Notes under the pieces: model-generated | What the model was told of the DNA's origin: nothing | Seen by the model: the letters and a program-made list of their open reading frames with translations, nothing else | Databases searched by the model: none | In this document: piece by piece, positions 1 through 64,000 of the stretch | Layout: each line of letters opens with the position of its first letter | How positions within the stretch are numbered: the first letter of the stretch is position 1 | Made by a program: the position numbers and the translations under genes | Assembly (NCBI GenBank): GCA_963762015.1 | Contig: CAVXJL010000013.1 | Coordinates: 27,709-91,708 of the forward strand | From: an uncultured Actinomycetota bacterium | GTDB taxonomy: Bacteria > Actinomycetota > UBA4738 > HRBIN12 | DNA length: 64,000 bases | Direction: 5' to 3'

Positions 1-2309
1 CCTCGACTCTCACGGGGCTGCTGTCGGTCGTGATGGACGAGGTCCACTACCTGCAGGACCCGTACCGAGGCGCCGTTTGGGAAGAGGTTCTGATCCACCT
101 GCCGCCGTCCGTGAGCGTGGTGGCCCTCTCGGCCACGATCTCCAACGCCGAAGAGTTCGGTGACTGGATCACCACCCTCCGCGGTGACACGCGGGTCGTG
201 ATCGAGGAGCGCCGTCCGGTGCCGCTGGAGCACCATTACCTGGTCGGCCCCCGCTTGCATCCGATGCACGTGGAACAGGACGGCATCCTCCTGCCGAACC
301 CGTACGTGGTCTCGCTGGATCAACACGAGCTGAAGACCAAGACGTACTACCGGCGGGGCTCGGGCCTCCCGCAGCATCAACGGATCTCCCGGCCGCGCGA
401 AGGCCACCGCCGCGTGTACGTCCCCCGGCGTGAAGAGGTCGTCGACGTCCTCGAGAAGGAAGGGATGCTCCCCGCGATCTACTTCGTCTTCAGCCGGTCG
501 GGCTGCGACAAGAGCGTGCGGTGGATGCGAGACGCGAATGTGCGCCTCACGACGAGGGAGGAGGCGGCCATCATCCGGGACAAGGCCGAGACCCGCGCCG
601 CCTGGGTCGACGAGGACGACCTCACGAGCCTCGGCTTCTCCGACTTCCTCGAGTCCCTCACCACGGGCGTCGCCGCCCACCACGCCGGGATGCTCCCGAT
701 GTTCAAAGAGACCGTGGAGGAGCTCTTCCAGGAAGGGCTCGTGAAGGTCGTGTTCGCGACCGAGACGCTCTCGCTCGGGATCAACATGCCGGCCAAGAGC
801 GTGGTCATCGAAGACCTCTGGAAGTTCCAGGGTGAGCGGCACGAGCTGGTCACCCCGGGCGAGTACACCCAGCTCACCGGCCGGGCGGGCCGGCGAGGGA
901 TCGACGCGCTCGGCCACGCCGTCGTGATCTATCAGAAGCAGGTGCCGTTCGAGCGCGTGGCCGGCCTCGCCGCGACCCGCACGTACGACCTCGCCTCCTC
1001 GTTCCGCCCCTCGTACAACATGGCGGTCAACCTGGTGCGCAACTACACACCCGAGCAGGCGCACCACCTCCTGAACTCGTCGTTCGCCCAGTTCCTCGCC
1101 GACCGAGGCGTCGTCGCCCTCGAGCGCTCCCGCCAGCAGGATCTCGCGACCCTGGAGGGCTATCGCAAGAACATGGTGTGCCACCTCGGAGACTTCGAGG
1201 AGTACTGGGGGTACCTCGAGAAGGCGCGGCAGCTCCGGGAGGAAGACCGGCGGACCCGCGACCGGGGACGCCGCGACGAGGTACGCGAGAGCGTGGCTCG
1301 ATTGCGCCCCGGCGACGTCGTGTGGGTCCCGCGCGCGCGACGCCGCGGGGTGGCGGTGGTCGTGTCGTCGCGCGACGGCAAGCCCACGGTGCTCGCGCAG
1401 GATCGCCAGTTCTTCCGGCTGAACGACCGCGACTTCGAGGATCCGCCGCAGGTCCTGACGAGGATCCCGCTGCCGAAGTCCGGGAGCGTTCGCAACCCGA
1501 GGTTCCGGCGGGACGTGGCGGCCAGGCTCGTGGCGCTCGACGTGAAGGCGGGGGGAGGGCGGCGACGGGGGCGAACCGACCCCAAGGTCGAGCGCGAAGC
1601 CGCTCGTCTCGAGGAGCTCGCCGCGGCACATCCGTGCCGTCGGTGCCCGGAGCGAGCGAAGCACGAACGGTGGGCGATGCGTGTGAGCGAGCTCCAGCGA
1701 CGGCTGGGCGGCGTGGAGCGACGGATCCGGGTCCGCACCGAGACCCTCGCCAGGCAGTTCGATCGGGTCCTCTCGGTGCTCCGCGCGCTGGGCTACGTGG
1801 AGGCGTGGTCCCTCACCACCAAGGGCAGAACGTTGACACGCATCTACGGCGAGGGGGACCTGCTGGTGGGGGAGGCCCTGGACTCCGGCCTCCTCGACGA
1901 CCTCCGGCCCTCCGAGGTGGTCGCGCTCCTTTCGGCGGTGATCTACGAGGGACGAGAACGGGTCCCGCTCTCGGGCGAGATGCCCACGGCGGAGACCAAG
2001 GAGCGGTATGAGCGCCTCCAGCGCCTCTGGAGGAAGGTTCGGCGGACCGAAGACGAGCATCAGGTGCAGCTCTGCCGCGAGCTGGAGGCGGGCTTCGCGA
2101 CGCCGATCTATCACTGGGCCGAGGGGGACGCGCTCGACGACATCCTCGTCGAGACCGAGATGGCGCCCGGGGACTTCATCCGGAACTGCAAGCAGCTCGT
2201 GGATCTGCTGCGGCAGATCGAGGAGGTCGCGGCCCCCGACGCGGCCGCGCGGGTCCGCGCGGGACGCGGAGCGATCCTGCGCGGCGTCGTCGCCTACACG
2301 GGGGTGTAG
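1..2309 (+). CDS. helY: ATP-dependent helicase, Ski2/HelY-like (DEVH box); 5' end cut by window edge
   Basis: Frame continues upstream of position 30 as LTGLLSVVMDEVHYL (DEVH motif). Helicase C-terminal and Ski2-type arch/C-terminal regions follow; 759+ aa. Confidence 0.85.
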   Translation, partial: STLTGLLSVVMDEVHYLQDPYRGAVWEEVLIHLPPSVSVVALSATISNAEEFGDWITTLRGDTRVVIEERRPVPLEHHYLVGPRLHPMHVEQDGILLPNPYVVSLDQHELKTKTYYRRGSGLPQHQRISRPREGHRRVYVPRREEVVDVLEKEGMLPAIYFVFSRSGCDKSVRWMRDANVRLTTREEAAIIRDKAETRAAWVDEDDLTSLGFSDFLESLTTGVAAHHAGMLPMFKETVEELFQEGLVKVVFATETLSLGINMPAKSVVIEDLWKFQGERHELVTPGEYTQLTGRAGRRGIDALGHAVVIYQKQVPFERVAGLAATRTYDLASSFRPSYNMAVNLVRNYTPEQAHHLLNSSFAQFLADRGVVALERSRQQDLATLEGYRKNMVCHLGDFEEYWGYLEKARQLREEDRRTRDRGRRDEVRESVARLRPGDVVWVPRARRRGVAVVVSSRDGKPTVLAQDRQFFRLNDRDFEDPPQVLTRIPLPKSGSVRNPRFRRDVAARLVALDVKAGGGRRRGRTDPKVEREAARLEELAAAHPCRRCPERAKHERWAMRVSELQRRLGGVERRIRVRTETLARQFDRVLSVLRALGYVEAWSLTTKGRTLTRIYGEGDLLVGEALDSGLLDDLRPSEVVALLSAVIYEGRERVPLSGEMPTAETKERYERLQRLWRKVRRTEDEHQVQLCRELEAGFATPIYHWAEGDALDDILVETEMAPGDFIRNCKQLVDLLRQIEEVAAPDAAARVRAGRGAILRGVVAYTGV

Positions 2310-2314
2310 CTACG

Positions 2315-3241
2315 ATGCCGAACATGGCCAGCCCGTTCGGCACCATCGCCGTGATCGCCGATCCACGGGCGGGGATCCTCGACCAGCTTCCGGTCCTCGA
2401 GCGCGCGCTCGACGAGCGCGGGCTCGACCACCGGACCCTCGTGGCGAACGGGTCGGATCCGTCGGCGCTCGCGACCGGCGCGCTCGACGAAGGATTCCGG
2501 TTCCTCGTCGCGGTCGGGAACGACGAGACGGTGCAGGACGTGGTGAACGGGATGTTCCGGGAGGGCCGACCGATCCTCGAGGATCCGGTCCTCGGCGTGA
2601 TCGGCGCCGGGAGCGGATGCGACCTCGTGCGCAGCTTCGGCGTGCCGGGCGACACGGAGTCGGCCGCAGCGCATCTGGTCGGCGACAACACCTACGCCTT
2701 GGACCTGATGAAGATCACGTCGACCGGGCTCAACGGCGAGCGTCGCACGCGATACGGACACAACCTGGCGCAGGTGGGGATGGGCGCGCAGCAGGTCGCG
2801 TGCGCCGCGAAGGCTCCGGCGTGGCTCGGTGGCTCCCGCCGCTTCTACGGCTTCTGGTGCGGGTACCTGAAGACGAAGGCGTCGAGGTTCACGATCGAGC
2901 ACGACACGCGCACCTGGCAGGGCCGGGCGTGGAACGTCGTGGTGGCGAACGCCCAGTTCTCCGGAGGCGGACTCCGGCTGTCGCCGCGGTCGTTCCCCGG
3001 TGACGGCGTGCTGGACGCCCTCGTGTTCACCGGGCCGCGGTCCGGCGCCTACACGCAGCTCCCGCGTCTGTTCCGTCACGGCGATCACGTCCCGGACCCC
3101 CATATCGAAGAGCTGAAGGCGAAGATCCGTTTCGAAGTCCGGTCGGAGCGGCCGATGCCGGTCCTCGCGGACGGCGTCACGCTCGGGACGACCCCCGCCA
3201 CGTTCCAGATCGTGCCCCGGCCGATACTCTTCAAGCTGTGA
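2315..3241 (+). CDS. diacylglycerol-kinase catalytic-domain lipid kinase (YegS/DagK family)
   Basis: N-terminal DAGK_cat fold with the GGDGT-like loop (VAVGNDETV) and GSGCDLVRSFG motif; 308 aa. Confidence 0.75.
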   Translation: MPNMASPFGTIAVIADPRAGILDQLPVLERALDERGLDHRTLVANGSDPSALATGALDEGFRFLVAVGNDETVQDVVNGMFREGRPILEDPVLGVIGAGSGCDLVRSFGVPGDTESAAAHLVGDNTYALDLMKITSTGLNGERRTRYGHNLAQVGMGAQQVACAAKAPAWLGGSRRFYGFWCGYLKTKASRFTIEHDTRTWQGRAWNVVVANAQFSGGGLRLSPRSFPGDGVLDALVFTGPRSGAYTQLPRLFRHGDHVPDPHIEELKAKIRFEVRSERPMPVLADGVTLGTTPATFQIVPRPILFKL

Positions 3242-4335
3242 AGCGGGTCCACCTCGATCGGCTCGCGCGAGCGGCCGAGGAGACCGCGAGCCGGGGGCTC
3301 GACGCGCTCGTCGTGTCGCCCTCGCGCGACCTCGCGTACCTGACCGGCTACGACCCGATGCCGCTCCCACGTCCGACCCTTCTCGTGGTCCGCCCGAACC
3401 GCGACCCCGTCATGCTGGTCCCCGAGCTCGAGCGGGCCCTCGCGGCAGCCTCCCCTGTGGCGGAGCACCTCGAGCTGGTGACTTGGCGAGACGGGTCCGA
3501 CCCGTACGGGGTTGCCGCGAGCCTGCTCAGCGGCGCCGAGCGGATCGCCGTCGCGGATCGTCTGTGGGCGACCCATCTCCTCGGCCTCCAGCGCGAGCTG
3601 CCCGGCGCCGCGTTCTCGCCGGCCTCCCCGGTGATGGTCCGCCTCCGCGCGGTGAAGGACGAGCACGAGCTCGGGGCACTCCGGCGCGCCGGACGTGCCG
3701 CCGACGAGACCTTCCGCCAGATCGTCTCGATGTCGTTCCAGGGCCGCAGCGAGGAGGACGTCGCTCACGACCTCGCGGAGCTGCTCGTCCGGAACGGACA
3801 CGATCGCGCCGACTTCACGATCGTGGCGAGCGGGCCCAACGGAGCCTCCCCACATCACGAACCTGGGGGCCGGACGATCCTGCCTCGCGACGCGGTCGTG
3901 ATGGACTTCGGTGGCGAGGTGGGGGGCTACTTCAGCGACACGACAAGAACCGTGGTGGTCACCGAGCCACCCGAGGGCTTCGAGCACGCCTACGCGGCCG
4001 TCCAGGAGGCGCAGGCGGCCGCCGTCGACGCCGTGCAACCCGGACTCGAGGCCCAGGAGGTCGATCGAGCCGCTCGGTCGATCATCGACGCCGCCGGGTA
4101 CGGCGAGCGATTCATCCATCGGACGGGCCACGGCATCGGCCTCGACCTGCACGAACCCCCGTACATGGTGGAGGGCGACCGGACGGTCCTGGAGCACGGG
4201 ATGACATTCTCCGTGGAGCCGGGCGTCTATCTCGAAGGGCGCTTCGGCATCCGGATCGAGGACATCGTCGCGGTGACCGCGGACGGGGTCGAGCGGCTCA
4301 ACCGGAGCACGCGCGAGCTCCAGATCGTGTCTTGA
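3238..4335 (+). CDS. M24 family Xaa-Pro aminopeptidase/dipeptidase
   Basis: Creatinase-like N-domain plus pita-bread catalytic domain; metal ligands in HRTGHGIGLDLHEPP and ...SVEPGVY...IRIEDIV; 4-nt overlap with the upstream gene. Confidence 0.8.
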   Translation: MKRVHLDRLARAAEETASRGLDALVVSPSRDLAYLTGYDPMPLPRPTLLVVRPNRDPVMLVPELERALAAASPVAEHLELVTWRDGSDPYGVAASLLSGAERIAVADRLWATHLLGLQRELPGAAFSPASPVMVRLRAVKDEHELGALRRAGRAADETFRQIVSMSFQGRSEEDVAHDLAELLVRNGHDRADFTIVASGPNGASPHHEPGGRTILPRDAVVMDFGGEVGGYFSDTTRTVVVTEPPEGFEHAYAAVQEAQAAAVDAVQPGLEAQEVDRAARSIIDAAGYGERFIHRTGHGIGLDLHEPPYMVEGDRTVLEHGMTFSVEPGVYLEGRFGIRIEDIVAVTADGVERLNRSTRELQIVS

Positions 4336-4423
4336 CCACCCAGACCGACCTCAGGTGATCCTGGCGGCCGAGTGGTGCGAACCGAAGGGGTGAGGGGTAC
4401 ATGATGCCGATGGGGGTTTCGCC

Positions 4424-5314
4424 GTGACGAGGGACGAGATCATGAAGATGGACACGTCGGAATTCGACCTGGACAAGTACCTCCGAGCGTCCACGCGCGT
4501 CGACCTGTCCGCGGTCGACTGGGGCCGGATCGGGCAGCATCCGGTCTCGGCCGACGAGGCTCGGTGCCTCGCATACATGATGGACATCGAGACCCACACC
4601 GTCGTGTTCCTCCGTGATCTCCTCGCGACCCGTGCCTCGTTCGACCCCGAGGTCACTTCGTTCCTCTCCTGCTGGGGCTACGAGGAGCTTTGGCACGGGG
4701 AGGCATTCAGCCGATTCCTCGGGGAGGCCGGCTACCGTCTCCATCCCTCCTACGAAGACGTCGCGGGAGACGACCCGTTCCCCACTCGCTTCGACCGCAA
4801 CCAGTGGATCAGACGCAAGTTCGGGACGAAGGGCTACGTCTCGCACATGGGGACGCTGCTCGGGTCGGCGCTGTTCCGCGACTTCGTCGCGGTGCACATG
4901 ACGTGGGGAGCGGTGAACGAGCTGGGGACGCTGACGGGCTATCACCGCATCATCGCGAAGACCGAGCATCCCGTCCTGATCCAGCTCCTCCAGGCGATCA
5001 TCAAGGACGAGCGGCGGCACTTCGCGTTCTACCGGGCCCAGGCGAAGATGCGCCTCGCCCGGTCGAAGCAGGCCCGGACGATCACACGGTGGGCGCTCGA
5101 GCATCTCTGGGCCCCCGTCGGCACGGGCGTCAGGCCTCAGCACGAGACCGACTTCGTGATCCATTCCCTGTTCGGCGACGCCGACGGCCTGGTCGCGGTC
5201 AAGGAGATGGAGCACACGCTCGGTGACCTGCCGGGGCTGCAGGGGAGCAGCTTCCTCTCCGATGCGCTCCAGGCGGCCGCCCGGCGTCTGGGCAGGCCTC
5301 TCGGCGTCGGCTGA
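4424..5314 (+). CDS. ferritin-like diiron-carboxylate protein (acyl-ACP-desaturase-like)
   Basis: Two (D/E)ExxH motifs (YEELWHGE, DERRHFAF) spaced as in diiron four-helix-bundle oxidases/desaturases; 296 aa. Confidence 0.5.
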   Translation: MTRDEIMKMDTSEFDLDKYLRASTRVDLSAVDWGRIGQHPVSADEARCLAYMMDIETHTVVFLRDLLATRASFDPEVTSFLSCWGYEELWHGEAFSRFLGEAGYRLHPSYEDVAGDDPFPTRFDRNQWIRRKFGTKGYVSHMGTLLGSALFRDFVAVHMTWGAVNELGTLTGYHRIIAKTEHPVLIQLLQAIIKDERRHFAFYRAQAKMRLARSKQARTITRWALEHLWAPVGTGVRPQHETDFVIHSLFGDADGLVAVKEMEHTLGDLPGLQGSSFLSDALQAAARRLGRPLGVG

Positions 5315-5320
5315 GCCCAG

Positions 5321-6712
5321 TTAGTCCCGCGGACGAACCCTCGTGCCCTCCGCGGTGTCCATGACCTCGAGGTCCATCGCCTGGAGCTCGTCGCGGAGCT
5401 CGTCCGAGCGCGCGTAGTCCTTCGTCTCCCGCGCCGCATCGCGTTCCGCGACGAGTCTGCGCATCTCCTCGGTCGGCTCCCAGCCGGCCCGCGCCTCCCG
5501 CTCGAGGTCCAGACCGAGGACGTGGTCCCAGGAGGCGAGCAACGCCCGTTTCTCGCCGGGCGGCACCTCGCTCGAGTGATCGAGATCGTTGACCGCTCGG
5601 ACCGCGGACGGCATGTCCAGATCGTTCGCGAGGGCCTCCCGGAAGCGAGCGTCGAAGTCCTTCGCGGCGGCGCTCTGCGGATCGGATGGCTCACCCCACT
5701 CGGCGACGTGACGCCGCAGCTGCTTCATGCGCTGGTCGGCGGTCTCCATCACCTCCCAGGTGAAATCCATCTCCGACCGATAGCGGGTCTGGAAGGTGAG
5801 CCACCGGAAGGCGAGCGGGTCGAGGCCGCGCTCGACCAGCTCCGCCGCGCGGATCACGTTGCCGGTCGACTTCGCGATCTTCTGGCCGGTGAGCCGCAGG
5901 AAACCGCCGTGTACCCAGGTGGAGACCACCTCGTGACCGACCGCGCCCTCGGACTGTGCGATCTCGTCCTCGTGGTGAGGGAACTTGAGGTCGTTGCCGC
6001 CGGTGTGGATGTCGAACCGATCGCCCAGGTACTTCATCGACATCGCGGAGCATTCGATGTGCCACCCGGGGAAGCCCTCACCCCACGGGCTGGGCCACTT
6101 CATCAGTCGCCCGGGTCCCGCCGACTTCCAGAGCGCGAAGTCGGCGGGATGTCGCTTCGCCGGATCCGTCTCCAGGTCGCGGTGCCCTGCCTTCAACTTG
6201 TCCAACGTGTTGCCGGAGAGCTTCCCGTAGCCGGAGAAGCTGGTGACGTCGTAATAGACGGAGCCCGTCTCGACGACGTAGGCGTGCTCTCGCTCGATCA
6301 GCGTGGCCGTGAGGTCGATCATCTCGGGGATGTGGTCGGTGGCCTTCGGCATGATGTCCGGGAGACGGATCCCGACGGCAGCCATGTCGTCGAGCGCCTC
6401 GCGCGTGTACTTCTCGGCGATCTCGAGCGGCTGCAGCCCTTCGTCCTCGACGGCCAACAGCATCTTGTCCACCGCCTCGGGGGAGGACTCGTCCGTCATG
6501 TGTCCGACGTCGGTGATGTTCTGGACCTCGGTGACTTCGTACCCCTCGAACTCGAGCGTTCGCCGGATGAGGTCGGTCAGCATGAACGTGCGGAGGTTCC
6601 CGAGGTGGACGTACCGGTACACGGTGGGACCGCAGGCGTAGATCTTCACCCGGCCGGGTTCGACCGGCACGACCTCCTCGACCTGACGCGAAAGCGTGTT
6701 GTAGAGGCGCAC
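5321..6712 (-). CDS. cysS: cysteine--tRNA ligase (class I aaRS)
   Basis: Class I aaRS with HIGH-like motif (KIYACGPTVYRYVHLGNLRTF) and KMSKS-like motif (KIAKSTGNV). Its 463 aa fits CysS rather than the ~410-aa MshC paralog. Confidence 0.75.
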   Translation of the reverse strand: MRLYNTLSRQVEEVVPVEPGRVKIYACGPTVYRYVHLGNLRTFMLTDLIRRTLEFEGYEVTEVQNITDVGHMTDESSPEAVDKMLLAVEDEGLQPLEIAEKYTREALDDMAAVGIRLPDIMPKATDHIPEMIDLTATLIEREHAYVVETGSVYYDVTSFSGYGKLSGNTLDKLKAGHRDLETDPAKRHPADFALWKSAGPGRLMKWPSPWGEGFPGWHIECSAMSMKYLGDRFDIHTGGNDLKFPHHEDEIAQSEGAVGHEVVSTWVHGGFLRLTGQKIAKSTGNVIRAAELVERGLDPLAFRWLTFQTRYRSEMDFTWEVMETADQRMKQLRRHVAEWGEPSDPQSAAAKDFDARFREALANDLDMPSAVRAVNDLDHSSEVPPGEKRALLASWDHVLGLDLEREARAGWEPTEEMRRLVAERDAARETKDYARSDELRDELQAMDLEVMDTAEGTRVRPRD

Positions 6713-6753
6713 GCGCCAATCCTAGCGGCGGCGGCCGTGCGAACCGGCGCGCA

Positions 6754-9168
6754 TCACTCTTCGCTGGGTTCCGAACCGCCGATGCGTTGCCGCTGCTCGC
6801 TCCTGCCGTTGCCCGAGCCGGACCGGACCGCGACGAGCGCCCCGACGGGCGGCGGTGGCACCGGGATCGGGATCGTGCCCTCGACACCGCCGTGTTGGAG
6901 GTGCGCGGCCGCACACGCGGCGTGATAGGTCTCGAGCTCCTCCAGGAACCGCGAGTCGTGGTAGCGCCGCCCGTCGATGTTCGGGCCCTCGCGGTCCTCG
7001 ATGATGGCTTCGACGTCGTCTCCGGTGATCGTCTTGTACGTCTCCAGGGCGTGCGCGACGGTGAGGACGTCGTCGCGGTGTTCCTCGAGAAGAGCCATCG
7101 TCCTGTCGTAGAGCTCCCGCAGTTTGGCCTCGACCGACTTGCCGAACTCCGTGTCGAACAGCGAGCGGTCGGCACCGGTCTCCGCGGGCTGCACCGGTCC
7201 TCGGAGACCGGCCAGCGTCACCGACCGGGAGGCGATGGTCTCTCCCATCGCGAAGTACGCGAGCATCTGCGTCGTGAGCGCGGTGGCTCCGCGCATGTCC
7301 CCGCCCACACCGGTGGAGTGGTCGCCGTCGAAGAAGAGCCGCTCGCCGGCCAGCGACGCGAGGAACGTGATCACGTCGATCTCGCGCTCTGAGCGCCATT
7401 GGACGAACTGATCCTCCGGCGGGATCGAGGATACGAATCCACCGACGTCACCCCGGCGCTCGATCGTGGCGAGGTCGATCGTCATGTGCTTGCGGAGGTG
7501 ATAGGCGGCGACCGCGTGGCACGCCTCGTGCACGGCAACCGCGTGGCGCTCCCGCTCGATGTACTCGTGGTCGTCGGGGAGCCCGTGCTGCTTCACGTGC
7601 TTGGCCTTGACGACGTCCGTCCAGCCGACCTGATCGCGGCCGTCGCGGATGGCGATCACGAGGGACTCGTTCACGATGTCCTTCATGTCGGCCCCGCCCG
7701 CGTACGGCGTGATCGTGGCGAGCTTCGTGATCTCCTCATCGCTGAGTCCGTGGTTCACCTTGTCGAAGTAGTAGCGGTACGTGGCGACGCGGCCTTCCAG
7801 CTGGGGGTATCCGACCTTGAACTTCCGGTCGATCCGTCCGGGGCGGAGCATCGCCTCGTCGAGCACGTGGGGCTGGTTCGTCGCGAAGATGTGGAGGATC
7901 CGGTATCTCGGCGGGGGCTTCGGCTTCATGCCCAGGAGCCGCCGGAGACGGTTCGTCAGGCCTCGCGGCTTCTTCAAGCCGTCCATCTCGGACAGGAGCG
8001 CCTGCAGCGTCCCCATGCCGCCCCCGCCCATCCCTCCCATGAGGATGCGCTCGGTCTGACCGCCGCCGAAGGGCGGCGACAGCTCGAAGACCGTGTTTCG
8101 CCCCCCGTCGGAGACGTAGCCCATCCCGTTGCAGGTCAACTCGTTGGTCCACGGCGTGACCGCGGGGTTCATCGCCCAGCCGCCCTGAGGACCCACGTTG
8201 CCGCGGTTGCCGAGGGAGTCTGCTTCGTCGATGAACACGATCACGCCCCCGTAGCGCGTCGCGAGCTTGCGGAGCTTCCGATAGAGGGACTTGACCTTCA
8301 GGATGCCGACGCCCATGAACATGTTGATGAAGGCACCGGGCTCGACGAAGACGAAGGGTTTCGCGGTCTCGCCCGCGACCGCCTGGGCCATCAGGGTCTT
8401 CCCGGTACCTGGAGGGCCCCAGAGCAGCAGGCCGCCGGGGACGTAGCCCCCGCGCTTCTCGATCGCCTCCGGGTCCTCCAGGAAGATGATGTTCTCCTTC
8501 ACGCGTTCGAGGACGGCGTCCTGCCCCTTCACGTCGGAGAAGCGCGTGTCGATGTCGTCGGGCATGTAGACCTCGGTGCCGCCCCTCGACATGAACCAGA
8601 AGATCCCGCCGATCTGCAGGATCCCGAACGACATGATGAAGAGGAAGTAGACGATCTGACCGAAGGTCTGCTTGATGATGCCGGGGAGCCGGAACCACGC
8701 CTCCAGGGCATTGACCTGATCTCCCGGCGTGCTGATGAACGCGGCGATGATCGCGCCGAGGATCCAGCCGAACACGAGGAGTCGGGCGAGCCGCCCCAGC
8801 CGGAACCGAACGAACGGATTGATCCTGCCGAGCGCTTCTTCCTCTCGGTCGAGCAGCTTCCGCCAGAAGCGGTAGTAGCCCTTCGACTGTTCCTGGAGGT
8901 AGTAGTGGAGCTGGCGAAGCACCTCGATCGCTGCGAGGGCGAGGAGCCACCAACGCTTGCTCACCTGATCCTGAAGCGCACTCCGGAACGACATGTCGCT
9001 CGCCGAGACGTCGGCGAGGACGAGCACGAGGAACGCGCCGAGGAGGAAGACGAGCAGACGGATCCGGTCCCAGAAGTGCGCGGGCGTCCGATACTCGCGC
9101 TCGGACTCTTTCGGTCGGCTCGTGAACTCGAAGCGATGTTTCGGCTGGGTGTCCAGATCGTTCGGCAT
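6754..9168 (-). CDS. FtsH-like membrane-bound AAA+ zinc metalloprotease paralog (M41) with atypical insertions
   Basis: About 4 TM helices at the N-terminus. Walker A GPPGTGKT, Walker B VIVFIDEADSLG, arginine-finger region ATNQPHVLDEAMLRPGRIDRKF, zinc site HEACHAV and M41 C-terminal homology. Extra Gly-rich ~60-aa insertion after Walker B. Confidence 0.8.
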   Translation of the reverse strand: MPNDLDTQPKHRFEFTSRPKESEREYRTPAHFWDRIRLLVFLLGAFLVLVLADVSASDMSFRSALQDQVSKRWWLLALAAIEVLRQLHYYLQEQSKGYYRFWRKLLDREEEALGRINPFVRFRLGRLARLLVFGWILGAIIAAFISTPGDQVNALEAWFRLPGIIKQTFGQIVYFLFIMSFGILQIGGIFWFMSRGGTEVYMPDDIDTRFSDVKGQDAVLERVKENIIFLEDPEAIEKRGGYVPGGLLLWGPPGTGKTLMAQAVAGETAKPFVFVEPGAFINMFMGVGILKVKSLYRKLRKLATRYGGVIVFIDEADSLGNRGNVGPQGGWAMNPAVTPWTNELTCNGMGYVSDGGRNTVFELSPPFGGGQTERILMGGMGGGGMGTLQALLSEMDGLKKPRGLTNRLRRLLGMKPKPPPRYRILHIFATNQPHVLDEAMLRPGRIDRKFKVGYPQLEGRVATYRYYFDKVNHGLSDEEITKLATITPYAGGADMKDIVNESLVIAIRDGRDQVGWTDVVKAKHVKQHGLPDDHEYIERERHAVAVHEACHAVAAYHLRKHMTIDLATIERRGDVGGFVSSIPPEDQFVQWRSEREIDVITFLASLAGERLFFDGDHSTGVGGDMRGATALTTQMLAYFAMGETIASRSVTLAGLRGPVQPAETGADRSLFDTEFGKSVEAKLRELYDRTMALLEEHRDDVLTVAHALETYKTITGDDVEAIIEDREGPNIDGRRYHDSRFLEELETYHAACAAAHLQHGGVEGTIPIPVPPPPVGALVAVRSGSGNGRSEQRQRIGGSEPSEE

Positions 9169-9248
9169 GGGGACCTCTCATCCGTTCATCGGGAGACCGG
9201 TGTATCGGACCATTATGAGACTTCGAACGGGGAAGATGGGACCCTCGA

Positions 9249-9710
9249 TCAGGTCGGCAGCGGGCGGTCCTCGAAGGGGGTCGACAGGGCGATCGTCGTG
9301 TTCGTGGTGACCCCCGCCTTCTCGCGAAGTCGCCGGATCAGGTCTTCGAGGTCGCCGGTGGTCCTCGTCCGAACCTTGAGCACGTAGTTCGCCTCACCCG
9401 CGACCGAGTAGCAGTCCTCGACCTCCGGGAGCTCACGCACGCGGGCCGGCAGGTCGTCCGGCTGATGAGGGTCCAGCGGGGTGACCGCGATCAGTGCGGT
9501 CACGAAGAGGCCGATCGCCTCCGCGTCCAGGACCGCGCGGTAGCCGCGGATGACCCCTTGTTGCTCGAGCTTCCGGACGCGATCGTGCACCGCGGAAGCA
9601 GACAGTCCCACCTTGGAACCCACGTCCGCGTACGTGGCCCGCGCGTCGTCCTGCAGCGCGGTGAGGATCGCGAGATCGCGCGCATCCAACACTCGAGCAT
9701 GCTCCCACAC
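9249..9710 (-). CDS. Lrp/AsnC family transcriptional regulator
   Basis: N-terminal HTH (LDARDLAILTALQDDARATYADVGSKVGLSASAVHDRVRKLE) plus RAM domain; 153 aa. Confidence 0.85.
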   Translation of the reverse strand: MWEHARVLDARDLAILTALQDDARATYADVGSKVGLSASAVHDRVRKLEQQGVIRGYRAVLDAEAIGLFVTALIAVTPLDPHQPDDLPARVRELPEVEDCYSVAGEANYVLKVRTRTTGDLEDLIRRLREKAGVTTNTTIALSTPFEDRPLPT

Positions 9711-9820
9711 GGTGCGGGGGAGGGAGATATCCCCGGGACGGCCGATTGCTCGGAACGACCGGGTGACGGTACGGTCGCCGTCTCCTCCTCCCGGTTCCCC
9801 CGTGAGGAGATCTCGTCCGT

Positions 9821-10542
9821 TTGGACCGACGCTCGCCGGGGCCCCCGAGGAGGACCGACGACACGGGCCCTCGCTTCGAGCCGGTGGCGAAGCCCGGAGG
9901 CGGCATCCGATGGCTCACCCGGCTCGATCCGGCCGGCGAAGCCGAGTACCGGCAGGTCGTGCATCCGCTCGCCGACCGGATCGAACGAGCGCTCGGCCCC
10001 GAGGCGTTCGCGATCCGGACACGTCCGGCCGCCGACGGAGCGACCCTTGCTCCCTGGACACCTGCGCGGGCCGCCTGGCGAAGGACGTTGCGGAGGGTCC
10101 TCCGCTCGGCGCCACCGGGCACGGCGTTCGCCGTGGCCGACGTCCGCGATTGTTACGGCTCGATCTCGCCCGAGACGATCGCCTCGCTCCTGGGATCGGA
10201 GGCGGACCACGCCGTCGCCTTCATCCGCCGCCTCCAGGATGGCGGCGTGCGCGGCCTCCCGATCGGTCCGGATCCCGTCCGCGGTCCTGGCCAACGCCGT
10301 CCTGGGCGAGCTGGATCGCGCCGTCCGGAGCACGGGCGCCCGGCATGTGCGATGGGTGGACGACGTCGTGCTGTGGGGCGCACGCGCCGAGGTCCGTCGC
10401 GCACTCGACGCCCTCGACGACGTCACGGCGAAGGATGGGTCTCTCGCTCCATGAAGGGAAGACACGACCCGTCGCCGACATCGATGAGGCTCGAGCCGTC
10501 GCGCTCGCTGAGCAGGACTCCTCTATCATCGCGGCTCCGTGA
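9821..10542 (+). pseudogene. reverse-transcriptase-like ORF (RT motifs 1-7, no thumb/X domain), interrupted by two +1 frameshifts
   Basis: Frame 2 carries motif 1 KPGGGIRWLTRLDPAGE...PLADRIERAL, motif 3 FAVADVRDCYGSISPETI and GLPIG. Frame 0 carries SAVLANAVLGELD and HVRWVDDVVLWG (YxDD-like). Frame 1 carries MGLSLHEGKTRPV and stops at 10542, overlapping the next gene's GTG start (GTGA). Confidence 0.55.
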
Positions 10543-12040
10543 GAACCCTTTACCGCGCATCCCGTGTCGTCACGCTCTCCCACCCGACGGTGGGGGAGTG
10601 GCTCCTCGTGGATGAACGCCACATCCAGCGCGTGGGCACCGGCGACCCACCGGAGGCGGACCTCACGATCGAGCTTCCCGGAACCACCATCGTCCCGGGC
10701 TTCATCGACAGTCACGTACATCTCACCGCGACCGGGCGATCGCTCACGAACGGAGACGTCAGGGGATCGACGTCGAAGGAGGGCCTGCTCGGTCTCGTCG
10801 CGGAGCGCTCGGCCGCAGGCACGTCCCTCGTCCACCTGGAGGGCTTCGACGAGTCGAGCTGGGATCGGCCGGACCTGCCCACGGGTGCGGAGCTGGACGC
10901 GCTGACCTCACTGCCCGTCGTGCTGACGAGGACAGACGGACACATCTCAGTGGTGAGCGCCCAGGTGTTCGCCGCCCTCGACCTCACGGATGCGGAAGGG
11001 GTCGAGGTCGAGCGAGGACGGTCAGCCGACGGGTCGCCTCACCAAGGAGGCGAACCGGCGGGTCTCGGCCTGGGTGGAGTCGTCGTACGAGCGTCAGCGC
11101 ATCGAGGAGTTCCAGCTGCAGGCGGCAGGCCTGGCGGCCTCGCGAGGCGTGACGGCGGTCCACGAGATGTCACTCGACGTGTCGGACCTCGACGTCCTGG
11201 TCGGGCATCGAGGGCGGCTCCCGGTCGACGTCTCGCCCGTTCCCGCCTCGATGTCGCTCCCCGAGGCGATGGAGCGAGGCTTCCTCGCGATCGGGGGTGA
11301 TCTCCCCGTCGACGGTTCGATCGGGGCGAGGACCGCCGCGTTCGCGCACCCGTACGAAGACGGCTCGGAACAGGGCGAGCTGTATCACGCCGACGACTCG
11401 CTCGCCGAGTTCTTCCATGCCGGTCACAACGCCGGGCTCCAGGTCGGCGTCCACGCGATCGGGGACCGCGCGATCGAGCAGGTCCTCGAGACCTGGGAAC
11501 GCGTCTACGTCGCTCTCGACTCGCGGGAGCGGCGACACTTCCGAGCCCGGCGTCATCGGATCGAGCACTTCGTCCTCCCATCGGCCGACCAGATCGAGCG
11601 GACCGCGATGCTCGGACTGGCCGTCTCCGTGCAGCCCGCATTCGACAGGCTCTGGGGACAGGGTGGCGGCATGTACGAGGAGCGGCTCGGTCCCGCACGT
11701 GCGATGGCCGCACACCCGATCCGCACGATGCTCGACCGTGGCATAGAGGTCGGCGTCGGTTCCGACTCGCCGGTGACGCCGCTCGATCCGATGCTCGCGA
11801 TCGCGGCACTCGAAGGCCACCACGAACCCTCGCAGCGCCTGACGAGGCTCGAGGCCCTCGAAGCTCCACCGGGTGGGGAGCGCCCGCCTGGGACACCAAG
11901 ACGGCAAGAAGGGGGCACTCGAACCGGGACGTCACGCTGATTTCGCCGCGTACGACGATGACCCCCTCGAGGTCCCGTCCCTGGAAGGCCTCCGGCCCGT
12001 TCTCACGGTCTCCCTCGGTCGCGAGGTCTACCGAGCCTGA
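10539..12040 (+). pseudogene. amidohydrolase-family metal-dependent hydrolase (YtcJ-like), disrupted by two +1 frameshifts
   Basis: N-terminal IVPGFIDSHVHL metal-binding motif. Homology continues in another frame after ~11023 (DGQPTGRLTKEA...HAIGDRA...IEH...GSDSPV). It shifts again near ~11860 (GSARLGHQDGKKGALEPGRHADFAAYDDDPLEV...REVYRA*). Confidence 0.7.
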
Positions 12041-12372
12041 CGGGCCCGCCTCCGGTGTTCTTGGCACTGTTTCTGGGGTTTCGGGTTGTCCTCCCGAGCC
12101 TCGCTCGGTAACGTCCTGCCTGCGTCACCGCCCCGGCGGAGACGCAAGCGGAGCCCGAGAGGCTGAGTAGAGAACGCGGCGCCCCGGCGTCGCGGCCCCA
12201 AAGGTCTCTCGGGCTCTCGCGTTTCCATCTTCCCCTGCCGGGGAACATCCTGAGTCTCCCCAGCGTACTTCCATGGCGAGCGCCGATGAGGCGCCAAGGC
12301 GCGTGCCAAGGCAAGTGGAGGAGCGGACGCTAGAATCCGCGGCCGGATCGAGGACCGAACCCGGAGGAGCAG

Positions 12373-12744
12373 GTGGTAGAGCGCACGGAAGAGCGCGAGG
12401 ACGAGGACGTCGCCGCCGAGGAGGATCTCGACGACCGCGAGCCGACCGAAGAGGACCTGGCGGATGCCGCGGCCACTCCCGCGGACCCTGCGGTCGCCGA
12501 TGTCGAGTCGATCCACGAGGTCCTCGAGAAGCAAGAGGCTCGTGACGACGAGGACGACGCCGACGAGGAGGAGCCGGTGGTTGCCGTCGCCGCGACGACG
12601 AAAGCGGATGACCGGCTCGAGCCGATCGAGACGCGCGTGGTTCCCATCCAGTCGACGGAGTTCGTCTGCAAGAACTGCTATCTCGTGAAACACCGCAGTC
12701 AGCTCGCGGACAAACGGCGGATGTTCTGCCGCGACTGCGCCTGA
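12373..12744 (+). CDS. DUF4193 family protein (acidic N-terminus, C-terminal CxxC...CxxC)
   Basis: GTG start behind GGAGGAG RBS. Asp/Glu-rich N-terminal half. Conserved tail STEFVCKNCYLVKHRSQLADKRRMFCRDCA typical of actinobacterial DUF4193. Confidence 0.7.
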   Translation: MVERTEEREDEDVAAEEDLDDREPTEEDLADAAATPADPAVADVESIHEVLEKQEARDDEDDADEEEPVVAVAATTKADDRLEPIETRVVPIQSTEFVCKNCYLVKHRSQLADKRRMFCRDCA

Positions 12745-14996
12745 CCCAGGACCGGCTGCCGGTCGCGTTCGCCCTCTCCCTGATCGGGGGCGTACTGTCC
12801 TCGCTCGCCTTCCCGCCCGTCGCGGCTTGGCCACTCGCGTTCCTCGCGCCCGCGATCTTGCTCGTCGCGCTGCGCGACGCGACCCCCGCCCAAGGGTTCC
12901 TGCTCGGGCTCGCTTACGGACTCGTGGCGTTCGGGATCACGTTGTCGTGGATCATGCTCTTCGGCTCGCTCGCGTGGGGGGCCTTGACGCTGCTCACCGC
13001 CTCTTCGATCGCCCTGTTCGGCGCCGTGTTCCCACTCGTCCGCAGACCCGGCCGGCCCGTGGTCACCGCGCTCGGTGCGGCCGCCGTCTGGACGACGATG
13101 GACTGGCTCCGAGGACTCTGGCCGTTCGGTGGGTTCACGTGGGGCTCCCTCGGCGTGTCCCAGGTTCCGAACGGGATCACGGTGCGCGTCGCGGTGATCG
13201 CGGGCGTGTGCGGAGTCACGTTCGTGGTGGCGTTCGCGGCGGCGTTGCTCGCGGAGGCGGCCACCCGGGAGCGCTCCCTCGCACGGCGGGCTCGGGGAGT
13301 GGGGATCGCGACTCTCGTTGCTCTCTCGCCGATCGTCATCCCGTTCGCCGACGCCACCGGGCGACCCATCGACGTCGCGGCGATCCAGGTCGACTTCGAT
13401 GATGCCGTCAGGCATGGCTCGAGGGAGGACGGGGACATCGCGGTGACGAGGCTCAACCTCGACCTCCACCAGACGTTGATGGACCAGCCTCCCGATCTGG
13501 CCGTGTGGGGAGAGAGCGCGCTCGACCCCGGGTCCCTCGAGATCCTCGAGGAGGTCCGCGGCACCGTCTCGGAGGTGGGGGTACCTGTCCTCACCGGAGC
13601 TACGAGCCGAGACATCCGGGCCGTCGCCGGAGGCGACGACGGGACGCTGTTCAACCAAGCGGTCGTCTTCGACGGCGGGGGAGCGGTGGTGGACGTCTAT
13701 CGGAAGACCCACCTCGTTCCGTACGGGGAGTACATCCCGTGGAAGGCCGTCGTCGGCTGGATCCCCGCACTCGACCAGATCGCGTACGAGCTCACGCCGG
13801 GGGAGCGGGTGCACACCCTCGAAGTCCCGGGGCTTCCGAGGTTCGCGGCGCCGATCTGCTTCGAGAACAGCTTCCCCGGCCTCGACCGGGAGCTCGTACG
13901 ACAGGGCGCGCAGTTCCTGGTCATCCTCACGAACAACGCGGCCTACGACGAAACGTCCGCCTCCGCGCAACATCTCCAGATGTCGAGGATCCGCGCGATC
14001 GAGAACGGTCGATGGGTGGTGCATGCCGCGGTCTCCGGGATCAGCGCGTTCGTCGATCCGAGCGGTCGCACGTCTCAACGGACCGAGCTGTTCGAACCCA
14101 CACTGATCCGAAGGACGATCCGCGCATCGACCGATCGGACGCTCTACGTGCGCTGGGGCGACTGGCTCCCCATCGCGTCGCTCGCGTTCGCGATCGGGAT
14201 GGCGGCGGTGCCGCGGGGCCGTCGGAACGAGCGTCCCGCACCGGCGCCTCTCGACCCCGGCGCGCGCACCTTGGTGATCCTTCCCACCTACGACGAGGCG
14301 AAGACGATCCGCGAGGTCGTCACCGGTGTGCTGGCGCTGCCGGGGGTCGAGGCCCTCGTCGTCGACGACTCATCGCCGGACGGCACGGCGGGCATCGTGC
14401 GGGAGCTCATGGCGGGGGAGCCGCGGCTTCGCCTCCTGAAGCGTCCGACCAGGTCCGGGCTCGCGAGCGCCTACCTCGAAGGGTTCGACCGAGCGCTCGA
14501 GGAGGGCTTCGACCTGATCGTGGAGATGGATTCCGACCTCTCGCACGATCCCCGCGAGCTCGCCTCGCTGCTCGACGCGGCCCGCGATCGTTTCCACCTG
14601 GTGGTCGGCAGTCGTTACGTGCCGGGTGGGTCCGTGACGAACTGGAGCCGCGCCCGGCTCGCCCTGTCGAGGATGGGCAACATCTACGCCTCCGTGATGC
14701 TGGGCCTACCCCTTCACGACGCCACGAGCGGTTACCGCGTCTACCGCCGCGCCCTGCTCCAAGATCTCGTCGCGGACCCGTTCCACGCCGACGGCTACGG
14801 CTTCCAGGTGGAGCTGGTCATGCGCTCGTGGCTCCGCGGCTGGACGATCGGCGAAGTGCCGATCACGTTCAGGGAACGGGAGCACGGCCATTCGAAGCTC
14901 TCCCGTGGGATCGTGTTCGAGGCTCTCTGGCTCGTGACCCGCTGGGGCGTGGCTCTCAGGGTCCTCGGGCGGCCACATCGGGGCTTCCGCGCCTAA
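12741..14996 (+). CDS. ppm1: fused apolipoprotein N-acyltransferase (Lnt, CN-hydrolase) / polyprenol-monophosphomannose synthase (Ppm1, GT2); start codon uncertain
   Basis: Lnt membrane domain: the frame is open from 12612 and encodes LAFPPVAAWPLAFLA before the listed TTG at 12858. CN-hydrolase domain follows (CFENSFPG). C-terminal GT2 DPM synthase domain (LVILPTYDEAKTI...VVDDSSPDGT...IVEMDSDLSHDP); same two-domain architecture as M. tuberculosis Ppm1. Confidence 0.8.
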   Translation: MTQDRLPVAFALSLIGGVLSSLAFPPVAAWPLAFLAPAILLVALRDATPAQGFLLGLAYGLVAFGITLSWIMLFGSLAWGALTLLTASSIALFGAVFPLVRRPGRPVVTALGAAAVWTTMDWLRGLWPFGGFTWGSLGVSQVPNGITVRVAVIAGVCGVTFVVAFAAALLAEAATRERSLARRARGVGIATLVALSPIVIPFADATGRPIDVAAIQVDFDDAVRHGSREDGDIAVTRLNLDLHQTLMDQPPDLAVWGESALDPGSLEILEEVRGTVSEVGVPVLTGATSRDIRAVAGGDDGTLFNQAVVFDGGGAVVDVYRKTHLVPYGEYIPWKAVVGWIPALDQIAYELTPGERVHTLEVPGLPRFAAPICFENSFPGLDRELVRQGAQFLVILTNNAAYDETSASAQHLQMSRIRAIENGRWVVHAAVSGISAFVDPSGRTSQRTELFEPTLIRRTIRASTDRTLYVRWGDWLPIASLAFAIGMAAVPRGRRNERPAPAPLDPGARTLVILPTYDEAKTIREVVTGVLALPGVEALVVDDSSPDGTAGIVRELMAGEPRLRLLKRPTRSGLASAYLEGFDRALEEGFDLIVEMDSDLSHDPRELASLLDAARDRFHLVVGSRYVPGGSVTNWSRARLALSRMGNIYASVMLGLPLHDATSGYRVYRRALLQDLVADPFHADGYGFQVELVMRSWLRGWTIGEVPITFREREHGHSKLSRGIVFEALWLVTRWGVALRVLGRPHRGFRA

Positions 14997-15029
14997 CGAC
15001 CCGTCCGTCCGTGCGGCTGCCGACGAGAC

Positions 15030-15515
<486 letters not shown>

Positions 15516-15519
15516 CCGC

Positions 15520-15933
15520 ATGGACAACATCACGATCCACTCCAGCTTCCTGCCGCACAACGACCCGGAGGCCTCCTTGGCCTTCTTCCGTGACGTCCTC
15601 GGCTTCGAGGTCCGTATGGACGTCGGATACGAGGGGATGCGCTGGATCACGGTCGGCCCCCCCGATCAGCCGGGTACGAACATCGTCCTCTACCCGCCGT
15701 CCGCCACACCCGGCATCACCGAGGAGGAGACGCGCACCATCGCCGAGATGATGGCCAAGGGCACGTTCGCCAGTCTCCTGCTGGCCACTCCGGATCTGGA
15801 CGCCACATTCGAACAGGTGCAATCCACCGAGGCGGAGATCGTGCAGGAGCCGACCGACCAGCCGTACGGCGTTCGCGACTGCGCTCTCCGCGATCCCGCG
15901 GGCAACATGATCCGCATCCAGGAGCGATCCTGA
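15520..15933 (+). CDS. VOC family protein (glyoxalase/bleomycin-resistance/dioxygenase fold)
   Basis: Paired beta-alpha-beta-beta-beta modules; FFRDVLGFEV...RWITVGP...NIVLY and ...AGNMIRIQE; 137 aa. Confidence 0.8.
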   Translation: MDNITIHSSFLPHNDPEASLAFFRDVLGFEVRMDVGYEGMRWITVGPPDQPGTNIVLYPPSATPGITEEETRTIAEMMAKGTFASLLLATPDLDATFEQVQSTEAEIVQEPTDQPYGVRDCALRDPAGNMIRIQERS

Positions 15934-15957
15934 TCCGCACGGGGGAGGTGGTTCGAG

Positions 15958-16443
15958 ATGGCTGAGAAGAAAACCGCGAAGAAGACCACACGGACGTCCG
16001 GGAAGCGCACCAGCGCGAGCACGTCCGGGACATTCACCGCCGACGAACGGGCCGCGATGAAGGCTCGGGCCCAAGAGCAGAAGGCGGAAGCGCGCGCGAA
16101 CAAGAACAGGGCCGACGGGGAACGCGACCTGCTCGCGGCGATCGCCGCGATGACGGGACGCGATCGCGCCATGGCCAAGCGGGTCCACGCGATCGTCACC
16201 GCTGTCGCGCCGGACCTCTGGCCGAAGACCTGGTACGGGATGCCCGCGTACGCCAAGGACGGCAAGGTCATCTGCTTCTTCCAGGACGCGGCGAAGTTCA
16301 AAGCGAGGTACGCGACGTTCGGCTTCAGCGACGAGGCGAACCTCGACCAAGGCGCGCTGTGGCCAACGTCCTTCGCACTGAAGGACTTGACCGCTGCCGA
16401 AGAGAAGAAGATCGCCGCGCTCGTGAAGAAGGCCGTGCGCTGA
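15958..16443 (+). CDS. DUF1801 (YdhG-like) domain protein with Lys-rich N-terminal tail
   Basis: C-terminal part ([32 protein letters not shown]) resembles YdhG/DUF1801. N-terminus is KKT-rich low complexity; 161 aa. Confidence 0.5.
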
Positions 16444-16445
16444 CT

Positions 16446-18803
<2,358 letters not shown>

Positions 18804-18865
18804 AGGAGGCCACTCGCAAAGCCACCGTGAGACGAGTTCGCTCAGCCGTCCGGCTCGTCGTGCCC

Positions 18866-18893
18866 CTTCCCGATAACGTACATTATGTCACCT
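18866..18893. other. dif-like XerC/XerD chromosome-dimer resolution site
   Basis: CTTCCCGATAA-CGTACA-TTATGTCACCT. The core ATAACGTACATTATGTCA matches E. coli dif ATAATGTATATTATGTTA at 15/18 positions with the 11-6-11 arm/spacer layout. xerD lies ~30 kb away. Confidence 0.55.
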
Positions 18894-19169
18894 TGTCGGG
18901 AAGAGGGCCTCATGACTCTCGCGGACTCTCCCCTCCCTCCCGATCCAAGCTCGGGTCTTGGGCGGTCCCGGGGCGTTCTTGCTTCGGGGCAACGCGGATG
19001 CAAAGCTCGCCTTCGGCCCTGGAGAGAGGGACGTTCGGCGGAAGGCTTCCTTCTTTCGACCGATGTTCCCCTCCCCCGGCACTCGTAGGGTGTGTGGGTC
19101 AACCGGCCGATGGATGGACCGACGCGGATGACCGACCCGCCATGCGTGAGGCGGGACCCAGGAGGGGAC

Positions 19170-20804
19170 ATGAAGAGAGCGAAGCACCGGTCCGGCGCCC
19201 GACGGGGACTCGTTCTCGGGTCGATCATCGTGGCGATGCTGGCAGTGGGACAGGCCGGCATGGTGTTCGCGGGTGCCGTTCCACCGGTCGACTCCCCCGA
19301 GCCTGCGCCGGTAGACAACGCGCAGCCGTCGGTCGGAGTCGTGGAGCCGGTCATCCTCGATACCCGGTCCTCGAACGACGACGACGCCTCCGCCGTGGAG
19401 ACCAGCGACCAACTCCCCCCTGAGATCACCGACCCTGTCCCTCCAGAGGTCACCGATCAACTCTCCGAAGAGGTCACGTCCGTCGATCCGGAAGCCGGCT
19501 GTGGGGAGGACGTCGATCCGGTGACGTGCGACCCGGATGAGACCGACGCCGGCGAGAACATCCCGGTCCACGTCACCGAGGCGGTAGACGAGCCGACCCC
19601 GCCCGATCTGCAGGTCTCGAAGACCTCCGATGCGGACGGGATCCTCCAGGACGGCGACGACTTGCTGTACACGATCATCGTGACCAACGCGGGCGACGAG
19701 GAAGCGACGGGCGTCGAGCTCGTCGACATCCTGCCGCCGGGTGCGCAGGGCGTCACCTTCCCACCGTTCCCGACACTCGCCGGCAAGGCATGCATCGCCA
19801 CCAGCTCCGTGATGCCCGGCGGCGTGCCCCACGCGGAGGTCCGCTGTGGCCGGGTGTCCCTCGATCCGGGCGAGTCGGCAACCGTCACGGTGCGGGTCAT
19901 CATCGACAGCACCTATTGCGGTTCGATCACCAACGTCGTGGACGTCGAAGGCAGGAACGAGCCCGGGGTCAACGTCGGGGATGACAACCACGCCGAAACC
20001 ACAGACGAGGTCGCGTGCGTGCCGAGGATCCGGTTGTCCAAGGGCGGACCTTCGTTCGCGCATGTGGGCGACACGATCACGTATGTGTTGACCGCGAGGA
20101 ACAACGGAAGTGCCCGACTCACGAACATCGACCTTTCCGATCCGGGATGCGACTCGTCCCCCACGCTCGTCGACGACGGGAACGGCAACTCGACCTTGGG
20201 GGTCGGCGAGGTTTGGCGCTTCGAGTGCGACCACACCGTCACATCCTCGGACGGCAACGTCGTCCACAACGTGGCGACGGTCACCGGCGATCATGGGGGT
20301 GAAACCGTCAGGGACACGAACGCCCATGACGTCGACGTGATCCACCCGAGCATCGATCTCGAGAAGTCCGCGACCCCGACCTCCGGTCCGGCCGGCACGC
20401 TCATCGTTTACACCTACATCGTCACGAACACCGGAGACACCCCCCTGTTCGACATCTCCGTGTCCGACGACAAGCTGGGGGACGTGGGTGTCATCGCGAC
20501 GCTCGCGGTAGGAGCGACGGCGGAGCTCACCTCCCAGATCACGCTGGGCTCCTCCCCCATCACCAACGTCGCCACGGCCACGGGCGAGGACCGTCTCGGG
20601 AGAGCTGTCGATGACACGGACTCTGCCTCGGTCACCGTGGTGGCCGGCACAGGCGGTGGAGCCGGCGGCGATGGGACCGGCAGCGGCGGGAGCCCGTTCA
20701 CCGGATCGGACACGGACGGGCTCGCTGCGTGGATCGTGATCCTCGCCGCGGTGGGGTCGGTGCTCCTCCTCACCTCGCGAAGGCGATCGCAAGCGCGCGC
20801 CTAG
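19170..20804 (+). CDS. DUF11-repeat cell-surface protein 1 (signal peptide; C-terminal [ST]PFTG sorting-signal-like motif + TM + basic tail)
   Basis: ATG behind GGAGGGG RBS. Signal peptide MKRAKHRSGARRGLVLGSIIVAMLAVGQA. Repeated ...TYTI.VTNTG... DUF11 modules. C-terminus GSPFTGSDTDGLAAWIVILAAVGSVLLLTSRRRSQARA. Confidence 0.75.
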   Translation: MKRAKHRSGARRGLVLGSIIVAMLAVGQAGMVFAGAVPPVDSPEPAPVDNAQPSVGVVEPVILDTRSSNDDDASAVETSDQLPPEITDPVPPEVTDQLSEEVTSVDPEAGCGEDVDPVTCDPDETDAGENIPVHVTEAVDEPTPPDLQVSKTSDADGILQDGDDLLYTIIVTNAGDEEATGVELVDILPPGAQGVTFPPFPTLAGKACIATSSVMPGGVPHAEVRCGRVSLDPGESATVTVRVIIDSTYCGSITNVVDVEGRNEPGVNVGDDNHAETTDEVACVPRIRLSKGGPSFAHVGDTITYVLTARNNGSARLTNIDLSDPGCDSSPTLVDDGNGNSTLGVGEVWRFECDHTVTSSDGNVVHNVATVTGDHGGETVRDTNAHDVDVIHPSIDLEKSATPTSGPAGTLIVYTYIVTNTGDTPLFDISVSDDKLGDVGVIATLAVGATAELTSQITLGSSPITNVATATGEDRLGRAVDDTDSASVTVVAGTGGGAGGDGTGSGGSPFTGSDTDGLAAWIVILAAVGSVLLLTSRRRSQARA

Positions 20805-20832
20805 CGGGTCCTCACGGACGACCTGAGCACGG

Positions 20833-20862
20833 AGCGGGCCCCTCGGAGGCCCGTTTCGATCT
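20833..20862 (+). terminator. hairpin terminator after DUF11 gene 1
   Basis: CGGGCC-cctcgga-GGCCCG followed by TTTCG. Confidence 0.4.
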
Positions 20863-20888
20863 CTTCTCCCCACCAGCAGGTTTCTGTC

Positions 20889-20917
20889 TTGTGCATTCGG
20901 GGAACTTGCTTCACAAT
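20889..20917 (+). promoter_or_regulatory. putative promoter of DUF11 gene 2 (-35 TTGTGC, 17-bp spacer, -10 CACAAT)
   Basis: The same -35/17/-10 arrangement recurs upstream of gene 3 (23704-23732). Confidence 0.45.
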
Positions 20918-21090
20918 CGGGCTCCTCCGAACGGACTACGCACGTCGGTCCGGATGGAGTCTGGCCATTCGCCCGATGGTCTCCCCCGGGTGAGGAGGAT
21001 ACCGTCGGGCGGAAGGACCTCGTTCTACGCCGTAGGACGTGGGCCCCGTTGATAGTCGATCGACACATGAGATCACCTGGGGAGGTAGAG
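20918..21090 (+). promoter_or_regulatory. conserved ~170-nt 5' leader of DUF11 gene 2 (candidate cis-regulatory RNA)
   Basis: Blocks CCGAACGGACTAC, GGCCATTCGCCCGATGgTcTCCCCCGGGtGAGG, CCGTAGGaCGtGGGCC and GGGGAGGTA (RBS). All are shared with the gene-3 leader and partly with gene 1. Confidence 0.45.
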
Positions 21091-23532
21091 ATGAGAACCA
21101 GAACCGACATGGGACGGGGCCGGCGCGGCAAGCGAGGGCTCGCGTCCTTCGTATCGTTCCTGCTCCTGTTCGCGTTCGCGCTCGGAAGCAGTTCATTGGT
21201 CGCGCTGGCGGACAACGGCGGCGCGAAGGGGAACAAGAAGGCTGTCTCGAGTGATGAGACGCTACCCGTGGCCGAAGCACCGGCCGACGAAGCCCCCGCA
21301 GAGGAAGCTCCGGCCGAGGAAGCTCCCGTAGAAGAGGCTCCGGCCGAGGAAGCTCCGGCCGAGGAAGCTTCCGTAGAAGACACCGACGCGGGAGCCTCCA
21401 CCGAGGGCACCACGCCCACGGGCCGAGCCGCACCCAAGGCCAGCCAGTTCAAGACCGCGAGCGCAGGCCGCGGCGCCGGGATCCTGAGCCACGGTGGACT
21501 CCACGGCGGTGATGTCTCGCTCGACTTCGTCGCAGCCGGACCGTTCACCTACGACCACAGCACCGGCCTGGGCACGCACCCCCAGTTCGGATACGACAAC
21601 CGCACCATCAGTAAGACGAACGGGGTCGTGGAGTCGCTGGAAAGCGGCGACTTCGAGTGCGGTGATCTCGTGACCTTCTTCGTGCAGGTCGTGATCGCTG
21701 AGGATGCAGAAGGCAGCGGCACCGTCGAGCTCGACTTGTCGTTCGGCGCCGAGACCACGGGCCAGCCCGGCCTCGGCTTCGACAACATCGTCAGCTACGG
21801 GATCAACACCCCCGACGACGGCAATGTCGGGAACGTGGGCGACAACGTCGTGACCGCCAGCCCGCCCAACGGGGCCATCGAGACCTCGGGCTACGACGAA
21901 TTGAAGGCGACCCTCACGGTGACCAACCTCGCCCCCGGTGAGACCGCCATCGTTCGAGTGACGGTCCACCTCGAATGCGAGGTCGGGGCCAGCCCGACCG
22001 GCAACATCCTCAATTCGATCGAGGCTGCCCGCGCGGACGGCGAGAGGATCTCCGTCGGACAGCAGACCGTTCCGATGAAGCAGGTCGGTGGGATCGACGC
22101 AGCGCCCGCGATCGATGTCACCAAGGACTGCCCCGCGGCGGTGGGTGCCGGCGAGGAGATCACGTACGAGATCACGGTGACGAACACCGGGAACGTGGAA
22201 CTGACCAACATCACGGTCGTCGACGACATCATCGGCGATCTATCGGGTGAGTTCCCGGACACCCTCGCCGTGGGATCCGATCCCGTCACGGTGGAGGTGC
22301 AGTACACGCCGGCGCCGGCGGACGGCGACCCCGTCACGAACACGGTCACCGCGACCGGCGACTGGGACGCTGGCGAGACCAGCGATTCCGTGTCGGACAC
22401 CGCCGAGTGCACCACGGACATCACCCACGAGCCCGGGATCCTGGTCGTCAAGGAATGCCCAGAGTCGGTGCCGTTCGGTGAGGACGTGACCTTCACGATC
22501 ACCGTCACGAACACCGGCAACGAGGCCCTCGAGAACGTCCTCGTGACGGACGAGCTCCTCGGTGGGGACATCACCGCGGACTTCGACTTCGCGGATCCGT
22601 TCCCGGTGGGCGGCGAAGAGTCAGCCGAGTTCACGTACACGCCGGGACCGAACGAGGACCCGGTGGAGAACTCCGTCACCGCTTCGGGCGACGGTGTGGA
22701 CTCCGAGGTCACCGCGACCTCTACGGACGACTGTGACACCGACGTCATCCACGCACCGGCGATCGAGGTCACCAAGGCCTGTCCGGCTCTGGTGGCATCC
22801 GGTGAGGACGTGACCTTCACGATCACCGTCACGAACACCGGTAACGAGGACCTCGGGAACGTTTCCGTGACGGACGAGCTCCTCGGCGGGAACATCACCG
22901 ATGCCTTCGGATTCGGGGAGACGTTCGCGGCCGGAGCCGAGGTATCCGCCCAGTTCACCTACACACCAGGGGCGGACGAAGATCCCGTGGAGAACTCCGT
23001 CACCGCTTCGGGCGTCGGGGTGCACTCCGAGATCACGGTGACGTCTACGGACGTGTGTGTCACCGATGTCTCGAACCCGGCCATCCAGATCGTGAAGACG
23101 GTCAGCGAAGAGATCGTCCCCGTGGGAACCACGGTGACCTACACCTACGTCATCACGAACACCGGCGACGTGACGCTGTACGACATCAGTGTCGATGACG
23201 ACATCATGGGGCACATCGGGGACATCCCCGTCCTCGAGCCCGGGGTCTCCGTGACCCTCACGAAGGACTTCGTGGTGGGCGACGAACCCGTCCTCAATGT
23301 CGGCACGGCCGTGGGCGAGGACATCCTCGGCCGGGTCGTGAGCGACGACGACGACGCGTTCGTCAGTCCGATCGCCGGCGAGAACCCGCCGAACCCCCCG
23401 AACAACCCCCCGACGCCCTTCACGGGCTCGGACGCGGGCCGGCTCGGGCTCATCACCCTGATCCTGGCCGGGATCGGCGTGACCGTGGTCGCGTCGACCC
23501 GCAGGCGCCGGCCTGAGCGGGAGGCCGCATAA
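21091..23532 (+). CDS. DUF11-repeat cell-surface protein 2 (signal peptide, Ala/Glu/Pro-rich linker, DUF11 repeats, TPFTG sorting-signal-like C-terminus)
   Basis: ATG after GGGGAGGTAGAG. (AEEAP)n low-complexity stretch. Repeated ...VTFTITVTNTGNE... modules. C-terminus NPPNPPNNPPTPFTGSDAGRLGLITLILAGIGVTVVASTRRRRPEREAA. Confidence 0.8.
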   Translation: MRTRTDMGRGRRGKRGLASFVSFLLLFAFALGSSSLVALADNGGAKGNKKAVSSDETLPVAEAPADEAPAEEAPAEEAPVEEAPAEEAPAEEASVEDTDAGASTEGTTPTGRAAPKASQFKTASAGRGAGILSHGGLHGGDVSLDFVAAGPFTYDHSTGLGTHPQFGYDNRTISKTNGVVESLESGDFECGDLVTFFVQVVIAEDAEGSGTVELDLSFGAETTGQPGLGFDNIVSYGINTPDDGNVGNVGDNVVTASPPNGAIETSGYDELKATLTVTNLAPGETAIVRVTVHLECEVGASPTGNILNSIEAARADGERISVGQQTVPMKQVGGIDAAPAIDVTKDCPAAVGAGEEITYEITVTNTGNVELTNITVVDDIIGDLSGEFPDTLAVGSDPVTVEVQYTPAPADGDPVTNTVTATGDWDAGETSDSVSDTAECTTDITHEPGILVVKECPESVPFGEDVTFTITVTNTGNEALENVLVTDELLGGDITADFDFADPFPVGGEESAEFTYTPGPNEDPVENSVTASGDGVDSEVTATSTDDCDTDVIHAPAIEVTKACPALVASGEDVTFTITVTNTGNEDLGNVSVTDELLGGNITDAFGFGETFAAGAEVSAQFTYTPGADEDPVENSVTASGVGVHSEITVTSTDVCVTDVSNPAIQIVKTVSEEIVPVGTTVTYTYVITNTGDVTLYDISVDDDIMGHIGDIPVLEPGVSVTLTKDFVVGDEPVLNVGTAVGEDILGRVVSDDDDAFVSPIAGENPPNPPNNPPTPFTGSDAGRLGLITLILAGIGVTVVASTRRRRPEREAA

Positions 23533-23553
23533 ACACCCGAGAAGCGCGAGCAT

Positions 23554-23590
23554 GGGGCGGGGTCCGAAAGGGACCCCGCCCCTCCCGTTT
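23554..23590 (+). terminator. strong hairpin terminator after DUF11 gene 2
   Basis: GGGGCGGGGTCC-gaaa-GGACCCCGCCCC (12-bp stem, GNRA loop) followed by a T-containing tail. Confidence 0.55.
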
Positions 23591-23703
23591 CTCCCCCAAG
23601 AGACCCCACAGTGGTGGCGAAGGGGAACGCTCAGGCCTCCGTCCAAGCACGTCCACTCGATGGATCCGTCGATCCGTGCTCGTTTTCCACCAGATCTCTA
23701 GTA

Positions 23704-23732
23704 TTGCGCAATCCGGATACTTCCTCCACAAT
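23704..23732 (+). promoter_or_regulatory. putative promoter of DUF11 gene 3 (-35 TTGCGC, 17-bp spacer, -10 CACAAT)
   Basis: Same architecture as the gene-2 promoter. Confidence 0.45.
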
Positions 23733-23907
23733 CGATGTCACCCGAACGGACTACTTCGTCCGCCAGGAACAGTCGGGCCATTCGCCCGATGCTGTCCCCC
23801 GGGCGAGGGATATAGCGTTCGGTAGGCGGACCACGCTCTTCACCGTAGGGCGGGGGCCGCATCTATCGGTCAAGTGAAGCGCACCACACCAGTTGGGGAG
23901 GTACGGG
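23733..23907 (+). promoter_or_regulatory. conserved ~175-nt 5' leader of DUF11 gene 3 (candidate cis-regulatory RNA)
   Basis: Contains CCGAACGGACTAC, GGCCATTCGCCCGATGcTgTCCCCCGGGcGAGG, CCGTAGGgCGgGGGCC and GGGGAGGTA. Confidence 0.45.
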
Positions 23908-26900
23908 ATGGGAACCAGATCCAATGGGGGGCGTAGTCGCGGCACCAAGCGGGGACTCGCTTCGTTCGTATCGTTCGTTGTGCTGTTCGCGCTCGCGCTC
24001 GGACAGGGCAGCTCGTTGATCGCGTTGGCGGACGACGCCAGCCGCAGCACGGCACTTCCGTCGGCGCAGCCGACCGGTGCGGCTCCGTCCACCGACCAAG
24101 TCAGTGGCGACACAGGGACCTCGTCTGACGACGGGGCTTCCACGACGTCTCGGACAGCGCCCAAGGTCAGCCAGCGGAACACCGCAGCCGCTGGACGCAC
24201 CGGTGCGCTTGCGGCCCCCCCGAGCTCCGGGTTCGACGGCGGGGACATCAGCCTCGACTTCGTCGCGGCCGGTCCCTTCACGTACAACCACGACACGGGA
24301 GTCGGCGGCGCCTACAACAACCGTACGATCAGCAAGACGACGGGTGTCGTGGAGTCGCTGGAGGGCGGCGACTTCGAATGCGGTGACCTCGTGGTGTTCT
24401 TCACGCAGGTCGTCGTCGACAACGGCGCGACCGGCACTGGAAGCATCGACATCGACTACGCGTTCGGCGCGGAGACGACCGGCCAGCCGGGGATCGGCTT
24501 CGACGACATCGTGAGCGTCAGCGTGAACACCAGCGACTCGGGCAATGTTGGCCTGGAAGGCACCGAGACGGCCACGCTCATCGCCGAAGGCACCGGAACG
24601 ATCGGTGGCAGCGACGCGGTCACCGGCACCGTTCGGGTCACCGGGCTCAACGCCGGCGAGCACTTGATCGTCCGCACGGTCGTGCATCTCGGGTGCGATG
24701 TCGGCGCCTCTCCGACCGGCAACATCCAGAGTGCGGTTCCTGCCGCAAGGGTTGTCCTGCCGGAGGCGGACACGATCTCCGTCGGCAACCAGACGATCCC
24801 GTTCAAGAAGGTCGAGGACGTCGCGCAGCCGGGCATGAACGTCACCAAGACGTGTCCTGCGTTCTCTCAGGTCGGCGACGTCATCACCTACAGCATCTCG
24901 ATCCAGAACACGGGCAACGAGACACTCAACATCACGAGCGTCGTGGACACGGTGAACGGCCACAGTCCCGTGAACATCACGGCCTCGTTCCCGGCAACGG
25001 TCGCGGCCGGAGCCACGGTCACCAGGACCTACGAGTACACGGTGGTGGCCGCCGATCCGGATCCGCTGCCGAACTCGGTGACGGTGACGGCCAAGGGAGC
25101 CGTCTCGCAAGTGACGCTGACCGGATCCTCGTCCTGTGAGACCGACATCCTCAACCCCGACATCAAGGTCACCAAGACCTGCACGGACTTCGCGCAGGTC
25201 GGTGACGTGATCACCTACACGATCACGGTCGAGAACACCGGGGACGAGACCCTGAACGGCGTGACCGTGATGGACTCCTTGCTCGGGAACCTGTCGGGCT
25301 CCTACGACGACGTGTTCTCCCCAGGCGAAGAGGAATCGCACGACTTCACCTACACGGTCACCGAGAACAGCCCGGACCCGGTCCCGAACACGGTGACCGC
25401 CTCGGGCACGGGTGCCACCTCCAACGACACCGTGACCGACACGGCGTCGTGCTCCACCGACATCCTCAACCCCGACATCAAGGTCACGAAGACCTGCACG
25501 GACTTCGCGCAGGTCGGTGACGTGATCACCTACACGATCACCGTCACGAACACGGGTGATGAGGACTCTCGAGGGCATGACCGTCGATGACACGCTGCTC
25601 GGCGACCTCTCGGACGACTTCGCCGACACGTTGGCGGCCGGTGACTCGGAGTCCCACGACTTCGACTACCTGGTCACCGAGGACAGCCCGGACCCGGTCC
25701 CGAACTCGGTGACCGCGACGGGCACGGGCGTGACCTCGGAAGAGATCGTGGATGACACGGCGCGGATGCTCGACGGAGATCCTCAACCCCGACATCGATG
25801 TCACGAAGACCTGCACGGACTTCGCGCAGGTCGGTGACACGATCACCTACACGATCACCGTCACCAACACGGGTGATGAGGATCTCGAGGGCATCACCGT
25901 CGATGACACGCTGCTCGGCGACCTCTCGGACGACTTCGCCGACACCTTGGCGGCCGGTGACTCGGAGTCCCACGACTTCGACTACCTGGTCACCGAGGAC
26001 AGCCCGGACCCGGTCCCGAACTCGGTGACCGCGACGGGCACGGGCGTGACCTCGGAAGAGGTCGTGGATGACACGGCCGGATGCTCGACGGAGATCCTCA
26101 ACCCCGACATCGATGTCACGAAGACCTGCACGGACTTCGCGCAGGTCGGTGACACGATCACCTACACGATCACCGTCACCAACACGGGTGATGAGGATCT
26201 CGAGGGCATCACCGTCGATGACACGCTGCTCGGCGACCTCTCGGACGACTTCGCCGACACCTTGGCGGCCGGTGACTCGGAGTCCCACGACTTCGACTAC
26301 CTGGTCACCGAGGACAGCCCGGACCCGGTCCCGAACTCGGTGACCGCGACGGGCACGGGCGTGACCTCGGAAGAGGTCGTGGATGACACGGCCGGATGCT
26401 CGACGGAGATCCTCAACCCCGACATCGATGTCACGAAGACCTGCACGGACTTCGCGCAGGTCGGTGACACGATCACCTACACGATCACCGTCACCAACAC
26501 GGGTGATGAGGATCTCGAGGGCATCACCGTCGATGACACGCTGCTCGGCGACCTCTCGGACGACTTCGCCGACACCTTGGCGGCCGGTGACTCGGAGTCC
26601 CACGACTTCGACTACCTGGTCACCGAGGACAGCCCGGACCCGGTCCCGAACTCGGTGACCGCGACGGGCACGGGCGTGACCTCGGAAGAGGTCGTGGATG
26701 ACACGGCCGGATGCTCGACGGAGATCCTCAACCCCGACATCACGGTGACCAAGTCGTGCCCCGAGTCGGCGACGGTGGGTGACACGATCACCTACACGAT
26801 CACCGTGACCAACACGGGTGATGAGGATCTCGAGGGCATCACGGTCGAGGACTCGTTGCTCGGCGACCTCTCAGACTCCTTCGCGGACACGCTCGATGTG

Positions 26901-27836
26901 GAGGAATCGGAGTCGCACGACTTCACCTACACGGTTACCGCCCAGAGCCCGGACCCGGTCCCGAACACCGTGACCGCTTCGGGCACGGGAGTGACCTCGG
27001 AAGACACCGTGACCAACACCACGTCGTGCTCCACGGACGTGCTCTTCCCGGCGATCAACATCGTCAAGGACGGGCCGGCCCTCGTGCACCGGGGCGACAC
27101 GATCACCTACACGTTCGAGGTCACCAACCCCGGTGAGGTCGAGCTGTTCGACGTCGAGCTCTCCGACCCGATCTGCGACGAAGGCACGATCGAGCCCGGT
27201 GAGGACGTGGACTCCAGCCTGGCGGTCGGCGAGGTGTGGCACTTCACGTGCCTGCACCTGGTCACCGACGAGGACCCGGACCCGATCCCGAACACCGGGA
27301 CCGTCCGTGGCGACACGGAGGAGGGCGAGGGTGGCGAAGAGGTCGAGGACAGCGATGACCACCTGGTGGACATCATCAACCCCGGCATCGACATCCTGAA
27401 GACCGTCGACGAGGAGATCGTCCCGATCGGTACCACCGTGACGTTTACCTACGTCGTTACCAACACCGGCGACACCACGCTGTATGAGATCAGCGTCGAC
27501 GACGACATCCTGGGTCACATCGGGGACATCGCCGTCCTCGAGCCGGGGGACTCCGCCACGCTGACCAAGGACTTCGTGGTTGGTGACGAGATCGTCACCA
27601 ACGTCGGCACCGCGACGGGCGAGGACGTCCTCGGTCGCTCGGTGAGCGCCGATGACGACGCCACCGTCACTCCGATCGCCGGTGAGAACCCGCCGAACCC
27701 GCCGAACAACCCCCCGACGCCCTTCACGGGCTCGGACGCGGGCCGCCTGGGCCTCATCACGATCGTCCTGTTCGGGATCGGCGTGACCGTGGTCGCGTCG
27801 ACCCGCAGGCGCCGGCCGGAGCGTGAGGCCGCGTAA
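23908..27836 (+). pseudogene. DUF11-repeat cell-surface protein 3 (~1300 aa if corrected); two +1 frameshifts at ~25568 and ~25757 inside a tandem-repeat array
   Basis: Signal peptide and N-terminal domain homologous to gene 2. Reading continues in frame 2 (25556-25837) and frame 0 (25752-27836). The C-terminal ~150 aa and TPFTG+TM+RRRR tail are almost identical to gene 2. Confidence 0.7.
25132..27021 (+). repeat. tandem array of ~6 x 315-bp units (each one 105-aa DUF11 module); 3-4 central copies essentially identical
   Basis: Unit CSTEILNPDIDVTKTCTDFAQVGDTITYTITVTNTGDEDLEGITVDDTLLGDLSDDFADTLAAGDSESHDFDYLVTEDSPDPVPNSVTATGTGVTSEEVVDDTAG repeats with period 315 bp (e.g. 26077, 26392, 26707). 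Flanking copies are diverged. Confidence 0.85.
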
Positions 27837-27853
27837 CGGGAAGCACAGCGAAA

Positions 27854-27900
27854 GGAAAGGGGGCGGGATCCCAACCGGGATCCCGCCCCTTTCCTTCTCT
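27854..27900 (+). terminator. hairpin terminator after DUF11 gene 3
   Basis: GGAAAGGGGGCGGGATCCC-aacc-GGGATCCCGCCCCTTTCC followed by TTCTCTT. Confidence 0.5.
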
Positions 27901-27915
27901 TACCGGGTCAGACCC

Positions 27916-28368
27916 TCATCCGACGAAGATCATCGTGACCCACAGGAACCCATCCTGGGCGTAAAGCCCGACCCCGACCCGGCGGTAGCCGCGTCCGAGG
28001 ATGTTGTCTCGGTGCGCGTCGCTCCTCATGAATGCGTCGAACAGCCCGCGCATGCTTCCTCCGGCCCCGACATTCTCCCCCGCCACGCTCCAGGACACGA
28101 ACGTGAGCCTGGACCCCAGGGAAGCCGTGTGGAAGATCCGACCGGCGTTGGCCATCTGCCTGCTGTGCTCGTTCGCCATCTTCCGGAGTCGCCATCCCGG
28201 ATCCAGGCTCACCGCTCCACGCGTACTCCGAGCCGAGTTCACCCACCCGAGCATGTCGAGACGGGGCGTCCAGGTGGCATGTGCGCTGGGCGCGACTGCT
28301 CCCAGCACCACGGAGAGGGCGAGGGTGAGCCCCAAGACCTTGATGGTCTTGACCAGACCTCGTCTCAT
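27916..28368 (-). CDS. secreted CAP-domain (SCP/PR-1/YkwD-like) protein, paralog 1
   Basis: ATG behind AAGGAGG RBS. Signal peptide MRRGLVKTIKVLGLTLALSVVLGAVAPSAHA. CAP motifs ...HS.QMAN.GRIFH... and HRDNIL...GVG. Confidence 0.7.
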   Translation of the reverse strand: MRRGLVKTIKVLGLTLALSVVLGAVAPSAHATWTPRLDMLGWVNSARSTRGAVSLDPGWRLRKMANEHSRQMANAGRIFHTASLGSRLTFVSWSVAGENVGAGGSMRGLFDAFMRSDAHRDNILGRGYRRVGVGLYAQDGFLWVTMIFVG

Positions 28369-28505
28369 CGCTGCGCCTCCTTGCCGCGGGCGACCTCCCT
28401 CGGCCGCCTCTGTCACCGAACATCGGCATCAGGCGGCCCGGCTTGAGACAGAACTGGTCAAAGATGACTAGGAGCACGTACCTGTGAAGAGGTAGCGGGA
28501 GCGCG

Positions 28506-29981
28506 CTACCAGCGCAGCTTGAGAGACCGTGCGGCCCTCGCCTCATCGAGCCGGCGGACCGGTGTCGTCACGGGCGCTTCTCGGAGGATCTCAGGGTGCT
28601 CGCGGGCCTCGCGGGCCGCCTGTCGGAGCGCATCAGCGAACGATTCCAGCGTTGCCTTCGACTCCGTTTCGGTGGGCTCGACCATCATCGCCTCCTCCAC
28701 CACGAGCGGGAAGTACACCGTCGACGGATGGAACCCGAGGTCGATGACGCGCTTCGCGACGTCCATCGCCCTGATGCCCGTGGCCTCGCGAAGCCGCTTG
28801 GCGGTCGCGACGAACTCATGCATCGGCCGCATGTCCGGATGAGCGAGAGGGAAGTCCTCCTTGACCAGGTGAGCCAGGTAGTTGGCGTTCAGTGCGGCCA
28901 GTTCGCTCACGGCCTTCAGGCCGTCGGATCCGTGGAGGAACACGTAGGAGTACGCGCGCACGAGGATCCCCACGTTCCCGTGGAACCCGTGCATGCGACC
29001 GATCGAGCGCTCCCCTCCTGGCTCCAGGGAGAAGGTCTCGTCGTCCGCTCGCTGCACCGTGGGACCCGGCAGGTACGGGACGAGCTCGTCGGTCACGCCG
29101 ACCGGCCCCGCTCCGGGACCTCCTCCCCCGTGCGGCGTCGCGAACGTCTTGTGGGTGTTGATGTGGACGATGTCGAATCCCATGTCCCCCGGTCGGCAGC
29201 GGCCCAGGATCGCGTTCAGGTTCGCCCCGTCGTAGTAGAGGAGCCCGCCCACGCCGTGGATCGTCGCCGCGATCTCGTCGATCTCCTCTTCGAAGAGCCC
29301 GAGGGTGTTGGGGTTGGTCAGCATGAGACCCGCAACCGACTCGTCCACCAGCTTGGCAAGAGCCCCCACGTCGACGAGGCCGCGCGCGTCCGAACGGACC
29401 GGGACCGCCTCGAACCCGGCGAGACGGACGCTCGCCGGGTTCGTCCCGTGTGCGGAGTCCGGGATGATCACTCGACGACGTTCGTCGCCACGGTCCTCGT
29501 GGTAGGCCCGCATCAGCAACAGGCCCGTCATCTCCCCGCACGCCCCCGCCGGCGGCTGCAGCGTGGCCCGGGCCATGCCCGTGACCTCGCAGAGGGCCCG
29601 CTCGAGCCTCCACAGGAGCTCAAGTGCCCCTTGCGTCGTCGTGTCCGGCTGGAGCGGGTGGAGCCGCTGGAAACCAGGCAGGGCGGCGACCGTCTCGGCG
29701 ACCTTCGGGTTGTACTTCATCGTGCAGGAACCCAACGGGTACATCCCCGTGTCGAGGCCGTAGTTCATCTGCGCGAGACGTGTGTAGTGACGAACCAGGT
29801 CCACCTCCCCCACTTCCGGCATCCCGGGACGCTGGGTCCGTGCATGCTCGGCCGGGATCGGCGCCTCCGGGACGTCTAAGGCGGGCAGGCTCCACGCTCG
29901 GCGCCCGGCGACGGAACGATCGAGGATCGTTCCGTCGCCGGGCGACCCCTGGCGCCGGATCGGCGCGCCGATCGCCATCAT
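28506..29981 (-). CDS. gcvPB: glycine dehydrogenase (decarboxylating) subunit 2
   Basis: PLP-dependent; GHLTVEGVGLNP..., TFATPHGGGGPGAGPVGV. Start ATG overlaps the gcvPA stop (ATGA). Confidence 0.85.
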   Translation of the reverse strand: MMAIGAPIRRQGSPGDGTILDRSVAGRRAWSLPALDVPEAPIPAEHARTQRPGMPEVGEVDLVRHYTRLAQMNYGLDTGMYPLGSCTMKYNPKVAETVAALPGFQRLHPLQPDTTTQGALELLWRLERALCEVTGMARATLQPPAGACGEMTGLLLMRAYHEDRGDERRRVIIPDSAHGTNPASVRLAGFEAVPVRSDARGLVDVGALAKLVDESVAGLMLTNPNTLGLFEEEIDEIAATIHGVGGLLYYDGANLNAILGRCRPGDMGFDIVHINTHKTFATPHGGGGPGAGPVGVTDELVPYLPGPTVQRADDETFSLEPGGERSIGRMHGFHGNVGILVRAYSYVFLHGSDGLKAVSELAALNANYLAHLVKEDFPLAHPDMRPMHEFVATAKRLREATGIRAMDVAKRVIDLGFHPSTVYFPLVVEEAMMVEPTETESKATLESFADALRQAAREAREHPEILREAPVTTPVRRLDEARAARSLKLRW

Positions 29982-31300
29982 GCGACGATCGCTTCCATCG
30001 CGGCGACGAACCCGTCGATCTGCTCCCGCGTCCTCCGCTCGGTGACGGCGACCAGGAGCACGTCCTCCCCCGCTCTCGGGAAAGCTACCCCTCCCAGGTA
30101 GCCGTGCTCCACCAAACCCTCGACGACCCGCTGGGCGTCGCCTGGAACGCGGAGGGCGAACTCCTTGAAGAACGGCGCATCGGGATGGAGCAAGGAGACC
30201 CCCGGGACCTCCGAAAGCCTCTCCGCCGCGTACGAGGCCTTCGCGGCGCACTGGCGTCCGAGTTCGGCGAGGCCATCAGGACCCAGCCACCCCAGGTAGA
30301 TCGTGGCCGCGATCGCCATCAGCGTCTGGTTGGTGCAGATGTTGGAGTTGGCCTTCTCCCGGCGGATGTGCTGCTCGCGCGCCTGGAGGGTGAGGACGTA
30401 TCCCGGATCCCCGTCCACGTCTACGGTCGCGCCGACGATGCGACCCGGCATCCGCCGCACGTCGGACATCCGACCTGCGATCAGGCCGAGGTACGGGCCG
30501 CCGAAGGCCAGATGATTCCCCAGGGATTGCCCTTCGGCGACTGCGATGTCCGCGCCCAGTTCTCCCGGCGGGGCGAGCACACCGAGTGAGAGGGGGTCGA
30601 ACACCTGGATCGCCTTCGCGCCGCCCTCACGAGCGGTGGTGGACAGCTGTGACACAGGCTCCAGGATCCCGAAGACATTGGGGTGCTGGACGACCACCGC
30701 CGCCACGTCGTCGTCCACGACCGGCGATCCACCTCTGCCCTCCACGGCCGCGAAGACCTCCGGCTCGTATCCCGACCCCTTGCCGTACGTGCGAAGGGTG
30801 TCCACCAGCCTCGGATCGACGCCTTCGGAGACCAGGACCCGACCACGCTCGGCCGTCCTCGACATGTTCACCGCCTCGACCAGTGCCGTGGCCCCGTCGT
30901 ACAGGGAGGCGTTGGACACCTCGAGGCCGGTGAGCTCGCAGACCATCGACTGGAATTCGAACAGCGCCTGCAAGATGCCCTGGGAGAGCTCCGGCTGGTA
31001 CGGCGTGTACGAGGTGGAGAATTCGGACCGACCGGCGAGCGCCCAGACCACGGACGGGATGTAGTGGTCGTAGGCGCCGGCACCCGCGAAGCACACGAGG
31101 TCGTCCAGGTGCCGACTGCGGGCCGCCAGACGACCCATGTCTTCCACGATCTCGAGCTCGGACACGCCCTCGGGGAGCCCCAACGGGCCGTCGAGGCGCA
31201 CGGTGGAAGGGATCTGCTCGAAGAGCCCGTCGAGCGACGAGACACCGATGGCCGAGAGCATCTCCTCGATCTCGGATCCCGTGTGCGGGGTGAACTTCAC
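29978..31300 (-). CDS. gcvPA: glycine dehydrogenase (decarboxylating) subunit 1
   Basis: GTG start (VKFTPHTGSEIEEML...); typical GcvPA N-terminus and length (440 aa). Confidence 0.85.
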   Translation of the reverse strand: MKFTPHTGSEIEEMLSAIGVSSLDGLFEQIPSTVRLDGPLGLPEGVSELEIVEDMGRLAARSRHLDDLVCFAGAGAYDHYIPSVVWALAGRSEFSTSYTPYQPELSQGILQALFEFQSMVCELTGLEVSNASLYDGATALVEAVNMSRTAERGRVLVSEGVDPRLVDTLRTYGKGSGYEPEVFAAVEGRGGSPVVDDDVAAVVVQHPNVFGILEPVSQLSTTAREGGAKAIQVFDPLSLGVLAPPGELGADIAVAEGQSLGNHLAFGGPYLGLIAGRMSDVRRMPGRIVGATVDVDGDPGYVLTLQAREQHIRREKANSNICTNQTLMAIAATIYLGWLGPDGLAELGRQCAAKASYAAERLSEVPGVSLLHPDAPFFKEFALRVPGDAQRVVEGLVEHGYLGGVAFPRAGEDVLLVAVTERRTREQIDGFVAAMEAIVA

Positions 31301-31325
31301 CCGGGAAGTGTACGAAGGTCTGACC

Positions 31326-31712
31326 TCAGCCGGAGCGGTCCTCGAGGCCGTATTTCGTGACGAGGGAGAGGTAGTCCCGTTGATAGAAGACCTTGCATCG
31401 GATCTCCGGATAGCGCTCCCGGAGCTGCCGGACCTTCCTGTTCTTCCGGGTCACCAGCTTCTGGTTGAGCGTGGTGATCTCGATGTAGAGATCGAACTCC
31501 GGAAGGAAGAAGTCGGGGGTGAATCGACGGACGACGTGCCCCTCACGGTCCCATTCGATATCGAAGGAGGTGGGCTCGTAGTCCCAGGGGATCCCGTAGA
31601 AGTCGAGGAGCTGGGCGAACTGGCGCTCGGAAGCGTGGGCGAAGCGAACGGTGTCGCTCTTAGGCAGAGACTCCCCTATCGATGCGGCTGGGGCCTCGGC
31701 GGGAGCGCTCAC
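31326..31712 (-). CDS. hypothetical protein with PD-(D/E)xK-like nuclease motif (FTPDFFLPEFDLYIEIT)
   Basis: Probable GTG start overlapping the MerR stop (GTGA). 26 nt upstream of gcvPA; no recognisable family. Confidence 0.4.
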   Translation of the reverse strand: MSAPAEAPAASIGESLPKSDTVRFAHASERQFAQLLDFYGIPWDYEPTSFDIEWDREGHVVRRFTPDFFLPEFDLYIEITTLNQKLVTRKNRKVRQLRERYPEIRCKVFYQRDYLSLVTKYGLEDRSG

Positions 31713-32129
31713 GAGCCTCCTGCGGCCGCCCGCTTGCGTTTGGAAAGGGTCCCCTCCAGATCGTTCCATACCTGGTCGAGGGCGATCGCGAAGACGCCCT
31801 GCCCCTTCTGCAGGAGGTCGATCACGGCCTCCGGCGAGTGCGCCTCGTAGACCCCGCGGCCGTCAGACATCAACGTGACCCCGTGCGTCGGCCGCTTCAT
31901 GGACTGCAGGTGCTCCACGGCCTTGCGGACCCGCCGGAGGGACACCCCCGTGTCCAGGAGCTTCTTGATCACCTTGAGCGACACGAGGTCCTGGAACGAG
32001 TAGAGCCTCTGGGTCCCGGAGCCGTGAGCGTCGCGGATCGAGGGGGTCACCAGCTCGGTCCTGGCCCAGTAATCGAGCTGTCGATAGCTGATGCCGACGA
32101 TCCGGCAGACGTCCGGTACCCGATAGCCT
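31709..32129 (-). CDS. MerR family transcriptional regulator
   Basis: MSEEGYRVPDVCRIVGISYRQLDYWARTELV HTH; 140 aa; corresponds to the MerR-like gene of the mycobacterial gcv/garA locus. Confidence 0.75.
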
Positions 32130-32172
32130 TCTTCGCTCATCACAGCTCCGTAATTACGACCGTGTCGTCGCA

Positions 32173-32201
32173 GCGTAGGTCCGGAGGAGTCACGTGTCAA
32201 T
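32173..32201 (-). promoter_or_regulatory. putative promoter of the MerR gene (-35 TTGACA, 17 bp, -10 TACGCT) overlapping a GGTCC...GGACC palindrome
   Basis: Minus-strand TTGACAcgtgactcctccggaccTACGCT ~35 nt upstream of the ATG. The palindrome GGTCCggaggagtcacgtgtcaatGGACC spans the spacer. Confidence 0.4.
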
Positions 32202-32320
32202 GGACCCGTAGTTCTCGGCTCAGGCCGGGCTCAAGGTCCTGAGGCGGTCTGTCGATGAATCAACTACCCACAAGCAGGTATCGAAATCCGGTGGGCATAA
32301 GCCGAAAGAAGACGAACATC

Positions 32321-32782
32321 ATGAAACGCACGCGGATCGCACTGACCAGGGTCGCCATCTTGGCGATGTTCTTGACGGCTTTCACCGCGCTCGCCCCTTC
32401 CCCGGCGCACGCGGCGACCACCGCTCGTGGACGCCTGTATGAGGCCACGAACAACAGCCGTCAGAGCAACGGGGTTCGCCGGGTCGGCATCCACTACACG
32501 ATCTCCCGGCTCGCCCGCAAGCACAGCATCGCGATGGCGAACAGGGGCTCGATCTTCCACACGACGAACCCATCCTCGTTCTACCTCCGGGGCGTCAACT
32601 GGTCGACCTGGGGCGAGAACGTCGGCGTCACGGGCGGCACGATCACCGGGATGCAGTCGGCCTTCATGAACTCACCCGGTCACCGTTCGAACATCCTGAA
32701 CCGTGGATTCCATCGGGTGGCGGTCGGCACCTACCGCGACGCCAACGGCTTCCTTTGGGTCACGGTCTTCTTCTACGGCTGA
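32321..32782 (+). CDS. secreted CAP-domain (SCP/PR-1/YkwD-like) protein, paralog 2
   Basis: Signal peptide MKRTRIALTRVAILAMFLTAFTALAPSPAHA. Same CAP motifs as paralog 1 (HS.AMAN.GSIFH..., HRSNIL, GFLWVTVFFYG). Confidence 0.7.
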   Translation: MKRTRIALTRVAILAMFLTAFTALAPSPAHAATTARGRLYEATNNSRQSNGVRRVGIHYTISRLARKHSIAMANRGSIFHTTNPSSFYLRGVNWSTWGENVGVTGGTITGMQSAFMNSPGHRSNILNRGFHRVAVGTYRDANGFLWVTVFFYG

Positions 32783-32830
32783 GCCGCTCCACCGCTCCCG
32801 CCGCACTCGATCTGGGGACGTCGACGCCCG

Positions 32831-33322
32831 TCAGGGCTCCGGCGTCCCCTCGGGCTTGAAGTCCTCCGGCGTCACATTGTCGAGGAACTCGCGGAACTTC
32901 TCCACCTCTTCCTCTTCTTCCCCCGGGATCAAGATCGCGGCCTCATCGAGAACGTCCTCGCTGGCGAAGATCGGCACGGATAGCCGCACGGCGAGCGCGA
33001 TCGCGTCGGAAGGCCGCGAGCTCACCTCGTAGTGGTCTCCGTTGCGCTGGAGGTCGATCGTGGCGTAGAACGTGGAGTCCCGGAGTTCGGTCACCACGAT
33101 CTTCTCGACGGCGACCGAAAGGTCCTCGAGGATGTTCTTCATCAGGTCGTGCGTCATGGGCCGAGGGGTCTGCACTCCCTGGAGCGACAGCGCGATCGCC
33201 GCGGCTTCGGAGGCACCGATCCAGATCGGGAGATATCGCTCTCCGTCCCTCTCGCGGAGCAGCACGATGGGCTGATTGGTCGGAAGCTCCACCCGAACGC
33301 CCTCCAGCTGCATCTCGATCAT
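32831..33322 (-). CDS. DUF151 bifunctional-nuclease-family protein
   Basis: MIEMQLEGVRVELPTNQPIVLLRERDGERYLPIWIG... typical DUF151; start at internal Met (the longer ORF overlaps hpt). Confidence 0.7.
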   Translation of the reverse strand: MIEMQLEGVRVELPTNQPIVLLRERDGERYLPIWIGASEAAAIALSLQGVQTPRPMTHDLMKNILEDLSVAVEKIVVTELRDSTFYATIDLQRNGDHYEVSSRPSDAIALAVRLSVPIFASEDVLDEAAILIPGEEEEEVEKFREFLDNVTPEDFKPEGTPEP

Positions 33323-33365
33323 CGTCGTGCTGGCACTGTACGAGGCGCCCGCGACCGAGCGCAAC

Positions 33366-33944
33366 CTAGCCGGCGGACACCAGATGCGAGAGCAACGCGT
33401 CCGGGTCGGCCTTGAGCGCGTTCGTGTCCGAGATCTCGAGGATGTCGGCCAGGTTCCGGTATCGCTCCTCGAAGTCGAGGCCGTAACCGACCACGAAGCT
33501 GTCCGGGCAGTCGAAACCCACGTAGCGAGGATGGAGAGGCACGATCCGACGGACCGACCGGTCGAGCAGGGTGCACAGCTCGAGCGACGCAGGACGGCGC
33601 GCACGCAGGATCGACAACAGGTAGGAGAGGGTGAGTCCGGTGTCGACGATGTCTTCGACCAGCAGCACGTCCCGGTCGGTCAGATCGACCTCGACATCGA
33701 GCAGGATCCGCACCCGGCCCATCGACTCCTCGGCCGCGCCGTAGGGGCTGATGGCCATCATGTGCGTCTCGAGCGGCAGCGGCATCTGCCGGATGAGGTC
33801 TGCGAGGAACACCGTGCCGCCTTTGAGCACCGAGATCAGGACGGGCTCCCGCCCCACGTAGTCCCCGGTGATCGTGCGGCCGAGCTCCTCCACCCGGCGG
33901 CGGATGTCCTCGCGGCCGAACAGCACGCGAGCGAGCTCCGTCAT
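33366..33944 (-). CDS. hpt: hypoxanthine-guanine phosphoribosyltransferase
   Basis: PRPP-binding motif VLLVEDIVDTGLTLSYL; 192 aa. Confidence 0.85.
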   Translation of the reverse strand: MTELARVLFGREDIRRRVEELGRTITGDYVGREPVLISVLKGGTVFLADLIRQMPLPLETHMMAISPYGAAEESMGRVRILLDVEVDLTDRDVLLVEDIVDTGLTLSYLLSILRARRPASLELCTLLDRSVRRIVPLHPRYVGFDCPDSFVVGYGLDFEERYRNLADILEISDTNALKADPDALLSHLVSAG

Positions 33945-34011
33945 CGGCTCGGGAGCCTAACATCAGCCCGGCGACCGCCCGGGACCTCGCGAACGACGGC
34001 CCGGATGGAAC

Positions 34012-35283
34012 TCAGTCGAGGAGGGCGGTGACCACCGCGGTGACCGCACCCGAGACGGCCTCGGCAGCTCTCCCCCACCATGGGCCCACGGGCTCCTCGG
34101 GGACGCCGAGGTCCGCCGCGACGATGGGCACCCTCCCCAGCGTGTCTCCGGAGGCCGCCAATCGAAGCGTGCCCAGAACCGAGCCGGCGGGCGGCGGATA
34201 CGCGGCGGCGGGTGATGTCTTGAGGAACCGCTCGGTCGCGCCGTTCGCCTCGATCCACACCAGGGCGTCGAGGCCGGCGCCCGCCACGACCGGCACCTCC
34301 CCGCCGCGTACCCGTACGCTTCCCAGAGGCTCGCCCTCCTCCACGAGGGTCCGGCGCTCGTAGGCGGCGAACCCGTGGTTGAGAAGTGCGGCGGCGTCGG
34401 AGAAGACCTCGTCTCGGCCGCCGAGCACCACCGCGGCGAGCTCCCTGTCACCCCGACGGGCCGTGGCGATCAGGCAGAAGCCCGAGCCCGCCGTGAACCC
34501 CGTCTTGACGCCCGTGGCGCCCGGATACAGCCAGAGCATGACGTTACGGTTCTGGATCTTCCGCGGCCGCGCCGAACCTGATCGGACCACCGCGAGCCTG
34601 CGACCGACCAGGTCGCGGAAGGTGGCATCCCGCAACGCCGTGCGAAGCAGGAGCACGAGGTCGGCCGCCGACGAACGACCTCGGTCGTCGAGGCCGTGCG
34701 GCGACGCGAACCTCGTCCGGGACATGCCGAGAGCCTTCGCTCGCGCGTTCATGCGACGCACGAAAGCGGAAACGCTCCCCGATCCATCGATCGCGAGGGC
34801 TTCCGCTGCATCGTTCGCGGAGCCGAGCAGCAACCCGGCCAGCAGATCGCGGACCGACACGGGTTCACCGGACCGAAGGCCGAGGGTCGATCCCACGCCG
34901 TAGTCGTTGCGACCGAACACCGCGTCGGGGTGCACTCGAAGCGTCCGGTCGAGGCGTCCCTTCTCCTTCTCCAGAACGAGCAGCGCGGTCATGAGCTTCG
35001 TCAGGCTAGCCACCGGTCGTGCGTGGTCGGGTGCTCTTCGGAAGAGCACCTGTCCGGCGCCGAGGTCCACCAGGACCGCTGCCGACGCTTCCACGCGTGG
35101 CACGGGGATCGGGTCCCTCGGCGTCGTGAGGGTCGATAGGAACGGCGACGGTGAGCCGTTCGATGGCACCGGCGTGGGCGGAGGCTTCGACTGGGGTGCG
35201 AGTGAGCCGAACGCCGAGACCTGGGCGAGCAAGACCAGGAGAGGAAGGACGGCGACGGCGCCCCTGGCGGCGCGCCGTTTCAC
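34012..35283 (-). CDS. D-alanyl-D-alanine carboxypeptidase (S11, PBP5/6-like), secreted
   Basis: Signal peptide; SxxK (ASLTKLMT), SxN (GSAND) and KTG (VKTGFT) motifs. Confidence 0.8.
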   Translation of the reverse strand: MKRRAARGAVAVLPLLVLLAQVSAFGSLAPQSKPPPTPVPSNGSPSPFLSTLTTPRDPIPVPRVEASAAVLVDLGAGQVLFRRAPDHARPVASLTKLMTALLVLEKEKGRLDRTLRVHPDAVFGRNDYGVGSTLGLRSGEPVSVRDLLAGLLLGSANDAAEALAIDGSGSVSAFVRRMNARAKALGMSRTRFASPHGLDDRGRSSAADLVLLLRTALRDATFRDLVGRRLAVVRSGSARPRKIQNRNVMLWLYPGATGVKTGFTAGSGFCLIATARRGDRELAAVVLGGRDEVFSDAAALLNHGFAAYERRTLVEEGEPLGSVRVRGGEVPVVAGAGLDALVWIEANGATERFLKTSPAAAYPPPAGSVLGTLRLAASGDTLGRVPIVAADLGVPEEPVGPWWGRAAEAVSGAVTAVVTALLD

Positions 35284-36011
35284 GCGCTACGGAGGTGGTC
35301 GCGCAGGTTGGTGCGGAGCAACGCCTGCTTGAACTTCCGAGACGTCGAGGAAAGGTTCGCCAGGGTCTGGGCGGCCGTTCGGCGTGCATCCGGGTTCTTC
35401 TGACGGAGCGTCGGGGCAACGATCTGATCGAAGAACGACGACTCACGATCCGCGAAGTGCTTGTACATGGTGAGGTGCCGCGCCTCGATCCCGTACCGGA
35501 AGAAGTCCTTCACGATCGACAGGATGATGAAGTCGTCACCGTCGTAGTAGCGAGCGCCCTCAGGACCGTGTGAGGAGATGATGCCGAACGCCTCGAGCTC
35601 CTTGATCCGATCCCGCTCGATGCCGGTGGCGGTCGACATCTCTTCGAGCGACATCTGGAGCCCCGTCGGGGCCTCCGCGATCTCCTCGACCAGCGACGCC
35701 TCCTCGTCGGTCCCGACCTCACCGTCGGCCGACCCCTCAAGGTCACCGGCCCCCGCGTCCTGACTGAGCAGGCGCTCCTTGATCACCTTGAGGGGCAGGT
35801 ACTCGTCTCGCTGCATCCGAAGGATCGACTTCAAACGCTCGACGTCGGGGCTGTAGAACTTCCGGTAGCCGGACGGCGTCCGCTCGGGCTCGATCAGACC
35901 CTCGGCTTCGAGGAATCGGATCTTCGAGATGGTGATATCGGGGAACTCGGTCTTCACGGACACGAGGACCTCCCCGATCGACTGGTAGTTGCGTGTGCCG
36001 GCCATCTGCAC
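35280..36011 (-). CDS. MerR family transcriptional regulator (second paralog at this locus)
   Basis: N-terminal MerR HTH (YQSIGEVLVSVKTEFPDITISKIRFLEAEGLIEPERTPSGYRKF) plus long C-terminal effector/coiled region. Confidence 0.75.
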   Translation of the reverse strand: MQMAGTRNYQSIGEVLVSVKTEFPDITISKIRFLEAEGLIEPERTPSGYRKFYSPDVERLKSILRMQRDEYLPLKVIKERLLSQDAGAGDLEGSADGEVGTDEEASLVEEIAEAPTGLQMSLEEMSTATGIERDRIKELEAFGIISSHGPEGARYYDGDDFIILSIVKDFFRYGIEARHLTMYKHFADRESSFFDQIVAPTLRQKNPDARRTAAQTLANLSSTSRKFKQALLRTNLRDHLRSA

Positions 36012-36012
36012 C

Positions 36013-36522
36013 TCACTCCCCTGCCTGGAAGAACGTCAGCCTGAATCGCCCGATCTGTACCTGATCGCCCGTGGCGAGCTTCGTCTCATCGACCTGCTCG
36101 CCGTTCACGTACGTGCCGTTGAGGCTGCCCGCATCACGGACGAACCACTCGCCGCCCGGCCGGCGTTCGAACGTGGCATGCCTTCGGGAAACGGTGATGT
36201 CGTCGAGGAACACGACGCTGTCCGTGTTGCGCCCCACGCTGGACGAGTCCGTGTCGAGGAGGAAGGTCGACCCGGCGTTCGGCCCACGCTTCACCTGAAC
36301 CAGCGCTTGCCCGGTCTCGAGCTCATCTTCCGGGAACGGGAACTCGACGTTCTCGTCATCCTCGGACTCGACCGGCGTGAGGCTGACCGTCGAGTCCTCC
36401 TGAAGAGGAGCTCCGCAGTTGGCACAGAAGCGCGCGTCGTCGCGGTTGGGATGTCCACAACGCGTACAGAACACCGTCAAGTTCCCCTCTGGTCCAACGT
36501 CGGGTGAACGGTCCAGGGTCAT
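36013..36522 (-). CDS. garA: FHA-domain protein GarA/OdhI-like with N-terminal zinc ribbon
   Basis: CTRCGHPNRDDARFCANCG zinc ribbon; C-terminal FHA (GRNTDSVVFLDDITVSRRHATFERRPGGEWFVRDAGSLNGTYVNGE). Confidence 0.8.
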   Translation of the reverse strand: MTLDRSPDVGPEGNLTVFCTRCGHPNRDDARFCANCGAPLQEDSTVSLTPVESEDDENVEFPFPEDELETGQALVQVKRGPNAGSTFLLDTDSSSVGRNTDSVVFLDDITVSRRHATFERRPGGEWFVRDAGSLNGTYVNGEQVDETKLATGDQVQIGRFRLTFFQAGE

Positions 36523-36551
36523 GTGGAATCGTGGACCTCGATGCGCCGTGG

Positions 36552-36580
36552 ACGTTATCGCAGGGTATGAGAAGGGTCAA
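36552..36580 (-). promoter_or_regulatory. putative garA promoter (-35 TTGACC, 17 bp, -10 TAACGT)
   Basis: Minus-strand TTGACCcttctcataccctgcgaTAACGT ~30 nt upstream of the garA start. Confidence 0.4.
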
Positions 36581-36684
36581 CCGCGCCTTCGCCCAACCCT
36601 CGACCCGTGTGATCGGTCACCCTCGACCTGGGCTGCAGTCTGAGTCGAGGGTCGAGACGGAGGCGTAGGAGCGCGAGACGCCAG

Positions 36685-37068
36685 TCAGGAGCTTGAGATG
36701 TGCTCCTGGTACCCGCCGCTGTCCAGGAGCGTGTCGACCTCGGCCGCGTCCGAGGGCTCGATCGCGACGAGCCACCCGTCGCCGTAAGGCTGCTCGTTCA
36801 CGAGTTCCGGCTTCTCCTCCAACGCTCCGTTCCGTTCCACGATCGTGCCCGAGACCGGTGCGTACACGTCCGACACGGACTTCGTGGATTCGACCTCGCC
36901 GAACGGCTGACCCGCAGAGACCTGCGTGCCCGGCTCGGGAAGATCCACATAGACGACGTCGCCGAGCGCGTCCTGTGCGAAGTCTGTGATGCCGACGCGT
37001 ACGCGTCCGCTCTCCGATCTCGCCCACTCGTGCTCTCGGGAATAGCGCAGATCCTCGGGGTACTCCAC
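36685..37068 (-). CDS. gcvH: glycine cleavage system H protein
   Basis: Lipoyl-lysine motif GEVESTKSVSDVYAPVSG; 127 aa. Confidence 0.9.
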   Translation of the reverse strand: MEYPEDLRYSREHEWARSESGRVRVGITDFAQDALGDVVYVDLPEPGTQVSAGQPFGEVESTKSVSDVYAPVSGTIVERNGALEEKPELVNEQPYGDGWLVAIEPSDAAEVDTLLDSGGYQEHISSS

Positions 37069-37140
37069 TCGGTCTCCCTGTCCTTTCTCTCGTGACCCTC
37101 GTGTCTCTCGTGACTCTGGAAGTGTCCTTCTCGGCCTCTT

Positions 37141-37719
37141 CTATCCCTCGAGCACCCCCCGGGGGGCGAGTGCGTCGCGAACGTCGATCGCGTAGAGGCC
37201 CGCCGCCACGTAGTACTCGACGATCCCGACCACGTACGCGAGCCATCCTCCGACCAGGAGGACCTCTCCGAACGGCCCTCCGGCATCGCCCCAGGCGATC
37301 CACGCGACCGCTGCCATGAGCGAGGCCGTGGCGATCTTCCCGATCCACCTGACCTCGACGCGGATGTCCCTGCCCCAGAGCACCGCGGCGCCTCCGAGGA
37401 GGACCGCGACGTCTCGAACGAGGATCAGGGCGGCGGCCCAGAACGGGAAGATGCCGATGATCGAGAATGTCACCAGACCGGCGCCGATCGCGAGACGATC
37501 GGCGACCGGATCGAGGATCCGCCCCAGCTCGCTCACCTGGCCGGTCCTCCGCGCCACGTACCCGTCGATCCAGTCGGTGCTGACGACGACCGCGAACAGG
37601 AAGATGCCCCACAGACGCGTCCGCTCGTTGGCCGACAGCCAGCAGAAGGCCGGGATCAGAACGATGCGTGCCAACGACAGAACGTTGGGGACGGTGAGGA
37701 CGGCGGAGGATGCCGGCAT
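37141..37719 (-). CDS. pgsA: CDP-alcohol phosphatidyltransferase (PgsA-like)
   Basis: DWIDGYVARRTGQVSELGRILDPVADRL = D-G-x2-A-R-x8-G-x3-D-x3-D motif; multi-TM. Confidence 0.8.
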   Translation of the reverse strand: MPASSAVLTVPNVLSLARIVLIPAFCWLSANERTRLWGIFLFAVVVSTDWIDGYVARRTGQVSELGRILDPVADRLAIGAGLVTFSIIGIFPFWAAALILVRDVAVLLGGAAVLWGRDIRVEVRWIGKIATASLMAAVAWIAWGDAGGPFGEVLLVGGWLAYVVGIVEYYVAAGLYAIDVRDALAPRGVLEG

Positions 37720-37741
37720 GGTCTCCGTCGTTCCTCTCATC

Positions 37742-37818
37742 GGTCGGGCCGGCCGGATTCGAACCGGCGACCTTCTGACCCCCAGTCAGACGCGCTAACC
37801 AAGCTGCGCCACGGCCCG
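37742..37818 (-). tRNA. tRNA-Pro (anticodon GGG)
   Basis: Cloverleaf folds by hand: acceptor CGGGCCG/CGGCCCG, D-arm GCGC/GCGC, anticodon stem TCTGA/TCAGA with loop CTGGGGG (U33, GGG), T-arm GCCGG-TTCGAAT-CCGGC, discriminator A. Confidence 0.85.
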
Positions 37819-37855
37819 TGGGCCGAAGTGTAGCGGGTGGCTCCGCGCTCCACCT

Positions 37856-39220
37856 TCATCGCGATCGGCCGCGCGTTCGCGTGCGGAAGCTCATCCGGAG
37901 TGGTACGCCGTCGAGACGGAACGCTTCGCGGAACCTGTTCTCGACGTATCGGCGGTAGCCGGGACCGGGGGCTCGGCCGCCACCGAAGATGACGAAGGAG
38001 GGCGGCCGCGTCGCGACCTGTGCCGCATAGTGCAGGGTCCCGGAAGACCGGGGTGGAGGCTGCGCGCCCTGTGCTTCCTGAAGGACCTCGTTCACCCGCG
38101 AGGTGGACGCTCGCCCGGACCAACGCCGACGGAGGTCCAGGAGCAGCTCCGGGATGCGGGCGACGCCTTGACCGCGGACGGCGGAGCTCCGAACCACCGT
38201 GGCGCGTCCCAGCATCCTCGCGTCCTCGGTCAGCTGCTTGAAGTGGCGGTCCTTGTCTTCCACGAGATCCCATTTGTTGGCGACCAGGAGGAGTGCCTTG
38301 CCCGCCTCGAGCACGCGGAACGCGATCTTCTCGTCCTCGGCTGTGAGGCCCTCGGTGGCGTCGAAGATCACGGCGACGGCATCAGCTCGGTCGATCGCCG
38401 CCGCCGCCCGAACGAAGCTGTAGTACTCGACGCCCTGCACGCGGATCTCGCGGCGCATGCCCGCGGTGTCCACGAATCGGACCTGGCCCGCGCCAGGCCA
38501 CTCGACCAGCGCATCGACGCTGTCGCGGGTGGTTCCGGCCTCTTCGAAGACGACGGCCCGCTCCTCGCCCACGAGCCGGTTGAACAGGCTGGACTTGCCC
38601 ACGTTCGGCCGTCCGACCAGTGCGAATCTTGGTTCTTCCGGTCCTCGCGCGGCGCCCCCGCCCTCATCGGCCTCGTCATCGCGGGCCTTGCCATCCCGAA
38701 CCTCGCCCTCGTCGACCTTCGGCGCATCGGGCAAGAGATCGACCAGCCGGTCCAGAAGCTCCCCGATGCCGCGGCCGTGCTGCGCGGAGACGGCGATGGG
38801 ATCGCCCAGCCCGAGAGAATGGAACGCGGGGACATCCACCTCTTCGTGCCGAGAGTCGGTCTTGTTCACGACCACCAACACGGGTGACGTCGCCCTTCGG
38901 AGACGGCGCGCCAGCTGCGCGTCCTCCTCCGTGATCCCGGAAGCCACGTCCACGACCAGCAGCACCACGTCGGCCTCATCCATCGCCCGGATCGATTGCC
39001 GGCCCGCGAGCGCCTCGACACCCTTCGCGCGATGGAGATACCCGGCGGTGTCGATCAGCCCGAACCGCCTGCCGTTCCACGTCGCCTCGAGCTCGATCCG
39101 GTCCCGGGTCACACCGGGATCGTCATGGGCGATCGTCTCTCGCTTGCCGAAGAGCCTGTTGACCAGCGTCGACTTGCCCACGTTCTGCCGGCCCACGACG
39201 GCGATCCGAGGGACGGTCAC
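37856..39220 (-). CDS. der: ribosome-biogenesis GTPase Der (EngA), two GTP-binding domains + KH-like domain
   Basis: GRQNVGKST and GRPNVGKSS G1 motifs; DTAG motifs; acidic linker insertion. Confidence 0.9.
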   Translation of the reverse strand: MTVPRIAVVGRQNVGKSTLVNRLFGKRETIAHDDPGVTRDRIELEATWNGRRFGLIDTAGYLHRAKGVEALAGRQSIRAMDEADVVLLVVDVASGITEEDAQLARRLRRATSPVLVVVNKTDSRHEEVDVPAFHSLGLGDPIAVSAQHGRGIGELLDRLVDLLPDAPKVDEGEVRDGKARDDEADEGGGAARGPEEPRFALVGRPNVGKSSLFNRLVGEERAVVFEEAGTTRDSVDALVEWPGAGQVRFVDTAGMRREIRVQGVEYYSFVRAAAAIDRADAVAVIFDATEGLTAEDEKIAFRVLEAGKALLLVANKWDLVEDKDRHFKQLTEDARMLGRATVVRSSAVRGQGVARIPELLLDLRRRWSGRASTSRVNEVLQEAQGAQPPPRSSGTLHYAAQVATRPPSFVIFGGGRAPGPGYRRYVENRFREAFRLDGVPLRMSFRTRTRGRSR

Positions 39221-39894
39221 GGTCGCGAGCCTCCCGAGAGGAGCTCCGGCGCTCGCTCTTCGACGATCGCGAGTGCGGCTCGGAGCGTGCCGTCCACATC
39301 GAGCTCGCTCGTGTCGATCACGACCGCATCCTCGGCGGGGACGAGCGGGTTCACACGGGCGTCGCGCCGGTCGCGCTCGTGGAGCGCCCCGGCCACGTCC
39401 TCGACCCCCCGTTCTTCGACCCGCCGCCCTGCGCGCTCATGGGGTTCCGCGACGAGGAACATCTTCAGACGTGCATCCGGGAACACCGCGGAACCGATGT
39501 CTCGCCCCTCCATCACGGCCCCGCGCTCCCCTAGTGCCCGCTGCGCGGCCCGCATCGCCGCACGCACCTGGGGGTGCGTGGCGACGGTGCTCACGTCCGC
39601 CTCGACCTCGGCCGACTCGAGCTCCTCGGTCGGTCGCGCACCGTCGATCCAGAGCTCCCGGGGCTCGTCGTGGCGGACCGGAGGGCTCAACGTGAACTCC
39701 AGGGTCTCCATCAGGCGAACCAACCCCTCCGCATCCTCTGTCTGAACCTCTCGACGACGTGCTGCCAGCGTCAACGCCCGGTACATCGCCCCGGTGTTCA
39801 CGTACGGGAGGTGAAGCTCACGCGCGAGCAGCCGGGCGAGGGTGCTCTTGCCGCTTCCCGCCGCCCCGTCGATGGCCACCACAGCGGGCGTCAC
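39217..39894 (-). CDS. cmk: cytidylate kinase
   Basis: AIDGAAGSGKSTLARLLA P-loop; 225 aa; 4-nt overlap with der. Confidence 0.9.
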   Translation of the reverse strand: MTPAVVAIDGAAGSGKSTLARLLARELHLPYVNTGAMYRALTLAARRREVQTEDAEGLVRLMETLEFTLSPPVRHDEPRELWIDGARPTEELESAEVEADVSTVATHPQVRAAMRAAQRALGERGAVMEGRDIGSAVFPDARLKMFLVAEPHERAGRRVEERGVEDVAGALHERDRRDARVNPLVPAEDAVVIDTSELDVDGTLRAALAIVEERAPELLSGGSRP

Positions 39895-41264
39895 TCCGAC
39901 ACCTCGACGTCGGCTCCGAGCGAGCGGAGGACCGTGAAGAACCCGGGGAATGAGACCGAGGCCGACTCGATCGCGTCGATCTCCGACGGCGCGCGGGCGG
40001 CGAGCGCCGACACGGCGAACGCCATCGCCATCCGATGGTCTCCCTCCGACGGCGCGGACCCGCCGGCGAGACCTCCCCCGCCGATCACGAGGTCGTCTCC
40101 CTCCTCCGCGGCCTCTCCACCGAGCGCCCGGATCCCCTCCGCGAGCACGGCGAGCCGGTCGCTCTCCTTCACGCGAAGCTCGGAGGCTCCTTCGAACCGG
40201 GACTGTCCGTCTGCGTGCGCGGCGAGCGCCGCGAGGAGGGGAACCTCATCGATCACGAGTGGCAGCTCGCTCCGGTCGACCCGAACCGGCCGAAGCACCC
40301 CGCCCGGCCCCATCCGCATCGTCCCGACCGGCTCTCCCATCTGCTCACTCTCGACCGAGACCTCGACCTCAAGCCCCATCCTCCGGAGCACGTCGAGCAG
40401 ACGAAGTCGCGTCGGGTTCAGGCCCACGCCCTCGACCGTGAGGTGCCCACCCGTGAGCGCGGCCGCTCCGAGGAGGAACGCCGCGGAGGATGGGTCTCCC
40501 GGCACCGTGCCGCGGAATCCTTCGTGCTGGAACGGCCCGTCGAAGATCAGTTCCTGCCCTTGCGACCGGATCGGCGCCCCCAGGGCGAGGAACAGTCGCT
40601 CCGTGTGGTCCCTGGTCGGGATGCGCTCCGACACCGTCGTCGGCCCCTCGGCCGCGAGGGCTGCCAACAGCACTGCCCCCTTGACCTGAGCGCTCGGGAC
40701 GTCCGGTTCGAATCGGATCCCACGGAGCGCCGATCCCCGGATCGTGACCGGCGGATGGCCGCCCTCGGTGGTTACGTCCGCGCCCATCCTCCGCAGGGGA
40801 TCCGCGACACGCTCCATCGGCCGTCGCGAGAGACTCCGGTCGCCCCGGAGCACCGTCTCGAACGGAGACGACGACACGAGCCCGGCGACGAGTCGCATCG
40901 TCGTCCCCGAGTTCCCACAGGCGAGCGGACGCCTCGGACGTTGGAGCGATCTCCTCCCCTCAGCTCGAAGGTCGAGGGTGTCGAGGTCGAGGGTCGAGGC
41001 GTCCCGGTTCCACGTGGAACCGTCCCTCTCATCGGTGCCCGAAGGGCTCGAGCCCCAAGCTTCGAGTGCAGGTCGAGCCGACGGAAGGAGCTCCAAGAGG
41101 CAGGCGGCGGTCGAGCGAGTGTCGAGTGACCGAGGCAATCCCTCGATCCGGCTCGCCCCGGTCGCAGTCGCAGCCATCAGGAGCCAGCGGTGAGAGATCG
41201 ACTTGTCTCCGGGCACCTCGACCTCACCTTCGATCGGGGCGCCGGGCGTCAGACGAGCTCGCAT
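39891..41264 (-). CDS. aroA: 3-phosphoshikimate 1-carboxyvinyltransferase (EPSP synthase) with an in-frame low-complexity insertion
   Basis: VPGDKSISHRWLLMAA, LACGNSGTTMRL, ...RMGA... motifs; start taken at the MRARLTPG Met. Confidence 0.85.
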   Translation of the reverse strand: MRARLTPGAPIEGEVEVPGDKSISHRWLLMAATATGASRIEGLPRSLDTRSTAACLLELLPSARPALEAWGSSPSGTDERDGSTWNRDASTLDLDTLDLRAEGRRSLQRPRRPLACGNSGTTMRLVAGLVSSSPFETVLRGDRSLSRRPMERVADPLRRMGADVTTEGGHPPVTIRGSALRGIRFEPDVPSAQVKGAVLLAALAAEGPTTVSERIPTRDHTERLFLALGAPIRSQGQELIFDGPFQHEGFRGTVPGDPSSAAFLLGAAALTGGHLTVEGVGLNPTRLRLLDVLRRMGLEVEVSVESEQMGEPVGTMRMGPGGVLRPVRVDRSELPLVIDEVPLLAALAAHADGQSRFEGASELRVKESDRLAVLAEGIRALGGEAAEEGDDLVIGGGGLAGGSAPSEGDHRMAMAFAVSALAARAPSEIDAIESASVSFPGFFTVLRSLGADVEVSE

Positions 41265-41271
41265 CGTCGCC

Positions 41272-42384
41272 TCAGGCCAGTCGGATGGGGTCGAGCCCGC
41301 CGGCGACCAGGACCTCCGTGGCGTGGCCCGCCGCATCGGCGGCCACCGTGAGGTGCACGGTGCCTCGCCCGCCCTCGGGCGAGTGCACGATCTGGAGGTC
41401 CTCGATGTTCACACGGCCCTCCGCGAGGATCGACGTCAGCTCGGCGAGCGCACCGGGCCGGTCGGGCACCTCCACCTGGAGCACGGCCACCCCGGCCTTC
41501 ACCTGCGGCTTGGTGGCGAGCCGGAGTCGAGCGTCCTTCGCCTGCGCGAACGTGGACTCCACGGCCTCGCTCTTGTTCCCCACGACGTCGTCTCGGAGGC
41601 TCTGAAGGCGGTCGACGTACAGGTCGATCGCCTCGGCGATCCGCTCGCGGTTCGCGACCAGGATCGAGGACCAGAGCGCCGCGTCGGAGGCGGCGAGCCG
41701 CGTCAGGTCTCGGAATCCCCCGGCCGCCAGGAGCAGGATCTCCGGCTCATCCGCCTCCTCGGTCGCGGCGAGGCTCATCAGGGCGGTGGACGCCACCTGC
41801 GGGAGATGGCTCACGAAGGCCACGAGCCGGTCATGACGGTCGCCCGTCATCCGGACCGCTCTCGCGCCCAGGCCCTCGACCCACGACTCGAGGGCGTCGA
41901 CGGCAGCGACATCGGAGGCCTCCGTCGCCGAGAGCACCCACACGATGCCGTCGAGGACCGATGGTGAAGCGTGCTCGGGGCCGGATCGCTCGCTCCCGCC
42001 CATCGGGTGACCCGGCACGTAGCGGGGAAGGTCCTCCGCCGTGACCTCCGCGGCCACGTCCCGCGACACCGGAGCCATGATGCTCCCCACGTCGGTGACG
42101 ATCGCGGCGGTGGTCGCGGCCAGCGCGGCCGCGACGACCGGGGCGATCGTCGGGATCGGGGTGCAGACCACGACGAGGTCGGCTCCTCGGACCGCTTCCT
42201 CGAGCGAGGTCGCCGGCGTGAAGCCGCCGAGCCCGGCGGCGCGGGCCGTCGTCGCGGAGTCGGCGTCCCACCCCGACACCGCGGCGCCGGCCCGCGCCGC
42301 CGCCATCGCGACGGAGGTGCCCATCAGCCCGGTGCCGAGGACGGCGACGCGCCGGATCGGTTCGTACGAGCGGGCGGCCGTCAT
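41272..42384 (-). CDS. tyrA: prephenate dehydrogenase with C-terminal ACT domain
   Basis: Rossmann motif VAVLGTGLMGTS; PDH catalytic region; ACT domain at the C-terminus. Confidence 0.8.
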   Translation of the reverse strand: MTAARSYEPIRRVAVLGTGLMGTSVAMAAARAGAAVSGWDADSATTARAAGLGGFTPATSLEEAVRGADLVVVCTPIPTIAPVVAAALAATTAAIVTDVGSIMAPVSRDVAAEVTAEDLPRYVPGHPMGGSERSGPEHASPSVLDGIVWVLSATEASDVAAVDALESWVEGLGARAVRMTGDRHDRLVAFVSHLPQVASTALMSLAATEEADEPEILLLAAGGFRDLTRLAASDAALWSSILVANRERIAEAIDLYVDRLQSLRDDVVGNKSEAVESTFAQAKDARLRLATKPQVKAGVAVLQVEVPDRPGALAELTSILAEGRVNIEDLQIVHSPEGGRGTVHLTVAADAAGHATEVLVAGGLDPIRLA

Positions 42385-42397
42385 CGGGCGACGTCCC

Positions 42398-42757
42398 TCA
42401 GCGGACGTCATCTCGGAGTGTCTCCGCACCGTCGAGGTACACGTGGGCGACCTCGTCGAGGGTCCGGTCGGAGTGGAAGTGCACGAGGATCCGGATCACC
42501 GAAGGCATCGAACCCTCGACCGGGATCTCCTGGGCGCACATGAGGGGCACGCGACCGAGACCCATCCGCCGAGCCGCCTCCGCGGGGAAGGCCGAGCGGA
42601 GGTCCTGCGTGGCCGTGAACATGATGCTCACGAGCTCCTCCGGGTCGATCTCGTTGCGCTGCAGCACGGCCGACAGGAGCCGCTCGGTGGATCCGAGCAG
42701 CGCATCACCATCGTCCGATGGCACGCGGATGGCCCCGCGCGCCGCACGAAGCCTCAT
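42398..42757 (-). CDS. aroH: chorismate mutase, AroH class
   Basis: MRLRAARGAIRV...IMFTATQDL...VHVYL pattern of small trimeric AroH-type CM; 119 aa. Confidence 0.75.
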   Translation of the reverse strand: MRLRAARGAIRVPSDDGDALLGSTERLLSAVLQRNEIDPEELVSIMFTATQDLRSAFPAEAARRMGLGRVPLMCAQEIPVEGSMPSVIRILVHFHSDRTLDEVAHVYLDGAETLRDDVR

Positions 42758-42796
42758 GGGAACCTCCCTCGGGAGCGGCGCCCCGAGGCACAGAGG

Positions 42797-43519
42797 CTAC
42801 CCGTCGACGACGTGCCTGAGCGCGACCACCTCGTCGTGCGTGAGCTCCCGCCGCTCCCCCGGCGGGAGCGCCCCCAGCTTGACCGCCCCCACGCGCACCC
42901 GGACGAGTCGCGTGACGGGCAGTCCGACCGCGGCCAGCAAGCGACGGACCTCTCGCTTGCGACCCTCCGTCATCACCAGACGCACGGCGCCCCGATCGCC
43001 CGTCCGGCCGGCCACCCGAGCGCTCTTCGCGCTCGCGTGGCCGTCCTCCAGATCCACACCCCGCCGAAGCCGGCCGATGTGTTTGGCCGTGGGGCTCCCC
43101 TCGACCTCGGCCAGATACTCCTTCTCGACCTCGAAGCGAGGATGCGTCAAGGCGTTCGCGAGGTCGCCGTCGTTCGTGAGCAGGAGGAGGCCTTCACTGT
43201 CCCGGTCCAATCTCCCGACCGGGAAGATCCTGGGTCCGTCCTCGGGGAGGTACGCGCGGATGTCCGGACGGCCTTGAGGGTCACGCATCGTCGTCACGAC
43301 CCCCAGGGGCTTGTGCAGCGCGTAGTACTTCACGTTGGGGTCGAGGTTCACATGCAGACCGTCGACCCTCACTTCATCCTCGGCCGGGTCCGCGCGATCG
43401 CCGAGGGTCGCGACGATGCCGTTCAGGGTGACCCGACCCTCGACGATCAACTCCTCGGAGGACCGACGAGAGCCGTAGCCCGCGCGCGCGAGGAGCCGCT
43501 GGAGCCGCTCGACCGGCAC
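42797..43519 (-). CDS. rluB: pseudouridine synthase, RsuA/RluB family (S4 domain + catalytic domain)
   Basis: ERLQRLLARAGYGSRRSSEELI S4 domain; catalytic motif VGRLDRDSEGLLLLTNDG. Confidence 0.85.
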   Translation of the reverse strand: MPVERLQRLLARAGYGSRRSSEELIVEGRVTLNGIVATLGDRADPAEDEVRVDGLHVNLDPNVKYYALHKPLGVVTTMRDPQGRPDIRAYLPEDGPRIFPVGRLDRDSEGLLLLTNDGDLANALTHPRFEVEKEYLAEVEGSPTAKHIGRLRRGVDLEDGHASAKSARVAGRTGDRGAVRLVMTEGRKREVRRLLAAVGLPVTRLVRVRVGAVKLGALPPGERRELTHDEVVALRHVVDG

Positions 43520-43522
43520 GGC

Positions 43523-44116
43523 CTACTCGGGGGACTCGACCGGCTCCGACGCCGCCTCCGCACCCGCGGATCCCTGTTCCCCGTCGTCGGTTCCCTCCTC
43601 GGCGTCGACGCCGAGGAGAGGAGCCAGGGAAGGCAGGGAGGCGAGCGAGGGCAGCCCGAGCCGCTCGAGGAACGTCGGTGTCGTCGCGAAGAGGATCGGC
43701 CGTCCGGGCGTCTCCTCGCGACCTGCCTCCTCGACGAGCCCCTTGTCCTGGAGCGCGCGGAGGACCCCGTCGGAGTTGACCCCACGGATCGACGAGACCT
43801 GGTGCCGGGTCACCGGCTGCTTGTAGGCGACGATCGCGAGCGTCTCGAGCGCAGCCTTCGTCAGCCGAGCTTGTCGGGACGAAAGGACGAACCGCTCGAC
43901 CTCGGGCGCCGTGTCCGGGTGGGTGAAGAGTCGCCATCCGCCGGCGACGTTGCGAAGCACCACGCCCGCCCCGCGATCCTCGAGCTCCTTCATCAGCCGG
44001 TCGCACAGTTCATCGGCCGCCTTCCGGTCGAGCTCGAGCGCCTGCGCGATGACCGGGATGGTGATGGGCTCGTCGGAGACGAAGAGGAGGGCCTCGAGCG
44101 CCCGCGTGTCACCCAC
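43523..44116 (-). CDS. scpB: segregation and condensation protein B
   Basis: ALEALLFVSDEPI...GGWRL...TPGRPILFATTPTFLE; 197 aa. Confidence 0.85.
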   Translation of the reverse strand: MGDTRALEALLFVSDEPITIPVIAQALELDRKAADELCDRLMKELEDRGAGVVLRNVAGGWRLFTHPDTAPEVERFVLSSRQARLTKAALETLAIVAYKQPVTRHQVSSIRGVNSDGVLRALQDKGLVEEAGREETPGRPILFATTPTFLERLGLPSLASLPSLAPLLGVDAEEGTDDGEQGSAGAEAASEPVESPE

Positions 44117-44137
44117 CTGCGTGCCTCTCCACCTTCG

Positions 44138-44875
44138 TCATCCCTGCCATTCCACCCGGATCTGGCCGAACGTGTCTCCTTGATGCAGCTCGACCCGGCC
44201 GTCACGGTACAGCTCGAGCAACGCGAGGAAGCGCACCACCACCTGGATCCGCTCGTCGCAATCCGCCACCAGATCGCGGAAGGAGGCGGCACGCCCGAAG
44301 TCCTCGATCCGCCGCTCGACGGCCGACATCGCCTCGGCCATCGTGTAGCGGATCGGCGTGACGTGGGTGAGGTCGAGCGTCGGCGGCGGGCGGAGGAGCT
44401 GCGCGGCGAGACGGGCCAGCGCCTGCGCATCCACCTTCGTCATCGGATCCGGATACAGGTGCGAGAACTCCGGGCCGGGGCCGACATCCCTCGTGAAATA
44501 GCCGGCTTCGTCTTCGAGCCGGCGAGCGAGCTCCACCGCCACCTTCCTGAACGCCGCCAGCTCCAGCGACCGCGCGTACGCGATGTCGGGCGAGCCACGC
44601 AGGTCGTCCTCGTCGGTATCGGTGTGTCGCGGCATCAACCGGCCGACCTTCAGCTCCAGCAGGACGGCGCACATCGCCAGGAACCAGGTGACCTCCTCGA
44701 GGTCCCACCGATCCGCATCTTTCGAGTACGCGAGGAACGCGTCGGTCACGGTCGCGACCTGCACGTCGCAGACGTCGACCTTCTGCTCGAGGATCAGCTC
44801 CGACAGCAGGCGGAACGGCCCCGTGAACGCCGGCAGCTCGACCGCGAACGCGCCCGCACCACCCTCCGCGTTCAT
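44138..44875 (-). CDS. scpA: segregation and condensation protein A (kleisin)
   Basis: FTGPFRLLSELILEQKVDVCDVQVATVTDAFL N-terminal winged helix; the start chosen removes an Arg-rich overlap with trpS. Confidence 0.8.
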   Translation of the reverse strand: MNAEGGAGAFAVELPAFTGPFRLLSELILEQKVDVCDVQVATVTDAFLAYSKDADRWDLEEVTWFLAMCAVLLELKVGRLMPRHTDTDEDDLRGSPDIAYARSLELAAFRKVAVELARRLEDEAGYFTRDVGPGPEFSHLYPDPMTKVDAQALARLAAQLLRPPPTLDLTHVTPIRYTMAEAMSAVERRIEDFGRAASFRDLVADCDERIQVVVRFLALLELYRDGRVELHQGDTFGQIRVEWQG

Positions 44876-45927
44876 GGGCGGGAGAATCCCATCGCGTCCC
44901 GAACCGCCGCGAGCGTGTCCTGCACGACCGGCCGCACCCGCTCTCGTCCTTCGTCGAGGACCTTCCACACGAGTCCCGGCTCCTCCGCCAGCTCGAGTCG
45001 TCGCTCTCGGATCGGGCGCAGCTCCTCGATCAGGCGGTCGGCGAGGTTCGTCTTGCAGTCGACGCACCCCAGCTCGCCGGAGCGGCAATGGTCGCGGGTC
45101 CAATCGACGATGTCGGGTGAGAAGCGGGTGTGGAGCGCGAAGATCGGACATATCTCCGGGCGACCAGGGTCGCCGAGGCGAACCTTCTGCGGGTCGGTGA
45201 TGAACGAGCGAACCTTCGCGCGGATCGTGTCGGGGTCATCCGCCAACCCGATCCCGTTGTCGAGCGACTTCGACATCTTGCGACCGTCGGATCCGGGGAC
45301 GAGCGGGAAATCGGAGAGCAGCGGCTGCGGCTCGACCAGCACCTCACCGAACAGCCGGTTGAATCGGCGGACGATCTCCCGGGAGATCTCGAGATGCGAC
45401 ACCTGATCCTCTCCGACTGGCACCAGCTCACCCCGGACGATCGAGATGTCCACGGTCTGCAGGATGGGGTAACCCAGCAGGCCGAAGTTGGCCACGTCGC
45501 GCTCGGCCATGTCACGGAGGCGCTCCTTATAGGTCGGAACGCGCTCGAGCCATCCGAGCGGCGTGATCATCCCGAGCAGCAGGGCCATCTCCGCCACCTC
45601 GGACAGGTCGGACTGGAGATAGAGGACCGATCGCTGCGGATCGATGCCACAGGCGAGGAGGTCCAACACGATCCCCTCGATCAGCGCCGGCAGCTCTGCG
45701 GTGCGGTCGTAGTGCGTGGTGAGCATGTGCCAGTCGGCCACGAAGTAGTAGCAGTCGTATTCGTCCTGCAGGCGGACGGCGTTGCTCACGTTGCCCGCCC
45801 AGTGGCCCACGTGGAGGTCGCCCGTGGGTCGGAACCCGCTGAGGACGCGACCGCGACGGGTCTCGACGGGCTGGATACGCGTGTCGGCGGCGGGAACGCT
45901 CACGATGTCGGCGATGATAGCCGCCAC
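44872..45927 (-). CDS. trpS: tryptophan--tRNA ligase
   Basis: RVLSGFRPTGDLHVGHW (HIGH-like) and KMSKS motifs; 351 aa. Confidence 0.9.
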   Translation of the reverse strand: MAAIIADIVSVPAADTRIQPVETRRGRVLSGFRPTGDLHVGHWAGNVSNAVRLQDEYDCYYFVADWHMLTTHYDRTAELPALIEGIVLDLLACGIDPQRSVLYLQSDLSEVAEMALLLGMITPLGWLERVPTYKERLRDMAERDVANFGLLGYPILQTVDISIVRGELVPVGEDQVSHLEISREIVRRFNRLFGEVLVEPQPLLSDFPLVPGSDGRKMSKSLDNGIGLADDPDTIRAKVRSFITDPQKVRLGDPGRPEICPIFALHTRFSPDIVDWTRDHCRSGELGCVDCKTNLADRLIEELRPIRERRLELAEEPGLVWKVLDEGRERVRPVVQDTLAAVRDAMGFSRP

Positions 45928-45951
45928 TCCTCCCGACCCCGGGAGGAGTGG

Positions 45952-46620
45952 CTAGGGGAAGCTGAGCAGGAACAGGCAGTCCTGACCGGTCGCCGCTTCA
46001 CAGATCGCGCCCGTGAGCAGGGACGCGATGCTGAGCAGGAAGGTGAAGAGGAACAGCACGACGAGCACGATCAGCGCCAGGTAGCGATCCGCGTTGCGGA
46101 ACACCTCGCGGGCATGCGGAGGGAGCAGCAGCGCCAGCAGGCGGCCACCGTCGAGACCGGGGATCGGCAGCAGGTGGAACACGAACAGCGATGCGTTCGT
46201 GAACGTGAACGTGACGAGCACGAGGAGCGCCTCGCCGGACACGCCGGTCCGAACGAGGAGGCCTCCGGCGATCGCGAGGACGAGCGAAGCGGCCGGGCCC
46301 GCCAGCGACGCGAGCACGACGTCCCGCGGTTGGCGCCGGAAGTAGTTCGTGTCGATAGGGGCGGGTTTGGCGTAAGCGCCGGGCATCATGAACGCCTGGA
46401 CCGACCAGAGCAGGGCGACCAGCGCGGGGAGGAACCCGCTCCCGAACGGGTCGAACCAGGCCTTGGGTCGCAGGGTCACCCGACCCCAGAGCCTCGGCGT
46501 GGGATCACCGAGTGTGGCGGCAGCGCGCGCCCGCGCGTACTCGCGGATCGCGAGACCTACGAACAGCGACCCGACCATGTAGGCGGCTAGTCGCAGCCCG
46601 AGCATCGTGAAGTTCCCCAA
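45952..46620 (-). CDS. site-2-protease (M50) family membrane protein with degenerate zinc motif (RExxR instead of HExxH)
   Basis: Multi-TM; LAIREYARARAAATLGDPTPRLWGRVTLRP aligns to the S2P HExxH helix; the LPIPGLDGG motif (third zinc ligand, LDG) is conserved. Confidence 0.6.
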   Translation of the reverse strand: MGNFTMLGLRLAAYMVGSLFVGLAIREYARARAAATLGDPTPRLWGRVTLRPKAWFDPFGSGFLPALVALLWSVQAFMMPGAYAKPAPIDTNYFRRQPRDVVLASLAGPAASLVLAIAGGLLVRTGVSGEALLVLVTFTFTNASLFVFHLLPIPGLDGGRLLALLLPPHAREVFRNADRYLALIVLVVLFLFTFLLSIASLLTGAICEAATGQDCLFLLSFP

Positions 46621-46639
46621 ACGCTCTCACATCCTCACG

Positions 46640-47980
46640 TCACAACCAGGCCTGAACCAGCGGCGGAGGCGGGACGGGGCCGTCGGCGACGTCCATCGCG
46701 GCAAGGACGCGGCGGGCGGCCTCGGCCGCCGCGTCGCGATCTCTCGCGTGCACCTCGCCGATGGGCGTCCCGGCCTCGAGCCGGTCACCGATCTTCGGAT
46801 GCACCACGATACCGACGGCGGGGTCGATCGCGTCGCCCTTCCGGAGCCGGCCCGCTCCGAGCCCGACGCTCGCGAGGCCGATCTCCTCGGCCTCGACCGC
46901 GGCGAGGACACCGCTGCGGTCCGCGAGCAACGGCTCGCGGACCGGAGCTCGCGGGAGCACGCCCGCCGGATCGTCGACGACGCGTGGGTCCCCGCCCTGC
47001 GCCTCGACCATCGCCCGGAACCGCTCGAGGGCCGCTCCCCCGTCGATCGCCTCGGTCGCCTGCGCGAGCGCCGCCGCGTGGTCGTCTCCTCGCGTCTGCT
47101 CGAGCGCGCGGGCCGCGAAGAGCAGGGTGAGCTCGCGCAGGCGACCACCGCCCTCTCCGCGCAGAAGGGCGATCGCCTCCGTGACGTCGAGCGCGCTGCC
47201 GACCGCATCCCCCAGAGGCTGGGACATGTCGGTGACGGCCGCGCTCGCCCTCCGGTCGAAGCCTGAGGAAAGCGCAAGGCAGGCCTCGGCGAGCTCGCGT
47301 GCGTCCTCCGGCGTCTTCATGAAGGCCCCGGAGCCGGTCTTGACGTCGAGGAGGATCAGATCCGTCCCGACCGCCAGCTTCTTGGACATCACGCTGGCGG
47401 CGATCAGCGGAACGGACGGCACGGTCGCCGTCGCGTCGCGGAGCGCGTAGAGCGCGCCGTCGGCCGGCACCAGGTTCGGTGACTGCGCCGCGACCGCACA
47501 TCCCACCTCCTCGACCTGCCGGCGGATCTCCTCCGGCGTGAGATCCGTCCGCAGGCCGGGGATCGATTCCAGCTTGTCCAGCGTCCCGCCGGTGTGTCCG
47601 AGCCCGCGACCCGAGAGCTTGGCCACCGCGAGCCCGAGGGCGGCGGCCAGGGGCGCGAACATCAGGGTGACACCGTCCGCGACCCCTCCGGTCGAGTGCT
47701 TGTCGACGGCCGGCCGGCCGAGTCCTTCGAAGTCGCCAGATATATCAAGGGTGTCTCCCGACTCCACCATCGCCCGCGTGAGCGCGAGGGTCTCCTCGGC
47801 GTCCAGCCCCCGCAACAGGCATGCCATCAGGAATGCGGCCGCCAGAGCGTCGGAGACCTCACCCCGCGTGTAACCCTCGACGAATGCCCGGACCTCAGCC
47901 GGAGACAGCGTCTTCCCGTCCCGCTTGGCGGCGACGACCTCGCGAGGATCCTTCACGCTCGAGGCCCGATCCAGGTCCAC
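46640..47980 (-). CDS. deoA: thymidine/pyrimidine-nucleoside phosphorylase
   Basis: KRDGKTLS..., DKHSTGGVADGVTLMFAPL, ...GHTGGTLDKLE motifs; 446 aa. Confidence 0.85.
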   Translation of the reverse strand: MDLDRASSVKDPREVVAAKRDGKTLSPAEVRAFVEGYTRGEVSDALAAAFLMACLLRGLDAEETLALTRAMVESGDTLDISGDFEGLGRPAVDKHSTGGVADGVTLMFAPLAAALGLAVAKLSGRGLGHTGGTLDKLESIPGLRTDLTPEEIRRQVEEVGCAVAAQSPNLVPADGALYALRDATATVPSVPLIAASVMSKKLAVGTDLILLDVKTGSGAFMKTPEDARELAEACLALSSGFDRRASAAVTDMSQPLGDAVGSALDVTEAIALLRGEGGGRLRELTLLFAARALEQTRGDDHAAALAQATEAIDGGAALERFRAMVEAQGGDPRVVDDPAGVLPRAPVREPLLADRSGVLAAVEAEEIGLASVGLGAGRLRKGDAIDPAVGIVVHPKIGDRLEAGTPIGEVHARDRDAAAEAARRVLAAMDVADGPVPPPPLVQAWL

Positions 47981-48061
47981 AGCGCACTGTCGGAGAGGCG
48001 AACCTCGACCTCAGATAGCGATCTGACGGACACATTGGGGGAACCCTCGAGGGCTCTCACC

Positions 48062-49267
48062 CTAGGGGTCGACATCAACTCGACCCCCCTCGATCCCCAG
48101 GAGGTTCACGAAGCTCTCACCCTCGAGGCCCCCGCCGTCGGCGTCGAGGAGCTCCGCGACCGTCTGACCCAGGTCCCCGAACGACGCGCGCGTTCCGACG
48201 TCGTGCGGACCTCGGGACAATCCGGCCGCGAGGAGGGGTGTTCGCTCCCGAGAGTGGTCGGTCGGTGGCGTCGTGGGATCGCACCCGTGGTCACCCGTGA
48301 TGAACAGCACTCCTCCATCCAACGCACCGATCAGCTCGGGGAGGCGCCGATCGAAGGCCTCGATGCACGCGGCGTAACCCGCAGGATCGTTCCGGTGACC
48401 GTACTTCGAGTCGAAGTCCACGAGGTTGGTGAACACGAGAGCCGGGCCGGGTCTGCGTAGATACTCGAGCGTGAGTTCCACGCCGTGGTCGTTCGAGTCC
48501 GAGTAGCGCGCCTCGCTGATCCCCTGGCCGGAGAAGATGTCCTGGATCTTCCCGACGCCGAGGACCGCGACGTCCGCTTCCTGGAGCCGGTCGAGGATCG
48601 TCGGACCCGGCGGGGGGACGGAGAAGTCACGCCGTTCCGGGCTCCGGACGAACGCGCCCGGCTCGCCTTCGAAGGGTCGTGCGATCACGCGTCCGACGTT
48701 GTGAGGACCGGTGAGGAGGCGCCGCGCGACCCGCGACCACTCGTAGAGAGTGGGCAACGGCACGACCGACTTGTGGGCGGCGATCTGGAACACGGAATCT
48801 CCGGACGTGTACACGATCGGTCGACCCGACTTCAGATGCTCCTCGCCGAGCTCGGCGATGATCTCCGTGCCGGAGGCGGGTCGGTTCCCGAGCACCTCGC
48901 GCCCGACCTCCTTCTCGAACGCCGCGATGATCTCCCGGGTGAACCCCTCCGGATACAGCGGGAACGGCTCGTCGAGACGGATCCCCATCATCTCCCAGTG
49001 CCCGGTCGTCGTGTCCTTCCCGGCGGAGCGCTCCGTCGCGCGGCCGTGGCCGGAGCCCGGCGCCGCGGTGGAAGCGACGCCGCGGATCGTGGTGAGCATC
49101 CCGAGACCGAGCGCCTCGAGGTGGGGCGCGCGGATACCGCCGACCGCCTCAGCGGTGTTCGCCAGGGTGTCGGAACCCTCGTCCCCGTACGCCGCCGCGT
49201 CGGGTGCGTCGCCCACACCCCAGGAGTCGCAGACGACGACCAACACCCGAGGGACCAACGCCGTCAC
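48062..49267 (-). CDS. deoB: phosphopentomutase
   Basis: N-terminus VLVVVCDSWGVGDAPDAAAYGDEGSDTL; metal-site TGDHGCDPT; 401 aa. Confidence 0.85.
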   Translation of the reverse strand: MTALVPRVLVVVCDSWGVGDAPDAAAYGDEGSDTLANTAEAVGGIRAPHLEALGLGMLTTIRGVASTAAPGSGHGRATERSAGKDTTTGHWEMMGIRLDEPFPLYPEGFTREIIAAFEKEVGREVLGNRPASGTEIIAELGEEHLKSGRPIVYTSGDSVFQIAAHKSVVPLPTLYEWSRVARRLLTGPHNVGRVIARPFEGEPGAFVRSPERRDFSVPPPGPTILDRLQEADVAVLGVGKIQDIFSGQGISEARYSDSNDHGVELTLEYLRRPGPALVFTNLVDFDSKYGHRNDPAGYAACIEAFDRRLPELIGALDGGVLFITGDHGCDPTTPPTDHSRERTPLLAAGLSRGPHDVGTRASFGDLGQTVAELLDADGGGLEGESFVNLLGIEGGRVDVDP

Positions 49268-49280
49268 CGGAACGCTCCCA

Positions 49281-50225
49281 TCACGCGCGCACGCGGCGCC
49301 TGGCGCGAGGATGCGACTCGTCGTAGACCTCGCGCAGGTGCCTGGCGGTGACGAGCGTGTAGATCTGTGTGGTCGCGACGCTCGCGTGGCCGAGCAGCTC
49401 CTGCACGACCCGGACGTCCGCGCCCCTTTCCAGGAGATGCGTCGCGAAGGAATGACGCAGGGTGTGCAGGGTGACCCGCCGCTCGATCCCGGCGAGCCGC
49501 ACGTATCGACCGAGGATCCGCGCGCAGCTCTGGCGTGACAGGCGGTCGCCCCGCGCGTTCAGGAACACGGCGCCTCGGCTGCCCTCGGTGGCGAGCGCGG
49601 GGCGGCCGCAGGTCAGGTACGCACCCACCGCCTCCCGGCCGAACGAACCGAGCGGGACCTCCCTCTCCTTGCCCCCCTTCCCGAGGACACGGACGCTCCC
49701 CTCCTCCAGGTCGATGTCGTCCACGTCGAGTCCGGTGAGCTCCGAGATCCGCAGCCCCGAGCCGTAGAGCAGCTCGAGGATGGCTCGGTCCCTGATCCCG
49801 ATCGGAGTCTCCTCGTCCGGCGCCTCGAGGAGGCGCCGGACGTCTTCGAGGGGGATCGGCCGTGGCAAGGATCGAGGCAGCCGCGGCAGCGGCACGCCCG
49901 CGGCGGGGTCGAGGTCGGTCACTCCTTCCCTGAGGAGGAACCGATGGAACGACCGAACCGCAGACAGGGTCCGCGCGACCGAGCTGGCACGGTACGGGGC
50001 CTCGTCGGGACCGTGCGTCGATGCGGACAGCGAGGCGACGAAGGAGCGGATCGTCGCCTCCTCGACAGCTCCGGGCTCATGCAGATCTCTGCGCGTGAGA
50101 AACGCGACGTATCGGCGGAGATCCCTCCGGTATGCCGACAGCGTGTGCTCGGACAGCCCCCGCTCGACTGCCAGGTGGTCGAGGTAGCGCTCCGCCTCCA
50201 CCGCCAGCCCGGCCGCCACCGCCAC
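49281..50225 (-). CDS. xerD: tyrosine recombinase XerD
   Basis: N-terminal core-binding domain (ERGLSEHTLSAYRRDL). Catalytic R...HTLRHSFATHLLERGADVRVVQELLGHASVATTQIYT with Tyr. Start set at an internal GTG because the listed ORF carries an Arg-rich extension. Confidence 0.8.
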   Translation of the reverse strand: MAVAAGLAVEAERYLDHLAVERGLSEHTLSAYRRDLRRYVAFLTRRDLHEPGAVEEATIRSFVASLSASTHGPDEAPYRASSVARTLSAVRSFHRFLLREGVTDLDPAAGVPLPRLPRSLPRPIPLEDVRRLLEAPDEETPIGIRDRAILELLYGSGLRISELTGLDVDDIDLEEGSVRVLGKGGKEREVPLGSFGREAVGAYLTCGRPALATEGSRGAVFLNARGDRLSRQSCARILGRYVRLAGIERRVTLHTLRHSFATHLLERGADVRVVQELLGHASVATTQIYTLVTARHLREVYDESHPRARRRVRA

Positions 50226-50230
50226 GATCC

Positions 50231-51355
50231 TCAGCGGACCCCGTCGATCAGGCCATGGATCGGCACGTGATCGAGGCCATGTGCCTCGGCCACGCCTTCG
50301 TTGGTCACGACCCCGCCGTACACGTTCACCCCGCCGGCGAGCACACGATCCGCCCGCACCGCCGCTTCCAGACCTCCTCCGGCGATATCGAGGGCGTACG
50401 GGAGCGTCACGTTCGTGAGCGCGTAGGTCGAGGTGTTGGGAACCGCACCGGGCATGTTCCCGACGCAGTAGTGCACGACGTCGTGGACGGTGTAGGTCGG
50501 CTCCGAGTGCGTGGTCATCCTGGAGGTCGCCACGCATCCGCCCTGATCGATCGCGATGTCGACGATCACCGATCCCGGCCGCATCGACGCCACCATCTCC
50601 TCGGACACGATCACGGGTGCCTTCGCGCCGGGGAGCAGCACGCTCCCGATCACGGCGTCGGACTCACGTACCCGCTGCTCGAGTGTGAGCCTGTCCGACA
50701 TCAGCGTGACGATCCGTCCTTTGTGGATCTGGTCGATGAACCGGAGCTTGTCCAGGTTCTTGTCGACCACGGTCACCTCGGCCTCCATCCCCGCCGCGAT
50801 CCATGCCGCGTTCGCGCCGGCCATCCCGGCACCGAGCACGAGCACCTTCGCGGGCCGCACTCCCGATACGCCGCCCATCAACACGCCTCGGCCGCCCTGC
50901 TCTTTCTCCAGGAAGCGCGCGGCTTCGTGCGGGGCCATGCGGCCGGCGATCTCGCTCATCGGCGCGAGGAGGGGAAGGCGCCCGTCGGCGAGCTGCACGG
51001 TCTCGTAGGCCACCGCTTCGACCTTCCGCCGGATCAGCTCCTCTGTGAGCTCCCGATTCGCCGCGAGATGGAGATAGGTGAAGAGGATCTGTCCTTCCTG
51101 CATCAAGCCGAACTCCGAGGGCAGTGGCTCTTTCACCTTGAGGACCATGTCCGCCCCGCGCCACACGTCGTCGGCCGTCGAGGCGAACTGCGCCCCCGCC
51201 CGCTTGTATCGATCCTCGGACAGGCTCGAACCGACCCCGGCACCCTCCTGGATCAGCACCGTGTGCCCGGCATCCACCAGCTCGCGGACGCCTTCCGGCG
51301 TCGCGGCAACCCGGTACTCGTTGTCCTTGACCTCTTTCGGGATGCCGACGATCAC
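50231..51355 (-). CDS. ald: alanine dehydrogenase
   Basis: MIVGIPKEVKDNEYRVAATPEGVREL...; NAD-binding VLVLGAGMAGANAA; 374 aa. Confidence 0.9.
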   Translation of the reverse strand: MIVGIPKEVKDNEYRVAATPEGVRELVDAGHTVLIQEGAGVGSSLSEDRYKRAGAQFASTADDVWRGADMVLKVKEPLPSEFGLMQEGQILFTYLHLAANRELTEELIRRKVEAVAYETVQLADGRLPLLAPMSEIAGRMAPHEAARFLEKEQGGRGVLMGGVSGVRPAKVLVLGAGMAGANAAWIAAGMEAEVTVVDKNLDKLRFIDQIHKGRIVTLMSDRLTLEQRVRESDAVIGSVLLPGAKAPVIVSEEMVASMRPGSVIVDIAIDQGGCVATSRMTTHSEPTYTVHDVVHYCVGNMPGAVPNTSTYALTNVTLPYALDIAGGGLEAAVRADRVLAGGVNVYGGVVTNEGVAEAHGLDHVPIHGLIDGVR

Positions 51356-51427
51356 GCGTGCCCCTTCCCGCCTTCCGGCCGTCCTCCCGGACCTGCCTTC
51401 TGGACGCTCCTGGACTTGGGGGTCAGC

Positions 51428-51946
51428 CTACCCCGAGGGCATCCGTGCAGCGGCCAGGAGGAGAGCGAGCGCGGTTTTCGCGTCCTCGATCCGCCCCGAT
51501 CGGGCCTCGGACACCATCTCGTCGAAGGGCCGGCGAACGAGCTGGATGCCCTCCTCCGGCTCTCCCCGGGGCTCGGACTCGGTCCGGGCGAGGAAGAGGT
51601 GGACGTACTCGGTCCACGATCCCGGAGACGGGTAGATCCCCCCGAGCGAGGTGAGCGTGGTCTGACGGAAACCCGTCTCCTCGAGGAGCTCCCGGGCCAC
51701 GCACGCCTCCGGCTCTTCGCCTGGGATGTCCAGAAGACCGGCGGGGATCTCGAGGAGCTCCTTCCGGGCAGCGGCACGGAACTGACGCACGAGGAGCACG
51801 TCGCCCTCCGGCGTGACCGGGAGGGCAGCCGCGGCGTCCACCCTCCGCACCACTTCCCACAGGTTCTCAAGCTGAGGCCACTCCTCCTCGTCGACGCGGA
51901 GATGGCGGCCCTGGAGAAGGAGTTCGGAACGCTTCGGCTCAGGCAT
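51428..51946 (-). CDS. NUDIX hydrolase (ADP-ribose pyrophosphatase-like)
   Basis: Nudix box GLLDIPGEEPEACVARELLEETG; ATG 4 nt downstream of the pyrG stop. Confidence 0.8.
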   Translation of the reverse strand: MPEPKRSELLLQGRHLRVDEEEWPQLENLWEVVRRVDAAAALPVTPEGDVLLVRQFRAAARKELLEIPAGLLDIPGEEPEACVARELLEETGFRQTTLTSLGGIYPSPGSWTEYVHLFLARTESEPRGEPEEGIQLVRRPFDEMVSEARSGRIEDAKTALALLLAAARMPSG

Positions 51947-51950
51947 GCGG

Positions 51951-53624
<1,674 letters not shown>

Positions 53625-53645
53625 CTACGGTTTGGGTCGTCGATC

Positions 53646-54467
53646 TCAGTCCGGGGGTCGTCCGAGGCGGTCGAACCAGCGGAGCGGAGGAACGGCCTCG
53701 ATCGTCCGGGAGAAGGTGACGGTCTCCGCGAGCACGTTCAGGCCGATCACGATGAGCACGGCGGGGACCAGCCACACCTCCGGGAGCCGTCGGACGATCT
53801 CCGCGCCGGCGAGGAACCCGAGTAGGTTCGCCCCCGAGTCACCGAGCATGCCGCGCTCACGGAGATCCGGGATCAGCAGCACGGTCGCCGCTCCCGTGCA
53901 CACGAGCAGGAACGCCTTGAGGTCGACGACCAGGAGCACGACCGCCACCACGAGGAACCCCTTCAGCGCCCTGCCGGGCGTCACGTCGAGGCCGTTCCAG
54001 ATGTTCGTGCAGCCGGCGATCGCGATGATGGCGAGGAGGTTGGCCCACAAGTGGTCGCGGGGGGTCCACGCCACCGTGATGGCCGCGGCGAGGACGGCGG
54101 CCGCGAGCTTGAGCCCGCCCGTCGTGAGATGACCGTTCAGCAGCGCCCGGAGATGCCCACGTAAGCCCCGGACAGAGCCCCCGTACCCGTCGTCCATGAC
54201 CCCGGCCAGGAAGACGATGATCGCCCCGATGACCTCCCCTGTCTGCGAACCGCGGAGTCCGATCTCGTTCGCCTGATCCCACACGACGATGACCAGCGGG
54301 AGCAGCCCCGCGGCGAACGCCCACCCGAGCGTCACCGGGAGCACGTTCCCCTGCCGGTTCTCCTTCCGCCACCGTCGGCCCGCGCGGCGAACCAAGTGCC
54401 AGGCGATGGCGGCGATCACGAACCCCGCGCCGAAGGCGAGAACGCCGCCGAGACCCCACATCGTCAT
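53646..54467 (-). CDS. glycosyltransferase family 4 (MraY/WecA-like polyprenyl-phosphate sugar-1-phosphate transferase), short form
   Basis: Multi-TM with VMDDGYGG (DDxxG-like), NIWNGLDVTPG (NxxNxxDGxD-like) and MLGDSGANLLGF motifs; start at the MTMWGLGG Met. Confidence 0.55.
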   Translation of the reverse strand: MTMWGLGGVLAFGAGFVIAAIAWHLVRRAGRRWRKENRQGNVLPVTLGWAFAAGLLPLVIVVWDQANEIGLRGSQTGEVIGAIIVFLAGVMDDGYGGSVRGLRGHLRALLNGHLTTGGLKLAAAVLAAAITVAWTPRDHLWANLLAIIAIAGCTNIWNGLDVTPGRALKGFLVVAVVLLVVDLKAFLLVCTGAATVLLIPDLRERGMLGDSGANLLGFLAGAEIVRRLPEVWLVPAVLIVIGLNVLAETVTFSRTIEAVPPLRWFDRLGRPPD

Positions 54468-55156
54468 CTTCCGATGCGACCGCGAGGACGCGGGATCGCC
54501 CTCGCGGCCACGGCCGCGAGGATGTCGGCGCCCTGGCGGGCGCGGTGCGCGAACCCTCGCACGCCACGCCCGGTCGGGCGGTGGGAGAGCCCCTCGATCG
54601 GGATCTCGACGACGCGGAGGCCGGCCCGGACGGCGTCGATCGTCATCCCGACCTCGACCCCGAACCCCGGTGCCAGCGGGCGCACCGCCGCGAGCGCCGC
54701 GGCGGTGAGCGCCCGCTGGCCCGACAGCGGCTCGCGTGCCTCGAACCCACACGCGGCTCGGATCGACCGAGCCGCGGCCCTCTTCACCACCCCGAAGCCG
54801 CCTCCGGTGAGCTTCGGGAACGCGGCGACCGCGATGTCCGCCTTCCCCTCACGGACCGCGTCGAGGAGCGGAGCGAGGCGCGATGCCGTCCGTTCGAGAT
54901 CCGCGTCGACCAGAAGCCACACGGCAGCGGCGGGCAGCCGATCCAGCGCTTCCTCCAACGCCCGGCCCTTCCCGCGGCGGCGCGACGCCCGCAGCACCGT
55001 CGCCCCCTCGACGAGCGCAGCCGAGCTCGTTCCGTCACTCGAGCCGTCGTCCACCACCACGACCTCGTCGACCAAGCCGTTGAGCGCCGAGACCGTGGCG
55101 GCGATCCGAGCTGACTCGTCGTACGCGGCGACCAGCGCCACGACCTGCCGCTCCAT
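54464..55156 (-). CDS. glycosyltransferase family 2 (polyprenyl-phosphate sugar synthase-like, GtrB/DPM-type)
   Basis: VVALVAAYDESARI...VVVDDGSSDGT...LVDADLE (DxD) motifs; 230 aa; overlaps the GT4 gene start. Confidence 0.75.
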   Translation of the reverse strand: MERQVVALVAAYDESARIAATVSALNGLVDEVVVVDDGSSDGTSSAALVEGATVLRASRRRGKGRALEEALDRLPAAAVWLLVDADLERTASRLAPLLDAVREGKADIAVAAFPKLTGGGFGVVKRAAARSIRAACGFEAREPLSGQRALTAAALAAVRPLAPGFGVEVGMTIDAVRAGLRVVEIPIEGLSHRPTGRGVRGFAHRARQGADILAAVAARAIPRPRGRIGR

Positions 55157-56091
55157 CAGACGCGGCAGGACTCTGGCGGCTCGCCGGCGCCGGGCACGAT
55201 CGAGCTCCCTTCGATCCCGTAATCCCCTCCCGGCCGGACCTGGGGGTCGGCGTCGTTCAGGAAGCGGTCGATCGCCATCGCTAGTGTGATCCCACCGACC
55301 ACGAGGTCGATGTCGTCGACGGTCACCATCGAACAGTCCGGGATGCCGTTCGCTTCACGGATCGCGGTGACGAAGCCATATTCGTCTTCGGTCGGCCCCA
55401 CCGCCGCCGTCGTGACGTCCAGCCGCACGAGCCGTTCCGTGAAGGGAACCAGAAGGGCTTCCGGTTCGGGGAACCCGTCGGGCGGTGACCCTCCCCCGGC
55501 GATGACCACGAGCTGGCCGCCTCCGCCGATCCCCAGCAGCGCCTCGGGCTCGAGGTCACGGTCCGCGGTGACGAGCCCCTCCGCGAGCAGCTCTCCCAGT
55601 ACGTCATCCTCCTCGGAGAGGGCCCCCACCGCGAGGCGCACCGCGAGGGCGTCCGCGATCTCGTCCCGCAGCGCCTCCGCATCCGACCCGGGCACGCCCA
55701 GGATGCGTGCCAGGGCCGCCGCGTTCTCCACGATCTCGGGCTCTGCGAGATTTCGGGTCAGCTGGAAGGTCGCCAGGACTTCGACACCGGCCGCGGTGAG
55801 CTCGCCGACGGCCCGCTCTGACGGTCCGTCGACTCCCTCGAGAGACACGACGATGGCCTCTTCCCCCGCCAGGACGCCGTCTCGGAGCGTGGGCTGCATC
55901 CCGACCGCGAAGCGTTCGTAGAGGTTGGCGAGCGCCACCGCCGCGTCACGTTCCTGCCGGGTCTGTCGGTTGTTCCGTTCCAGCTCCCGGACGAATCGGT
56001 CGTCCAGGACCGAGGTCCCCGCCAGGATCCCCAGCCCGAACGCGAGCACGACGGCGACGAGCGAGACGACGTGATACCGCCACGAGATCAC
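55156..56091 (-). CDS. MctB-like (DUF3186) membrane-anchored protein
   Basis: Start (GTG) VISWRYHVVSLVAVVLAFGLGILAG matches the mycobacterial MctB N-terminus; same position as MctB between the SteA-like gene and pyrG. Confidence 0.6.
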   Translation of the reverse strand: MISWRYHVVSLVAVVLAFGLGILAGTSVLDDRFVRELERNNRQTRQERDAAVALANLYERFAVGMQPTLRDGVLAGEEAIVVSLEGVDGPSERAVGELTAAGVEVLATFQLTRNLAEPEIVENAAALARILGVPGSDAEALRDEIADALAVRLAVGALSEEDDVLGELLAEGLVTADRDLEPEALLGIGGGGQLVVIAGGGSPPDGFPEPEALLVPFTERLVRLDVTTAAVGPTEDEYGFVTAIREANGIPDCSMVTVDDIDLVVGGITLAMAIDRFLNDADPQVRPGGDYGIEGSSIVPGAGEPPESCRV

Positions 56092-57164
56092 GCGATCGAC
56101 CTCACCCACTCGACGAATCCGTCGATCGTCTGCACGAGATACAGCCGGAGCGCGGGTGACGCAGCGAGCATCAGACCGAACGACACGAGCACCGCCCCGA
56201 CCAGCAACACGACGTCGCGCGCTCGCGCCCTGCTCGGGTACAGCCGAGCCACGCCCTTGGCGTCCATCAGGATCTCCCCCACGCGGAGGCGAACCAGGAA
56301 AGTGGAGGACATCCCCGGCCGTCCCTTGTCCAGGAACTCTCGGAGATTGCCGTGGGTGCCGACGGCCACGATCAGCTCGGCCCGTCGCTCGTGCGCGAGG
56401 AGGAACGCGACGTCTTCGCTCGTACCCGCCGATCGCACCTCGACGTGCGGGATCCCCAGACGCTCGAGGCGTGCCCGCCCCGGCGCTCGGCCGTCGGGAT
56501 AGGCGTGCAGGACGATGTCCGTTCGCACCCGCCGCGGGCGCTGGATGAGCCCCAGAGCCCTGTCCGAGATGCTGTCCATGTCGCCGACCACGACATCCGG
56601 GCGATAACCGGCATCGAGCAGGGCGTCCGCCCCTCCGTCCACACCGACCAGCACGGGCTTGACGTCGCGGATGTAGGAGCGCAGGGCCGCGAGATCCTCC
56701 CGATAGCCGTAGCCGCGCACCACGACCAGCACGTGGCGCCCGGCGAGCGAGTGGCGAAGCTCGGGGAGGCCGGCGCCACCGAAGAGGAGATCACGCTCCT
56801 CTCGCATGTACTCGAGGGTGTTGCGTGCGAAGCCCTCGAAGCGCTCGTCCACGGCTTCGCGAGCCGACTCCATGTCTCGAAGGATCGAGATCCGATCCTG
56901 CCTGACTCCCACCGCGAGCAACCGGTCGCCGGCGAACAAGCGGTCGTCCTCCAGGCGCACCGGATCCCCCTCCCGCACCTTCTGCAGTACCAGCGGCCCC
57001 ACGCGGTCGATGAGAGGGATCCCTGCCTCCTCGAGGATCTTAGGTCCGAGGTTCGGATAGCGACCGCTTATCGAGGGGGCGGCGTTCACGACGGCACCCA
57101 CCCCGGCGCGAACGAGCGCCTCGGCGGCGACACGGTCGAGGTCCTCATGGTCGATCACCGCCAC
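56088..57164 (-). CDS. SteA-like / thiamine-pyrophosphokinase-like domain protein (homolog of the conserved gene between recN and mctB)
   Basis: Synteny plus length (358 aa); DMDSISD and GTHGNLREF segments; C-terminal TM. Confidence 0.55.
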   Translation of the reverse strand: MAVIDHEDLDRVAAEALVRAGVGAVVNAAPSISGRYPNLGPKILEEAGIPLIDRVGPLVLQKVREGDPVRLEDDRLFAGDRLLAVGVRQDRISILRDMESAREAVDERFEGFARNTLEYMREERDLLFGGAGLPELRHSLAGRHVLVVVRGYGYREDLAALRSYIRDVKPVLVGVDGGADALLDAGYRPDVVVGDMDSISDRALGLIQRPRRVRTDIVLHAYPDGRAPGRARLERLGIPHVEVRSAGTSEDVAFLLAHERRAELIVAVGTHGNLREFLDKGRPGMSSTFLVRLRVGEILMDAKGVARLYPSRARARDVVLLVGAVLVSFGLMLAASPALRLYLVQTIDGFVEWVRSIA

Positions 57165-57350
57165 GTCCCCCGGCTGTATCCGGGAGACGAGCTCCTTCGT
57201 GCGGCGGTCGACCCGCGCCCTGCCCCCCGCCTGACCGCGTGGACGGGTCGTGCGGAGCCGAAGCAGCTTGGAGGCCAGTTCGTCCCTTCCCCGGCCCGGG
57301 ACCGTCCCCGGCCGTGCCTCGAGTGATTCGAGGGTAGCCGAGAGCAGGGC

Positions 57351-59057
57351 TCAGGTAACGGCGCGGGCCCTTCCGAGCTCCGCGGTCTCCGCTCGGAGCC
57401 GATCGGCTTCGCCGAGGAGCTCTTCCGCGTGGGAGACGGCGCTCTCGCTCCCCGCGAGCCCGGCCAGCATCCGTGAGAGCTCCTCGGTTCGACCGGCCCC
57501 GTCGAGGAGGTCCACCGAAGCGGTCCCTCCTTCCTTGGTCACCCGGAGGTGCCTGTCCGCGAAGCAGGCGATCTGCGGCAGGTGGGTCACTACGAGCACC
57601 TGTCGGCCGGACGCCAGCCGGGCGAGACGACGTCCCACCGCCAGACCGGCTTGGCCACCGATGCCCGCATCGACCTCGTCGAACACCAGGGTCCCCACCT
57701 CGTCGAGATCCGCGAGGACGCTCCGGCAGGCGAGCATCACCCGAGAGAGCTCGCCGCCCGAGGCGGCCTTGGCGAGCGCGCGCACCGGCTGACCGGGCGA
57801 GGGCGAGAACCACAGCTCGACGCGCTCGGAGCCCGCCGGTCCCGGCTCCTCGGTCGGGACCAGACGGACCTCGAAGGCGGCCCCCGGCATCCCGAGCTCC
57901 TCGAGCTCCGCGCGGACCGAAACTTCCAGCGCACCTGAGGCCGCCGTGCGTCCGGCGGTCACGGTGGCTGCACGGTCACGGGTCTGCTCCGTCAAGGTCG
58001 CGACCTCGGTCTCCAACTCCGCGATCCGATCGTCGGCGCCCGCCAGGGTCCGGAGCCGCTCGGACGCCTCGGCGAGGAACGCCGAGACGTCGGCGTCGGA
58101 CGGGCCGTACTTCCGCTGGAGCTGCTTGAGCGCGGCGATCCTCTCCCGGATCTCCTGCAGCCGTTCGGGATCGGGGAGCAACGCCTCACCGTAGGCGCGG
58201 ACGTCTCGCGCCAGCTCGGAGGTCTCGGCAGCGACGGCGCGAGCCCGCTGGGCAACCTCGACGGCCGTCGGGTCGAGCTCGGCCGCCGCCTCCAGCACGG
58301 ATGCGAGCGACGCCGCCGCGTCCGCGATGCCGTCCTCACCGGTCAGTGAGTGCTCGGCCGACGATGCCTGCTCCATCAGCCGCTCGACGTGCGAGAGCCG
58401 GCCTTCCTCCGTGGTGAGCTCCTCGGTCTCTCCGTCCTGGGGACCGACGGCCTCGATCTCGTTGACCTGATACGCGAGGAGATCCAGCTCTCGCTCGCGT
58501 CCTCGCGCCGCCTCACGTAACGCCTCGAGCTCCGCGCGGCTCGCGCGCAGCCGGTCGTGCGCCTCCCGGTAAACACCCAGGGCCACGAGATGCACGTCGC
58601 CCGCGAACCGATCGAGGAACGCCGTCTGGGCGGCGGGCGCGAGTAACCGCTGGGTCTGTCCTTGCCCGTGGTGCTCGACGAGGCCCTCGCCGAGCTCGGC
58701 GAGGGCCGACGCGGTCGCGAGTTGACCGCCGATGCGCGCGGTCGATCGCCCGTCCCGGGCGATCGACCGCGCCAAGATCACCTCGCCGTCCTCTGCCCAC
58801 TCCCCAGCCTGGTCCGTGGCGTCGAAGCGCGCCTGCACCCGGGCGGCTCGCGCTCCGTCGCGGACGAGCGAGGCCGAGCCTCGTTCTCCCAGCGCCAGCA
58901 GGAGCCCGACGGTCACCATCGTCTTGCCGGCACCCGTCTCGCCGGTCAGCACGTTCAGACCAGGCCCCAGCTCGAGCTCGAGGTCTGCGATCACCCCGAG
59001 CCCGCTGATGTGGAGCTCCCGCAGCACGGCGCGGATGCTAGCGTCGCCCCCTGACAC
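57351..59057 (-). CDS. recN: DNA repair protein RecN
   Basis: Walker A GETGAGKT near the N-terminus; long coiled-coil; C-terminal signature/Walker B (LVFDEVDAGIGG); 568 aa. Confidence 0.9.
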   Translation of the reverse strand: MSGGDASIRAVLRELHISGLGVIADLELELGPGLNVLTGETGAGKTMVTVGLLLALGERGSASLVRDGARAARVQARFDATDQAGEWAEDGEVILARSIARDGRSTARIGGQLATASALAELGEGLVEHHGQGQTQRLLAPAAQTAFLDRFAGDVHLVALGVYREAHDRLRASRAELEALREAARGRERELDLLAYQVNEIEAVGPQDGETEELTTEEGRLSHVERLMEQASSAEHSLTGEDGIADAAASLASVLEAAAELDPTAVEVAQRARAVAAETSELARDVRAYGEALLPDPERLQEIRERIAALKQLQRKYGPSDADVSAFLAEASERLRTLAGADDRIAELETEVATLTEQTRDRAATVTAGRTAASGALEVSVRAELEELGMPGAAFEVRLVPTEEPGPAGSERVELWFSPSPGQPVRALAKAASGGELSRVMLACRSVLADLDEVGTLVFDEVDAGIGGQAGLAVGRRLARLASGRQVLVVTHLPQIACFADRHLRVTKEGGTASVDLLDGAGRTEELSRMLAGLAGSESAVSHAEELLGEADRLRAETAELGRARAVT

Positions 59058-59898
59058 CCGCTCCCCCGACGTCCGGCGGATCCCCGGGCAGGTCGAACTT
59101 GTCGCGGACCCGCGCGAGGAACCCCGGCCCGTTCTCCTTCGCCACCAGCCGCGCGGGTCGCGGTGCCGCGCGGATCCGAACCCTCGAGCCGACCGGCAGC
59201 TCGAGCCCCTCCCGGCCGTCGGCGGAGACGACAGCCGGTTCGTCCCCGACCACCTCGAGGACCACCACCTGCTCCGCCCCGAGCACGAAGGATCGGTCGA
59301 ACACCATGTGCGCGGCGATCGGCGTGAGGACCAGGCACGCCACGCTGGGACTCACGATCGGACCGCGCGCCGAGAAGGAGTACGCGGTGGATCCCGTCGG
59401 CGTCGCCACGATGACGCCGTCGGCCGAGAACGTGGTCACGTACTCGCCGTCGACGTGGACGGCGAGCCGCACCAGGCGGTGGCGGGTCCACTTCTCGACC
59501 ATGATCTCGTTCATCGCCCACTGGGTGGGGAACGAGGTGCCTTCGGCCGGCTCCGCCATCACCGCGAGTCGTTCCTCGACCCGCGTTCTGCCTTCGAGCG
59601 CGGCTCGCACGAGCTCCAACGCATCCGGGCCGGGCTCGATCTCGGTCAGGAACCCGAGCCGTCCCACCTTGACACCCAGCACCGGGCAGTCCACCTCGGC
59701 TGCGACACGCGCGGCTCGAAGGAACGTGCCGTCCCCGCCGACCGACAGCACCAGATCGGGAGGGTCGTCGCGAACATCCTCGGGGCCTCTCGCGAGCCCG
59801 GTCGCGACGCCTTCGGCTTCGAGGTCGTGCCGGAGCTTCTCGGCCGTCTCGACCGCGGTCGGTCGGCCTTGGTGCACGACGAACGCCACCCGGCTCAT
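59038..59898 (-). CDS. nadK: NAD kinase
   Basis: GGDGTFL motif; NEIMVEK; DGVIVATPTGSTAYSFSARGP; start at the MSRVAF Met, overlapping the tlyA stop (ATGA). Confidence 0.85.
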   Translation of the reverse strand: MSRVAFVVHQGRPTAVETAEKLRHDLEAEGVATGLARGPEDVRDDPPDLVLSVGGDGTFLRAARVAAEVDCPVLGVKVGRLGFLTEIEPGPDALELVRAALEGRTRVEERLAVMAEPAEGTSFPTQWAMNEIMVEKWTRHRLVRLAVHVDGEYVTTFSADGVIVATPTGSTAYSFSARGPIVSPSVACLVLTPIAAHMVFDRSFVLGAEQVVVLEVVGDEPAVVSADGREGLELPVGSRVRIRAAPRPARLVAKENGPGFLARVRDKFDLPGDPPDVGGAGVRGRR

Positions 59899-60692
59899 GA
59901 GGCCACCACGTGCTCCGCTGCCTCGATCGCGCCGCCGATGTCGAGGGAGCTCCCCTCTCCCGCTGCCCTGGCATGCAGGAGGAACTCGACATTGCCGGCG
60001 GGTCCCTTCACGGGCGAGGCGATCACTGCCAGGGTCGCGGCGCCCGCGCCACGGGTCGCTTCGGCGACCTCCTCGATCGTCCGCCGCCACCCGCCCGGAT
60101 CTCGGACCACGCCGCCACGCTCCACCTGCTCTCGCCCGACCTCGAACTGCGGCTTGATGAGGAGCACCAGATCTGCGAGGTGCTCGGCCACGCCGACGAG
60201 CGGGCCCACGACCAGGCGGAGGGAGATGAACGACATATCCGCCGTCACGAGGGACGGCCGGTACGGGAGCAGGTCGGGACTGAGCTCGCGCACGTTCGTC
60301 TTGTCCATGATCGTCACGCGAGGGTCGGTTCGGAGCTCCCACGCGAGCTGGCCGTAGCCGACGTCCAGAGCGACGACGTGGCGCGCTCCACGCTGCAGGA
60401 GACAGTCGGTGAATCCTCCGGTGGATGCCCCGGCGTCGAGACAGTCACGTCCGGTGGGATCGATCGCGAACGCGTCGAGCGCGGCGGCGAGCTTGTCTCC
60501 GCCTCGAGAGACGTAGCCGCGCGTCGGCGCGCCGACGACGAGCGCCTCGTCCGTTCCCACGAGCGTGGTGCTCTTCGTTGCCGGCGCACCCCGCACGGTC
60601 ACATGCCCCGCCCGGACCGCCTCTTGCGCTTCCGCCCGGCTGCCGGCGAGCCCGCGGCGCACCAGCTCGGCGTCGAGGGGGCGGCGGCCCAC
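59895..60692 (-). CDS. tlyA: TlyA family rRNA (cytidine-2'-O)-methyltransferase
   Basis: S4 domain (RLDAELVRRGLAGSRAEAQE) plus FtsJ-like MTase (CLDAGASTGGFTDCLLQRGARHVVALDVG). Confidence 0.9.
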   Translation of the reverse strand: MGRRPLDAELVRRGLAGSRAEAQEAVRAGHVTVRGAPATKSTTLVGTDEALVVGAPTRGYVSRGGDKLAAALDAFAIDPTGRDCLDAGASTGGFTDCLLQRGARHVVALDVGYGQLAWELRTDPRVTIMDKTNVRELSPDLLPYRPSLVTADMSFISLRLVVGPLVGVAEHLADLVLLIKPQFEVGREQVERGGVVRDPGGWRRTIEEVAEATRGAGAATLAVIASPVKGPAGNVEFLLHARAAGEGSSLDIGGAIEAAEHVVAS

Positions 60693-60705
60693 GGGGTCGC
60701 CCCTT

Positions 60706-61137
60706 CTACGACGCGCTCGAGGACTTCCGACGGGATGCCGTCGTCGTCTTCCGAGCAGACGTCTTCTTCCGCGAACCGGTCGTGCGTCCCGTGGTGGAGC
60801 GACCGGCCGTCTTCCGCGCCGGCGACTTCCGCGCGGCAGGCTTCTTCCGACCGGACGCGGTCATCCCCGCCGCGCGTTCGAGGTCTCGCACCCGCCTGCG
60901 GAGCGAGTCCAGTTCGGTTTGCGTCGCCCCGCCCATCGAGCGCATCTGGGAGGCGACCTCTTTCCGCACCGCCTCGCGGAGACGCTGCGAGAGCTGGACC
61001 AGCTCCCCGGCGGTCTTCGCCACCTGGTCCTTGGCCGCATCGGGATCCATGTAGCGCTTCGCGAGTTCCTGTGCCTTGGCCGGGCTCAACTGACCGATCA
61101 CTGCGTCGAACGTCTTGCGGATGTCATCGAGCACCAT
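60706..61137 (-). CDS. hypothetical protein with coiled N-terminal half and Lys/Arg/Ser/Thr-rich histone-like C-terminal tail
   Basis: MVLDDIRKTFDAVIGQLSPAKAQELAKRYMDP... then ...GRKKPAARKSPARKTAGRSTTGRTTGSRKKTSARKTTTASRRK. The longer listed ORF has an implausible Arg-rich extension. Confidence 0.5.
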   Translation of the reverse strand: MVLDDIRKTFDAVIGQLSPAKAQELAKRYMDPDAAKDQVAKTAGELVQLSQRLREAVRKEVASQMRSMGGATQTELDSLRRRVRDLERAAGMTASGRKKPAARKSPARKTAGRSTTGRTTGSRKKTSARKTTTASRRKSSSAS

Positions 61138-61241
61138 CGGGTCACTCCTCCTGTTTCGGGTCGATCGTGTCGAAGTCTTCGCTGGTCTTGAGGCAGGATA
61201 CCCCCGTCTCTGGGGCCGGAACCCATCACGCGAGGCCGAGA

Positions 61242-62012
61242 TCACACCAAGCCCGAGAGATCGTCGATGACGAACGTCGGCTTCCAGAGTGAAGCCTCGA
61301 CGTCTTCCCGATCGGCATCTCCGGTGAGCACGAGCGCCGAGTCCCATCCCAGCCGGGAGGCCCCCGCGATATCGGTGTCCAATCGATCCCCCACGACGAG
61401 CGGGAGGCCACCGCCCGCCGAGGCGAGCGCACGTTCGAAGAGCGGGGGCTCGGGCTTCCCCACGACTTCGCCGTGAGTACCCGTCGTGGTTTCGATCGCG
61501 GCGAGGAGCGCGCCGGCGCCGGGCCACGACTCACCGCCGGGCGCGGGGAACGAGGGATCCGCGTTCGAGGCGACCAGGGAAGCACCTCGTTCGACGAGCA
61601 CCGAGGCGTTCTTCAACTTCGTGTAGTCGGCTCCTCGATCGAATCCCACCACCACCACGTCGACCCCGTCCGCCGAGGCATCCACCACGCGTATGCCGGC
61701 GTTGCCAAGCGCCTCGAGCAGCCCCTCCTCACCGACGACGAACGCGGATCCGACGCCACGTTCCGCGAGAAGCGTCGCCGTCGCGAGCGCCGAGGTCACG
61801 ATCTCCTCCGGCCTCGCGTCGACCCCAACGGAGGCGACTCGCTCGACCACCTGCGCCGACGTCCTGCTGGAATTGTTGGTGACGAAGGCGATCCGCTTCC
61901 CCGCGTCGCGCAGAGCCCGAACCGCGTCGGCCGCGCCCTCGATCGGCTCGGGCCACCGATACAGGACGCCGTCCAGGTCGAGCAGGATGGCGTCGTACGG
62001 GTCCGCGAGCAC
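61242..62012 (-). CDS. HAD-superfamily hydrolase, subfamily IIA
   Basis: DAILLDLDGVLY (motif I), FVTNNSS (motif II), ...GKPEPPLFE..., VGDRLDTDIAGA (motif IV). Confidence 0.85.
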   Translation of the reverse strand: MLADPYDAILLDLDGVLYRWPEPIEGAADAVRALRDAGKRIAFVTNNSSRTSAQVVERVASVGVDARPEEIVTSALATATLLAERGVGSAFVVGEEGLLEALGNAGIRVVDASADGVDVVVVGFDRGADYTKLKNASVLVERGASLVASNADPSFPAPGGESWPGAGALLAAIETTTGTHGEVVGKPEPPLFERALASAGGGLPLVVGDRLDTDIAGASRLGWDSALVLTGDADREDVEASLWKPTFVIDDLSGLV

Positions 62013-62017
62013 GCTCG

Positions 62018-62395
62018 TCAGGCCGACAGCCGCTCGAGGACCCTGACGTAGTCGGGCACGTCCGGCCGCAGGACCACCGCCAACTTGGCGTGCCCCCGGG
62101 CGCGCGAGCGCTGACCGGTGCGTTCACAGGCGAGCGCAAGCGCGAAGTGCGCGTAGTCGTCGGAGGGGTTGAGCTGCACCGCCTTCGCGAACTCGCGACG
62201 AGCGCGAGACGCTCGGCCGCACGCATAGTGCGCGCGCCCGAGCGCCTCGCGGATCGAGGCCTTCTCCGGCTCCATCAGCTTCGCCCGCGAGAGCAGCATC
62301 ACGGCCTGATGGGGATGGCCACCGGCCAGCATCGAGCAGCCTCGGGCGTACAGGTCGTACGCCGACTCTTCGCGAGACGACTGCTCCCCCACCAC
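62018..62395 (-). CDS. tetratricopeptide-repeat protein
   Basis: Three TPR-like helical pairs (AYDLYARGCSMLAGGHPHQAVMLL..., ALGRAHYACGR..., AHFALALACERTGQ). Confidence 0.7.
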   Translation of the reverse strand: MVGEQSSREESAYDLYARGCSMLAGGHPHQAVMLLSRAKLMEPEKASIREALGRAHYACGRASRARREFAKAVQLNPSDDYAHFALALACERTGQRSRARGHAKLAVVLRPDVPDYVRVLERLSA

Positions 62396-62475
62396 TCGAC
62401 GTTAGCAGCGACGGCCGGGAGAGCGGTTACCCGGAGGCCGGCGAGGGGGGACCTCCGCGTCGTTCTCCCCGCTGC

Positions 62476-62631
62476 CTAGCCCTGCTGCTCCGCCATCTTC
62501 TGGATGTTCTGGACGGCCTCGGCGGGGGTGATGTCGTTGGCCTCTGCCGAGGCGACGATCGCGCTCCAGTTGATGTTCCGGTCGTCACCGTGGTTGTCTT
62601 CGGGACTTCCGCACCCGCAGTTCGCACACAT
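62476..62631 (-). CDS. 51-aa Cys-rich small protein (MCANCGCGSPEDNHGDD...)
   Basis: Strong RBS GGAGGAGG 6 nt upstream of ATG; N-terminal C-x2-C-x-C cluster; the longer listed ORF (86 aa) lacks an RBS. Confidence 0.4.
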   Translation of the reverse strand: MCANCGCGSPEDNHGDDRNINWSAIVASAEANDITPAEAVQNIQKMAEQQG

Positions 62632-62761
62632 CGAGCTCCTCCTCCATCGTTCTGGTATCCGCTCGGACCGATAGACCGATGAGGTGAGACTTCCCCAGGA
62701 AGTCCACCCGCAAACCGAACGCGGCACCGGACGCATCGACGGGTGCGCCGAGCGAAGGCGA

Positions 62762-63076
62762 TCAGGCGGCGGGCTGCTCGAGCTTCTTGATCCCCGTGGC
62801 CACCACCTCCGTCAGACTTCGAGCTCCTGCTCCGCTCCGGTAGAACCGCCGGACGAGGTGCCCGTGTACGAGCACGGCGTCGCCCTTGACGATCCCGTCG
62901 ACGGTGCGCGCGCCGACCGTGGCGTGCCAGGCCGCGACCGGCAGGGGGAGGAGACGCCTTCCCGCCTCCGGAACGGAGAGTCGGAGCTCGGTGACCTCGT
63001 CTCCCGACGGCATCCGGCGCTGGACCGGATCGGCCGCCACGGTGCCTGCGAGCACGACGACGTTGACCGTCACCAT
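62762..63076 (-). CDS. short SSB-like OB-fold protein (no acidic C-terminal tail)
   Basis: MVTVNVVVLAGTVAADPVQRRMPSGDEVTELRLSV parallels the SSB N-terminus (NKVILVGNLGRDPELRYTPSG...F.LAV); ~104 aa. Confidence 0.55.
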   Translation of the reverse strand: MVTVNVVVLAGTVAADPVQRRMPSGDEVTELRLSVPEAGRRLLPLPVAAWHATVGARTVDGIVKGDAVLVHGHLVRRFYRSGAGARSLTEVVATGIKKLEQPAA

Positions 63077-63144
63077 GAGTTCTCCTCCCTTCCGCGAGAC
63101 GACCGTATCCGACGCCACCGACACACCCCTGCGAGACTGGCTCG

Positions 63145-64000
63145 ATGCAGGAGCGGCCGCCCGTTGTGTTCCCCGTCGCCGACGGCATCACCGCGATCGA
63201 CACCTTCATGGGAGGCAGGGCGCGTTACACCGCCGCGTACCTCCTCGATGCCGCCGAACCGACGCTGGTCGAAACCGGCCCGGGAACATCCGTCGAGCCT
63301 GTCGCCGCGGCGCTCGGCACGCTCGGGATGACCTCGGACGAGCTCGCCCACATCGTCCTCACCCATATCCATCTGGACCACGCGGGTGGGGTCGGGCAGC
63401 TCGCGGCGCGATTCCCCGGCGCCACCGTGTGGGTGCACGAGCGTGGGGCGCCGCATCTCGTGGACCCCTCCCGCCTCGTCGCGAGCACGGCCCGCGTCTG
63501 GGGCGAGCAGGAGATGCGCGAGCTCTTCGGACCCGCCCGACCCGTGGACCAGGGACGCGTGCGATCGCTCCACGACGCCGACGTGATCCGCATGGGCAAC
63601 CGCGAGCTGGGCGTGCTTGACACGCCGGGGCACGCGTCGCATCACGTGGCGCTCGTCGACTCCCGGACCGGTGCGATCTTCACAGGCGACGCCCTCGGGA
63701 TCCATGTGCCGGACCTACCCGTGCTCCGGCCGGCGACACCCCCTCCCGAATTCGACCTCGAGCGGTACGTGGACTCGATCGAACGCATCCGGGCCGCGGC
63801 GAGATCGATCCTGCTGTTCGCGCACTTCGGACCGCTCCCCGACGTCGCGGCGACCTGTGACCTCGCGATCCGCCGCGTGCGGGACTGGGCCGCCGTCGTC
63901 GAGGAGGCGCTCCGCGAGACCGACGATCCTGAAGAGCTCACCGCCCGGCTCGAAGCGGCGGCGCTCGCCGACATCGACACCGGCGCCGAGGCGACGCTCG
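63145..64000 (+). CDS. MBL-fold metallo-hydrolase; 3' end cut by window edge
   Basis: THIHLDHAGG zinc motif, downstream HASHH and GD..G segments; open in frame 1 to the end of the window. Confidence 0.75.
   Translation, partial: MQERPPVVFPVADGITAIDTFMGGRARYTAAYLLDAAEPTLVETGPGTSVEPVAAALGTLGMTSDELAHIVLTHIHLDHAGGVGQLAARFPGATVWVHERGAPHLVDPSRLVASTARVWGEQEMRELFGPARPVDQGRVRSLHDADVIRMGNRELGVLDTPGHASHHVALVDSRTGAIFTGDALGIHVPDLPVLRPATPPPEFDLERYVDSIERIRAAARSILLFAHFGPLPDVAATCDLAIRRVRDWAAVVEEALRETDDPEELTARLEAAALADIDTGAEATL

Follow-up and report, generated by a model that had tools for sequence, protein, structure and literature searches.

The window analysed here, a 64-kb stretch of DNA from an uncultured actinobacterium, contains three consecutive open reading frames on the plus strand (19092-20804, 21049-23532 and 23893-27836, by ORF calling over the whole window) that encode paralogous secreted repeat proteins (Table 1). 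As starts we chose ATG codons that are backed by a ribosome binding site and kept in orthologues (19170 for gene 1 and 21091 for gene 2): the first two proteins are therefore 544 and 813 amino acids long, and not 570 and 827 as in the initial annotation, while its estimate of about 1300 amino acids for the third holds (1308 after frame correction). All three proteins start with a signal peptide, recognised by inspection from a basic n-region, a hydrophobic core of 15-20 residues and a cleavage-type site (VFA↓G or ALA↓D). In gene 1, this is followed by an acidic/Pro-rich spacer, three CLIPPER-type modules, a Gly-rich linker and an SPFTG signal; in gene 2 by an (EAPA)n spacer, an N-terminal beta-sandwich domain that is the probable distal 'tip' domain, four CLIPPER_2 modules, a Pro-rich linker and a TPFTG signal; and in gene 3 by an N-domain (24199-24852), nine CLIPPER_2 modules and again a TPFTG signal.

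Table 1. Positions of genes, signals, repeats and non-coding elements at the locus (window coordinates)
Feature	Position	Strand	Details
dif-like XerC/D-type site, 11-6-11	18867..18894		TTCCCGATAA-CGTACA-TTATGTCACCTT
Gene 1 non-coding leader (type 1)	18977..19169	+	conserved; alignment of 19 orthologous upstream regions
Gene 1 (type 1)	19170..20804	+	544 aa; ORF, Pfam DUF7507 2.8e-33 and DUF11 2.1e-20, start and RBS conserved
Gene 1 sorting signal (putative)	20691..20804	+	SPFTG 20691-20705, hydrophobic segment 20718-20777, RRRSQARA
Terminator hairpin after gene 1	20830..20858	+	-28.7 kcal/mol, z -2.95
Gene 2 promoter-like sequence and conserved leader	20887..21090	+	TTGTGC-17-CACAAT; two-hairpin core 20961-21007
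Gene 2 (type 2a)	21091..23532	+	813 aa; ORF, Pfam, homologue alignment
15-nt tandem repeat in gene 2, coding for the (E-A-P-A-E) spacer	21274..21369	+	6.4 copies
Gene 2 N-terminal domain	21442..22125	+	aa 118-345; no Pfam model
Gene 2 CLIPPER_2 modules (four)	22093..23373	+	aa 335-761; phmmer module envelopes
Gene 2 sorting signal (putative)	23413..23532	+	TPFTG 23413-23427, hydrophobic segment 23443-23499, RRRRPEREAA; nearly invariant in ~110 homologues
Terminator hairpin after gene 2	23554..23582	+	-42.4 kcal/mol, z -5.8
Gene 3 promoter-like sequence and conserved leader	23702..23907	+	TTGCGC-17-CACAAT; two-hairpin core 23774-23820
Gene 3 (type 2b)	23908..27836	+	1308 aa once C25566 and G25762 are removed
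315-bp tandem array in gene 3 (105-aa module)	25140..27011	+	5.9 copies
Gene 3 sorting signal (putative)	27717..27836	+	TPFTG 27717-27731, hydrophobic segment 27747-27803, RRRRPEREAA
16-bp hairpin between gene 3 and the CAP-domain gene	27857..27892		-40.4 kcal/mol, z -6.6; terminator-like on both strands

Two single-base insertions, a C at position 25566 and a G at position 25762, break gene 3 into three frames; both lie inside unit 2 of its 315-bp tandem array, and their deletion yields a single ORF from the ATG at 23908. The insertions bring stops in frame and lie outside homopolymers, so that gene 3 could be a recently inactivated pseudogene rather than an intact gene with assembly errors. 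We regard this as possible but rather doubtful: in the shifted frame, about 2 kb of downstream sequence have no stop, a GC3 of 0.91 and a perfect sorting signal, and the indels adjoin three array units (25770-26714) that are 100% identical to one another, a region error-prone in polishing. Moreover, the orthologues at two related loci (L002 and L004) are intact, and the orthologue at L080, from a metagenome assembly, is split as well. Unequal recombination within the array would change the number of modules.

The initial annotation had described the three genes as a tandem of paralogous DUF11-repeat surface proteins, and both the ORFs and the domain matches support this. All three proteins match PF24346 (DUF7507; 103-247 bits, cut-off 27, E 3e-33 to 2e-74), PF01345 (DUF11; 49-134 bits, above the gathering score of 24.6, E 1e-12 to 4e-39) and NCBIfam TIGR01451 (68-161 bits, cut-off 24). 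DUF11 and DUF7507, renamed CLIPPER and CLIPPER_2 in 2025, make up the stalks of fibrillar adhesins and are stabilised by isopeptide bonds (Costa et al. 2025, PMC12617251); thus, the proteins are typical of a class already described. The best identity to an entry of the protein collection is 82%, the source genome itself not being among the entries. Structure prediction of one 112-amino-acid module (pLDDT 96.3) returned an Ig-like sandwich with E-set proteins as structural neighbours (Foldseek), and on this model the module fold is an Ig-like (CnaA-like, E-set) beta-sandwich. The CLIPPER structure PDB 9IFR was absent from the top Foldseek matches of the modelled module, and genes 1 and 2, used as sequence queries against the PDB, gave no match.

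Three residues, K15, D48 and N86, are invariant across 39 diverse modules, and in 30 full-length homologues K, D and N residues are likewise invariant, with one set per module. Their spacing is comparable to that of Lys72/Asp112/Asn152 in a DUF7507 example, and we read them as the isopeptide triad, matching the Lys/Asp/Asn triad reported for both DUF11 and DUF7507 (PMC12617251). An intramolecular, Asp-assisted Lys-Asn isopeptide bond and a Cys-x14-Cys disulfide probably lock each module.

The C-termini read SPFTG-GLAAWIVILAAVGSVLLLTS-RRR in gene 1, TPFTG-LGLITLILAGIGVTVVAST-RRRR in gene 2 and TPFTG-LGLITIVLFGIGVTVVAST-RRRR in gene 3. The hydrophobic stretch has 19-20 residues and is followed by RRR or RRRR, both lying at most ~35 residues from the motif, as expected of sortase substrates. 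This is the LPXTG-type tripartite end with Ser or Thr at position 1 that had been noted before: pentapeptide, hydrophobic segment and Arg tail are found in all three proteins, and P-x-T-G is kept with S or T instead of L at P4. The tail of gene 1 reaches 15.3 bits with the LPXTG_anchor model TIGR01167 (cut-off 15.9); for genes 2 and 3, neither this nor any other curated sorting-signal model gives a match at cut-off.

Among the 120 homologues listed, 108, from uncultured Actinomycetota, have TPFTG, four TAFTG and one each VAFTG, LPFTG and TPFSG; the remaining five are frameshifted or truncated. In 'Actinomycetes' MAGs, the motif of the homologues is [T/S/V/L]AFTG, at an equal distance from the hydrophobic segment and basic tail, and more distant homologues have LPETG, LPNTG, LPKTG, LPATG or IPETG at the same position. 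All three window proteins have Pro at P3; Ala at this position, which is a trait of class E signals (LAXTG), occurs in paralogues and orthologues of related genomes (L008, L020, L026 and L032), and in three of these (L008, L026 and L032) Pro and Ala interchange inside a single genome. The consensus of the lineage would be [T/S/N/V/L]-[P/A]-F-T-G, indicating that P4 need not be Leu and that Phe at P2 is fixed. Across ~0.9 Mb of DNA from relatives, a survey biased to this locus, the tail was seen on CLIPPER proteins only. We found no description of a PFTG motif in connection with sortases in the literature; the proteins themselves are of a known kind, and the new details are the variant of the signal and the conserved upstream leader.

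From these comparisons, the most plausible reading of the tail is a sortase signal of the LPXTG type with a variant pentapeptide. A simple type I membrane anchor, with PFTG kept for structure (for example as a hinge) and not for cleavage, would fit the missing TIGR01167 matches of genes 2 and 3, the conservation of a stretch that goes past the pentapeptide (TPFTGSDAGRLG) and the lack of a sortase in the window and at 80 related loci. It is an unlikely explanation: types 1 and 2 have the identical PFTG despite unrelated linkers (Gly-rich and Pro-rich, respectively) and diverged hydrophobic segments, and the motif takes the exact position of the canonical LPxTG of more distant homologues. Moreover, wall-anchored proteins typically have a Pro-rich or Gly-rich wall-spanning linker in front of the motif, as is the case here.

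Even less probable is that the tail serves a dedicated protease or transpeptidase other than a sortase, like the exosortases, archaeosortases and rhombosortases that act on -CTERM signals. The non-canonical P4 and the fixed Phe would agree with such a system, archaeal CLIPPER proteins use archaeosortase signals (PMC12617251) and the tails have a faint similarity to PEP-CTERM, VPDSG-CTERM and PVV-CTERM models (E 0.025-0.05). However, these matches score far under the cut-off and cover only the generic hydrophobic stretch, relatives show a gradual transition of the motif to LAxTG and LPxTG, and no multi-pass exosortase-like gene is conserved beside the cluster, where the neighbours are Lnt-Ppm, CAP and gcvP.

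A sortase gene was not found nearby. As the initial annotation had stated, there is no sortase gene in the window: a regular-expression scan of all six frames for the catalytic TLxTC motif with upstream His and downstream Arg found none, and a Pfam scan of 30 window ORFs gave no match to PF04203. The same motif scan gave no sortase within 10 kb on either side of the cluster at 80 related loci; its sole candidate (L010, 14681-15277) is an FHA/OdhI protein. A sortase acting on the tail would most likely be the housekeeping class E enzyme of Actinobacteria or a derivative of it. Class E sortases accept LAXTG, as in the chaplins, the substrates of SrtE1 of S. coelicolor (PMC5148588), and the interchange of Pro and Ala at P3 within single genomes therefore fits enzymes of this class; SpaB of C. 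diphtheriae bears LAFTG (PMC12445094). Thr or Ser at P4, however, is at odds with SrtE1, for which a non-polar S4 pocket was described (PMC5148588).

The description of the last ~150 amino acids of genes 2 and 3 as nearly identical was overstated: identity is 94% over the last 50 amino acids and 75% over the preceding 110, and 81-84% at the DNA level. The gene conversion suggested for this region does not agree with the comparison to orthologues: in the last module, gene 2 shares 86-89% identity with its L002 and L004 orthologues and 75% with gene 3, and gene 3 shares 87-88% with its own orthologues. Each gene is thus closer to its orthologue elsewhere than to its paralogue, indicating old paralogy, with the last module and the signal under purifying selection. 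The only stretch where conversion could have occurred is a short tract of linker and motif (the last ~30 codons).

At least 20 related MAG species have the same cluster at the same place: a type-1 gene and one or two type-2 genes, followed by CAP and gcvPB/PA. To call it the main accessory locus of the window was therefore only half right, as it is a conserved feature of the lineage with varying module number and not a recent island.

The three genes are likely to be transcribed separately, as had been proposed: each is followed by a strong hairpin and genes 2 and 3 are preceded by promoter-like sequences, while a promoter in the leader of gene 1 is a guess from conservation. The last hairpin lies between gene 3 and a CAP-domain gene on the minus strand (27916-28416), which is convergent with gene 3. 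The leader of gene 1 contains CCGATG-N-CCCCC (19060-19077) and CGTAGGGTGTGTG (19084-19096), followed by the ribosome binding site AGGAGG; the window has exactly three copies of each piece, one ahead of every gene of the trio, which suggests common regulation. A covariance model matches the leaders of gene 2 (63.2 bits, E 3e-10) and gene 3 (66.7 bits, E 7e-11), and the leader of these two genes is probably structured. The 47-nt core alone gives a consistent fold; RNAalifold on the MAFFT alignment of the leader returns a weak structure (-5.2 kcal/mol) and single-sequence folds of the whole leaders barely beat shuffles (z -1.2 and -2.5). The leader is not a small ORF, as 1-nt indels between orthologues break every frame, and does not match a known RNA, as Rfam gave no hit at gathering threshold over the window and nothing relevant at E<=1 over 18800-24000.

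Upstream of gene 1, the locus adjoins a dif-like site, as the initial annotation had said. The ATAA-N6-TTAT pattern occurs only here in the 64 kb, even with one mismatch allowed, and, with only one such site in the window, an integrative element exploiting Xer (IMEX, an island with a dif-like site on either side) is not supported. At 28 related loci, the site precedes the type-1 gene by about 290 nt; its arms are conserved and its 6-bp centre varies. Its position near the cumulative GC-skew maximum (~10-16 kb) and a switch in gene orientation is consistent with dif, but this is weak evidence from window data only. It resembles the dif sites of XerC/XerD, such as GGTGCGCATAA-TGTATA-TTATGTTAAAT of E. 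coli, in its 11-6-11 layout, ATAA/TTAT inner arms, single copy in the window and apparent location at a skew and orientation switch. It differs in the constant presence of one adhesin gene at this distance; to our knowledge, constant adjacency to one particular adhesin gene is not a property of dif.

We propose, with a probability of roughly 0.7, that the three proteins are Sec-exported fibrillar adhesins with CLIPPER stalks that are anchored to the wall by a sortase via the [S/T]PFTG tail. The gene structure, domain families, fold, motif conservation and positional equivalence of the motif to LPXTG are observed, and we infer sortase cleavage, isopeptide bonds, adhesion function and regulation. 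The host would be a member of an uncultured monoderm Actinomycetota lineage. The distal region, which in genes 2 and 3 is the N-terminal beta-sandwich domain and in gene 1 the acidic spacer, would be carried on a rod of three, four or nine CLIPPER/CLIPPER_2 Ig-like modules, and the Pro-rich or Gly-rich linker would span the wall, followed by [S/T]PFTG, a hydrophobic stop-transfer segment and the Arg-rich tail. After export, this tail would retain the protein in the membrane until a sortase cuts between Thr and Gly and transfers it to the peptidoglycan cross-bridge. It is very unlikely that the proteins are instead the tip, shaft and base pilins of a sortase-polymerised pilus: a class C sortase is absent within 10 kb on either side of the cluster at every locus scanned, each gene has its own terminator, there are only two genes in related genomes, and stalks of 4-9 tandem modules typify fibrillar adhesins, not pilins (PMC12617251).

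More tentatively, [T/S/N/V/L]-[P/A]-F-T-G may reflect a distinct sortase specificity across a class-level lineage of soil Actinomycetota, in which Leu at P4 has given way to an obligatory Phe at P2, and the tail-bearing adhesin genes may form a small regulon under a new structured 5' leader, kept beside dif. Annotation pipelines would label these proteins 'DUF11/DUF7507 repeat protein' and miss the probable wall anchoring, because the tail is under the cut-off of the LPXTG model. If x[P/A]FTG were recognised as a lineage-specific signal, the surface proteome of a widespread uncultured group of soil actinobacteria would become predictable; it would also indicate a sortase whose P4/P2 specificity is altered, which has some interest for sortase-mediated ligation. 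As proteins, the adhesins go little beyond the 2025 CLIPPER survey, and the conserved leader and fixed adjacency to dif are cheap leads on the regulation and maintenance of adhesin loci.

With the described CLIPPER adhesins (PDB 9IFR, PMC12617251), the proteins have in common the signal peptide, tandem CnaA-like Ig modules, Lys/Asp/Asn triad, long stalk and C-terminal sorting domain, as well as the extra disulfide that is frequent in Actinomycetota. They differ in that the modules are dominated by CLIPPER_2, the N-terminal domain has no Pfam model and the sorting pentapeptide is non-canonical. The substrates of class E sortases (PMC5148588, PMC12445094) are similar in their actinobacterial host, tripartite signal, Phe at P2 (as in LAFTG) and, in the wider family, Pro or Ala at P3, and here, too, no sortase gene adjoins the substrate genes; in contrast to these, P4 in the lineage is Thr, Ser or Asn rather than Leu, P3 is Pro in this genome and Phe at P2 is invariant instead of free. 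A small or polar P4 in place of Leu, with P-x-T-G kept, is also found in the (S/P)PXTG substrates of SrtB of Clostridioides difficile, for which P4 was argued to set specificity (PMC5118464); SrtB, however, is a class B enzyme of a Firmicute, its substrates have a variable P2, and its passenger proteins are unrelated to the adhesins described here.

All three genes encode typical CLIPPER fibrillar adhesins. Their products match DUF7507 (PF24346, CLIPPER_2; E 3e-33 to 2e-74) and DUF11 (PF01345, CLIPPER; E 1e-12 to 4e-39) of Pfam as well as NCBIfam TIGR01451, confirming the DUF11-repeat proteins of the initial annotation; the names CLIPPER and CLIPPER_2 come from precomputed annotations on related contigs. 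Both are CnaA-like Ig domains; they build fibrillar adhesin stalks, have an intramolecular Lys-Asn isopeptide bond whose formation an adjacent Asp presumably catalyses (crystal structure 9IFR), and in Actinomycetota commonly an extra disulfide (PMC12617251). The invariant polar residues among 39 diverse modules are K15, D48 and N86; in 30 full-length homologues, too, K, D and N residues reappear once in every module. Cysteines stand at positions 2 and 17 of each 105-aa module. A single module was modelled as an Ig-like sandwich (pLDDT 96.3) with E-set structural neighbours.

The most likely starts are the ATGs at 19170, 21091 and 23908, each preceded by a ribosome binding site and kept in orthologues, giving proteins of 544, 813 and 1308 aa for genes 1 (type 1), 2 (type 2a) and 3 (type 2b), respectively; the reading frames are supported by a GC3 of 0.84-0.91. 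By inspection only, the three N-termini (basic stretch, hydrophobic core, VFA-G or ALA-D site) are read as Sec signal peptides. The frame of gene 3 breaks inside unit 2 of its 315-bp tandem array: alignment with unit 3 reveals two one-base insertions. At 25566 an additional C turns GGATCTC into GGACTCTC, in overlap with a GATC, and at 25762 an additional G turns GGCCGG into GGCGCGG; deletion of both restores a single open gene of 1308 codons. The insertion pattern looks like an assembly or polishing error, and the two frameshifts are probably assembly errors; very recent inactivation of the gene is less likely. The affected unit adjoins three identical units, and the gene 3 orthologue of locus L080 (a metagenome assembly) is likewise split. 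The 15-nt repeat of gene 2 encodes an (E-A-P-A-E)n spacer between signal peptide and N-terminal domain, also present in the homologue consensus.

Features of the adhesin locus and its surroundings
Feature	Position	Strand	Remarks
AraC-family regulator, glyoxalase, UvrA paralogue	14997-18803		between Lnt-Ppm fusion gene and dif-like site
UvrA paralogue (UvrA2-like)	15966-18803		
dif-like 28-mer	18867-18894		TTCCCGATAA-CGTACA-TTATGTCACCTT; XerC/D 11-6-11 layout
Gene 1 (type-1) leader	18977-19169		motif pieces 19060-19077, 19084-19096
Gene 1 ORF	19092-20804	+	ORF call
Gene 2 leader region	20887-21090		two-hairpin core 20961-21007
Gene 2 ORF	21049-23532	+	ORF call
15-nt tandem repeat, gene 2	21274-21369	+	6.4 copies
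Gene 3 leader region	23702-23907		two-hairpin core 23774-23820
Gene 3 ORF, three pieces in three frames	23893-25590, 25556-25837, 25752-27836	+	ORF call
315-bp tandem array, gene 3	25140-27011	+	5.9 copies, 91% matches
CAP/SCP (YkwD-like) domain protein	27916-28416	-	small, secreted

Genes 2 and 3 have an N-terminal domain of ~225 aa in common, which matched no Pfam model and which we assume to be the distal, ligand-facing part. It was modelled as a beta-sandwich with a pLDDT of 65, the poorly predicted part being its most conserved 35-residue loop. Peptide patterns from the domain found relatives in Bacteroidota, Planctomycetota and Methanosarcinales and it is thus a widespread module.

The cluster (type-1 gene, one or two type-2 genes, convergent CAP-domain gene, gcvPB/gcvPA) is shared by at least 20 MAG species; the best identity to a window protein in the protein collection was 82%. 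In the window, L079 and L080, the CAP/SCP gene converges with the last adhesin gene on a common hairpin terminator. Upstream, the Lnt-Ppm gene directly borders the dif/adhesin locus in L079 and L080, while the window and L002 have the AraC/glyoxalase/UvrA insertion, hence the variable segment lies left of dif. The gene conversion that the initial annotation had proposed for genes 2 and 3 is not supported: across the last module gene 2 is closer to its L002/L004 orthologues (86-89% identity) than to gene 3 (75%), and gene 3 shares 87-88% identity with the orthologues of its own type. Greater similarity within the genome than to orthologues is confined to the last 50 aa (94% between the two genes); as the linker of gene 2 also matches the 2b type, conversion may have affected a tract of a few dozen codons. 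Orthologous 2b-type ORFs differ in module number, their stop-to-stop length running from 937 to 1305 codons; together with the three identical units of the array, this fits repeat expansion and contraction.

The dif-like site is the sole ATAA-N6-TTAT of the window and lies near the cumulative GC-skew maximum and the switch to almost exclusively minus-strand genes. In 28 related loci it stands ~290 nt 5' of the type-1 gene (for example at 9259 in L002, 7407 in L079, 8476 in L020 and 4597 in L031), and these include distant loci with proteins only ~35% identical; the 6 bp in the centre vary from locus to locus between conserved arms. An IMEX-type (Xer-integrated) island is not supported: the window has no second dif-like site. 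In locus L025, labelled Planctomycetaceae, adhesin homologues with xAFTG occur together with this dif-like site of actinobacterial type, and the locus may therefore be mis-binned actinobacterial DNA; scans of L029 and L033 (labelled Planctomycetaceae / Fimbriiglobus) found neither.

Downstream of each adhesin gene lies a strong hairpin (-28.7, -42.4 and -40.4 kcal/mol for genes 1, 2 and 3; 0/200 shuffles fold as well) and upstream of it a conserved non-coding region, in agreement with the independent transcription suggested initially. Ahead of every type-2 gene stands a promoter-like TTGCGC-17-CACAAT and, after it, a leader of ~165-200 nt, found also upstream of the type-2 genes of L001-L019, L024, L032 and L080. 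Its invariant blocks are CCGAACGGACTAC, GGCCRTTCGCCCGATG, GTCCCCC, GGACCAC and CCGTAGG (30 copies aligned); one-base indels exclude a coding function, and an Rfam search of the leader returned no match. The 47-nt core forms two adjacent hairpins in most copies, with pairing in 81.7% of cells compared to at most 61.5% with partners slid. Covariation is seen at one pair (G-C in 10, C-G in 7 sequences), probably reflecting about two independent events only. A covariance model of the core, run on the 0.9 Mb of related loci, gave 31 matches at E<1e-5, all upstream of type-2 genes, and further weak matches at the corresponding place of distant loci. In the RNAalifold model a C-run pairs with the Shine-Dalgarno GGGGAGG, a pairing that would fit translational control; the leader may represent a novel cis-acting regulatory RNA that perhaps hides the Shine-Dalgarno sequence. 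The type-1 leader differs, but has two pieces in common with the type-2 leaders, CCGATG-N-CCCCC and CGTAGGGYGKGGG: these occur exactly three times in the 64-kb window, one copy ahead of each of the three adhesin genes, and this suggests that the genes are regulated together.

All three proteins end as initially described, in [S/T]PFTG, a hydrophobic segment and arginines: gene 1 has a Gly-rich linker, SPFTG, 20 hydrophobic residues and RRR, genes 2 and 3 the linker NPPNPPNNPP, TPFTG, 19 hydrophobic residues and RRRR. Among the best 120 homologues listed, from uncultured Actinomycetota, 108 have TPFTG, four TAFTG and one each VAFTG, LPFTG and TPFSG (the other five are frameshifted or truncated). 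PFTG is kept in both types despite unrelated linkers and diverged hydrophobic segments. At the same position, homologues from 'Actinomycetes' MAGs have [T/S/V/L]AFTG and more distant ones LPETG, LPNTG, LPKTG, LPATG or IPETG; P and A alternate between paralogues within single genomes. Given this conservation, context independence and positional equivalence, the tail is best read as a sortase signal, although the curated LPXTG model (TIGR01167) scores gene 1 at 15.3 bits, under its cut-off of 15.9, and does not match genes 2 and 3. No sortase-like ORF is present in the window, as already noted, or, for 80 related loci, in the 10 kb on either side of the cluster. In Actinobacteria the housekeeping sortase gene usually lies apart from the genes of its substrates, and this absence nearby is therefore weak evidence. 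We estimate a probability of about 0.7 that the three proteins are sortase-anchored, by a putative enzyme; the remainder is divided among three unlikely alternatives, namely simple membrane anchoring, processing by some other system of unknown kind, and assembly into pili.

The interest of the locus lies in this signal and two side observations. The lineage consensus is [T/S/N/V/L]-[P/A]-F-T-G, with Phe fixed and the first position (P4) free; our literature search found no paper describing it. Read as a sortase signal, it is a variant specific to this lineage rather than a new principle, in light of known sortase motifs: actinobacterial class E sortases accept LAXTG (PMC5148588), with A at P3, where the consensus allows P or A; SpaB of C. 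diphtheriae carries LAFTG (PMC12445094), with the same Phe before Thr-Gly; and SrtB of C. difficile, whose specificity is argued to be set by P4, accepts (S/P)PXTG (PMC5118464), with a non-Leu P4 as in SPFTG and TPFTG of the window.

Follow-up and report, generated by a model that had tools for sequence, protein, structure and literature searches.

The 28-bp sequence at positions 18866-18893 (plus strand) of the 64-kb stretch of DNA analysed here (the window) is, with high confidence, a predicted chromosomal dif site of an uncultured soil lineage of Actinomycetota, and its flanks are evolutionarily plastic. Dif is the site at which XerC and XerD resolve chromosome dimers. The site itself is almost certainly an ordinary and well-known kind of feature, with a widely shared, resistance-like cassette lying directly against one of its edges; two distant lineages have the cassette flush with the XerC arm. 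The site can serve as a confident terminus marker for a soil actinobacterial family known only from MAGs, and such a marker helps scaffolding, replichore assignment and assembly checking. The series that runs from ppm1-dif-gcvP, through the addition of a DUF11 cluster, to the addition of a UvrA2 cassette and its decayed forms can be read as a record of DNA build-up around dif.

The 28-mer reads CTTCCCGATAACGTACATTATGTCACCT. It is composed of an XerC-side arm, CTTCCCGATAA (18866-18876), a 6-bp central region, CGTACA (18877-18882), and an XerD-side arm, TTATGTCACCT (18883-18893), all given on the plus strand; the arms were assigned according to the E. coli paradigm and the register of Kono et al. 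(2011; PMC3025954). An 11-6-11 site centered on CGTACA had been proposed at this position by the sequence-only reading, and the letters are exactly those that it gave. The layout and the inner ATAA/TTAT cores, which form a palindrome, can be read directly from the sequence. Compared by hand with E. coli dif (GGTGCGCATAATGTATATTATGTTAAAT), the 28-mer is identical at 18 of 28 positions overall and at 15 of 18 over positions 8-25, the latter being the same figure as was claimed earlier for the E. coli core. The pattern CCGATAANNNACATTATGTCA was matched a single time in the 64-kb window, where no match would be expected even with three mismatches allowed. The site starts 62 bp past the stop codon of a UvrA-like gene (18803), and the likely start codon of the first DUF11 gene (ATG at 19170, with AGGAGG ahead of it) is found 276 bp past the site.

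Dif sites have been predicted for 66 actinobacterial genomes with the Frankia alni sequence CACGCCGATAATGCACATTATGTCAAGT as the seed (Kono et al., 2011; PMC3025954), where earlier actinobacterial predictions by Hendrickson and Lawrence (2007) are also cited. As of 2011 there was no experimentally confirmed actinobacterial dif (Kono et al., 2011; PMC3025954), and the reference set for our scoring matrix is therefore itself a set of predictions. The matrix has 21 columns, was built from 42 published actinobacterial dif predictions and is independent of the relatives of the window. On this matrix of predicted sites the window dif scored 38.8 bits, which places it inside the range of the 42 published sites (28.3-44.4 bits, median 40.3, leave-one-out); a comparison with actinobacterial dif sequences had been suggested when the site was first proposed. 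To our knowledge, no actinobacterial dif has been experimentally validated. The 28-mer also agrees at all 18 specified bases of the core CCGATAA-NNN-ACATTATGTCA, which is near-invariant among the predicted dif sites of Frankia, Mycobacterium, Nocardioides and other genera and is identical in, for example, the Frankia alni sequence. The window clade differs from these predicted sites in its outer arms, which are particular to it (TTCCCCGATAA ... TTATGTCACYT), and in two bases: the central region begins with C, and position 26 is C rather than A. The uncultured lineage of the window is not included in the published actinobacterial surveys.

No second dif was found in the 64-kb window in full-site scans with either the published-site matrix or a clade-specific one. 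The runner-up position scored -1.6 bits on the former (the maximum over 20 shuffles of the window was 4.6) and -6.8 bits on the latter, again within the shuffle maximum. Half-sites were not enriched in the window and related loci (8 matches to the half-site matrices vs 12.6 expected), and no second site or half-site beyond chance was seen in the window or in any relative. The earlier statement that the window holds no second, degenerate copy is thus borne out by next-best scores within shuffle maxima and by the half-site counts. One candidate half-site, TCATGTGACCA near 15062, matches the XerD arm at 8 of 11 positions; it was rejected, as it lies in the start region of an AraC gene and is not kept in L018 or L024.

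Conservation was examined at loci retrieved with the lnt-ppm1 fusion gene (12858-14996, plus strand; Pfam LNT_N, CN_hydrolase and Glycos_transf_2; NCBIfam lnt), which lies about 3.9 kb upstream of dif. Among species-representative genomes this anchor gave 27 loci, in which protein identity reached 94%; 26 are MAGs of uncultured Actinomycetota or Actinomycetes, and the most distant (L027) belongs to Agrococcus lahaulensis. Four loci were uninformative, three of them truncated at the end of the gene and the fourth being the distant Agrococcus match, which covers the glycosyltransferase domain only. In all 23 informative genome loci the 28-mer is present on the same strand downstream of lnt-ppm1. 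The alignment of relatives carries about 2 bits of information per column within the 28-mer vs 0.1-0.5 bits immediately to either side. With a clade-specific form of the motif, 28 metagenome contigs were matched, and the 27 that could be placed all share the context of the window, with ppm1 or remnants of the cassette as the left neighbour of dif. The presence of one genomic context in 27 of 27 placeable contigs argues for a single copy of dif per genome. In the 18 cassette-free genome loci (17 plus L023), dif is located 22-70 bp past the end of the ppm1 match and 15-43 bp past the stop codon, and from this comparison of sequences the ancestral order is taken to be lnt-ppm1, a spacer of 15-43 bp, and dif.

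The site is kept in outgroup loci that have no DUF11 cluster (L058, L060, L063, L069, L074, L081 and L083), and it is kept whether or not the cassette intervenes between ppm1 and dif; it is therefore tied to neither neighbour. These observations bear on the reading of the 28-mer as a transcription-factor operator, or as a 3'-end or terminator element of the DUF11 operon, ppm1 or uvrA2, which we regard as extremely improbable. Such a reading would fit the invariably intergenic location of the 28-mer upstream of the DUF11 cluster in the clade of the window, its usual position just past ppm1, and the very stable hairpin (z=-5.98) in which the window copy sits. However, an operator of the DUF11 genes is excluded because dif persists where the cluster is absent, in the outgroup, and a 3' element of ppm1 is excluded because dif persists where 1-4 kb separate it from that gene; in addition, the hairpin is not kept in relatives, and the 28-mer contains the phylum-wide dif core, which is found in genera with unrelated gene neighbourhoods. 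The hairpin corresponds to an extended imperfect palindrome (repeat I1; 18862-18908, plus strand) that engulfs dif and in which the XerC arm pairs with 18893-18903. Folded as RNA it gives -27.3 kcal/mol. As a general feature of the site it was rejected, since it is specific to the window (relatives have a mean z of -0.52, with 7 of 50 below -1.64).

A different hairpin, terminator-like and followed by a T-rich tail, is found at 18955-18974 (plus strand; 1 found vs 0.1 expected), between dif and the first DUF11 gene, and its sequence is partly conserved in close relatives. Dif had been described as lying in the leader of this DUF11 gene. It does lie upstream of the gene; that it forms part of a leader is unproven, because the hairpin separates the two. 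A promoter scan of 18600-19300 returned no promoter-like site, and Rfam and tRNA scans gave no match near dif; the sole RNA gene detected in the window is a tRNA-Pro(GGG) between pgsA and der (37742-37818, minus strand).

The gene map places the site in a region of converging gene orientation. Based on GC3-filtered ORFs and Pfam matches, 15 genes to the left of 27.9 kb are on the plus strand and 3 on the minus strand, and the minus strand carries all of the credible genes to the right; the plus-strand genes meet this unbroken minus-strand run at 27837-27915. In the window this switch is 9 kb to the right of dif, beyond the DUF11 genes. In the outgroup (about 56% Ppm1 identity), which does not have the DUF11 cluster, the order is ppm1(+), dif, gcvPB(-), so that dif lies exactly at the point of convergence. 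The block on the right includes gcvP, gcvH, pgsA, der, cmk, scpB, scpA, an XerD gene, pyrG and recN, and that on the left helY, an M24 peptidase gene and ppm1. In Mycobacterium tuberculosis H37Rv we take recN-pyrG-xerD-scpAB-cmk-der (Rv1696-Rv1713) and ppm1/helY (Rv2051c, Rv2092c) to lie on opposite sides of the terminus, and the dif of strain CDC1551, at 2,229,973, presumably falls between the Rv1696-Rv1713 block and the Rv2051c-Rv2092c block. The latter position is a published prediction for CDC1551 (Kono et al., 2011; PMC3025954). Equivalents of both M. tuberculosis blocks converge on the window dif.

Local GC skew weakly backs the terminus reading. In the 64-kb window it is -0.002 to the left of dif and -0.041 to the right, the left arm thus being near zero rather than positive, and 17 of 19 relatives likewise have the lower value on the right side of dif. 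The change point is poorly localized (12.5-55 kb within 2 log-likelihood units, over the 64 kb examined). With 64 kb of genome examined and weak evidence from skew, one might consider the 28-mer a decayed, dif-like duplicate of a functional site located elsewhere in the genome. We find this highly improbable, given that more than 50 related sequences have the 28-mer at an orthologous position, sharply conserved and invariably in a single context, and that it is found at the convergence of gene polarity and has a score typical of published predicted sites.

A gene for an XerD tyrosine recombinase is encoded in the window, 30 kb from dif (49281-50225, minus strand, start codon approximate; Pfam Phage_integrase and Phage_int_SAM_1). 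The ORF passes the NCBIfam XerD equivalog TIGR02225 (333.4 bits, cut-off 329.6) and scores 326.9 bits against the XerC equivalog, under the cut-off of 335.15; its best match among solved structures is E. coli XerD (1A0P, E=2.5e-65). The gene context is pyrG-NUDIX-Ald-xerD...scpA-scpB. A Pfam screen of the approximately 55 GC3-filtered ORFs of the window returned no XerC or second Xer-type gene. The earlier proposal, a dif site in the terminus region, agrees with four observations: the 28-mer fits the phylum consensus, it has a sharp conservation footprint at an orthologous position, gene polarity converges, and the window encodes this XerD gene.

If the site works as dif does in E. coli and other XerCD systems, XerC would bind the left arm and the XerD encoded at about 49281-50225 the right arm. 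After replication, septal FtsK would bring sister copies of dif together and activate XerD; strand exchange by both recombinases at the borders of CGTACA would then convert a dimeric chromosome into two monomers. The features shared with the dif/XerC/XerD/FtsK system of E. coli are the 28-bp 11-6-11 site, the ATAA/TTAT palindrome, a better conserved arm on the XerD side, an XerD homologue encoded nearby, and a location where blocks of gene orientation converge. The window site differs in its outer arms and central region.

The XerD side of dif is occupied by four genes for DUF11/DUF7507 repeat proteins (19170-27836, plus strand; Pfam). A DUF11 cluster of two to six genes follows dif in every relative of the window clade, including one with 56% Ppm1 identity; the outgroup alone lacks it, and there the next gene past dif is gcvPB, on the minus strand. 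Since the cluster is clade-wide and absent from the outgroup, it either was inserted long ago on the XerD side or has been lost by the outgroup, and judged by this distribution it is an old, clade-level neighbour of dif rather than a recent arrival. We propose that the cluster joined dif on its XerD side in the ancestor of the clade. The suggestion that adjacent accessory DNA arrived by Xer-mediated integration is, in its canonical form, not supported for the cluster, which is a conserved neighbour of dif throughout the clade and has no second dif at its flank. The DUF11/DUF7507 genes share internal repeats, and the number of genes (2 to 6) varies between relatives. Transcription of the cluster would be head-on to replication if the forks meet at dif.

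The XerC side carries accessory DNA. Immediately past lnt-ppm1, the window retains a ppm1-dif spacer (cgaccc...; 14997-15021, plus strand) that resembles the empty-site spacers of L003 and L004, in which the equivalent sequence directly precedes dif. An inserted cassette follows (15022-18865, plus strand), composed of a 5' flank, four genes and a 3' flank. Domain searches identified the genes, all on the plus strand, as those for an AraC protein (approximately 15066-15515), a VOC/glyoxalase-fold protein (15520-15933), a DUF1801-like protein (15958-16443) and a UvrA-like class II ATPase that falls below the cut-offs for true UvrA (longest ORF 16359-18803, likely start 16410-16497); the labels given earlier to the AraC, VOC, UvrA-like and DUF11 genes were correct by these searches. 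The non-coding 3' flank (62 nt; 18804-18865, plus strand) adjoins the XerC arm. The AraC-VOC-UvrA2 block had also been described as lower in GC; it is, but barely (0.679 vs 0.684 for the window). The 5' flank, between the ppm1 stop and the AraC start, contains a perfect 11-6-11 inverted repeat, CGTGCCACGTC-ccgtgc-GACGTGGCACG (15029-15056), which is exact in L001 and L024, occurs as a variant in L002 and is absent from Micromonospora. Its sequence is unrelated to dif, and an AraC operator or a ppm1 terminator is the probable reading.

The cassette is complete in the window, L002, L018 and L067, decayed in L001, L024, L070, L084, L059 and L078, and absent from others, among them the equally close relatives L003, L004 and L005; where it is absent, ppm1 is followed by the spacer of 15-43 bp and dif. 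The accessory nature claimed for this block is thus confirmed by close relatives with an intact ppm1-dif junction, and, from these comparisons, the AraC-VOC-DUF1801-UvrA2 block is a real, patchy insertion. In the cassette-bearing genomes the old spacer (cgacc...) is found to the left of the cassette, and the 3' flank runs into an intact XerC arm. With the spacer to the left of the cassette and only one XerC arm present, the point of insertion is placed at the outer edge of the XerC arm and not in the central region. In our proposal the cassette would have entered at this edge in some lineages, including that of the window. The 5' flank of the L018 cassette resembles the Micromonospora version and not that of the window, which hints that the cassette may have been acquired more than once at the same spot. 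Decay seems to have proceeded by repeated deletion, mostly with loss of UvrA2 and with DUF1801 left beside dif; L001 has kept only the last ~60 nt of uvrA2, and L070 has fragments of every cassette gene.

Similar cassettes are widespread. Relatives of the UvrA-like protein with about 90% identity were found in Micromonospora, Acidimicrobiia and many metagenomes. Nine other genomes were examined. The unit AraC-VOC-(PNPOx, DUF1801 or a second VOC)-UvrA2 was present in eight of them, in neighbourhoods that are otherwise unrelated, and the ninth (L093) has the UvrA-like gene only. In seven of the nine, dif was not found within 6-8 kb of the cassette. In the other two, a dif of the Micromonospora family type, AGATTCGATAA-TGTACA-TTATGTMAAGT (cf. 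Salinispora), is found downstream of the cassette, at a distance of 624 bp in M. kangleipakensis and 2606 bp in Micromonospora strain NBC_00898. A non-coding 3' flank of ~60 nt (...gacgagttctctc.tctgtttcgactcgtcc...) is conserved in L086 as well as in Micromonospora and the MAG family. Each of the two Micromonospora genomes has a copy of the end of this flank flush with the XerC arm, despite the different dif arms; in L086 the flank stops at the same nucleotide position though no dif follows. In M. kangleipakensis a first copy of the flank is followed by ACGGTCGATAC, which matches the XerC arm at 7 of 11 positions, then by 545 bp of unrelated DNA, and then by a second copy of the flank and the full dif. 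The insert between the XerC-like remnant and dif corresponds to L085:10470-11018. Judged by its sequence, this duplication may be an IMEX-like footprint, in that genome and not in the window.

Third-codon identities were compared between the copies. For AraC, the identity between the window and Micromonospora (0.86) is higher than that between the window and L002 (0.78) or L018 (0.76). For UvrA2, third-codon identity is star-like, with 0.76-0.92 for all pairs; we rejected it as proof of recent transfer, as it may just reflect the 93% GC3 and the 90% amino-acid identity. AraC and the non-coding flanks are more informative in this respect than UvrA2 third-codon identity. The UvrA-like protein itself (window 16359-18803, compared with P0002-P0120) is unusually uniform across distant hosts, with star-like distances.

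IMEX elements integrate at dif by means of the host XerCD, and one could take the window dif for the right attachment junction of such an element, with the cassette or the DUF11 cluster brought in by XerCD and the second junction since lost. As in IMEXs (CTXphi, TLCphi, the gonococcal genetic island), integrase-less accessory DNA that is absent from close relatives lies beside dif. The cassette is truly accessory, with empty sites in close relatives; it encodes AraC, VOC, DUF1801 and UvrA-like proteins and no recombinase, is found as a unit in many Actinobacteria, and has a conserved 3' flank that ends exactly at the XerC arm in both the window and Micromonospora, where the dif arms differ. 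The arrangement in M. kangleipakensis, with a flank copy, ACGGTCGATAC (7/11), 545 bp, and then a second flank with the full dif, would also fit. Nevertheless, we consider this origin distinctly unlikely. IMEXs have two dif-like junctions and integrate in the central region; neither the window nor any cassette-bearing relative has a second dif-like site or half-site, and the old spacer on the left and the single XerC arm point to insertion at the outer edge of the arm. Moreover, the XerC arm beside the cassette is of the recipient type and not of the Micromonospora type, no phage, plasmid or other replicative or transfer genes were recognized among the cassette and DUF11 proteins, seven of the nine other sampled genomes lack dif within 6-8 kb of the cassette, and the DUF11 cluster has been kept beside dif across the clade. 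The canonical IMEX signature (a second dif, a duplicated arm) is, from the sequences compared, absent at the window dif, and the Xer-mediated integration suggested by the sequence-only reading is not upheld in its canonical form, as insertion took place outside the XerC arm.

Some link between the cassette and dif is possible, because the tight association recurs in Micromonospora. A rather unlikely proposal is that the AraC-VOC-x-UvrA2 cassette could be a mobile module whose insertion point is the outer edge of the XerC arm of chromosomal dif, without duplication of any dif arm. This idea is based on the abutment of the cassette on dif in both the MAG family and Micromonospora, with differing dif arms, on the Micromonospora-like 5' flank of L018, from which repeated acquisition at one spot may be suspected, and on the 3' flank ending at the same position in L086, which has no dif there. 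On Acinetobacter plasmids, resistance genes occur in pdif modules, with pdif sites in inverted orientation at both ends. The window cassette would be analogous to these in that a resistance-like gene set (UvrA class II, a VOC/bleomycin-resistance fold, AraC) lies beside an XerC/XerD-binding site and in that cassettes of this type occur in several unrelated genomic contexts; it differs in touching the site on one side only and in that the site is the chromosomal dif. If the mobile-module reading is true, the association with dif would differ from that of both known IMEXs and pdif modules. Should targeting rather than coincidence account for the flush contact seen at the XerC arm of two distant lineages, it would point to a new route to dif, a universally conserved site, as a landing pad for resistance-type genes.

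Several further observations concern dif sites in other genomes. In L006 and L025 (12144-12154 in each) the lnt-ppm1 frame enters dif and ends on the TAA of the XerC arm (CCCCGATAA); coding sequence thus overlaps the recombination site in these two loci, because the ppm1 frame stops inside the XerC arm. In two outgroup loci (L060:6252-6296 and L069:6861-6905) the XerD arm is followed by 6 nt (tgcagg) and then by another XerD arm, near-identical to the first and directly oriented, to read TTATGTCACCT ... TTATATCACCT. The contig with the doubled arm has about 1.1 kb before gcvPB, vs the usual ~0.3 kb, and the doubling may be the footprint of a past event at dif. The core CCGATAA-NNN-ACATTATGTCA was also found in 29 IMG/VR "viral" contigs (L028-L056) of 33-71% GC, in several cases near the contig end and with no second site in any of the 29; these could be prophage calls beside a host dif, or elements with an Xer site of their own.

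In the two Micromonospora genomes, a gene for a tyrosine recombinase is located 0.4-1 kb to the right of the chromosomal dif (L085:11443-11470 and L089:13965-13992). The start codon of the recombinase lies inside an 11-6-11 inverted repeat, which is perfect in L089 (GTCATGCATAA-TATCCC-TTATGCATGAC) and has one mismatch in L085 (ATCCTGCATAA-TATCCC-TTATGCATGAT), where an AlkZ-like gene follows. The pairing of recombinase and repeat recalls single-recombinase Xer modules.

Follow-up and report, generated by a model that had tools for sequence, protein, structure and literature searches.

A conserved 5′ leader of about 170 nucleotides as a probable gene-control element of tandem surface-protein genes in uncultured soil Actinomycetota

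The leader of about 170 nt that precedes tandem surface-protein genes in a lineage of uncultured soil Actinomycetota is, judging from its sequence, probably a new gene-control element. It is conserved in related genomes, is under purifying selection, is linked to one gene family, and contains neither a known RNA family nor a terminator. The reading we prefer, with a probability of roughly 0.4, is that of a lineage-specific cis-regulatory mRNA leader, the invariant blocks of which would be read in a sequence-specific manner by a trans-acting factor controlling translation or mRNA stability. In this reading, we infer where transcription starts, that the leader acts as RNA, and that a trans factor exists.

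Organization of the locus

The window (the whole stretch of 64,000 nt analyzed here) consists of high-GC DNA and carries three co-oriented secreted repeat-protein genes in tandem. These are gene 1 (19170-20804, + strand, ATG at 19170), gene 2 (21091-23532, +), which encodes a secreted DUF7507/DUF11 ("CLIPPER") repeat protein of 813 amino acids with a C-terminal PFTG-type anchor motif, and gene 3 (23908-27836, +), a paralogue of gene 2 with 315-nt tandem repeats, broken by two +1 indels. The products of all three genes contain DUF7507 and DUF11 domains, and at their C terminus a hydrophobic tail follows a PFTG-type motif. Pfam now calls the DUF11/DUF7507 domains "CLIPPER", and a 2025 survey describes them as domains with intramolecular isopeptide bonds (PMC12617251); proteins of this kind are predicted to be isopeptide-stabilised surface proteins (PMC12617251). 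Genes 2 and 3 are each preceded, in this order, by a GC-rich hairpin ending the prior gene, TTG(T/C)GC and CACAAT separated by 17 nt, about 170 nt of untranslated sequence, GGGGAGGTA and ATG.

Several other features of the locus were recorded. In gene 3, six tandem repeats of 315/316 nt occupy 25131-27007, and three of the six are 100% identical (25763-26692). Its frame is interrupted by two single-base insertions within the repeats, near 25567 and 25762 (GAGGAcTCTCG and GGCgCGG); the orthologue in L001 is a single intact ORF of 1186 amino acids. The broken frame is either that of a pseudogene or an assembly error. In gene 2, 15-nt tandem repeats at 21265-21407 encode a low-complexity linker of the (P/V)AEEA type after the signal peptide. 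An extra terminator-like hairpin (ATGGATCCGTCGATCCGT followed by GCTCGTTTTC, 23660-23677) lies between the terminator hairpin of gene 2 (about 23553-23586) and the promoter of gene 3. An antisense ORF of 886 amino acids (18888-21548, -) covers the leader of gene 2 as well as gene 1. It is of the spurious type common in high-GC DNA and is unlikely to be coding because of the non-triplet indels in the leader.

Promoter-like element upstream of the leaders

The sequence-only reading of this region had claimed an identical promoter architecture for genes 2 and 3, and the sequence confirmed it. The promoter-like element P1 of gene 2 (20889-20917, +) has TTGTGC at -35 (20889-20894), a 17-nt spacer and CACAAT at -10 (20912-20917), all within a longer conserved box, GTTTCTGTCTTG(T/C)GCAAT. 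The element of gene 3 (23704-23732, +) has TTGCGC (23704-23709), a 17-nt spacer and CACAAT (23727-23732). The element is kept in most first copies of the leader across other genomes, and this conservation supports the putative promoter.

Actinobacterial sigma-A-type promoters can carry a TANNNT -10 element. The region studied here resembles them in the correct spacing of CACAAT from TTG(C/T)GC and in an invariant internal TANNNT. It differs from them in that the upstream element is a weak match, with 7 of 12 positions agreeing with the Escherichia coli consensus, and falls below the threshold of a promoter scan based on that consensus, and in that the internal TANNNT has no -35 partner. Other promoter classes, namely ECF sigma (GAAC...CGTC), sigma-28/WhiG (GCCGATAA), SigF/SigB (GGGTA) and sigma-54, were rejected by eye on account of spacing and non-conserved partners.

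Eight leader copies lack the upstream promoter. Each of them lies 10-60 nt behind the GC-rich hairpin of a co-oriented paralogue and retains the leader from exactly the predicted transcription start onward. By the T-run criterion, the hairpins ahead of these copies do not qualify as terminators, which makes read-through into the promoterless copies plausible. Leaders of the L015-type group have intact blocks behind upstream -35 and -10 elements that look decayed.

Blocks shared by the leaders of genes 2 and 3

The leader of gene 2 begins at the predicted transcription start and ends immediately before ATG (20920-21090, +), and that of gene 3 occupies 23735-23907 (+). A covariance model matched them at 20920-21096 (122.8 bits) and 23735-23913 (165 bits), respectively. 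Each block that had been listed as common to the two leaders was found at its position. Block B1 (CCGAACGGACTAC; 20927-20939 in gene 2 and 23742-23754 in gene 3, +), of which CGGACTAC is unchanged across the 36 aligned leaders, is the 5′ arm of a predicted 5′-terminal hairpin, also labeled P1 (about 20924-20959). Block B2 (GGCCATTCGCCCGATG; 20963-20978 in gene 2 and 23776-23791 in gene 3, +) includes the invariant TTCGCCCGATG. Exact occurrences of B1 and B2 in the 64 kb searched were only those in the leaders of genes 2 and 3, and near-matches were at chance level.

The hairpin-prone module P2 (20969-21012, +) follows, in which CGCCCGATGGT pairs with ACCGTCGGGCG around the invariant TCCCCC (20982-20987; 23795-23800 in gene 3) and the G-rich arm GGAGGA. 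The gene 2 block TCCCCCGGG starts at 20982. The pairing of CGCCCGA with TCGGGCG that had been proposed for the gene 2 leader is present in its minimum-free-energy fold. The hexamer TANNNT (TACCGT at 21000-21005 in gene 2 and TAGCGT at 23813-23818 in gene 3, +) is invariant in all 36 leaders except at its N positions and lies 20-22 nt after GATG; TACCGT can be read as the 3′ arm of P2 or as an internal -10 element.

Module P3 (21016-21052, +) comprises GGACCTC (GGACCAC in other genomes), GTTCTACG, CCGTAGGACG (block B6, 21030-21039) and TGGGCCCCG. Its CCGTAGG stands at 21030-21036 in gene 2 and at 23843-23849 in gene 3, where GGACCAC (23828-23834, +) and B6, in the form CCGTAGGGCG (23843-23852, +), were also found. 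Block B7 (GTTGATAG, 21048-21055, +) reads GTCCAT(A/C)GG in most genomes and is complementary to the start-codon region AUG(G/A)G. The Shine-Dalgarno sequence GGGGAGGTA and ATG of gene 2 occupy 21079-21093 (+), with the former at 21079-21087 and the latter at 21091; in gene 3, they are at 23896-23904 (+) and 23908.

Between genes 2 and 3, identity was 70% in the leader, 73-77% in the first 135 nt of the coding sequence, 77-80% in other parts of the coding sequence, and 57% upstream of the -35 element. The earlier argument that the coding 5′ ends had diverged more than the blocks is thus unsupported overall (70% for the leader versus 73-77% for the start of the coding sequence). Only the hand-picked blocks exceed the coding sequence in conservation, and the argument reflects the choice of blocks. 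The case that the leader is more than a leftover of paralogy rests on other genomes and not on the two copies in the window.

Conservation in related genomes

The leader is present in about 25 related metagenome-assembled genomes of uncultured soil Actinomycetota, of which 18 are species representatives. A scan with an exact two-block pattern, with one genome per species, gave 18 Actinomycetota genomes together with 13 chance matches in unrelated taxa, where the remaining blocks were missing. A three-block pattern gave 9 further copies in metagenome contigs. Additional, more divergent copies were recovered with an HMM and the covariance model, and syntenic contigs hold leaders at the same places. 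Homologues of the N-terminal domain come from assemblies of uncultured "Actinomycetota bacterium". All true copies of the leader lie directly 5′ of the same protein family (DUF11/DUF7507), and a near-identical signal peptide is encoded by all leader-linked genes except the L012-type subgroup and one other gene. No leader of this kind precedes a more distantly related protein homologue (L052/L053).

In 36 non-redundant leaders, those of the divergent L012-type subgroup among them, CGGACTAC, TTCGCCCGATG, CCCC, T-A-N-N-N-T, GGAC(C), CGTAGG-CG and the T of CAT(A/C)GG are invariant or nearly so. The sequence between the blocks is largely randomized, with spacers near saturation. The spacing of the blocks is almost fixed (26-30, 20-22, 7-12 and 8 nt), and their orientation and distance to ATG are fixed. 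Conservation sets in at the predicted transcription start and extends to the ribosome site. Mean information was 1.32 bits per column in the leader, compared with 1.13 at codon position 3, 1.40 at codon position 1, and 0.46 upstream of the promoter. The leader is under purifying selection, as shown by an information content above that of third codon positions and by blocks that stay invariant between diverged spacers. Selection on the leader, as claimed earlier, is thus borne out by the related genomes, with their invariant blocks and diverged spacers, and not by the identities between genes 2 and 3. Conservation in related genomes had been named as a check and was found, so that refutation by lack of conservation falls.

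A few other explanations of the copies were considered. Whole contigs L003 and L005 are mirror-image palindromes, with their genes repeated in inverted order about the center, and look like foldback artefacts of long-read assembly; the minus-strand copies of the leader in them are therefore non-independent. This artefact accounts for the inverted copies in the two contigs, and a mobile element or invertible switch was rejected for this reason. A leader peptide or upstream ORF on either strand was rejected because the internal ATG lacks conservation and because spacers vary by 1-2 nt (26-30, 20-22 and 7-12) in a non-triplet manner. A weak covariance-model match at 27869-28004 (-) was rejected as a leader; the sequence there is the terminator that separates gene 3 from its convergent neighbor.

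Tests of RNA structure

Single-sequence folding gave z scores of -2.2 for the gene 2 leader and -0.6 for the gene 3 leader, and the two folds differ. With RNAalifold on MAFFT alignments of 36 or 32 leaders, the consensus energy was -0.5 to -7, compared with a mean single-sequence energy of -80 kcal/mol, and the structure conservation index was about 0.1 overall and about 0 for each sub-region. RNAalifold yielded a structure only with Ribosum scoring, and that structure failed covariation counts. We also built by hand a structure with three modules: P1, the 5′ hairpin; P2, around the C-rich block; and P3, around CCGTAGG. For the Ribosum consensus and the hand-built structure, 75-78% of the cells were paired, versus 73-77% when partners were shuffled within columns. 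Pairs changed on both sides numbered 6-9, versus 6-6.6 in shuffles, which is no covariation beyond chance at an effective sequence number of 2.55. Many of the genomes are closely related and, at this number, the covariation tests have low power; several assemblies also have indel errors. Re-alignment to a covariance model (R1) of the hand-built structure still gave no covariation above shuffles. Minority variants broke pairs about three times as often as they kept them, and A-C mismatches were more frequent than G-U wobbles, the opposite of what a helix in the sense strand would lead one to expect. The sole convincing covarying pair joins GATG[G/C]T with TA[C/G]C (24 G-C, 10 C-G and 2 others) and is probably a single event within one clade.

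Stability of the modules was patchy. Against dinucleotide shuffles, P2 had a mean z of -1.9, going down to -5.4, and P3 had about -2.3, going down to -6.2, and in whole subfamilies one of the two modules had z near 0. For example, z for P2 was -4.7 in gene 2 and about -0.6 in the L015-type subfamily. In the L012-type subgroup, the blocks are retained but the helices are not the same. CGCC(C) of B2 meets a downstream (G)GGCG at varying distances in four architectural subtypes. In a natural deletion variant, L045:4318-4459, the spacer between B1 and B2 is gone, leaving a perfect CCGAACG/CGUUCGG hairpin.

The stretch before the Shine-Dalgarno sequence was less structured than shuffles (mean z +0.6). 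The Shine-Dalgarno sequence itself was unpaired with a probability of 0.33, versus 0.32 with shuffled upstream sequence, and its predicted partner differs between genomes. The idea of an anti-Shine-Dalgarno element was rejected on these grounds. There was no terminator-like site within 20920-21090 or 23735-23907.

In an unbiased scan of all column pairs, the top anti-diagonal stack was GUCCAU (B7) against AUGGG, with 98.3% of the cells paired, versus 41-59% when the partner was slid. Variation in B7 consists entirely of C/U or A/G changes that keep the pairing, and between B7 and the start codon a series of C-G, U-G and U-A is seen in the clade where the second codon changed from GGN to AGA. 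In addition, UCCCCC is complementary to the GGGG(A/G)GG Shine-Dalgarno sequence and to the local G-rich arm. Neither UCCCCC:Shine-Dalgarno nor GUCCAU:AUGGG is favored in predicted ensembles. The GUCCAU:AUGGG helix, which is also short, may be treated as a lead rather than a finding.

The covariation-supported structure that had been named as a check was thus not seen at the depth reached (2.55 effective sequences). The suggestion of a riboswitch or RNA thermometer is left unsupported by the conservation index, the lack of excess covariation, the 3:1 ratio of breaking variants, the control-level accessibility of the Shine-Dalgarno sequence, and the lack of a terminator.

Search for known RNAs

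At gathering thresholds, Rfam 15 matched only a tRNA-Pro in the window. Rfam scans at E values up to 10 of 18000-25000 and 7 homologous loci gave no match on any leader, and the Rfam thermometer families had no match on the leaders. The statement that the leader matches no family was therefore upheld by thresholded and permissive scans alike. A literature search for DUF11 together with an RNA motif found nothing relevant. The tRNA-Pro (anticodon GGG; 37742-37818, -) is the sole RNA gene found by Rfam or ARAGORN in the window.

How the leader may act

In the mRNA-leader reading that we prefer, transcription would start about 7 nt after the conserved CACAAT. The resulting leader of about 170 nt would carry some 60 invariant nucleotides at near-fixed spacing (CGGACUAC, UUCGCCCGAUG, UCCCCC, UANNNU, GGACCAC, CCGUAGGGCG and GUCCAU), set on the three hairpin-prone modules P1 to P3. 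The blocks would be recognized by their sequence and not through a conserved fold. A trans-acting factor, either an RNA-binding protein or a small RNA, would then set translation initiation, mRNA stability or both for all paralogues jointly. UCCCCC and GUCCAU, as complements of the Shine-Dalgarno sequence and AUGGG, respectively, are possible mediators. This reading is favored by the position of B5-B7, which fall in transcribed sequence under either start-site model, and by the promoterless copies behind co-oriented paralogues, which keep the leader from the predicted start. The fixed orientation and distance to ATG, the high stability of P2 and P3 in many members, the B1/B2 hairpin of the L045 deletion variant, the varying-distance partners of CGCC(C), the pairing of B7 with AUGGG, and a stretch ahead of the Shine-Dalgarno sequence with less structure than shuffles also speak for it. 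It is disfavored by the structural results, that is, covariation no higher than in shuffles, an index of about 0.1, mostly pair-breaking minority variants, subfamily-dependent hairpin stability, the differing helices of the L012-type subgroup, and Shine-Dalgarno accessibility equal to controls. Rigid spacing without covariation and the invariant TANNNT fit a DNA-level reading equally well.

Such a DNA-level reading, which we regard as possible and on balance doubtful, takes the region as a composite regulatory region with the blocks as operator or activator sites. TANNNT (21000-21005 and 23813-23818) would be an internal -10 element, B2 (TTCGCCCGATG) would span about -44 to -34, B1 would lie near -70, and TTGCGC/CACAAT would be a tandem promoter. 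The hexamer with its near-constant distance from GATG in 36 of 36 leaders points in this direction, as do the analogous CCGATG-N20/21-TAGGGT in gene-1-type leaders, the recurrence of GGAC/GTCC half-sites, and the rigid spacing, with blocks conserved on one "arm" without compensation, as protein-DNA architecture gives. Moreover, all 8 promoterless copies keep TANNNT, two subtypes without TANNNT (L003:7538 and L035:3105) keep the upstream promoter, and the L015-type group keeps its blocks next to decayed-looking -35 and -10 elements. However, there is no -35-like hexamer 16-19 nt from TANNNT, where TGGTGT stands instead, and about 40 invariant nucleotides downstream of the internal start (GGACCAC, CCGTAGGGCG and GTCCAT) need another explanation. 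The TANNNT pattern would also be expected from pairing with the invariant GAUG(G/C)U, with C or U facing G at the second N and a first N that covaries as G-C/C-G in 34 of 36 leaders. The promoterless copies are always behind a co-oriented paralogue and could be reached by read-through, since the hairpins before them fall below the terminator T-run criterion.

The remaining readings are less probable. A metabolite riboswitch or RNA thermometer, with an aptamer or a Shine-Dalgarno-masking helix shifting with ligand or temperature, is improbable. A long conserved leader with many invariant nucleotides, the dual complementarity of UCCCCC, the strong stability of P2 and P3 in some members, and one G-C/C-G covarying pair (24/10/2) would suit it. 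Against it are the mostly disruptive variation, with neither a conserved consensus structure nor covariation above shuffles, Shine-Dalgarno masking no greater than in controls, the lack of a leader terminator and of any Rfam match at E values up to 10, putative stem and loop lengths that barely vary, and downstream genes that are surface adhesin-like and not metabolic or transport genes. We consider about as improbable a processive-antitermination or recruitment module like ops/RfaH, LoaP, put or EAR, in which an elongation factor would read the blocks on the non-template DNA strand or the nascent RNA and let the polymerase cross long repeats and inter-paralogue hairpins. The element does lie in the leaders of long (2.4-4 kb) tandem surface-protein genes separated by hairpins, its sequence is conserved without covariation, and GCCGTAGGGCGTG in B6 loosely resembles ops, GGCGGTAGCGTG (PMC5995543). 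The resemblance is partial, though: the ops base G4, essential for RfaH, is C here, some 60 invariant nucleotides stand against the 12 nt of ops, and no NusG paralogue was seen in Pfam domain lists of the syntenic neighborhoods. RfaH, moreover, belongs to Proteobacteria. Least credible is that the leader has no function of its own and that its identity is the residue of recent duplication, gene conversion and genome kinship. In its favor, the 70% identity of the leader in the window is not better than the 73-80% of the coding sequence, and many of the genomes are closely related (2.55 effective sequences). This would leave unexplained blocks that are 100% identical in 36 leaders, divergent L012-type leaders included, beside nearly saturated spacers, a leader information content above that of third codon positions and far above that upstream of the promoter, and the preserved spacing.

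Protein- or small RNA-controlled mRNA leaders in bacteria include CsrA-bound leaders with repeated GGA sites and the autoregulatory leaders of ribosomal proteins. The leader studied here is like these in its long 5′ UTR, in its invariant short motifs (including a repeated CGGAC(U/C)AC and one motif near the ribosome site), in its presumed control of translation or stability, and in being common to what would be a co-regulated gene set. It differs in that the binding protein is putative, in the lack of a match to any Rfam leader, and in its uncultured lineage. With riboswitches and RNA thermometers it has in common the 5′ UTR position, many conserved nucleotides, and a C-rich segment complementary to the Shine-Dalgarno sequence; it differs from them in having no conserved or covarying structure, no detected expression platform, and no family match. 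The ops/JUMPStart leaders of RfaH (PMC5995543) are likewise conserved elements in the transcribed leaders of long surface-structure genes, with the sequence kept and not the fold, but the present element is far larger, comes from another phylum, does not conserve G4, and has no NusG paralogue seen nearby. The ops element is GGCGGTAGnnTG, with G4, G5, A7 and G8 essential (PMC5995543). In B6, GCCGTAGGGCGTG fails this test, with C at the G4 equivalent and a 2-nt insertion before (C/T)G.

A more far-reaching version of a sequence-read element is unlikely. This would be a new control module coupling tandem giant adhesin-like genes, either as a protein-bound RNA with GUCCAU:AUGGG and UCCCCC:Shine-Dalgarno as switchable contacts or as an ops-like antitermination platform for the inter-paralogue hairpins. 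If true, no such element would have been described before it, either for CLIPPER/DUF11 surface proteins or for this lineage of uncultured soil Actinomycetota. CLIPPER proteins are abundant in never-cultured soil Actinomycetota, and a dedicated leader of about 170 nt before every paralogue in at least 18 species-level genomes implies a common and specific control circuit for surface proteins. Should the leader be linked to a factor or signal, it would open a way to study the timing of surface remodeling and would add a leader family missing from current RNA-family libraries. The analysis also carries a caution that strong conservation of blocks in a leader is by itself no evidence of a riboswitch.

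Gene 1 leader and divergent leader variants

Gene 1 had been described as having a leader of about 275 nt before its ATG at 19170 that partly shares the blocks, and CCGATG...TCCCCCGG and CGTAGGG were indeed found there. The gene 1 leader (18867-19169, +) belongs to a separate conserved family; its resemblance to the other two is limited to the core CCGATG-N20/21-TA(GGG)T with TCCCCC and to CCGTAGGGTGTGGG (19059-19108). The core common to this leader and those of genes 2 and 3 is thus CCGATG, TCCCCC and CCGTAGGGTGTGGG. The family is found in at least 15 genomes and has an invariant box, CCCGATAACGTNCATTATGTCAC. In the window, a terminator-like hairpin at 18955-18974 is followed by the conserved CGTTCTTGCTTCG...GCGAAGCTC, and the gene 1 leader may be an attenuator in its own right.

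Divergent or hybrid copies also occur. The L045 variant in which the spacer between B1 and B2 is deleted (4318-4459, -) is a hybrid, with a gene-1-like 3′ half. L003:7538-7717 (+) and L035:3105-3230 (+) keep the promoter, B1 and GGTGTCCCCC, and have no TANNNT, GGACCAC or CCGTAGG. Upstream of the more distant homologue and adjoining tatA/tatC, L052:5700-6000, on which an Rfam scan gave no match, has TTGACC and TACCGT separated by 17 nt, followed by a leader in which CCGGTAGGGGTGCGGTAGGGGG occurs and a clear terminator-like sequence, CCGACCGCACCGGCGGTCGGTTTTTTT, stands some 170 nt ahead of ATG. This region could be an attenuator or a small RNA.

Follow-up and report, generated by a model that had tools for sequence, protein, structure and literature searches.

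The third gene of a three-gene CLIPPER cluster in an uncultured soil-type actinobacterium raises two linked questions: whether the near-perfect tandem repeats that fill its middle are a real feature of the genome, and whether the two single-base insertions that break its reading frame belong to the organism or to the assembly. The array is real and largely ordinary, the frameshifts are most likely single-base errors, and nothing here calls for a new mechanism. In the window, a 64-kb stretch of DNA, the gene as it reads is spread over three frames of the + strand. ORF A (frame 1, 23893-25590, 565 aa) covers the signal peptide, the tip domain and 2.4 of the CLIPPER_2 domains, ORF B (frame 2, 25556-25837, 93 aa) holds the CLIPPER_2 sequence that is in frame from one insertion to the other, and ORF C (frame 3, 25752-27836, 694 aa), which lacks a signal peptide, encodes the remaining repeats and the C-terminal anchor. 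Alignment to the sister units identifies an extra C at 25566 (GAGGA[C]TCTCGAG, 25561-25573), which shifts frame 1 to frame 2 and is followed 24 nt later by the end of ORF A, and an extra G at 25762 (ACGGC[G]CGGATG), which shifts frame 2 to frame 3. Both are as described in an earlier note on this DNA, which had reported two anomalies breaking the ORF near 25568 and 25757, and each is a +1 insertion. Removal of C25566 and G25762 leaves a single uninterrupted ORF of 1313 codons; the ORF list starts it at TTG 23893, while the ATG at 23908 agrees with the starts of the orthologues, and ORFs, orthologues and Pfam/NCBIfam matches together define a reconstructed gene 3 of about 1308 codons at 23908-27836 (+ strand) once the two extra bases are set aside.

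The array itself was delimited by three means. Tandem Repeats Finder gives a period of 315 with 5.9 copies and 91% matches over 25140-27011, unit-by-unit comparison places the array at 25130-27021 (+ strand), and exact periodic self-match marks out within it a perfectly periodic block of 979 bp (3.1 x 315 bp, 25763-26741), which takes in units 3-5, runs 35 bp into unit 6 and has G25762 at its exact 5' edge (GGC[G]CGGATG, 25759-25768). The three units with starts at 25762/3, 26077 and 26392 do not differ from each other at all (100% identity). The existence of three identical 315-bp units, as claimed earlier, is thereby confirmed, although they start at 25762, 26077 and 26392 and not at 26077, 26392 and 26707; what begins at 26707 is a diverged sixth unit (26707-27021, 82-84% identity to the core unit), identical only over those first 35 bp and of the type amplified three times in one orthologous locus, L002. 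Unit 1 (25130-25444) is 78% identical to the core and the unit at 27022 about 75%. Repeat identity over 944-979 bp, next to units of only 78-84% identity, lies far beyond chance. Unit 2 (25445-25760), which contains insertion 1, is 96.5% identical to the core, with 15 private substitutions; it is a hybrid whose 5' 80-100 bp or so resemble unit 1 and whose remainder resembles units 3-5, as expected for recombination at an array boundary. Each unit encodes one 105-aa module, earlier assigned to DUF11, an assignment borne out by matches to PF24346 (DUF7507) and TIGR01451.

Orthologues were found on five other metagenome contigs (L001, L002, L003, L006 and L007), making six loci with the window, and a scan of genome contigs returned only two relatives, L004 and L005, at 56-57% identity. 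Each of the five orthologues has its own perfect array (1019-1902 bp): L001 and L006 share an identical 1902-bp block (6.04 x 315), L003 and L007 have a block of 1537 bp (4.97 x 309), and L002 has 2.8 + 3.2 x 315 bp made of two other unit types. By lineage, the copy number is about 4 in the window (3 perfect and 1 near-identical), 5, 6, and 3+3, so that the earlier expectation of a copy number variable in the population holds between related lineages (3-4, 5, 6, 3+3) and not within the two near-identical pairs, where the counts are equal (6 vs 6 and 5 vs 5). The units are 74-89% identical between lineages and 100% identical within a lineage, with dS of 0.21-0.83 in the flanking genes. The clearest case comes from L003 and L007, which are 99.72% identical and differ by a synonymous GGC>GGT change found in all five units; a single synonymous change present in 5/5 units indicates concerted evolution. 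Homogenization of the units is seen across all six loci, and identity within each genome together with lineage-specific unit type, length and copy number is what concerted evolution describes. Homologous recombination between repeats, by unequal crossing-over or gene conversion, would keep the units of one genome identical while those of different lineages drift apart, and we infer this to be the mechanism. The earlier suggestion of a recently expanded array is therefore supported and can be sharpened to an array undergoing concerted evolution.

The same comparisons bear on the possibility that the array is a product of the assembly, its copy number collapsed or expanded or its units made identical by polishing. 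Assembly has difficulty with perfect repeats of 1-2 kb, polishing of the consensus can average copies and may in part exaggerate the identity of the units, and the indels lie exactly at the array edge. However, the same 1902-bp array was recovered from different samples in L001 and L006, L003 and L007 agree in copy number and carry one fixed difference in every unit, the edge units have retained their private differences, and a typical long read exceeds the 1-1.9 kb of these arrays. We consider an artificial array improbable. A collapsed or mis-polished repeat had also been proposed in the earlier note, and here the two halves of the proposal part ways: a collapsed copy number is not supported, since assemblies made independently for one lineage give equal counts (6/6 and 5/5), whereas mis-polishing is the best-supported account of the two indels, on the evidence of the amidohydrolase dN/dS and the assembly-specific insertions described below.

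Before turning to that evidence, two readings in which the broken frame serves a function can be set aside. Genes for surface adhesins are a classic case of phase variation, and both breaks here fall within a gene full of repeats, which invites the idea that reversible slipped-strand mutation toggles the adhesin. Inspection of the sequence finds neither a homopolymer nor a short tandem repeat tract at C25566 or at G25762, which leaves phase variation without support. The array could not supply the switch, a 315-bp unit being a multiple of 3, so that a change in unit number never shifts the frame. The two +1 events are independent and total +2, neither cancelling the other, and the six loci contain no on/off pair apart from assembly-specific insertions at unrelated positions. 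The real slippage suggested earlier as the cause of inactivation thus lacks a tract, a compensating sum and any reversible variant among the sequences, and we regard it as very improbable. Programmed +1 ribosomal frameshifting through both sites would account for two shifts of the same sign followed by frames that are open and coding; it would, however, have to operate where neither site offers a slippery or hungry-codon motif and on extra bases that are absent from the mutually identical units 3-5, and orthologues that encode the same protein intact in a single frame effectively refute it, leaving it a negligible probability. The motif of unit 2, with or without the extra C, had no match in a scan of metagenome contigs, and exact look-ups of three proteins of the window (CAP, Lnt and ORF C) likewise gave no match.

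A more serious alternative is that both insertions are real and mark a recently inactivated allele, from which a 565-residue secreted fragment (the tip and 2.4 stalk domains) without an anchor would be made, like the truncated adhesins that some other bacteria release. The extra bases do stand in the given sequence, loss or truncation of adhesin genes is common, and the frame-breaking lesions of the window are limited to two genes with two lesions each, a pseudogene-like pattern; the private SNPs of unit 2 should, moreover, have anchored reads. Against this stands the state of the gene beyond the break, where 694 codons continue with no stop at a dN/dS of 0.26-0.31 against the orthologues, a value like that of intact orthologues, and where the repeats are still perfect. 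Spontaneous frameshifts in bacteria favour deletions and homopolymer tracts, while all of those found here are non-homopolymer insertions. With the same kind of insertion occurring in a gene of dN/dS 0.06 and proving assembly-specific in two near-identical contig pairs, as follows, a true knockout appears unlikely, if still worth weighing.

The conserved gene in question encodes an amidohydrolase (10545-11974, + strand) and provides an internal calibration of error, established by tblastn and dN/dS. It carries two +1, non-homopolymer insertions like those of gene 3, at about 11013 and 11859, which move the frame from 3 to 1 to 2; without them it is a stop-free ORF of 475 codons with a dN/dS of 0.06 at dS 0.68 against L001, and it is intact in L006. 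The gene is under strong purifying selection. It is also the only other broken gene found in the window besides gene 3, every other checked gene of the 64 kb being intact. The many abutting frames flagged by a GC3 frame plot turned out, by Pfam/NCBIfam searches and tblastn with orthologous proteins, to be separate and complete genes, among them a UvrA-like gene and those for AroA, prephenate dehydrogenase, NAD kinase, RecN, XerD, CTP synthase and CysRS.

Direct evidence for errors of this kind comes from pairs of near-identical contigs. Between L001 and L006, which are 99.09% identical and come from different samples, there are 27 single-base insertions in L001 and 5 in L006; they cluster with mismatches in the region of CLIPPER genes 1 and 2, and those of L001 disrupt the amidohydrolase gene, GcvPA and, at its 5' end, gene 3, breaks that L006 does not share. 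Between L003 and L007 there are 3 insertions, all in L003, of which two disrupt gene 2 and CAP2 and the third trims the called N-terminus of GcvH by 3 aa, all three genes being intact or longer in L007. The differences within such pairs are mainly non-homopolymer 1-bp insertions, which interrupt conserved genes in just one of the two assemblies. Residual indels of long-read (Flye-type) metagenome assemblies are a familiar cause of split genes, and the likeness is that single-base indels here break conserved genes in one assembly and not in a near-identical one; the difference is that they are overwhelmingly non-homopolymer insertions, as opposed to the usual homopolymer deletions. Its relatedness to these contigs is what suggests that the window itself has kinship with Flye-style ENA assemblies. 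Several of the insertion sites have a CTCGAG or TCGA no more than 10 nt away, the former occurring 105 times in the window. An idea that a methylation motif underlies the insertions was rejected, the association being post hoc and the motif common in this codon usage.

We therefore consider it likely that C25566 and G25762 are single-base errors in the consensus of a metagenome assembled from long reads, which would have arisen at the 5' edge of the array, where the units are heterogeneous, in an organism that makes the full 1313-residue protein. Some observations pull the other way: the four frame-breaking insertions all fall in two genes, two in each, unlike uniformly random errors, and pseudogenes too gather multiple lesions. 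Unit 2 has a private SNP at 25630 and further private substitutions at 25548, 25579 and 25745, close to both sites, so that reads should be placeable there and the argument from ambiguous polishing is weakened. For practical purposes, frameshifts at the edges of perfect repeats in long-read metagenome contigs are best treated as errors first, and a window such as this one supplies its own standard in a conserved enzyme gene that combines a dN/dS of 0.06 with the same kind of insertion.

With the frame restored, gene 3 encodes what is probably a secreted, wall-anchored fibrillar adhesin. A predicted signal peptide (MGTRSNGGRSRGTKRGLASFVSFVVLFALALGQGSSLIALA, 23908-24030), recognized by inspection and common to gene 2 and the orthologues, is followed by an N-terminal putative tip domain (24223-24858) that belongs to a conserved family, matches no Pfam entry, is hypervariable between lineages, and is modelled as a generic beta-sandwich (pLDDT 65.7, best PDB TM-score <=0.45); in L007 the tip domain of gene 3 is gene-2-like. 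Nine CLIPPER_2/DUF7507 domains form the stalk of the reconstructed protein, which scores 349.5 bits against PF24346 (cut-off 27) in 9 stretches, 175 bits against PF01345 (DUF11), and 232 bits against TIGR01451 over 9 stretches. The last two domains (27022-27690) are diverged from the others and are 86-91% conserved between lineages. The C-terminus (27711-27833) has, by inspection, a sorting-like signal composed of PPTPFTGSD, a hydrophobic helix and RRRR, and a (T/S)PFTGSD motif with the same helix and RRRR tail is common to CLIPPER genes 1, 2 and 3. An NCBIfam search gave no match of the gene 3 tail to an LPXTG anchor HMM at E<0.01, and no sortase was seen in the part of the window's ORFs that was scanned; the PFTG tail presumably resembles the LAFTG/LAXTG motifs of class E, and we take sortase anchoring to be putative.

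The stalk units carry the Lys-Asp-Asn signature of an intramolecular isopeptide, the bond itself being predicted. K9, D42 and N80 are invariant in 15/15 aligned units, Lys and Asp lie 33 positions apart as K715 and D748 do in PDB 9IFR, and a profile of the units matches 9ifr_A with E=8.6e-5, the triad aligning to VVK, ND and VNKVT. The characterized CLIPPER domain is that of an adhesin of Acinetobacter, a Gram-negative, whose anchor is OmpA-like, and about a third of CLIPPER-type domains have an accompanying Cys pair (Costa et al. 2025, Protein Sci, PMC12617251; PDB 9IFR). Like these, the units of gene 3 align their triad to K715/D748/N806 of 9IFR, have a Cys pair, occur in tandem in a surface protein and give strong Pfam matches; unlike 9IFR, they are of the shorter CLIPPER_2 type and belong to a Gram-positive-type protein with a PFTG tail in place of the OmpA-like anchor.

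The closest known kind of protein is the Periscope-type fibrillar adhesin, e.g. SasG/Aap, Rib, Sgo_0707, Esp and CdrA, in which strong identity at the DNA level is believed to drive recombination within the gene (Whelan et al. 2021, PNAS, PMC8201768). Gene 3 shares with them tandem near-identical folded stalk domains, here flanked by a putative binding domain on the N-terminal side and a putative surface anchor on the C-terminal side, a very high DNA identity (979 bp perfectly periodic in the window and 1019-1902 bp in the orthologues), and a repeat number that differs between related genomes, the near-identical pairs L001/L006 and L003/L007 excepted. It differs in its CLIPPER_2/DUF7507 stalk, a domain absent from the main text of PMC8201768 (0 matches for DUF11), in a host known from metagenomes only, and in the amplification of different unit types and lengths (315 vs 309 bp) in different lineages, and its rod shape and stalk function are predicted from sequence. 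If the prediction holds, stalk length would be set by the copy number of the array.

Tandem repeats in Gram-positive surface proteins of the alpha C / Rib family and in M proteins undergo concerted evolution, and gene 3 resembles them in units that are identical within a genome and diverged between genomes, in one substitution spread to all copies, and in a hybrid boundary unit, while differing in that its case is built from metagenome contigs only. What the locus contributes is a CLIPPER_2-stalk protein of an uncultured Actinomycetota that may join the Periscope-like adhesins, and an unusually clean case of ongoing repeat homogenization drawn from environmental data alone, which rests on a synonymous change in 5/5 units of a 99.7% identical pair and on the differing unit types of sister lineages.

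Gene 3 has two paralogues in the cluster, CLIPPER gene 1 (19092-20804, + strand, 570 aa) and CLIPPER gene 2 (21049-23532, + strand, 827 aa), both identified by Pfam/NCBIfam, the latter with the signal peptide and C-terminal tail of gene 3. A speculative and rather doubtful extension is that the three genes form an adhesin-diversification locus, with recombination inside and among the paralogues bringing about swaps of the tip and lineage-specific amplification of stalk modules, and with an anchor-less frameshifted allele that releases the tip; such a locus would vary across the population what a cell binds, how far the tip projects and whether it stays attached. Upstream of the cluster lies the Lnt gene (12834-14996), and downstream a CAP-domain gene (27916-28368) that is convergent with gene 3, from which it is separated by a G+C-rich hairpin (27857-27892) that is terminator-like on both strands.

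Gene 3 (23908-27836, plus strand) closes a row of three CLIPPER genes on the plus strand, after gene 1 (19092-20804) and gene 2 (21049-23532), and it contains a single tandem array at 25140-27011 for which Tandem Repeats Finder gives a period of 315 bp, 5.9 copies, 91% matches and 0 indels. Slicing and alignment show that units u3 to u5 (25761/3-26706) are 100% identical among themselves; relative to this core unit, u1 (25130-25444) is 78% identical, u2 (25445-25760) is 96.5% identical and carries an extra base, u6 (26707-27021) is 82-84% identical, and u7 (from 27022) is ~75% identical. The period-315 exact self-match is 664 bp, so perfect periodicity extends over 25763-26741 (979 bp, 3.1 units). 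The array described in an earlier note is real and was correctly characterized, including its three identical units, although these start at 25762, 26077 and 26392, and 26707, which had been listed with them, opens the diverged u6. Unit u2 is a hybrid with the appearance of a recombination boundary: it agrees with u1 at 13 diagnostic sites, most of them within its first ~80 bp, and from there on with u3, at 64 sites.

The closest proteins among 5.8 billion clusters (P0001, P0002 and P0003) all come from ENA metagenome assemblies with contigs named contig_N, and two further loci were reached via the cluster members P0121 and P0124. All orthologous loci share synteny with the window (Lnt, three CLIPPER genes, CAP, GcvPB/PA and others), and each orthologue carries a perfect array of its own. 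The near-identical contigs L001 and L006 hold the same perfect block of 1902 bp (6.04 x 315 bp), a second such pair, L003 and L007, a perfect block of 1537 bp (4.97 x 309 bp), and contig L002 two arrays (2.8 and 3.2 x 315 bp), each built from another unit type; the counterparts of these types in the window, u1 and u6, are single. Identity between units is 100% inside one genome and 74-89% from one genome to another, with a flanking-gene dS of 0.21-0.25 for the window versus L003 and 0.5-0.8 for the window versus L001. Contigs L003 and L007, from different samples, are 99.72% identical. Of the nine gene-3 positions that separate them, five represent one synonymous change, GGC>GGT, which recurs once per unit at exactly 309 bp spacing. 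As read from these sequences, its presence in all five units is direct evidence for the spread of a change across the entire array, that is, for concerted evolution, probably by recombination between the repeats. The array is a biological feature and evolves in concert. Copy number is equal within each near-identical pair (6/6 for L001/L006, 5/5 for L003/L007), which argues against random assembly collapse; the suggestion of mis-assembly in the earlier note is accordingly not supported for copy number and probably holds for the frameshifts. No within-lineage length polymorphism is seen in the two pairs. Contigs L002 and L006 both derive from sample ERZ25039586, where two related lineages co-occur; their gene-3 alleles have 3+3 and 6 units, respectively, and differ in tip type. 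Many genes are broken in L002, a short contig.

Both frame anomalies quoted previously are present in the sequence: an extra C at 25566 (GAGGA[C]TCTCGAG) and an extra G at 25762 (ACGGC[G]CGGATG), each a +1 shift. As given, gene 3 is divided among ORFs in frame 1 (23893-25590), frame 2 (25556-25837) and frame 3 (25752-27836), and without the two bases it is one unbroken ORF of 1313 codons. On indirect evidence, we consider an assembly artefact the likely origin of both insertions. The Amidohydro_3 amidohydrolase gene (10545-11974, plus strand) also carries two such insertions, at ~11013 and ~11859 (frames 3->1->2). With these and one insertion in L001 removed, the window and L001 copies read through 475 codons without a stop (dN/dS 0.06 at dS 0.68); the L006 copy is intact (482 aa). 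Under such constraint three independent real insertions are unlikely, and this gene was probably split by assembly error, which makes it a useful internal control. Between near-identical contigs from different samples, the main differences are likewise single-base non-homopolymer insertions, 27 in L001 versus 5 in L006 and three in L003 versus two in L007. In L001 alone they disrupt the amidohydrolase gene, GcvPA and gene 3 at its 5' end; in L003 alone, gene 2 and CAP2 are disrupted by two of them, and the called N-terminus of GcvH is 3 aa shorter through the third. The L001 insertions cluster with mismatches in the region of CLIPPER genes 1 and 2, which is variable; this suggests consensus trouble from mixed strains and a locally poor consensus; at L001 6800-7800, ~20 single-base insertions and 66 mismatches relative to L006 are concentrated in 2 kb of this region. 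The frame-breaking events in the four assemblies are all insertions and all outside homopolymers, which looks more like a technical signature than like the usual spontaneous mutational spectrum.

That the insertions are real and mark a recent knockout of gene 3 seems doubtful to us. The four window lesions are limited to two genes, with ~50 others checked and intact, and the private SNPs of u2 should have anchored reads, both of which count against an artefact; however, there is no decay 3' of the breaks (694 stop-free codons, with repeats still perfect), the same kind of insertion occurs in the highly constrained amidohydrolase, and such insertions are assembly-specific in the near-identical pairs. 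The C-terminal part of gene 3 has a dN/dS of 0.26-0.31, as between intact orthologues. A scan of metagenome contigs with the unit-2 motif found no second copy of the window lineage in which the insertions might be checked. Slipped-strand phase variation, also raised earlier, is not supported, as neither site has a repeat tract, the shifts sum to +2, and a 315-bp unit leaves the frame unchanged. Programmed frameshifting is excluded, since the orthologues encode the protein in one frame. Several insertion sites (window 25566, 11859 and 11013; L001 1303) lie <=10 nt from CTCGAG (105 occurrences in the window) or (C/G)TCGA, a post hoc association that may hint at motif- or methylation-linked base-calling error. 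Relative to L003, the window has two more single-base insertions of its own, 17 bp apart at 28396 and 28413, in the CAP-GcvPB intergenic spacer.

The gene 3 protein begins with a basic and then hydrophobic stretch that looks like a signal peptide, followed by a Ser/Thr/Ala-rich linker, a domain of ~210 residues without a Pfam match, and nine matches to DUF7507 (PF24346; 349.5 bits), overlapping DUF11 (PF01345) and TIGR01451. All three CLIPPER genes end in (S/T)PFTGSD, a hydrophobic helix and RRRR, the gene 3 tail being ...NPPTPFTGSDAGRLGLITIVLFGIGVTVVASTRRRRPEREAA; no LPXTG model matches this unusual tail in any of the three, and its PFTG motif may resemble class E LAXTG/LAFTG motifs. DUF11 and DUF7507 are now CLIPPER and CLIPPER_2 in Pfam, and both are CnaA-like, with an intramolecular Lys-Asn isopeptide bond (K715-N806, with D748, in PDB 9IFR), and form fibrillar adhesin stalks (Costa et al. 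2025, PMC12617251). Residues K9, D42 and N80 are invariant in 15/15 aligned units from the window and orthologues, the Lys-to-Asp spacing of 33 equals that of 9IFR, and a profile of the 15 units matches 9ifr_A (E=8.6e-5) with these three residues aligned; at the sequence level, the gene 3 units belong to CLIPPER_2.

The domain preceding the stalk (24223-24858), a putative adhesive tip by its position, belongs to a large family found in 116 of ~125 retrieved homologues, and modelling yields no more than a generic beta-sandwich (pLDDT 65.7, PDB TM-scores <=0.45). The domain is hypervariable, and its divergence does not follow that of its flanks: against L007 (10322-10900) the tip is 61% and the flanking proteins 93-100% identical, and against L002 the tip is 92% and the flanks 64-77% identical. 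The L007 gene-3 tip is nearer to gene-2 tips (73-76%; window gene-2 tip 21505-22086), and the pattern suggests that alleles have been exchanged across lineages as well as paralogues. In this predicted secreted multi-domain protein the stalk modules carry the isopeptide signature, and the central ones are probably kept identical by recombination. The stalk would hold the variable tip off the wall, its length and surface would change as modules are gained, lost or replaced, and the PFTG tail may be processed by a sortase-like enzyme. The closest known class is the Periscope proteins, in which identical stalk domains in tandem stand between a functional domain at the N-terminus and an anchor at the C-terminus, and length varies (Whelan et al. 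2021, PMC8201768). Gene 3 shares their repeat identity, but its stalk consists of CLIPPER_2, which is absent from the main text of that paper, and its host is an uncultured Actinomycetota, with relatives titled 'MAG: Actinomycetota bacterium'.

Genes 2 and 3 have near-identical signal peptides and last 60 residues. Gene 2 has no perfect array; it contains a 15/30-bp repeat encoding (EAPAE)n near the N-terminus (21274-21369) and two diverged 324-bp CLIPPER units with 76% matches (22484-23170). Gene 3 is preceded by a 360-bp spacer and followed, 3' of its stop codon, by a strong hairpin (27857-27892), a terminator-like element common to it and the convergent CAP gene (27919-28368, minus strand). 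This gene and a second CAP-domain (PF00188) paralogue (32321-32782, plus strand), ~43% identical, bracket the glycine-cleavage genes. Just 5' of the CLIPPER cluster, and conserved in L003/L007, is a UvrA-like ABC ATPase gene (16467-18803) whose ~780-aa product scores below the UvrA equivalog cut-off, is ~130-160 aa shorter than canonical UvrA and is probably a class II UvrA paralogue.
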